A stretch of 20,000 bases of DNA from a bacterium (GTDB taxonomy: Bacteria > CLD3 > SB21), in the NCBI GenBank assembly GCA_013360215.1, contig JABWCP010000017.1, positions 45,359-65,358 on the forward strand, in the 5' to 3' direction. Shown here in pieces: positions 1 through 20,000 of the stretch; position 1 is the stretch's first letter; every line of letters begins with the position of its first letter. The position numbers and the translations under genes are program-made. Below the pieces are notes generated by a model. It searched no databases and was not told the DNA's origin. It worked only from the letters and a program-made list of their open reading frames with translations.

Positions 1-1002
1 GTGATCATTACCGATGAACGTATGCCAAAAATGAACGGCATGACGTTTCTTAAAGAAGCAAAAGTATGGGCTCCCAATACAGTGAATATCATTCTTACGG
101 CCTATACGGATATCAATGTTGCTATCGAAGCAATCAATAGTGCGGTGGTATATCGTTATGTCGTAAAACCATGGGATACAGATGACCTTAGAACGATCGT
201 GCGTCAAGCTTTTGAACGGTATGCATTGGTACAAGAAAATAAAAAACTAACTGACGAGCTGATCGCTAAAAATGCGGCACTGGAACAAAACCTGAAACAA
301 TTAAAGGAGACTCAGGAAAAACTGCTGCGCCAGGAAAAATTAGCCGTAGTGGGTCAATTGACGGCGAGTATCGGCCATGAGTTACGCAACCCGCTGTCGC
401 GTATCAAAGCATCCGCCGCGTTGATGCGAAATGAAATTTTACCGGAAGAAAAAGAGAAAAAAGAGCTTCTTCAAATCATTGATAATGAGGTCATGATATC
501 TACCAAAATTATTAATGACCTTTTAGATTATTCCCGTGACCGTAAAACTATTTTTAAATCGGGTAATTTTAATATTATTATTGATGAAACGCTAATGCGC
601 ATGCGTTTCCCGGATGAAGTGGAGGTTGTGCGCGAATTGGCATCGGATCTGCCGGACAATCAAGTGGATGAAGGTCAGATTCAGCAAATACTTATCAATC
701 TCATGCTTAATGCCATCCAAGCCATGGAATATAGCGGAAAAATCTATGTCCGTACTCATCATGACGGAGATGCAGCAATCGTCGAAATCAAAGATACCGG
801 ATGCGGTATATCCAACGAAAACCTTGAGCGCATTTTCGAACCACTTTTTACTACCAAACCGAAAGGTATAGGCCTTGGTATGTGTATCGTAAAAATGTTA
901 ATTGAAAAACACGGTGGCACCATCGGTATTACTAGCAGAGAAAATATAGGAACTACCGTAAAGATTAGAATTCCATTTCATCCGAATTTTATGGAGAATT
1001 GA
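1..1002 (+). CDS. Hybrid receiver-histidine kinase (REC - coiled coil - HisKA - HATPase_c), 5'-truncated by the window edge
   Basis: Receiver motifs IITDERMP (phospho-Asp), ILTAY and VVKPW. H-box GHELRNPL, N-box QILINLMLNAIQA, G1 DTGCGI, F-box FEPLFTTK, G2 GIGLG. No transmembrane segment in the visible part. Confidence 0.93.
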   Translation: MIITDERMPKMNGMTFLKEAKVWAPNTVNIILTAYTDINVAIEAINSAVVYRYVVKPWDTDDLRTIVRQAFERYALVQENKKLTDELIAKNAALEQNLKQLKETQEKLLRQEKLAVVGQLTASIGHELRNPLSRIKASAALMRNEILPEEKEKKELLQIIDNEVMISTKIINDLLDYSRDRKTIFKSGNFNIIIDETLMRMRFPDEVEVVRELASDLPDNQVDEGQIQQILINLMLNAIQAMEYSGKIYVRTHHDGDAAIVEIKDTGCGISNENLERIFEPLFTTKPKGIGLGMCIVKMLIEKHGGTIGITSRENIGTTVKIRIPFHPNFMEN

Positions 1003-2213
1003 TGTTTCTTCCGATTGCAGACCAGCTTGCAGTTATCAAACGTGGCATCGTTGACTTAATCCCAGAAGACGAACTTGTAAAAAAACTTGAGAATTCACTC
1101 AGAACCTCAAAACCGCTTAAAGTCAAATTAGGCTGTGATCCTTCACGTCCGGACTTACATATAGGCCATTCTGTGGTACTGAGGAAATTACGCCAATTTC
1201 AAGATCTTGGACATCAGGCGATATTGGTGATCGGTGATTTTACCGGTATGATCGGCGACCCAACAGGTAAAAATAAAACCAGACCATCGTTATCATTGGA
1301 AGAGACACGGCTTAACGGTAAATCGTACCTGGAGCAAGCGTCTAAGATTTTGGACGCCCAAAAAACAAAAATCGTATATAATTCTGACTGGTTGGGAGCC
1401 ATGAATTTTGCCGATGTGGTAAAATTGGCCAGTCGGTATACGGTAGCACGCATGTTGGAGCGAGATGACTTTGAAAACCGTTATCGTAGCGGAGAACCGA
1501 TCAGTATTCATGAGTTTTTATATCCATTAGCGCAAGGTATGGATTCGGTGGCCTTGGAAGCCGATGTGGAGTTGGGCGGTACAGATCAGAGATTCAATTT
1601 GTTGGTAGGCCGGGATTTGCAGCGCGAATACCAGCAGCAACAGCAGGTCATTATTACTATGCCGTTATTGGAGGGGACAGACGGCGTTCAAAAAATGAGC
1701 AAATCGTTAAATAATTATATCGGCATTGATGACTCGCCTAAAGAAATGTTTGGCCGGGCAATGTCTATTCCTGATGCTTTAATTTATAAATATTTTGAAT
1801 TAACGACGAATGTTGATGCAGGCGAGCTTCATAAAATAAAAACAGATTTGGACAGCGGTACAGTAAACCCATCGCACTTAAAACGACGCTTGGCTAAAGA
1901 ATTGATATCTATTTATCACGATGCCGGGCGTGCGCAAGCGGCGGAAGAAGAGTTTGATCTGATTTTCAAAAAGAAAGAAATCCCGGAAGACATTCCGGTT
2001 ATTTCATTGAACAAGGGCACGTGGATCATTTCAAAACTACTACTTGAATGTAAATTAGTTGAATCGGGCAAAGAAGCACAAAGACAAATTCAACAAGGTG
2101 CCGTGAATATTAATGGTGAAAAAATAACGGATGAACGTGCAGTTATCCAAATCGAATCGGAGCTTGTGATTAAGGTAGGTAAGAGAAAGTTTTTGAAAAT
2201 TATTCCGACTTAA
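1002..2213 (+). CDS. tyrS: Tyrosine--tRNA ligase
   Basis: KLGCDPSRPDLHIGH (HIGH motif), ELGGTDQRFN, KMSKS and a C-terminal S4-like domain (QGAVNINGEK...KVGKRKF). ATG at 1002 overlaps the kinase TGA, with GGAG at 993-996. Alternative TTG start at 999. Confidence 0.98.
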   Translation: MFLPIADQLAVIKRGIVDLIPEDELVKKLENSLRTSKPLKVKLGCDPSRPDLHIGHSVVLRKLRQFQDLGHQAILVIGDFTGMIGDPTGKNKTRPSLSLEETRLNGKSYLEQASKILDAQKTKIVYNSDWLGAMNFADVVKLASRYTVARMLERDDFENRYRSGEPISIHEFLYPLAQGMDSVALEADVELGGTDQRFNLLVGRDLQREYQQQQQVIITMPLLEGTDGVQKMSKSLNNYIGIDDSPKEMFGRAMSIPDALIYKYFELTTNVDAGELHKIKTDLDSGTVNPSHLKRRLAKELISIYHDAGRAQAAEEEFDLIFKKKEIPEDIPVISLNKGTWIISKLLLECKLVESGKEAQRQIQQGAVNINGEKITDERAVIQIESELVIKVGKRKFLKIIPT

Positions 2214-2216
2214 TCG

Positions 2217-2963
2217 TTAGTCTATAGCCGGAATATCTTGCGTATCCTCGTCTGGTTCTTTATTAGAAAATATTGCCACAAAACCCATCAGAATTCCATA
2301 GGCTATGAAAAGCATCATGACAGGAAACGCAACACGCTGAGGATAAATCAAAAAAGCAATAAAACAAACTATCAAAAGCCCAAGTTTGATGCGATCTTCG
2401 GTTTTCTGGAATGAAAAATTAGGCATGCCCTCGTAGCGAATTTTACTGACCATAAGAAACGATACAAGCAAAGTGATTGCAGCCATGACGATAATATGGT
2501 TGCAGGCCTGAAATACGTCTATTTCAAATGCTACAAAAGAGGCGATAGTAATAGCCGACGAGGGAATCGGTAAACCGGTAAAGAAACTGTCTTTTTCCGA
2601 ATGATCGGCGACGCCGACATTAAAACGTGCTAAACGGATTCCTCCGAAAACAAGTGGCATGAAGCTGATTAAAATCCCCCATATACCCCAAGGCTCAAAG
2701 TAAGCTTTGTAGATCAATACTGCAGGCGCAAATCCAAACGACGATACATCGGCGAGAGAATCTAATTCAACCCCAAATTCCGAACTCGACTTGGTGAGGC
2801 GTGCAACTTTACCGTCCAGTACATCCATGATGGCCGCAACGACAATCAGAGAGGCGGCTTCCATATAATCACCCCGAATGGAGCTGATGACAGAGAGGAA
2901 ACCGGCAAAAAGATTGAGCGCGGTTACAAGCGATGGCAGATGCCTTTTGGGCGAGGCTTTCAA
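2217..2963 (-). CDS. pssA: CDP-diacylglycerol--serine O-phosphatidyltransferase (membrane, CDP-alcohol phosphotransferase type)
   Basis: Signature DVLDGKVAR-x7-FGVELDSLAD, plus RLARFN and FTGLPIP. Multiple hydrophobic helices, adjacent to psd. TTG start with AGGGA 8 nt upstream. Confidence 0.95.
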   Translation of the reverse strand: MKASPKRHLPSLVTALNLFAGFLSVISSIRGDYMEAASLIVVAAIMDVLDGKVARLTKSSSEFGVELDSLADVSSFGFAPAVLIYKAYFEPWGIWGILISFMPLVFGGIRLARFNVGVADHSEKDSFFTGLPIPSSAITIASFVAFEIDVFQACNHIIVMAAITLLVSFLMVSKIRYEGMPNFSFQKTEDRIKLGLLIVCFIAFLIYPQRVAFPVMMLFIAYGILMGFVAIFSNKEPDEDTQDIPAID

Positions 2964-2978
2964 AAGATAAATCCCTGA

Positions 2979-3623
2979 TTACTTTATGATGCCGATTATG
3001 GTTTCTCCGGCCGTTGTCGTGTCACCGACTTTAACTTTGATGTCTACGTTTTTCGGAACGATAATGTCCATGCGGGAACCGAATTTCATAATCCCACAGC
3101 GTGTACCGCGATCAACACGGTCGCCTTGTTTTCCGTAAAACACTATTCGACGTGCAAGAAGGCCGGTTATTTGTTTGAATAGAATTTTTACACGTGGATG
3201 CTCTAGGCCGACGATGGTTTGCTCATTTAGCTCGGATGCTTTGTCATCAAAAGCTACCATGAACTTACCTTTCATATACTCATAAAAAGCGATTGTCCCA
3301 CCTAAAGGATAGCGATTGACGTGTACATTGAATACAGACAGAAAAATACTGATTTGTGTAGCCTCCGACTTGAGGTATTTATCTTCGCGAACATCGCGTA
3401 TCAAAACAACTTTGCCGTCTGCCGGGGCAATGATCGTATTGTCATCACCAGCGATTGTTCGTTCGGGATCACGAAAGAACCATAGTACGAGCAGTTCGAC
3501 TAAAAGCAACGCGATCACCAGTGCGATCCATCCGGAGCCCAGCGTAGCATACATGATGATTGCTATCGAAACGAGTATGTTTACGATGAAAATCGTTACA
3601 AGGCCTTCGCGCGATATTTTCAA
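2979..3623 (-). CDS. psd: Phosphatidylserine decarboxylase proenzyme (short PSD-A type)
   Basis: FFRDPER, APADGKV, IFLSVFNVHVNR and the self-cleavage site KFG|SRMD. N-terminal hydrophobic anchor. TTG start with GGAGA 7 nt upstream. Confidence 0.96.
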   Translation of the reverse strand: MKISREGLVTIFIVNILVSIAIIMYATLGSGWIALVIALLLVELLVLWFFRDPERTIAGDDNTIIAPADGKVVLIRDVREDKYLKSEATQISIFLSVFNVHVNRYPLGGTIAFYEYMKGKFMVAFDDKASELNEQTIVGLEHPRVKILFKQITGLLARRIVFYGKQGDRVDRGTRCGIMKFGSRMDIIVPKNVDIKVKVGDTTTAGETIIGIIK

Positions 3624-3637
3624 AGCAAAATCTCCGG

Positions 3638-4399
3638 TTAATCGTGAATGGTTGGTCGCTCATCCCGTGTTTTAGGATGCGTTATCGTTTGTCGTACCTC
3701 GCCATAAATTTTATGCAAATCATTTTCTTTAGCGGCGGCTATTTCCTTGTCAAATTTGCGGCCGCGGTTAATATCCCACAAACGGCAGGTATCTAAGGTC
3801 AATTCGTCAGCCAAATAGATCTTACCTTTTTGCCGGCCAAATTCAAGTTTGATGTCTACTAACTGAAAACCGCGACGTTCAAAGAAATTACGAACAATCG
3901 CGTTGACCTTACCGGAAAGCCTCTGGATCGTACGTACTTCATCCTGATTGGCCGAGCCGAACGCATACAGATGGTATTCGTTGACCATCGGGTTGCCCAT
4001 TTTATCATTTTTAAAATAAAATTCAATGATCGGAGCAGGTAAAGGGTCGCCATCGCTCATCTTAAAGTTTTTTGCGAAACTGCCGGCTGCGATATTCCGT
4101 ACCACGACATAAATAGGAATCATTTCAAGATTGCGTACCACGAGGGATTTGTCGTCGTATTTGCCGACGTAGTGCGTAGGGATATGATAGCTCTCAAGAA
4201 ATTGAAATACATACGATGTAAGCTCTGTATTAATCTGACCTTTCCCACGTGCTTTCATCACTTTTTTTGTATCCATAGGCACGAGATCATTTTTACATTC
4301 CATCAACAAATAATCAGGATTATTTGTTGAGTAGAATTTTTTAATCGTTCCTTCAAGAAATATTTTTTCTTTCTCGAGTTTCTTGATATTAACTTCCAA
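3638..4399 (-). CDS. purC: SAICAR synthetase (PurC)-family protein with a degenerate active site (possible pseudoenzyme)
   Basis: VVRNIAAGS, EFYFKND, LVDIKLEFG and LADE..DTCRLWD, directly downstream of purB. Start placed at TTG 4399, with AGGAGG (4405-4410) 5 nt upstream. The family call is secure but catalytic activity is doubtful (see findings). Confidence 0.88.
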   Translation of the reverse strand: MEVNIKKLEKEKIFLEGTIKKFYSTNNPDYLLMECKNDLVPMDTKKVMKARGKGQINTELTSYVFQFLESYHIPTHYVGKYDDKSLVVRNLEMIPIYVVVRNIAAGSFAKNFKMSDGDPLPAPIIEFYFKNDKMGNPMVNEYHLYAFGSANQDEVRTIQRLSGKVNAIVRNFFERRGFQLVDIKLEFGRQKGKIYLADELTLDTCRLWDINRGRKFDKEIAAAKENDLHKIYGEVRQTITHPKTRDERPTIHD

Positions 4400-4439
4400 A
4401 ATAACCTCCTGCGGATACCGCACTATACTTAAATTAATT

Positions 4440-5738
4440 CTATGATTTTATTCCTGCGCGTTCAAAAAGATACCCGATATGCTTCATACTATGCTTCAGA
4501 TCAAAACATTCATCTATTTCTTCCATCGATAGGCGCGATGTTACTTCCGCATTAGCCGTAATGGCTTTTTTGAAGTTACCATCCGGTGCTTCCCATACCG
4601 CCATGGCCGTCGTTTGAACGATTTTATACGCCTCTTCGCGTTTTAGTCCTTTTTTGGCAAGTGCCAGCAATACCGGTTGGCTAAAGATCAAACCTTTGGA
4701 ACGTTCAATATTGCGCATCATGTTTTCCGGGTACACGATGAGTTTATCAACGACGCGTATAAATTGTGTTAACATATAATCCAGCAAAATAGTGCTGTCA
4801 GGAATGATCACACGCTCGACGGAAGAGTGGGTAATATCTCTTTCATGCCACAGCGCCACGTTTTCCAGTGCCGCTTGAGCATTACCACGGAGAACGCGAG
4901 CCAATCCTGCGACACGTTCGCAGGTAATAGGATTACGTTTATGCGGCATCGCCGAAGATCCTTTTTGACCTTTAGAAAAATATTCTTCGGCTTCAAGAAC
5001 TTCTGTTCGCTGTAAACTGCGAATTTCAGTGGCAAATTTTTCCAAAGATGCACCGATGACGGCCAGTGTTGCAAGAAAATCGGCATGGAGGTCACGCGGC
5101 ACGACTTGCGTTGCATTGATTGGTTTTAAGCCAAGAAGCGAAGCTGTTTTCTCTTCAACGCGCGGATCCAAGTGCTCAAAGGTTCCTACGGCTCCGGATA
5201 TTTTGGCAACACTGATCGCTGCGACAGCACGTTTCAAACGCTCGGCATTGCGCGTCATTTCATCATACCACAGTGCCAGTTTTAAACCAAAAGTAACCGG
5301 TTCGGCGTGCACGCCGTGCGTACGTCCCATACATGGCGTCATCTTGAATTCTAATGCGCGGTGATGGAGTACTTCACGCAGTTGTTGGATATCCTGGAGC
5401 AAGATGTTTCCGGCTTCTCGAATCGTCAACGAAAGGGAAGTATCCAAAACATCGTTGGATGTCATACCAAGATGTATAAAACGCGAAGGTTCACCGACAT
5501 ATTCGGCGACGTTTGTAAGGAATGCAATCACGTCATGCTTGACTTCGGCTTCGATCTCCAAAACGCGTGCCGTATCAAAACGTGCACGGGATTTGATAGC
5601 GGCTAATGCATCGCCAGGTATATAACCCAAATCCGCTTGCGCTTCGCAAACGGCTATCTCCACGTCAAGCCATTTTTGAAATTTATTTTCGTCCGACCAG
5701 ATTTTTCCTAGCTCCGGGCGTGTATATCGTGTTATCAT
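4440..5738 (-). CDS. purB: Adenylosuccinate lyase
   Basis: MITRYTRPE N-terminus, KHDVIAF, GRTHGVHAEP, the fumarate-lyase signature GSSAMPHKRNP, and LWHERDITHSSVER. Confidence 0.98.
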   Translation of the reverse strand: MITRYTRPELGKIWSDENKFQKWLDVEIAVCEAQADLGYIPGDALAAIKSRARFDTARVLEIEAEVKHDVIAFLTNVAEYVGEPSRFIHLGMTSNDVLDTSLSLTIREAGNILLQDIQQLREVLHHRALEFKMTPCMGRTHGVHAEPVTFGLKLALWYDEMTRNAERLKRAVAAISVAKISGAVGTFEHLDPRVEEKTASLLGLKPINATQVVPRDLHADFLATLAVIGASLEKFATEIRSLQRTEVLEAEEYFSKGQKGSSAMPHKRNPITCERVAGLARVLRGNAQAALENVALWHERDITHSSVERVIIPDSTILLDYMLTQFIRVVDKLIVYPENMMRNIERSKGLIFSQPVLLALAKKGLKREEAYKIVQTTAMAVWEAPDGNFKKAITANAEVTSRLSMEEIDECFDLKHSMKHIGYLFERAGIKS

Positions 5739-5812
5739 GCGTTATGTTCATCCGGCAGTACTATGGGGTACCAAATTACTGCCGTCGTTTGCCTATCTGA
5801 ATTTTATCTAAA

Positions 5813-7312
5813 TTATTTAATTTCGTTTGCTTTTTTAAATGCGGCTTCGGCTTCACGTTTTTTCTGCAAATTAACATAGGCCGTACCAAGCATGATCCAT
5901 GTATTTGCATGGGAAGGGCGCAGCTCGGAGGCTTTTACCAAATACGGAATTGCTTTTTCAAAATAAGGCTTTTGTTTTTTAACTTTTTCAGCGTTGACGA
6001 GCGTGTAGTACAAATGACCCTCGATTTCCGCCTGATAATTGTACATTTTTCCGATACGGTAATTTGTTTCAGCCATTTCAAGTGTAGTCGGTAAACTGGC
6101 TTCCAATGATGCGATAGCATCAGCTATATCCGTGCGAACAATCTCGATGTCGGATTTGAGCGTCGTAGTGATTTTGTTCATGTCGGCACGGGCGCCGCCA
6201 TTTTTGTCAATCGTTTCAGTACGCTTACTTTGATAAGATTGATACGACTGTTCAGCTACTTGGAAATTTACAACCGGATCATCTTTACGCAGACTTTTGA
6301 CTTTACGAAATTGAGTGTTGGCTTTATCGAAATCTTTACGGTTATAGTATAGACGTCCGAGATTGAAATGTAAATCCGGGTTTTCCGGGTTTTTTTCTAA
6401 TGCTTTGGTATACACGGCAATGGCTTCATCCGCTTTACCTTGACGATCAAGCATAAGTGCCTTATCGCCGATGAGGGATGTCTGATATGCAACAGCTTGA
6501 CTATCTGGAGCGTTCATGGCTAAAGCGGTATCCATCCAAGCCATCATTTTTTCTTCATTATTTTCTTGTGTGTACAGACTTATAATGCTTGTGACAAATG
6601 AGAAATTAGCACGGTCAAGAGCATGCATTTTGGTAAGATATGATACGATGTCTTCCCGAATTGTTTTTTTATTAGTTTCTTCTTTTTCCATATTAAGAAG
6701 CTGAATATATACGGTAGCAATCGTTCCATAAACGCCTAAAGCATACGAACTCGGTACGTTATTGGCTGTAATGGTAACGGTAGGATCGATTTCAAGTAAT
6801 GATTTGAATTTTGAAATGGTTTTATGATACAAAACCTTTTGAGAATCCGGCGATGTAGCAGCCGCGGCAGCACGATAAGCTTGATTGCCTTGGTTATATG
6901 TTTTCAGTTTGACATCATTCATCATATCTTTGATGGAGAAAAGATCAACACCGCCTGAAACTTTTTCTCCTTTTTCGAAATATTTCTTACCGAAGGTTAA
7001 TGTTTTATTGCAATACTCCCATGCTTTAATCATATCATTCATACGATGATATACGGCGGCAGCATAGTAGTGTGTTTCTTCTTTTTCTTTATCATTTTTA
7101 TCAACTTGAGCATTGTTGACCAATAAAATTTCTAAAGCCTGTTGGTAATATTTATCTGCATCACCGGGCTCATTAGAAGCATTTTTCAGACGTTGTTTAA
7201 TGCCTGTAATAGATGCAGAATGGCTGATTTTCTTTTTTTCCTGCGCGAAAATTTGTTGACCTAAAATTAGACTAAGAAGAATCATCGCTGCGGATTTGAA
7301 TACCAGTTTCAT
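5813..7312 (-). CDS. Secreted/periplasmic tetratricopeptide-repeat protein
   Basis: Sec-type signal peptide (MKLVFKSAAMILLSLILGQQIFA|QE). TPR-like helices such as EAIAVYTKALEKNPENPDLHFNLGRLYY and TWIMLGTAYVNLQKKREAEAAFKKA. Confidence 0.85.
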   Translation of the reverse strand: MKLVFKSAAMILLSLILGQQIFAQEKKKISHSASITGIKQRLKNASNEPGDADKYYQQALEILLVNNAQVDKNDKEKEETHYYAAAVYHRMNDMIKAWEYCNKTLTFGKKYFEKGEKVSGGVDLFSIKDMMNDVKLKTYNQGNQAYRAAAAATSPDSQKVLYHKTISKFKSLLEIDPTVTITANNVPSSYALGVYGTIATVYIQLLNMEKEETNKKTIREDIVSYLTKMHALDRANFSFVTSIISLYTQENNEEKMMAWMDTALAMNAPDSQAVAYQTSLIGDKALMLDRQGKADEAIAVYTKALEKNPENPDLHFNLGRLYYNRKDFDKANTQFRKVKSLRKDDPVVNFQVAEQSYQSYQSKRTETIDKNGGARADMNKITTTLKSDIEIVRTDIADAIASLEASLPTTLEMAETNYRIGKMYNYQAEIEGHLYYTLVNAEKVKKQKPYFEKAIPYLVKASELRPSHANTWIMLGTAYVNLQKKREAEAAFKKANEIK

Positions 7313-7360
7313 TAGAAATCTCCAATCATTAGTGTGAATGAAACAATATTATTATTTGTG

Positions 7361-8386
7361 TCAATTGAAACAATAATCCGGGCCTCGGAATATTTGTTTC
7401 TCAGTTATTATAGCCGAAATCAATTCGGCCGGTGTTACATCAAATGCAGGGTTGTATACATGCACACCATGTGGTGCTGTTTGTTTTCCCATACCCATTG
7501 TTATTTCGTCAGCTGAGCGCTCTTCAATGGTTATTGCGCTTCCGTCAGGTATTTGTTTGTCAATCGTCGAATGCGGAGCGACGACATAAAATGGTATTTT
7601 ATGTTTTTCGCACAATACCGCTAAAGTATAAGTTCCGATTTTATTTGCCGCATCACCATTACGTGCAATTCGATCAGAACCAACGATTACAGCCTGAACG
7701 CGGCCTTTGGACATAAGCTGTCCCGCCATATTATCGCAAATCAATGTATGGCGTATATTCTCTTTTTTTAATTCCCAAGCCGTTAATCGGGCGCCTTGTA
7801 AAAGTGGTCGCGTTTCATCAACCCAAACGTGGATTCTTTTTCCGTTTTGGTGGGCTGTTACCAGTACACCAAGGGCTGTACCGAATCCTCCTGTTGCAAG
7901 TCCGCCGGTATTACAGTGAGTCAAAACCTGCATGCCGTCGTCTATGAGTTCGGAGCCTAATTTTCCCATCGCAATACATGCATCTAGCTCTTCTTGGAGG
8001 ATAAGGTGCGCTTCCTTAAGAACAGAAGATCGCAATATATCCGAGTTCGAAGCCGTGGAATAAACAGATTCGAAAACCTTTAGCACGCGATTGACGCCCC
8101 ACGCAAGATTAACGGCGGTTGGGCGACTTTGGATCAATTGCGCACCTGTTTTGATGGCTTCGTCGCGAAGTATGGCTTTATCTGAAGTGGTACAACGATA
8201 AAGTCCTAAGCACAAACCGTATGCACCGGCAATTCCTAACGCAGGAGCCCCGCGAATTTTCAATTTTTTAATTGCATCAATGAGATCATCCACATCGGCG
8301 ATTGTGAGATAAGTCTCATAAACCGGTAATTGGGTTTGATCAATGATGCGTACAGCGGGATGCGCCCACCGTATCGTTTCAATCAT
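7361..8386 (-). CDS. mtnA: S-methyl-5-thioribose-1-phosphate isomerase
   Basis: IIDQTQLP, IRGAPALG, SRPTAVNL, THCNTGGLAT, DETRPLLQGARLTAWEL, DRIARNGDAANKIGT and NPAFDVTP. Start moved to ATG 8386 (MIETIRW) because the longer ORF start lies inside the predicted promoter. Confidence 0.96.
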   Translation of the reverse strand: MIETIRWAHPAVRIIDQTQLPVYETYLTIADVDDLIDAIKKLKIRGAPALGIAGAYGLCLGLYRCTTSDKAILRDEAIKTGAQLIQSRPTAVNLAWGVNRVLKVFESVYSTASNSDILRSSVLKEAHLILQEELDACIAMGKLGSELIDDGMQVLTHCNTGGLATGGFGTALGVLVTAHQNGKRIHVWVDETRPLLQGARLTAWELKKENIRHTLICDNMAGQLMSKGRVQAVIVGSDRIARNGDAANKIGTYTLAVLCEKHKIPFYVVAPHSTIDKQIPDGSAITIEERSADEITMGMGKQTAPHGVHVYNPAFDVTPAELISAIITEKQIFRGPDYCFN

Positions 8387-8424
8387 ATTAAGTTTAACAA
8401 AAACAAAAACGTAATTCTGTCGCG

Positions 8425-8453
8425 AATATATTGGTTGTACCATAAAAAATCAA
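8425..8453 (-). promoter_or_regulatory. Putative sigma70-type promoter for mtnA
   Basis: Minus strand TTGATT (8453-8448) - 17 nt - TATATT (8430-8425). Confidence 0.6.
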
Positions 8454-8583
8454 GCAGTTTTACAATTTGCCAATCGTTATGATTAATGCCAATCTGACAT
8501 GGATCAACATATAATTGAGCGAGTAAACGGATAGAATATTAACAATGACAATAGAAGGGGGTATAAGGTTTGTTGTAAATAAA

Positions 8584-8958
8584 TTACAAAAGTCTAGCCA
8601 GAGTTTGGCCTAAGAGAACAAGTGCAAGCCCGCCCACAATGCTTCCGGCAATATAAAATATAGAAAAATAAAACTCCATCGTACGCATCATAAGTATGCT
8701 TTCGTATCCAAACGCTGAAAAAGTAGTGAAACCGCCGAGCAATCCTACAGTGATAAATAATCGGATTTGCGGATTAAATGCAGAACGTATTTCAGCGATC
8801 TCCATAATGAATCCTATAAAAAAACAACCGATGAGATTGACAATCAAAGTACCCAAAGGAAACAACAAACCGGAACGTTGTTGTATGACGTATTGAAGCC
8901 CATACCTTGCCATTGCACCCAGTGCGCCGCCTAATCCGATCAGGATAAATTGAGTCAT
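8584..8958 (-). CDS. crcB: Fluoride efflux channel Fluc/CrcB
   Basis: 124 aa with 4 hydrophobic helices. Motifs GGALGAMARY, GTLIVNLIGCF and GLLGGFTTFSAF. Confidence 0.97.
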   Translation of the reverse strand: MTQFILIGLGGALGAMARYGLQYVIQQRSGLLFPLGTLIVNLIGCFFIGFIMEIAEIRSAFNPQIRLFITVGLLGGFTTFSAFGYESILMMRTMEFYFSIFYIAGSIVGGLALVLLGQTLARLL

Positions 8959-8991
8959 ATTATAAAATTGTAAAATTAACGGAGTTAATTT

Positions 8992-9855
8992 CTATAGATA
9001 AATATCTAATGCCGTAAAAACAAAGTAGGTGATACTGATGAAGCCATTCATATTCATGAAAGCGATATTTACTTTGGATAAATCATGAGCACGTACTAAC
9101 GATTGTTCGTATATCAGCAAAGCCGTAATTATGCACACACCTGCGAAATATATCCAGCCCATTTCCCAGTGAAAACCGACGTATGTTAGAAAAAAAACGG
9201 CTGTCGCATGCAAGAAACGCGAAATCCACAGAGCATTGGTAATTCCAAATTTGCCCGGTATCGAAAACAAACCTTCAGAGCGATCAAATTCGTAATCCTG
9301 GCAAGCATAGATTATATCAAATCCGGAAACCCAAGTTAATACGGCGCAACCAAGCATGAATGCCGTCCAATCCCATTGGCCGGACATAGCGATCCATGCT
9401 CCCAGGGGAGCGATTCCCAGCGCGATTCCTAAAAAAATATGTGCTGAAGCCGTAAAACGTTTGGTAATGGAATAAAATAAAACAAAAAAAAGAGCGACGG
9501 GTGATAACATAAAACATAGAGGGTTGAGAAAATAGGATGCCAAAACCAGCGCGGCTGATGCTATAACCACAAATATCCATGCTTGCTTTTGCGTGATAAC
9601 ACCGCGAGGAATTTCTCGATTCACCGTACGTGGATTTTTTGCATCATACCGTGCGTCCACGATACGATTGAAGCCCATCGCCGCACTGCGTGCACCGGCC
9701 ATGGCGATGACGATCCAAAAAAATTTGGACAAGGTCAGTGGAAACTCGCGGCCGCTGACGACAAACGATGTTAAAGCAAACGGTAGCGCAAAAATCGTAT
9801 GAGAAAACTTGATCATGCGACCGTAATCAACAACTAACTTCCAAACGCGCATCAT
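8992..9855 (-). CDS. UbiA-family prenyltransferase, probably MqnP-type (futalosine menaquinone pathway)
   Basis: [40 protein letters not shown], and a second Asp-rich motif [13 protein letters not shown]. Polytopic membrane protein. Confidence 0.88.
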
Positions 9856-10427
9856 GCGTTGTATTCCTTGCGCGTAAGTTCTTCGAATTTGTCAAAGGAG
9901 ATTTTAGGGTGACCAAAACGGCAAGCCAAGTCGAGCCATTTTTGCGCTTCATTTTTTTGTCCGCGTAAAATGTAAACAGCGGCGAGGCCTCGCTTAGCCA
10001 TGACGTATTTGTCATCCACCAAGAGCGCATCGCGGAACGCTTTTTCGGCATCATCATATTTTTTTAAATAAAGCCATGCATGTCCGAGATAAACTAGAGC
10101 AACGGCTTCTACTTTGAAAGAATACAGACCGTACGAAAAAAACATCAACCACTTTATCCAAGGAGCGCCACGCAGAGTTTCCAGGAATTGCCGAAATCGT
10201 ATTGTTGCTTGTTCAGGACGTTTACGACGCAATTCGCGTTTTCCTGCAAAAAAATCAAACCAATAGTAGCGTGCCAAACGATTGGGGATAAGGATCACGG
10301 CCGCCATTAAAACCATTTGATACATTTTGAGTTGATAGTTGATCATCAAATAACCAAAACCCGTTATGATCAGACCTAAAAGTATGATATACAAAAAACG
10401 ATTGCGGGCAACGCGATGTTTGAACAT
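9852..10427 (-). CDS. Membrane protein with C-terminal TPR repeats
   Basis: Two N-terminal hydrophobic segments, then a TPR (ALVYLGHAWLYLKKYDDAEKAFRDAL). Start moved to ATG 10427 with GAGGA upstream. The stop overlaps the prenyltransferase start (ATGA). Confidence 0.75.
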   Translation of the reverse strand: MFKHRVARNRFLYIILLGLIITGFGYLMINYQLKMYQMVLMAAVILIPNRLARYYWFDFFAGKRELRRKRPEQATIRFRQFLETLRGAPWIKWLMFFSYGLYSFKVEAVALVYLGHAWLYLKKYDDAEKAFRDALLVDDKYVMAKRGLAAVYILRGQKNEAQKWLDLACRFGHPKISFDKFEELTRKEYNA

Positions 10428-10449
10428 AGTTTTTTCCTCGATTGTGCGT

Positions 10450-10478
10450 ACGATACCAAAAAAATCAATGCCGTGCAA
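10450..10478 (-). promoter_or_regulatory. Putative promoter for the TPR - prenyltransferase - crcB unit
   Basis: Minus strand TTGCAC (10478-10473) - 17 nt - TATCGT (10455-10450), with a TGn extended -10. Confidence 0.5.
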
Positions 10479-10494
10479 GGCTTGAAAATACATT

Positions 10495-10523
10495 TTGCAT
10501 TTTACAATGCGATAAACTATATT
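10495..10523 (+). promoter_or_regulatory. Putative promoter for recJ - gmhB - aminotransferase
   Basis: TTGCAT (10495-10500) - 17 nt - TATATT (10518-10523), back-to-back with the divergent promoter. Confidence 0.55.
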
Positions 10524-10632
10524 TTATCAAGGGTTTATTTATTATCTTTCGGCCCTAATGAAATCAAAAGTGGATTTTTTTCAATTATGATGTTTAAAAA
10601 ACTAAATATAAATCAAACCATTACAATCCCTT

Positions 10633-12363
10633 ATGTTGGAACAACAATGGGTACTGAGCAATCATCATGACAAGGAGCGTGTAAAGAAATTAGCGGAAGA
10701 AATTAACGTACCGGAGCTTATAGCCGGCATCCTTTTCAATCGTGGTATTCGTACGTTTGAAGAGGCTAAAAATTTTTTCCGGGCAGAGAGCGCACCGCTC
10801 AATGATCCTTTTCTTATGCACAATATGGATATTGCGGTTGATCGTGTAACCCGCGCGATCAATAACCGTGAATCTATCATGATTTATGGCGATTACGATG
10901 TGGACGGTACGACCAGTACTTCCATGTTGTATCTCTTCTTCAAAGAAATTCACCGCGGATTTATTTCCTACTACATTCCGGATCGCGTCAAAGAAGGGTA
11001 TGGGCTTTCTCCGACGGGCATCAAGTATGCTCAAGAGCAGGGGATTGACTTACTTATTGCGGTAGATTGTGGTATAACCGCTATTGATCAGGTCAATCTT
11101 GCCAATAAATACGGGATTGACGTGATAATTTGTGACCATCATCATCCCGGCGATCAATTACCTGCGGCGCTAGCTATTCTCAACCCCAAAAAAGAATCGT
11201 GCCCTTATCCGTACAAAGAACTGTGCGGCGTGGGCGTAGCATTCAAATTAGCACAGGCGATCACGCAGACATTGAAAATAGACGAAGATGTGCTTATGCA
11301 ACATCTTGATCTGGTGGCGATCGGCAGCGCTGCTGACATCGTACCGCTTACGGGAGAGAATCGCACCTTAGTAAAAAACGGGCTCAAATTAGTCAGCGAT
11401 GCCAATAAAGTCGGAATTCGCCAGCTGGTCAAGAATGCCAATGTGTTCGGCAAACCTATTTCAACCGCACAGATTGTTTTTTCATTAGCGCCCCGTATCA
11501 ATGCCGTAGGCCGATTGGGTGACGCTAATAGAGCTGTAAAATTATTGGTTACTAAAAGTGAATCCGAAGCCGTCGAATTTGCCAGTGTTTTGGAATCTGA
11601 GAATCGCAATCGCCGTGATCTCAACGAGGTAATGTTTCTTGAAGCTTGTGAAATCGTCGATCAAGAGTTTGATTTTGTCAATGACAAAGTCATCGTGGTT
11701 TATAAAAAAGGATGGCATCAAGGTGTGATCGGTATCGTGGCCAGCAAACTTGTTGAACGTTATTATCGTCCAGCCGTGGTTATCGCCGAAGCCGACGATA
11801 AAGGTAAAGGTTCGGCGCGCAGCGTAGAAAATTTTGATGTGTTTCAAGCGCTCAAGTCGTGCGAAGATCTCATGGTCGGTTACGGAGGCCACAAATATGC
11901 GGCCGGATTGACCATAGACCTCAATAACATAGAAGAGTTTCGCCGCAGACTGAATGAATATGCTGCTATTCATCTTCCGCCCAACGATCTGATCCCGAAA
12001 ATCCATATTGATGCCGAAATTTCATTAGATGAAATCAACAATCGTCTGATGACATTGCTTAATCTTTTTAAACCGCATGGCCCGGCTAATATGAGACCGA
12101 TATTTATCTCACGTTCTTTGCAGATCGTGGGTTATCCTCAATTGATGAATGAGCGTCATATCCGAATGAAAGTTCGCCAAAATGGTGCCGTGTTTGACGC
12201 TGTGGGCTTCAATCTAGGGCACTATTACAACAAAATCGGCGTAGGTGATAATCCGCTGGATCTGGTGTACCAGATTGATGAGAATACCTGGCAAGGTCGG
12301 ACGACTATACAGCTTAAAATCAAAGATCTGAAAATTCAGACTAACGGAAACGGTTATCACTAG
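10633..12363 (+). CDS. recJ: Single-stranded-DNA-specific exonuclease RecJ
   Basis: GDYDVDG, YYIPDRVKEGYG, AVDCG, CDHH, ADIVPLTGENR, APRINAVGRL, DHHA1 motifs GSARS and GGHKYAAG, and a C-terminal OB fold. Confidence 0.98.
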   Translation: MLEQQWVLSNHHDKERVKKLAEEINVPELIAGILFNRGIRTFEEAKNFFRAESAPLNDPFLMHNMDIAVDRVTRAINNRESIMIYGDYDVDGTTSTSMLYLFFKEIHRGFISYYIPDRVKEGYGLSPTGIKYAQEQGIDLLIAVDCGITAIDQVNLANKYGIDVIICDHHHPGDQLPAALAILNPKKESCPYPYKELCGVGVAFKLAQAITQTLKIDEDVLMQHLDLVAIGSAADIVPLTGENRTLVKNGLKLVSDANKVGIRQLVKNANVFGKPISTAQIVFSLAPRINAVGRLGDANRAVKLLVTKSESEAVEFASVLESENRNRRDLNEVMFLEACEIVDQEFDFVNDKVIVVYKKGWHQGVIGIVASKLVERYYRPAVVIAEADDKGKGSARSVENFDVFQALKSCEDLMVGYGGHKYAAGLTIDLNNIEEFRRRLNEYAAIHLPPNDLIPKIHIDAEISLDEINNRLMTLLNLFKPHGPANMRPIFISRSLQIVGYPQLMNERHIRMKVRQNGAVFDAVGFNLGHYYNKIGVGDNPLDLVYQIDENTWQGRTTIQLKIKDLKIQTNGNGYH

Positions 12364-12364
12364 C

Positions 12365-12961
12365 ATGGGTATGCAGGCCAAACCCGCCGTTTTTTTTGAT
12401 CGTGACGGTACTCTGAATGTTGAAAAAAATTACCTGTATCGTCCTGAAGATTTTGAGTGGATATCTGGTGCGCAAGAGGCCGTGCATTTGCTCAATGAAG
12501 CGGGTTTTTTGGTTTTTGTTATTACCAATCAGGCCGGAGTGGCGCGTGGTTTTTATAGCGAACAAGATGTAAATCGTCTACATGATTTTATGGCGGATCA
12601 ATTAGAACAAAAAAAGGCACACATGGATGCCTTTTTTTATTGCCCGCATCATCCGGAAGGCACGATACCCGAATACACTAAACTATGCGATTGCCGCAAA
12701 CCGGCATCGGGCATGATTCGGCAGGCGTTAATGAGGTTTGATATTGATTTAAACACTTCGTTTGTGGTTGGAGATTATAAGTCGGATATTGAGTTGGCCA
12801 ATCGTGAAGCCATACGATCGGTACTGGTAAAAACAGGGCATGGACAAAAGACACTCGATGCGATGAGCACCGGATCAACGGCGTGTAAACCAGATCATAT
12901 AGCCGAAGAAGTTACCGAAGCCGTTCGATGGATATTATGGCAACATAGGGAGCGTAAATAA
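12365..12961 (+). CDS. gmhB: D-glycero-D-manno-heptose 1,7-bisphosphate phosphatase (HAD IIIA)
   Basis: FFDRDGTLN (DxD), ITNQAGVARG, Zn motif CPHHP...CDCRKP, and VGD...D. Start could be 12365 or 12371. Confidence 0.88.
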   Translation: MGMQAKPAVFFDRDGTLNVEKNYLYRPEDFEWISGAQEAVHLLNEAGFLVFVITNQAGVARGFYSEQDVNRLHDFMADQLEQKKAHMDAFFYCPHHPEGTIPEYTKLCDCRKPASGMIRQALMRFDIDLNTSFVVGDYKSDIELANREAIRSVLVKTGHGQKTLDAMSTGSTACKPDHIAEEVTEAVRWILWQHRERK

Positions 12962-14121
12962 TGCAGTATCCGTTTTCATCCTTGAGCCAAACGCTGAAAG
13001 GTTCACCCACCGTTCGGCTTGCTGAAAAAGCACAGACGCTGAAAGATGCGGGCGTTGATATCGTAGATCTGACTATCGGGGAACCGGATTTCCCGACACC
13101 TGCGCATATTAGCGAGGCCGCCTATCGTGCAGCACAAGCGGGTAATACTAAGTATACCAACAGCCGCGGGATACTTCCTCTACGTAAGGCGATTGCCGAA
13201 AAACTTCAACGAGATTACTCACTTTCATATGATGCGAATACTGAAATTATCGTAACTCCCGGCGGGAAACAAGCTGTGGTGTATGTGATCCAGGCAATAA
13301 TCAATCCGGGCGATGAAGTGATATGTATCGAACCGTGTTGGGTCGGTTACGAGGGTTCTATAGCAATGGCCGGAGGCCAATATATCGGCGTACCTATGTA
13401 TGAATCGGATAATTTTTGTATAGATATTGATCGCCTTCGAGCGGCGGTGACGCCTAAAACTAAATTAATCATCATCAATAGTCCGTCTAATCCTACCGGT
13501 AAGGTCCTTTCAAAACGGGAAATCGAAAGTATTTGTTCTGTATGTAATGAACGCAATCTGATGCTTCTGACGGATGATATTTATGAAAAAATACTATACG
13601 ATAATCACATGTTTGTCCCTGCAGCCGGTTTACCGGGCATGCGCGATCGTACGATCATACTCAATGGTTTTTCCAAGGCATACTCGATGACGGGTTGGCG
13701 ACTGGCGTATTTGGCCGCCCATAAACAAATCATATCGGAGATCAATAAACTGCAACAGCTTTCAGCAACATGTCCTTCGTCGGTGAGTCAATGGGCGGGT
13801 GTGGAAGCCTTGAACGGTGATCAATCCGCTATTCAAGTCATGGCGTCAGCTTATGCTGTACGCCGCGAAATCGTCGTGCAGGGATTTACTAAACATGGTT
13901 TGCCATGTTTCAGACCCGAAGGCGCTTTTTACGCATGGATCAATGTGAAAAAGTTAGGTATGAATTCTGTCGCGGCATGCGAATATATACTTGATAAATG
14001 CAATATCGCCGCTGTACCCGGAAGTGCTTTTGGAATCTCGGGCGAAGGTTATATCCGCGCCTCATTTGCTACGTCAGAAGAAAATTTACAAAAAGCTATT
14101 AAAAACCTTGAGAATTTGTAA
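12961..14121 (+). CDS. PLP-dependent aminotransferase class I/II (aspartate aminotransferase subgroup Ib-like)
   Basis: GEPDFPTP, TPGGKQA, NSPSNPTG, DDIYE, and NGFSKAYSMTGWRL (PLP lysine). TAATG coupling to gmhB. Confidence 0.92.
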   Translation: MQYPFSSLSQTLKGSPTVRLAEKAQTLKDAGVDIVDLTIGEPDFPTPAHISEAAYRAAQAGNTKYTNSRGILPLRKAIAEKLQRDYSLSYDANTEIIVTPGGKQAVVYVIQAIINPGDEVICIEPCWVGYEGSIAMAGGQYIGVPMYESDNFCIDIDRLRAAVTPKTKLIIINSPSNPTGKVLSKREIESICSVCNERNLMLLTDDIYEKILYDNHMFVPAAGLPGMRDRTIILNGFSKAYSMTGWRLAYLAAHKQIISEINKLQQLSATCPSSVSQWAGVEALNGDQSAIQVMASAYAVRREIVVQGFTKHGLPCFRPEGAFYAWINVKKLGMNSVAACEYILDKCNIAAVPGSAFGISGEGYIRASFATSEENLQKAIKNLENL

Positions 14122-14136
14122 TCGGTAGTATATATT
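14108..14136 (+). promoter_or_regulatory. Putative tRNA promoter with a GC-rich discriminator
   Basis: TTGAGA (14108-14113) - 17 nt - TATATT (14131-14136), followed by GCCGCCG. Confidence 0.65.
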
Positions 14137-14162
14137 GCCGCCGTTGTTTGAATAATATGGAT

Positions 14163-14237
14163 CGGAATGTGGCGCAGCCCGGATAGCGCACTCCCTTGGG
14201 GTGGGAGGGGTCGGAGGTTCAAATCCTCTCATTCCGA
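14163..14237 (+). tRNA. tRNA-Pro (anticodon GGG); CCA end not encoded
   Basis: Acceptor stem CGGAATG/CATTCCG plus discriminator A, D arm GCGC/GCGC, anticodon arm CTCCC-TTGGGGT-GGGAG, T arm GGAGG-TTCAAAT-CCTCT. Followed by CAA rather than CCA. Confidence 0.97.
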
Positions 14238-14240
14238 CAA

Positions 14241-14277
14241 AAAAGAAAAGCCCTCATCAACGAGGGCTTTTCTTTTT
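14241..14277. terminator. Bidirectional intrinsic terminator between tRNA-Pro and the OPT transporter gene
   Basis: AAAAGAAAAGCCCTC-ATCAAC-GAGGGCTTTTCTTTT is a perfect inverted repeat with A and T tracts on either side, between convergent genes. Confidence 0.92.
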
Positions 14278-14295
14278 ATGATATTTTTATAGCCT

Positions 14296-16281
14296 CTATT
14301 CTTCTTCCGGTTTTCCGCGCATCGAGTCCCAATACATATAGATCAGAATTCCAACAAACATCAAACCGGCTAATAATTCACCCCCGTGCGATTCAGCCCA
14401 TTCGGCATTAAACCAGTTATATCCCGCATAGCGTAAGATCGCGCTGATTACGCCCATGAGGGCGCCGCCGGCAATGAAGCCCGAAGCGATGAGCGTGCCG
14501 CGTTCGCGACGCGCATTGTTAAGTTTTTCGTCGGTGGAACGGGTTGAAACCCAGTGAGCTATCAGACCACCGAAAAGCAAGGGTGTATTGAGTTCTAAGG
14601 GAATATACATCCCTAGGGCAAAAGCGAGTGCCGGTACGCCTAACCATGCCAGTACTATCGCCATAAATGCACCTCCGACATACAGCATCCACGGTGCCGG
14701 TTGACCGGTCATCAGCGGCTGTATGACGGCGGCCATGGCATTGGCTTGTGGTGCAACTAATGCATCAGGCCCGGTAAACCCGTAGGTTTCATTGAGAAGC
14801 ATGATCACCCATCCTACAGTAAGTGATGCTACTAATGCACCCGCAAATTTCCATGTTTCTTGTTTGTACGGAGAGGAACCGAGCCAATATCCGATTTTGA
14901 GGTCCGTAATAAAAGAACCAGCACATGATAAAGCTGTACAGACTACGCCACCGATGATCAGTGCCGAGAGCATACCGACTTCACCTGTAAGACCGGATGA
15001 AACTAATACTACAGACGCGATGATAAGCGTCATTAAGGTCATACCGGAAACGGGATTTGTTCCGACAATAGCGATCGCATTAGCCGCAACGGTCGTAAAC
15101 AAAAATGATATAATGAGCACCACTGCGAGTCCGATCAGTGCGTGGGTCAGATTTTGTACAACGCCCATTTGAAAAAATATGAAAATCATAACGGCTACAA
15201 CCAAAACACCGATGCCGACGATTTTCATACTCAGATCACGTTGGGTGCGCAAGGCATTAGCGTTGTCGCCTTTGTTACCGCCGATTTCTTTGAATCCTAA
15301 GATGAAAGCTGACTTGATGATACCGGATGAACGAATAATGCCAATGATGCCGGCCATTGCGATACCACCGATGCCGATATGACGAACGTAATTTCTAAAA
15401 ATTTCCTCCGCCGTCATAGCGCCGATCAGTTTGGTTACATTGACGCCGAGCGGTGTCGTAAGGCCTGTGCCTATGTAATATACGGTCGGAATCAGAAGAT
15501 ACCACGAGACGAATGAACCGCAAGCAATGATCAATGAATAACGCAGACCGATAATAAAACCGAGGCCGGTTACGGCGGCGCCGATATTCACTTTAAAAAC
15601 AAGCTTGGCTTTATCGGCTAATTCCATGCCCCATGGCAATGCGCGGGTTGAAAAAACTTCGCTCCACCAACCAAAAGTAGCCACGATAAAATCGTAAATT
15701 CCGCCTATGATGCCTGATAATACCAATACTTTCGCTTGATTGCCGCCTTTTTCGCCGGCCACAAGAACTTCGGTTGTGGCCGTTGCTTCCGGAAAGGGAA
15801 ACTTACCGTGCATGTCGGCTACGAAATATTTACGGAATGGAATCAGGAATAGGGTTCCTAGAAAAGCACCGAAAAGCGATGCTAGGAATACTTTGAAAAA
15901 GTCAGCTTGGAGGTTGAGAATGTAAAGCGCTGGTATTGTAAATATGGCGCCTGCTACCACCGCGCCGCTATTGGCTCCGATGGATTGAATGATCACATTT
16001 TCGCCCAGCGCATTTTTGCGTTTCGAAGCGGCGGAAAGTCCTACGGCGATGATCGCGATAGGGATGGCGGCTTCAAAAACCTGACCGATTTTGAGTCCTA
16101 AATATGCGGCGGCCGCAGAAAACAACATCGCCATGATCAGTCCCCAAAAAACAGACCTGAAATTTACTTCGGGATACACCTGCTGCGGTGACATAATGGG
16201 GGTGTAGGTTTCGCCGGGCTTTAATTCCGTGTAGGCATTGGAGGGTAAACCTTTGACGCCTTGAGAAGAATGTTCGCTCAT
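14296..16281 (-). CDS. Oligopeptide transporter, OPT family
   Basis: 661 aa, highly hydrophobic. Motifs YLGLKIG...AAIP, ENVIIQSIG, PFPEATATTEVL, NPVSGMTL, DLKIGYWLG, APQANAMA and ASGFIAGGALMG. Confidence 0.95.
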   Translation of the reverse strand: MSEHSSQGVKGLPSNAYTELKPGETYTPIMSPQQVYPEVNFRSVFWGLIMAMLFSAAAAYLGLKIGQVFEAAIPIAIIAVGLSAASKRKNALGENVIIQSIGANSGAVVAGAIFTIPALYILNLQADFFKVFLASLFGAFLGTLFLIPFRKYFVADMHGKFPFPEATATTEVLVAGEKGGNQAKVLVLSGIIGGIYDFIVATFGWWSEVFSTRALPWGMELADKAKLVFKVNIGAAVTGLGFIIGLRYSLIIACGSFVSWYLLIPTVYYIGTGLTTPLGVNVTKLIGAMTAEEIFRNYVRHIGIGGIAMAGIIGIIRSSGIIKSAFILGFKEIGGNKGDNANALRTQRDLSMKIVGIGVLVVAVMIFIFFQMGVVQNLTHALIGLAVVLIISFLFTTVAANAIAIVGTNPVSGMTLMTLIIASVVLVSSGLTGEVGMLSALIIGGVVCTALSCAGSFITDLKIGYWLGSSPYKQETWKFAGALVASLTVGWVIMLLNETYGFTGPDALVAPQANAMAAVIQPLMTGQPAPWMLYVGGAFMAIVLAWLGVPALAFALGMYIPLELNTPLLFGGLIAHWVSTRSTDEKLNNARRERGTLIASGFIAGGALMGVISAILRYAGYNWFNAEWAESHGGELLAGLMFVGILIYMYWDSMRGKPEEE

Positions 16282-16484
16282 ACGTGTCTCGCTTGAAGTT
16301 CGGTGAGAGAATTTAATTATTTAGAAATGATTGATTGAATATAGATAGGCGCTCAAAACAAGCAAACACGAGCCTATCTGAAGTAATCAGGTCAAACGTA
16401 AATCAAAGAAAGGTTACAGTCGTCAAGCGCAGAATACCATGAGAAAAATCATAAAGGCCAACTGCGAATATATAAGGCTTGCGG

Positions 16485-17879
16485 TTAATCACATTGGGTG
16501 ATTTGTGTATCGGGTTCGATGGGTACGGGATATTTCCCGCTAAAGCAAGCTGTGCAGTAGTTGTGTGGGCCGTTGGGCACACACTCCAACATACCGTCAA
16601 GAGAAAGATACTCCAACGAATCGGCGCCGATACTTTTGCAGAGTGCATCTTTATTCATGGTATTGGCGATTAATTCTTCTTTGGTCGGGAAATCCATGCC
16701 ATAATAACATGGTGAAGTGACGGGCGGGGAACTGATACGAATGTGCACTTCTTTGGCCCCGGCTTTACGTATCATCGTAACCAAAGCTTTGAGCGTAGTG
16801 CCGCGCACGATCGAATCGTCAATGACGACAACACGGCGATCACGCAGAACGCCTTCTACCGCATTAAACTTTAATCGCACTTTCAGATCGCGCATAGACT
16901 GTACGGGATGAATGAAGGTACGGCCTACATAATGGTTGCGGATAAGACCGAGTTCAAATTTCAAACCCGTTCGGCGCGAATAGCCTACGGCTGCGGTATT
17001 GCTGGAGTCGGGTACACTGATCACGATATCCGCGTCCACACTGTGTTCCAGAGCGAGGCGTTTCCCGAGTTTGCGACGTGCTTTGTCCACATTATCGCCA
17101 AAAATTTTACTGTCTGGGCGAGAAAAATATACAAATTCAAAAATACAATGCGCGGGTGTGGGTAGCGGGTCAAAAATCATTCGAGTTTGCATACGGTCAC
17201 GGTCCACGACGATAAATTCGCCCGGCTTTACGTCACGCACATATTCGGCGCCGATGATATCCAGCGCGCAGGACTCACTTGCTATTACGGTAGCTTGGTC
17301 CAATTTACCGATACATAGCGGACGAATACCCCACGGATCACGTGCAGCAATAAGTTTGTCTTTAGTTATCAGAAGTAGCGAATATGCACCGCGAATCTGA
17401 TGCAATGCGGCGATAATTTGTTCTTCAACAGTGGCTTTACCGGAACGGGCAGCAAGATGAAGAATGACTTCGGTGTCGTTGTTTCCTTGAAGGATGGCCC
17501 CGTTATTTTGGAGTTCGCGACGAAGGCTTTGATAGTTGGTCAGGTTTCCGTTATGGGCGGCCGATATCGGCCCGGTGCTGATAATAGCTGTCAAAGGCTG
17601 TACGTTTTGCATAAAACTTCCACCGGTCGTTGAATACCGATTATGACCGATGGCCGAATGACCGGGTAAACGATCAAAAATTTTATCATCAGCGAATACG
17701 TCGCTGACTAATCCCATACCGACATGGCGATAGGTTCGTTCACCATCGGCCGATACGATGCCGGTGGACTCTTGTCCGCGATGTTGGAGGGAATACAAGC
17801 CAAAATAAGTCAGTCGTGATGCTTCAGGATGACCATAAATGCCAAACACACCGCATTCTTCTTTGATATCTTCTGACAT
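16485..17879 (-). CDS. purF: Amidophosphoribosyltransferase (propeptide, [4Fe-4S] type)
   Basis: MSEDIKEE|CGVFG (Ntn Cys after a propeptide), QHRGQES, GHNRYST, HNGNL and the PRPP motif VVVIDDSIVRGTT. Fe-S cysteines in HCIFE, PCYYG and YCTAC. The ORF-track extension to 18077 is not credible. Confidence 0.98.
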   Translation of the reverse strand: MSEDIKEECGVFGIYGHPEASRLTYFGLYSLQHRGQESTGIVSADGERTYRHVGMGLVSDVFADDKIFDRLPGHSAIGHNRYSTTGGSFMQNVQPLTAIISTGPISAAHNGNLTNYQSLRRELQNNGAILQGNNDTEVILHLAARSGKATVEEQIIAALHQIRGAYSLLLITKDKLIAARDPWGIRPLCIGKLDQATVIASESCALDIIGAEYVRDVKPGEFIVVDRDRMQTRMIFDPLPTPAHCIFEFVYFSRPDSKIFGDNVDKARRKLGKRLALEHSVDADIVISVPDSSNTAAVGYSRRTGLKFELGLIRNHYVGRTFIHPVQSMRDLKVRLKFNAVEGVLRDRRVVVIDDSIVRGTTLKALVTMIRKAGAKEVHIRISSPPVTSPCYYGMDFPTKEELIANTMNKDALCKSIGADSLEYLSLDGMLECVPNGPHNYCTACFSGKYPVPIEPDTQITQCD

Positions 17880-17931
17880 AGTGTTACTTAATAGATTTTT
17901 GAGAACATACTTAACACAATTCGTGCGGCGC

Positions 17932-17960
17932 AAGATAGAAAAAAAAAGGCATTCATCCAA
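17932..17960 (-). promoter_or_regulatory. Putative purF promoter
   Basis: Minus strand TTGGAT (17960-17955) - 17 nt containing T9 - TATCTT (17937-17932), followed by the GC-rich discriminator GCGCCGC. Confidence 0.6.
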
Positions 17961-18067
17961 TGTTTTTTGACGAATGTAACAATCATTATTCATGTAGAGA
18001 TTTTTATGTAAAGTTTGTATTTTATGTAAAATGGAACATGAATATGTTGATATTTCGGAGAATCGGC

Positions 18068-18748
18068 ATGCGTTCACCTAAACGGCTATTTCAGATACTT
18101 TCATTGTTATTGATTGCGGCGCTTACGGCGGTAATTTTTTTTATTCACCGTATTCATGACAAATCTAAACAGATTAGCGAAAATTGGTTGCCCAGCGTAA
18201 TGCATGTCGGTAACTTAAACACGCTCACTTCCGATTTTCGGATTATGGAGCTACAGCATATTTTGTCTACTTCGGACGAACAGATGCGTACGTATGAATC
18301 GGCTATGCAACGCATAGCCGATTTGATTAACTCGGAGATGAAACTGTATGAGCCTCTGATTACGACGCCCGTAGAAAAAACACTGTATGAGGATTTCTTG
18401 AGTAAGTGGTCTGAGTATATGAAGCATCATCTTGACATGCTTCAACTTTCCAAACTCAACAAAAACGAAGATGCGAAACTATTAATTCGTGCACGTTCGG
18501 AAGTTTTATTCAATGAGTATTCCTCTGCGCTTTCGGCGCTTGTGCGAGAAAATCGCAGAGCCGCCGACGATGAAGTCAAACGTGCTAACGCGTTATATAT
18601 TGGGTCGGTTATTAATTTAATTTTGATTTTAGGGTGTGTTGCGGTTTTTGTTATCATATCATTACGCCAGATGCGAAAAATCTTTGATCGCGTTTTATCT
18701 ACGGCAATGGATGTGGTAGCCAACGAGCGCGACGGGAAAAGCATATGA
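18068..18748 (+). CDS. Membrane protein with an MCP-type four-helix-bundle sensory domain and no cytoplasmic signalling domain
   Basis: TM1 (ILSLLLIAALTAVIFFI), a 4HB_MCP_1-like region (ISENWLPSV...DFRIMELQHIL...YEPLITTPVEKTLYEDF...W..Y), TM2, and a tail of about 27 aa. GGAG at 18057-18060 supports ATG 18068. Confidence 0.8.
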   Translation: MRSPKRLFQILSLLLIAALTAVIFFIHRIHDKSKQISENWLPSVMHVGNLNTLTSDFRIMELQHILSTSDEQMRTYESAMQRIADLINSEMKLYEPLITTPVEKTLYEDFLSKWSEYMKHHLDMLQLSKLNKNEDAKLLIRARSEVLFNEYSSALSALVRENRRAADDEVKRANALYIGSVINLILILGCVAVFVIISLRQMRKIFDRVLSTAMDVVANERDGKSI

Positions 18749-19317
18749 TAAAAATATTAGCCATTTCAGGGAGCCTTAGAAAAAATTCGTATAACAGCGC
18801 TTTACTACGGGCTATGATAAAACTCGCACCTGAAAATGTGTCGGTAGAGTTTTTTGAAGGACTCGGCGAATTGCCGCTATTTAATCCGGATAGTGAAGAA
18901 CTGGAAATTCCTTCAGTTATTCATTTTCGAAATCAATTGGCATCCCATGACGGGATAGTTATTGCCAGTCCAGAATATGCACACGGTGTAACCGGAGCGA
19001 TGAAAAACGCATTGGATTGGGTCGTTGGAAGTGGCGAATTGGTGTACAAACCGGTCGCTGTAATAAATGCCGCACCGCATGCCACGTACGCTTATGCTTC
19101 AATCATAGAAACACTACGGGTGATGACGGCAGATATTGATCCCGTAGCATCCAAAGTATTGCCATCCGCAGGCCAAAAACTATCTACCGATGAAATTTAT
19201 ACGCATAAAGAAATTTCCAACGCATTACGCAGTACGTTGGTTTCATTAGCTCAGACGATCCGCTCTCGTGATGCTGCAACATCGTCAGAAAAAAATGCTT
19301 CGTGGAATTTATTCTAA
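18745..19317 (+). CDS. NAD(P)H-dependent FMN reductase (flavodoxin-like, SsuE/ChrR family)
   Basis: KILAISGSLRKNSYN, LPLFNPD and ASPEYAHGVTGAMKNALDW. ATGA overlap with the upstream gene. Confidence 0.92.
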   Translation: MIKILAISGSLRKNSYNSALLRAMIKLAPENVSVEFFEGLGELPLFNPDSEELEIPSVIHFRNQLASHDGIVIASPEYAHGVTGAMKNALDWVVGSGELVYKPVAVINAAPHATYAYASIIETLRVMTADIDPVASKVLPSAGQKLSTDEIYTHKEISNALRSTLVSLAQTIRSRDAATSSEKNASWNLF

Positions 19318-19335
19318 AACTAAGCAAAAGCCATT

Positions 19336-19884
19336 ATGTCAACATATATCGCATTGCTTCGTGGTATCAATGTATCGGGACAAAAACTGATCAAAATGAA
19401 TGATTTGAAAAGTTATTTTGTTTCGTACGGTTATAAGAATGTACAAACGTATATTCAAAGCGGAAATGTAGTCTTTGAGAGTGCCAAACAAGAGTCCGAG
19501 AAATTAAGCAAAAAAGTGGGGGAACAATTAACTGTTTCCCTGGGCTATATTGTCCCTGTTATTGCGCGTAGTTTGAGTGAATGGATAATCTTAAATGAAA
19601 AAAATCCTTATTCAAAACTAAAACTCAAGCCTGATGAGCACGTGTACGTGACGTTATTAGCTACAAAACCAAAACCCGATTTAGCACAATCCCTGATCGC
19701 ATTATCGGATACAACGGATGAATTTCAGTTGAACGGGAAAACGGTTTACATTCTGTGTAGAAAAGGCTACGGAAACTCCAAATTCTCGAACAACTTTATC
19801 GAAAAAAAATTAGACACCCAAGCCACAACCCGAAATCTGGCGACGATGCAAAAACTGCAAATGATAGCCGAAGGGTTGAAATAA
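19336..19884 (+). CDS. DUF1697 family protein
   Basis: YIALLRGINVSG...IKM, VQTYIQSGNVVF and C-terminal ATTRN. Confidence 0.92.
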   Translation: MSTYIALLRGINVSGQKLIKMNDLKSYFVSYGYKNVQTYIQSGNVVFESAKQESEKLSKKVGEQLTVSLGYIVPVIARSLSEWIILNEKNPYSKLKLKPDEHVYVTLLATKPKPDLAQSLIALSDTTDEFQLNGKTVYILCRKGYGNSKFSNNFIEKKLDTQATTRNLATMQKLQMIAEGLK

Positions 19885-19902
19885 CAGGGTTGCCTTCCTT
19901 AT

Positions 19903-20000
19903 TTAGGGATACTGAATAAGATCATACCCCCTTTGGCTGTTGTTTTCAAGTTTGAATTTCCAGAGCAGGTCAAGATTGAATGTAGGAAGCGTAGCAATTT
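19903..20000 (-). CDS. Possible 3' end of a convergent gene entering from beyond the window
   Basis: Open minus-strand frame ...IATLPTFNLDLLWKFKLENNSQRGYDLIQYP* with its stop at 19903-19905. A second frame is also open to 19899, so the assignment is uncertain. Confidence 0.35.
   Translation of the reverse strand, partial: IATLPTFNLDLLWKFKLENNSQRGYDLIQYP

Follow-up and report, generated by a model that had tools for sequence, protein, structure and literature searches.

The window analyzed here is a stretch of 20,000 nucleotides. Its minus strand carries a 253-amino-acid open reading frame (3638 to 4399; TTG start, stop codon at 3638 to 3640) that encodes a short-form SAICAR-synthetase-fold protein, hereafter the PurC relic. 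The frame is open from a GTG at 4423, which would give 261 amino acids, and from the TTG at 4399, which gives 253. Direct reading of the sequence places an AGGAGG ribosome-binding site at 4405 to 4410 on the same strand, 5 nt ahead of the TTG; orthologues start at the matching position with ATG, GTG, or TTG. The intact, full-length frame with an AGGAGG described in a previous sequence-only reading was thus borne out. The window contains two copies of AGGAGG, where 3.4 would be expected by chance. One of them lies inside mtnA, and that of the relic is the only one in the window positioned as a ribosome-binding site.

The relic is embedded in a run of minus-strand genes. Upstream, across a gap of 40 nt, is purB (adenylosuccinate lyase, 4440 to 5738; TIGR00928, 554.7 bits, cutoff of 326.2). 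Downstream are psd, a phosphatidylserine decarboxylase family gene that begins 14 nt after the relic (2979 to 3623; NF003678, 258.5 bits, cutoff of 225), and pssA, which encodes a CDP-diacylglycerol--serine O-phosphatidyltransferase (2217 to 2963; TIGR00473, 137.6 bits, cutoff of 107). A TPR protein gene (5813 to 7312) and an mtnA-like gene of the IF-2B family (7361 to 8443), both on the minus strand, are conserved upstream neighbors of purB and the relic and are separated by short gaps. After pssA comes the convergent tyrS; purS and purQ are not at that place. Between 2000 and 8800, neither promoter-like sites (15 versus 16.9 expected) nor terminator-like sites (12 versus 7.1 expected; standard deviation, 3.7) exceeded chance, and no terminator-like site lay in a minus-strand intergenic gap. 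RNA-library contigs originating from two studies span the relic and bridge the relic/psd junction, which hints at expression but may stem from contaminating DNA. Stretches left uncovered by these contigs, such as 4223 to 4576 in X15 and X16, are uninformative.

The relic matched the Pfam SAICAR_synt profile with 210.6 bits (cutoff of 20), residues 15 to 235 aligning with profile positions 3 to 229 of 233. It scored 180.3 on the TIGR00081 equivalog model, under the cutoff of 189.9, and fell far under every cutoff of the remaining NCBIfam/PRK models for PurC. Four related loci (L003, L011, L012, and L021) were likewise under the TIGR00081 cutoff, while the controls, short-form canonical PurCs from the sister family, passed it with scores of 223 and 228. 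An AF2 model of the relic was obtained with a pLDDT of 90.1 and a pTM of 0.86. With this predicted fold, the best Foldseek matches were 2ywv and 3nua (TM, 0.92 to 0.93; E value, 1e-27), and an ESM Atlas search with the relic returned only PurC clusters. As modeled, the relic is a homologue with the PurC fold.

Alignment of the relic with Escherichia coli PurC was gapless (query residues 10 to 221 on 2gqr_A residues 3 to 214), and MAFFT alignment with the K-12 gene agreed. E. coli residue n therefore corresponds to n + 7 in the 253-residue protein and to n + 15 in the 261-residue frame; the gapless alignment and offset of 15 assumed previously were correct. All of the substitutions listed by that reading (K11T, TSAGD to LVPMD, E90Y, D129N, DEFSPD to DELTLD, D212E, and R215A) are present. 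On the minus strand, codon 18 (4346 to 4348) replaces K11 by Thr, beside A12I. Codon 40 (4280 to 4282) replaces S33, the counterpart of the aspartate-contacting Thr40 of human PAICS, by Val, flanked by T32L, A34P, and G35M and followed by a retained D36. The Mg ligands E90 and D129 become Tyr at codon 97 (4109 to 4111) and Asn at codon 136 (3992 to 3994), respectively. The DEFSPD region carries F193L, S194T, and P195L. D212E is near codon 222 (3734 to 3736), at which R215, an aspartate/CAIR contact, is replaced by Ala.

These changes differ in how general they are within the relic's clade (40 alignment rows). The canonical T or S at position 33 occurs in 0/40 rows, as does D at position 129, where N accounts for 68%. 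The E90 column is hypervariable (Y/H/N/F/V/L/I/E), with E left in 10% of rows, and R215 is found in 12% (A/K/R/H/Q/G). K11T is not a character of the clade, since the column is variable and K persists in 45% of rows.

[quoted passage not shown] Human residues were mapped onto E. coli PurC by motif position, on which basis the earlier assignment of E90 and D129 as Mg2+ ligands agrees with the MgB/MgC ligands of PAICS. The relic has Y97 and N136 in place of this pair, and its aspartate site is incomplete: V40 and A222 replace S33 and R215, while K184 and K218 (K177 and K211) are present. By motif position, we infer that the relic lost the MgB/MgC ligands along with two of these aspartate contacts.

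All 12 positions previously listed as retained (K13, D36, R94, S100, K123, D125, D175, K177, E179, D191, D196, and R199) are indeed present, and the relic keeps 12 of 17 key positions. The retained residues include a complete ATP/MgA site (K20, K130, E186, and D198, equivalent to K13, K123, E179, and D191) and all five CAIR ribose-phosphate contacts (R94, S100, D175, D196, and R199), as listed in an excerpt of PMC3261824. In an alignment of 228 sequences, a nonrandom sample made up of matches to degenerate queries plus fetched loci, 86 canonical short PurCs retain 17/17 positions, E90 and D129 being invariant in 86/86, and no row retains 15 or 16. The claim that binding residues are retained applies to the relic and its nearest genera only. 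E179 and K13 are found in all 40 clade rows, but S100, D175, and R199 are found in 50%, 65%, and 72%, respectively; L011 to L013, from sister genera within the relic's family and order, have also lost D175, K177, R199, or S100, and nearly the whole pocket is gone in the far more degenerate relatives within Ignavibacteria and Chlorobiaceae. About 6 of the 17 key pocket positions are conserved at ≥90% identity in the clade, compared with 73 of 253 columns overall. Key pocket positions are thus no better conserved than the average column.

A second, canonical purC in the genome, a possibility raised by the sequence-only reading, was found on the same contig about 12 kb from the relic (G000:C23:36992-37735). 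It encodes a long-form PurC with 428.7 bits on NF010568 (cutoff of 251), and SAICAR in this genome is predicted to be made by this protein. In the relic's small GTDB phylum of 20 species genomes, 16 combine the long form with a degenerate short form. Two, from a single family (f3), lack the long form and carry a canonical short form in the same slot, purB-purC-psd-pssA. The other two, G020 and G021, are uninformative on loss. In G020 (98% complete), purB, psd, and both kinds of PurC were unseen with the queries used, and the region is probably unassembled; in G021 (85% complete), purB and psd occur as fragments at contig ends. Six of 161 sampled Bacteroidota genomes had two PurC matches, and all six paired the long form with a degenerate short form at psd-pssA. 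Because most Bacteroidota with a long-form PurC in this sample gave no second match, the relic would be dispensable in many lineages. In the genomes checked that have both forms, the purC slot holds a degenerate copy in 22/22; in genomes without the long form, it holds canonical purC.

The purB-psd-pssA synteny that the sequence-only reading singled out as a test recurs in the relatives of the relic. In the 13 fetched related loci, purB is upstream in 13, psd is downstream in 12 (the 13th locus stops inside the relic), and pssA is present in 11 (the other two stop before it). All 14 other genomes of the relic's GTDB family hold an orthologue. Four of 18 fetched canonical short-form loci have the gene order purB-purC-psd-pssA-purS-purQ. 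Of the more degenerate loci, L022 reads relic-psd-pssA-purS-purQ and L021 also has purQ, and relic-psd-pssA adjacency was seen in 11/11 loci from Ignavibacteria, Chlorobiaceae, and Bacteroidota. Of the old operon, only relic-psd-pssA is retained in every degenerate lineage seen; purB is retained in one degenerate group and purS-purQ in the other. Judged by gene order, the relic stands where purC belongs in an old operon, purB-purC-psd-pssA-purS-purQ. The psd-pssA adjacency also exists with canonical purC; it is therefore inherited gene order and, alone, no sign of a new function.

In free trees, a branch (SH-aLRT, 98 and 92) had every canonical row on the same side, and the trees do not confirm an in-place origin. 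Topology tests of a single origin and of an in-place origin gave p-AU values of 0.23, 0.45, and 0.061. The last of these belongs to a constraint that groups every degenerate row with the canonical rows of operon type (cost of 16.8 lnL), and the value of 0.45 belongs to one that joins the relic clade with the Ignavibacteria-type group (cost of 1.5 lnL), which is not rejected although the free trees do not place the two groups as sisters. Both degenerate groups have 13 to 15 of 15 lineage-typical residues in common, including H72, R160, K164, A167, R175, and R176. A reading of these 15 residues as a novel functional surface was considered but dismissed, as the operon-type canonical PurC of family f3 has 7 to 10 of them and Bacillota PurCs have 9; they are mostly lineage features.

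The relic shows the marks of strong selection. Its dN/dS was 0.041, compared with 0.068 for purB, 0.080 for psd, 0.049 for pssA, and 0.062 for tyrS, in the only unsaturated pair (L005/L015); 25 pairs were listed and only this one yielded a ratio, since in the other 24 the dS for purCL either was saturated or could not be computed. In the saturated pairs listed, dN of the relic was mostly no higher than that of its neighbors, and some mtnA values in the same comparison are artefacts of partial matches. Differences between strains were synonymous in 12/12 cases for the relic and in 17/19 for psd. Across 27 orthologues of 52 to 77% identity, 49 of 253 columns are invariant. The earlier suggestion that the changes do not reflect random decay is upheld by the dN/dS value, the synonymous strain differences, and the existence of a conserved clade, and these data support a relic that is not decaying but belongs to a conserved clade under strong purifying selection.

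Taken together, we favor, with moderate confidence, a noncatalytic PurC relic that is kept by selection and probably still binds nucleotide. The short-form purC of the old operon would be the ancestor of the relic and would once have been functional there, until the long-form PurC took over SAICAR synthesis in this lineage. Because E90, D129, S33, and R215 have been replaced (E90Y, D129N, S33V, and R215A), the relic most likely cannot make SAICAR. It would nevertheless have been retained as a protein that folds and is expressed, with purifying selection matching that on purB in strength, and retention under such selection without the PurC residues would imply a function independent of the PurC reaction. 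With the ATP/MgA site (K13, K123, E179, and D191) and the ribose-5-phosphate clamp (R94, R199, D175, and D196) intact in the relic and the closest genera, the protein probably still binds nucleotide. Our guess is that the relic binds adenine nucleotide, or else a purine intermediate with a phosphoribosyl group, does not turn it over, and acts on a partner through its surface. Given the loss of K177, D175, and R199 in sister genera and of almost the whole pocket in Ignavibacteria-type relatives, a function common to all of these groups could not depend on ligand binding. We note that the Asn at position 129 could still hold metal weakly and that an intact ATP/MgA site would fit a changed enzyme too.

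Such a changed enzyme, still ATP dependent but now a ligase or kinase for a different phosphoribosyl or carboxylate substrate, as proposed for the PenC-type PurC homologues of nucleoside-antibiotic clusters, is in our judgment unlikely. The eight retained residues of the ATP/MgA site and clamp in the relic and its closest genera and the strength of purifying selection fit it, and the pentostatin cluster encodes PenC, a homologue of SAICAR synthase whose function is unclear (per an excerpt of PMC12648386). However, the columns of the lost ligands E90 and R215 are hypervariable rather than newly fixed, further pocket residues disappear within the same family and order, and the neighbors are purB, psd, pssA, a TPR protein gene, and mtnA, with no HisG-like, SDR, or other secondary-metabolite genes among them. 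That the relic is instead a weak, redundant SAICAR synthetase isozyme strikes us as very improbable: much of the active site is left, Asn can ligate metal, and purB adjoins, but two residues invariant in 86/86 canonical rows (E90 and D129) are lost together with S33 and R215, the score is under the equivalog cutoff, and the genome has a canonical PurC. Decay into a functionless gene kept only as part of a transcript would account for the stepwise loss of catalytic residues across relatives and for the many long-form Bacteroidota that give no second match. This reading is close to refuted by the dN/dS of 0.041, the entirely synonymous strain differences, the confidently predicted fold, and the frame that remains intact in all 14 other family genomes and among orthologues of 52 to 77% identity.

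A nonenzymatic role tied to psd and pssA, either coupling nucleotide status to phosphatidylserine/phosphatidylethanolamine synthesis or assisting Psd, would suit the persistence of relic-psd-pssA across all degenerate lineages seen, the 14-nt gap to psd, and the RNA-library contigs that bridge this junction. As the same adjacency accompanies fully canonical purC and thus reflects inherited order, we find this role highly doubtful. Complex prediction with the relic and the soluble part of Psd (residues 48 to 214) scored 0.00 in both runs, which is evidence neither way. A broader version, in which the operon-type short PurC of the FCB group has a second, nonenzymatic job linked to psd-pssA, such as reporting the status of adenine nucleotides or purine intermediates to membrane-lipid synthesis, is distinctly unlikely. 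If true, it would explain why dead copies have lasted as the gene leading psd-pssA in two or more phyla after SAICAR synthesis passed to a long-form PurC; the relic would represent an early stage (pocket present) and the Ignavibacteria proteins a late one (pocket gone).

Returning to a noncatalytic relic kept by selection, several consequences follow. Source names label relic-type proteins as working PurC, and SAICAR synthesis may be assigned to the wrong gene when the metabolism of these lineages is reconstructed; the TIGR00081 cutoff and the 17-position test split the degenerate and canonical classes cleanly. The locus would be a natural case in which one form of an enzyme was replaced and the displaced gene, instead of being deleted, stayed under strong selection. 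With copies that are canonical, half degenerate, or fully degenerate, one operon slot provides a series in which the passage from enzyme to pseudoenzyme can be studied. Should the relic prove to bind nucleotides or purine intermediates, it would represent a new type of metabolite-binding protein in bacteria, encoded between purine and phospholipid genes.

Compared with short-form PurCs (EC 6.3.2.6; Geobacillus 2YWV, Clostridium 3NUA, and E. coli 2GQR), the relic is alike in fold, length class, sequence (31 to 41% identity), position in the purC slot at purB, and its ATP/MgA and ribose-phosphate residues. It differs in the missing E90, D129, S/T33, and R215, its TIGR00081 score below the cutoff, a canonical long-form PurC in the same genome, a conserved N-terminal extension, (M)EVNIKKLEK, and a C-terminal extension, HP(K/R)x(K/R)DEK, conserved in the closest genera. 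The Ignavibacteria-type degenerate PurCs (loci L021 to L026 and L065 to L069) resemble it as short PurC-fold frames of about 253 amino acids directly upstream of psd-pssA in genomes that also carry a long-form PurC. These proteins, however, have lost almost the whole pocket (GKAK to QPGR, with R94, K123, K177, E179, and D191 gone), of which the relic keeps 12/17 positions, and score 56 to 122 bits on the Pfam profile compared with 210.6. Their loci lack purB upstream and have purS-purQ downstream, whereas the relic has purB upstream and tyrS after pssA. A literature search for a PurC pseudoenzyme or paralogue, including the Ignavibacteria type, found nothing relevant, although its results were partly polluted by the word "purchased."

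Two further systems offer partial parallels. PenC of the pentostatin/coformycin clusters, as described in the excerpt cited above, is also a PurC-family protein not expected to make SAICAR. Context sets PenC-type proteins apart from the relic: HisG-like and SDR genes accompany them in their secondary-metabolite clusters, and Pfam scans of selected ORFs of ≥120 amino acids across the window found neither kind of gene. The AdoMetDC prozyme of Trypanosoma brucei is, according to an excerpt of PMC5201418, a catalytically dead paralogue beside the active enzyme. Like it, the relic appears to be a dead homologue of a metabolic enzyme that is under selection and co-occurs with an active counterpart; unlike it, the active PurC is from a different (long) subfamily, and most long-form bacteria have no relic. 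With its catalytic residues lost, purifying selection, and an active counterpart in the genome, the relic fits the description of a pseudoenzyme, its lack of activity being what we infer from these residues.

The PurC homologue at 3638-4399 on the minus strand, hereafter the relic, lies between purB (upstream) and psd-pssA (downstream) in a reading frame open from 4423. An AGGAGG motif (4405-4410, minus strand) stands 5 nt before a TTG start at 4399, from which translation yields 253 aa; orthologues start at the identical residue with ATG, GTG, or TTG. The operon at 2217-4399 and related loci L003-L015 make unusually frequent use of TTG and GTG as start codons: all of relic, psd, pssA, and tyrS begin with TTG in the window, as does psd in 8/11 related loci. 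The relic matches the Pfam SAICAR_synt family with 210.6 bits, and its residues 10-221 align without gaps to residues 3-214 of E. coli PurC (2gqr_A). MAFFT alignment with the K-12 gene (from NC_000913) confirmed the absence of gaps; thus, E. coli residue n corresponds to relic residue n+7. The AF2 model of the relic is confident (pLDDT 90.1) and superposes on solved short PurCs with TM scores of 0.92-0.93.

In this alignment, all of the substitutions listed by the sequence-only reading are present (K11T, T32L, S33V, A34P, G35M, E90Y, D129N, F193L, S194T, P195L, D212E, and R215A), and every residue that it named as retained is retained. Loss of K11 is not a feature of the clade, as this column is lysine in 45% of the 40 clade rows. 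According to a quantum-chemical study of human PAICS, Glu97 and Asp137 are ligands of two metals, one (MgC) bound to the CAIR carboxylate and N3 and the other (MgB) to the ATP gamma-phosphate, and the aspartate is held in place by Thr40, Lys191, Lys228, and Arg232 (PMC9376930). From motif position, we infer that Glu97, Asp137, Thr40, Lys191, Lys228, and Arg232 are E. coli E90, D129, S33, K177, K211, and R215. The part of an archaeal purine gene review that gives the Ginder contacts has ADP bound by Glu179 and CAIR by Ser100, Arg94, Arg199, Asp175, and Arg215 (PMC3261824). On this mapping, the relic has lost the two carboxylates that serve MgB and MgC, out of three metals in all, together with two of the four residues in contact with aspartate; the ATP/MgA site and the clamp on the ribose phosphate are kept.

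An alignment of 228 short PurC-like proteins (matches to two degenerate queries plus fetched loci) was scored at 17 key positions. All 17 were kept in 86 proteins, none kept 15 or 16, and the remainder kept 2-14, the relic retaining 12; given this gap, the pattern of residue loss is a class difference and not noise. The NCBI equivalog model TIGR00081 (cutoff, 189.9) agrees with the split between degenerate and canonical PurCs. The relic (180.3), its relatives at L003 (185.3), L011 (148.6), and L012 (131), and the more degenerate L021 protein (58.5) fall below the cutoff, and the canonical short PurCs of the sister family f3 (223 and 228) lie above it. Short-form PurC is the closest family, and the relic shares its fold and Pfam match; however, the differences in equivalog score, Mg ligands, and aspartate site argue against classing the relic as a SAICAR synthetase.

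A search for a second, canonical purC in the same genome (3.72 Mb, 100% complete) was successful. It contains two SAICAR_synt matches, the other being a long-form PurC of 297 aa (C23:36992-37735, ∼12 kb from the relic), which scores 428.7 bits on NF010568 (cutoff, 251). In most of the family's genomes (G008, G010, G012, G013, G014, G016, G017, G018, and the window genome, G000), a single contig carries both genes, separated by 12-21 kb. By eye, the long-form purC start at locus L001 overlaps the end of a 172-aa ORF by 4 nt, and both lie downstream of an ORF resembling the 3' end of secA. The window also holds a purF-like gene (GATase_6/7 plus Pribosyltran; 16485-18077, minus strand); thus, the genes of de novo purine synthesis are dispersed about the region and do not form one operon.

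The relic is a conserved, selected gene. Homologue searching returned a tight group (P0002-P0030; 52-99% identity, 288-571 bits), with the next match at 222 bits, and 49 invariant columns are common to 27 orthologues. All of the other genomes of the GTDB family (14/14) carry an orthologue. The purB-psd-pssA synteny is conserved across the fetched loci, with purB upstream in 13/13, psd downstream in 12/13 (the remaining locus ends inside the relic gene), and pssA following in 11/13 (the other two stop short of it); still further upstream are mtnA and a TPR gene, wherever the contig reaches that far. Nei-Gojobori dS was saturated in nearly all pairs. In the one usable pair (L005/L015), dN/dS was 0.041 for the relic, 0.049 for pssA, 0.062 for tyrS, 0.068 for purB, and 0.080 for psd, and among the saturated pairs listed the dN of the relic was mostly no higher than that of its neighbors. 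In a related strain, assembled from an RNA library of another study, 12/12 differences in the relic ORF were synonymous (psd, 17/19). These results uphold the earlier proposal of purifying selection rather than decay. RNA-library contigs from two studies cover much of the relic and bridge the relic/psd junction; because such libraries can carry DNA, this is a mere hint of expression. We note that positions 2217-5738 were nearly complete (share of sampled words, 0.75-1.00) in activated-sludge metagenome runs from several studies, possible-source runs being left aside, and that a strain 95-99% alike is present in another study's RNA library.

The GTDB phylum of the window genome comprises only 20 species genomes, of which 16, the window genome included, carry a long-form PurC together with a degenerate short form. 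Two genomes, both of family f3, have a canonical short PurC only (275-279 bits on Pfam), in the same purB-purC-psd-pssA slot (L038 and L039). The last two were uninformative: G021 has purB and psd fragments at contig ends, and G020 (same order, 98% complete) lacked purB, psd, and both PurC forms with the queries used, so that either ∼30 kb is unassembled or the whole region was lost in the species. Outside the phylum, a pattern-based locus search found six loci (Ignavibacteria, Chlorobiaceae, and Bacteroidota MAGs) with a far more degenerate PurC-like ORF directly upstream of psd-pssA. In this Ignavibacteria-type group, GKAK is replaced by QPGR, and E90, R94, K123, D129, K177, E179, and D191 are gone; a long-form PurC occurs elsewhere in both genomes checked (2/2). 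The gene order at L022 is relic-psd-pssA-purS-purQ, and purQ likewise comes after pssA at L021. The protein collection includes at least 91 members of this family, some labeled PurC and some "hypothetical protein."

Among 161 sampled Bacteroidota genomes, 160 had a PurC match. Six had two, in each case a long form accompanied by a degenerate short one (56-122 bits) adjoining psd-pssA, and in 44 the best match was a canonical short form. Eighteen of these 44 loci, selected because they headed the list or lay on long contigs, were fetched, and 4/18 (L042, L043, L044, and L050, from G074, G069, G084, and G089) contain the operon in full, purB-purC-psd-pssA-purS-purQ, its purC being canonical. As canonical copies occupy the same slot in f3 and Bacteroidota, the slot is ancestral: it is occupied by a working purC in genomes that lack a long form and by a degenerate copy in 22/22 genomes in which both forms were found. 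In this mixed purine/phospholipid operon, psd-pssA give the impression of having been inserted between purC and purS long ago.

How the degenerate copies arose was approached with maximum-likelihood trees (quick search, LG+C20 PMSF). The relic clade (support, 100) and the Ignavibacteria-type group (99) were both recovered, and all canonical rows fell on one side of a branch (SH-aLRT, 98 with 79 rows and 92 with 61 rows); several other degenerate lineages fell in an unresolved comb. AU tests rejected none of three scenarios: the relic clade held together with f3 canonical PurC (lnL cost, 13.9; p-AU, 0.23), the relic clade with the Ignavibacteria-type group (1.5; 0.45), and all degenerate rows with operon-type canonical rows (16.8; 0.061). 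The last value is borderline and weighs against a simple origin in place. Fast-evolving rows are also liable to be drawn away from constrained relatives. Synteny thus favors degeneration in place, possibly more than once, and the sequence trees point rather to a separate, older lineage. Fifteen residues found in both degenerate groups but seldom in other canonical PurCs (S62, Y63, H72, P74, E126, E141, H143, Y145, R160, K164, A167, R175, R176, L185, and T204) were considered as a new functional surface. This was rejected, as f3 canonical PurCs carry 7-10 of them and Bacillota PurCs 9 (median of all canonical rows, 1.5); they are mostly lineage markers.

Judged by its residues, SAICAR synthesis by the relic is very unlikely. 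The reading that we favor is a non-catalytic protein, probably kept for a role that depends on its fold or surface and probably still binding a ligand in this genus group. K13, K123, E179, D191, R94, D175, D196, and R199 are intact in the relic and the nearest genera, and the E90 (Y/H/N/F/V/L/I/E) and R215 (A/K/R/H/Q/G) columns drift freely within the clade, which fits an ATP/ADP or phosphoribosyl ligand that is bound and no longer coupled. Two patterns speak against a core function in ligand binding: D175, K177, or R199 is lost in sister genera of the relic's own family and order, and, counted from the alignment, ∼6/17 key positions are ≥90% conserved in the clade, close to the average column.

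An altered enzyme, which the intact ATP/MgA residues would also suit, seems unlikely. A role tied to psd-pssA is improbable; these genes adjoin both degenerate groups, and they also follow working purC copies. That the relic is a weak isozyme, retaining the fold and most key positions without both carboxylates, is highly improbable. Plain decay scarcely deserves credence given the purifying selection on the gene.

Other PurCs also depart from the canonical pattern. A divergent long-type PurC-like ORF of 350 aa (L040:3473-4525, plus strand; G024:C10) is another non-canonical paralogue; the working PurC of that genome is a short form. Its Pfam score is 85 bits, its NF009251 score 128 bits (cutoff, 371), and it has GKVS instead of GKxK, with the E90-, K177-, E179-, D191-, and R199-like motifs kept. 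Further short PurC-like lineages (P0031, P0035-P0037, P0039, P0042, P0048, P0050, P0051, P0059, P0062, and L018) keep only 6-14/17 key positions; degeneration of PurC may thus extend well beyond the relic clade and the Ignavibacteria-type group. The L018 gene adjoins a purB 63% identical to that of the window.

Finally, alongside the Ignavibacteria-type group, the window reveals another clade that is less degenerate and belongs to a different, small phylum; it further adds canonical copies occupying the same operon slot (f3 and four Bacteroidota genomes) and direct evidence of purifying selection. A full-text literature search found no paper on a PurC pseudoenzyme. Known re-tooled members of the family are the PenC-type PurC homologues of antibiotic clusters (PMC12648386), whose gene context does not match that of the relic. 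The relic is more probably a pseudoenzyme, a dead paralogue that persists next to a live enzyme.
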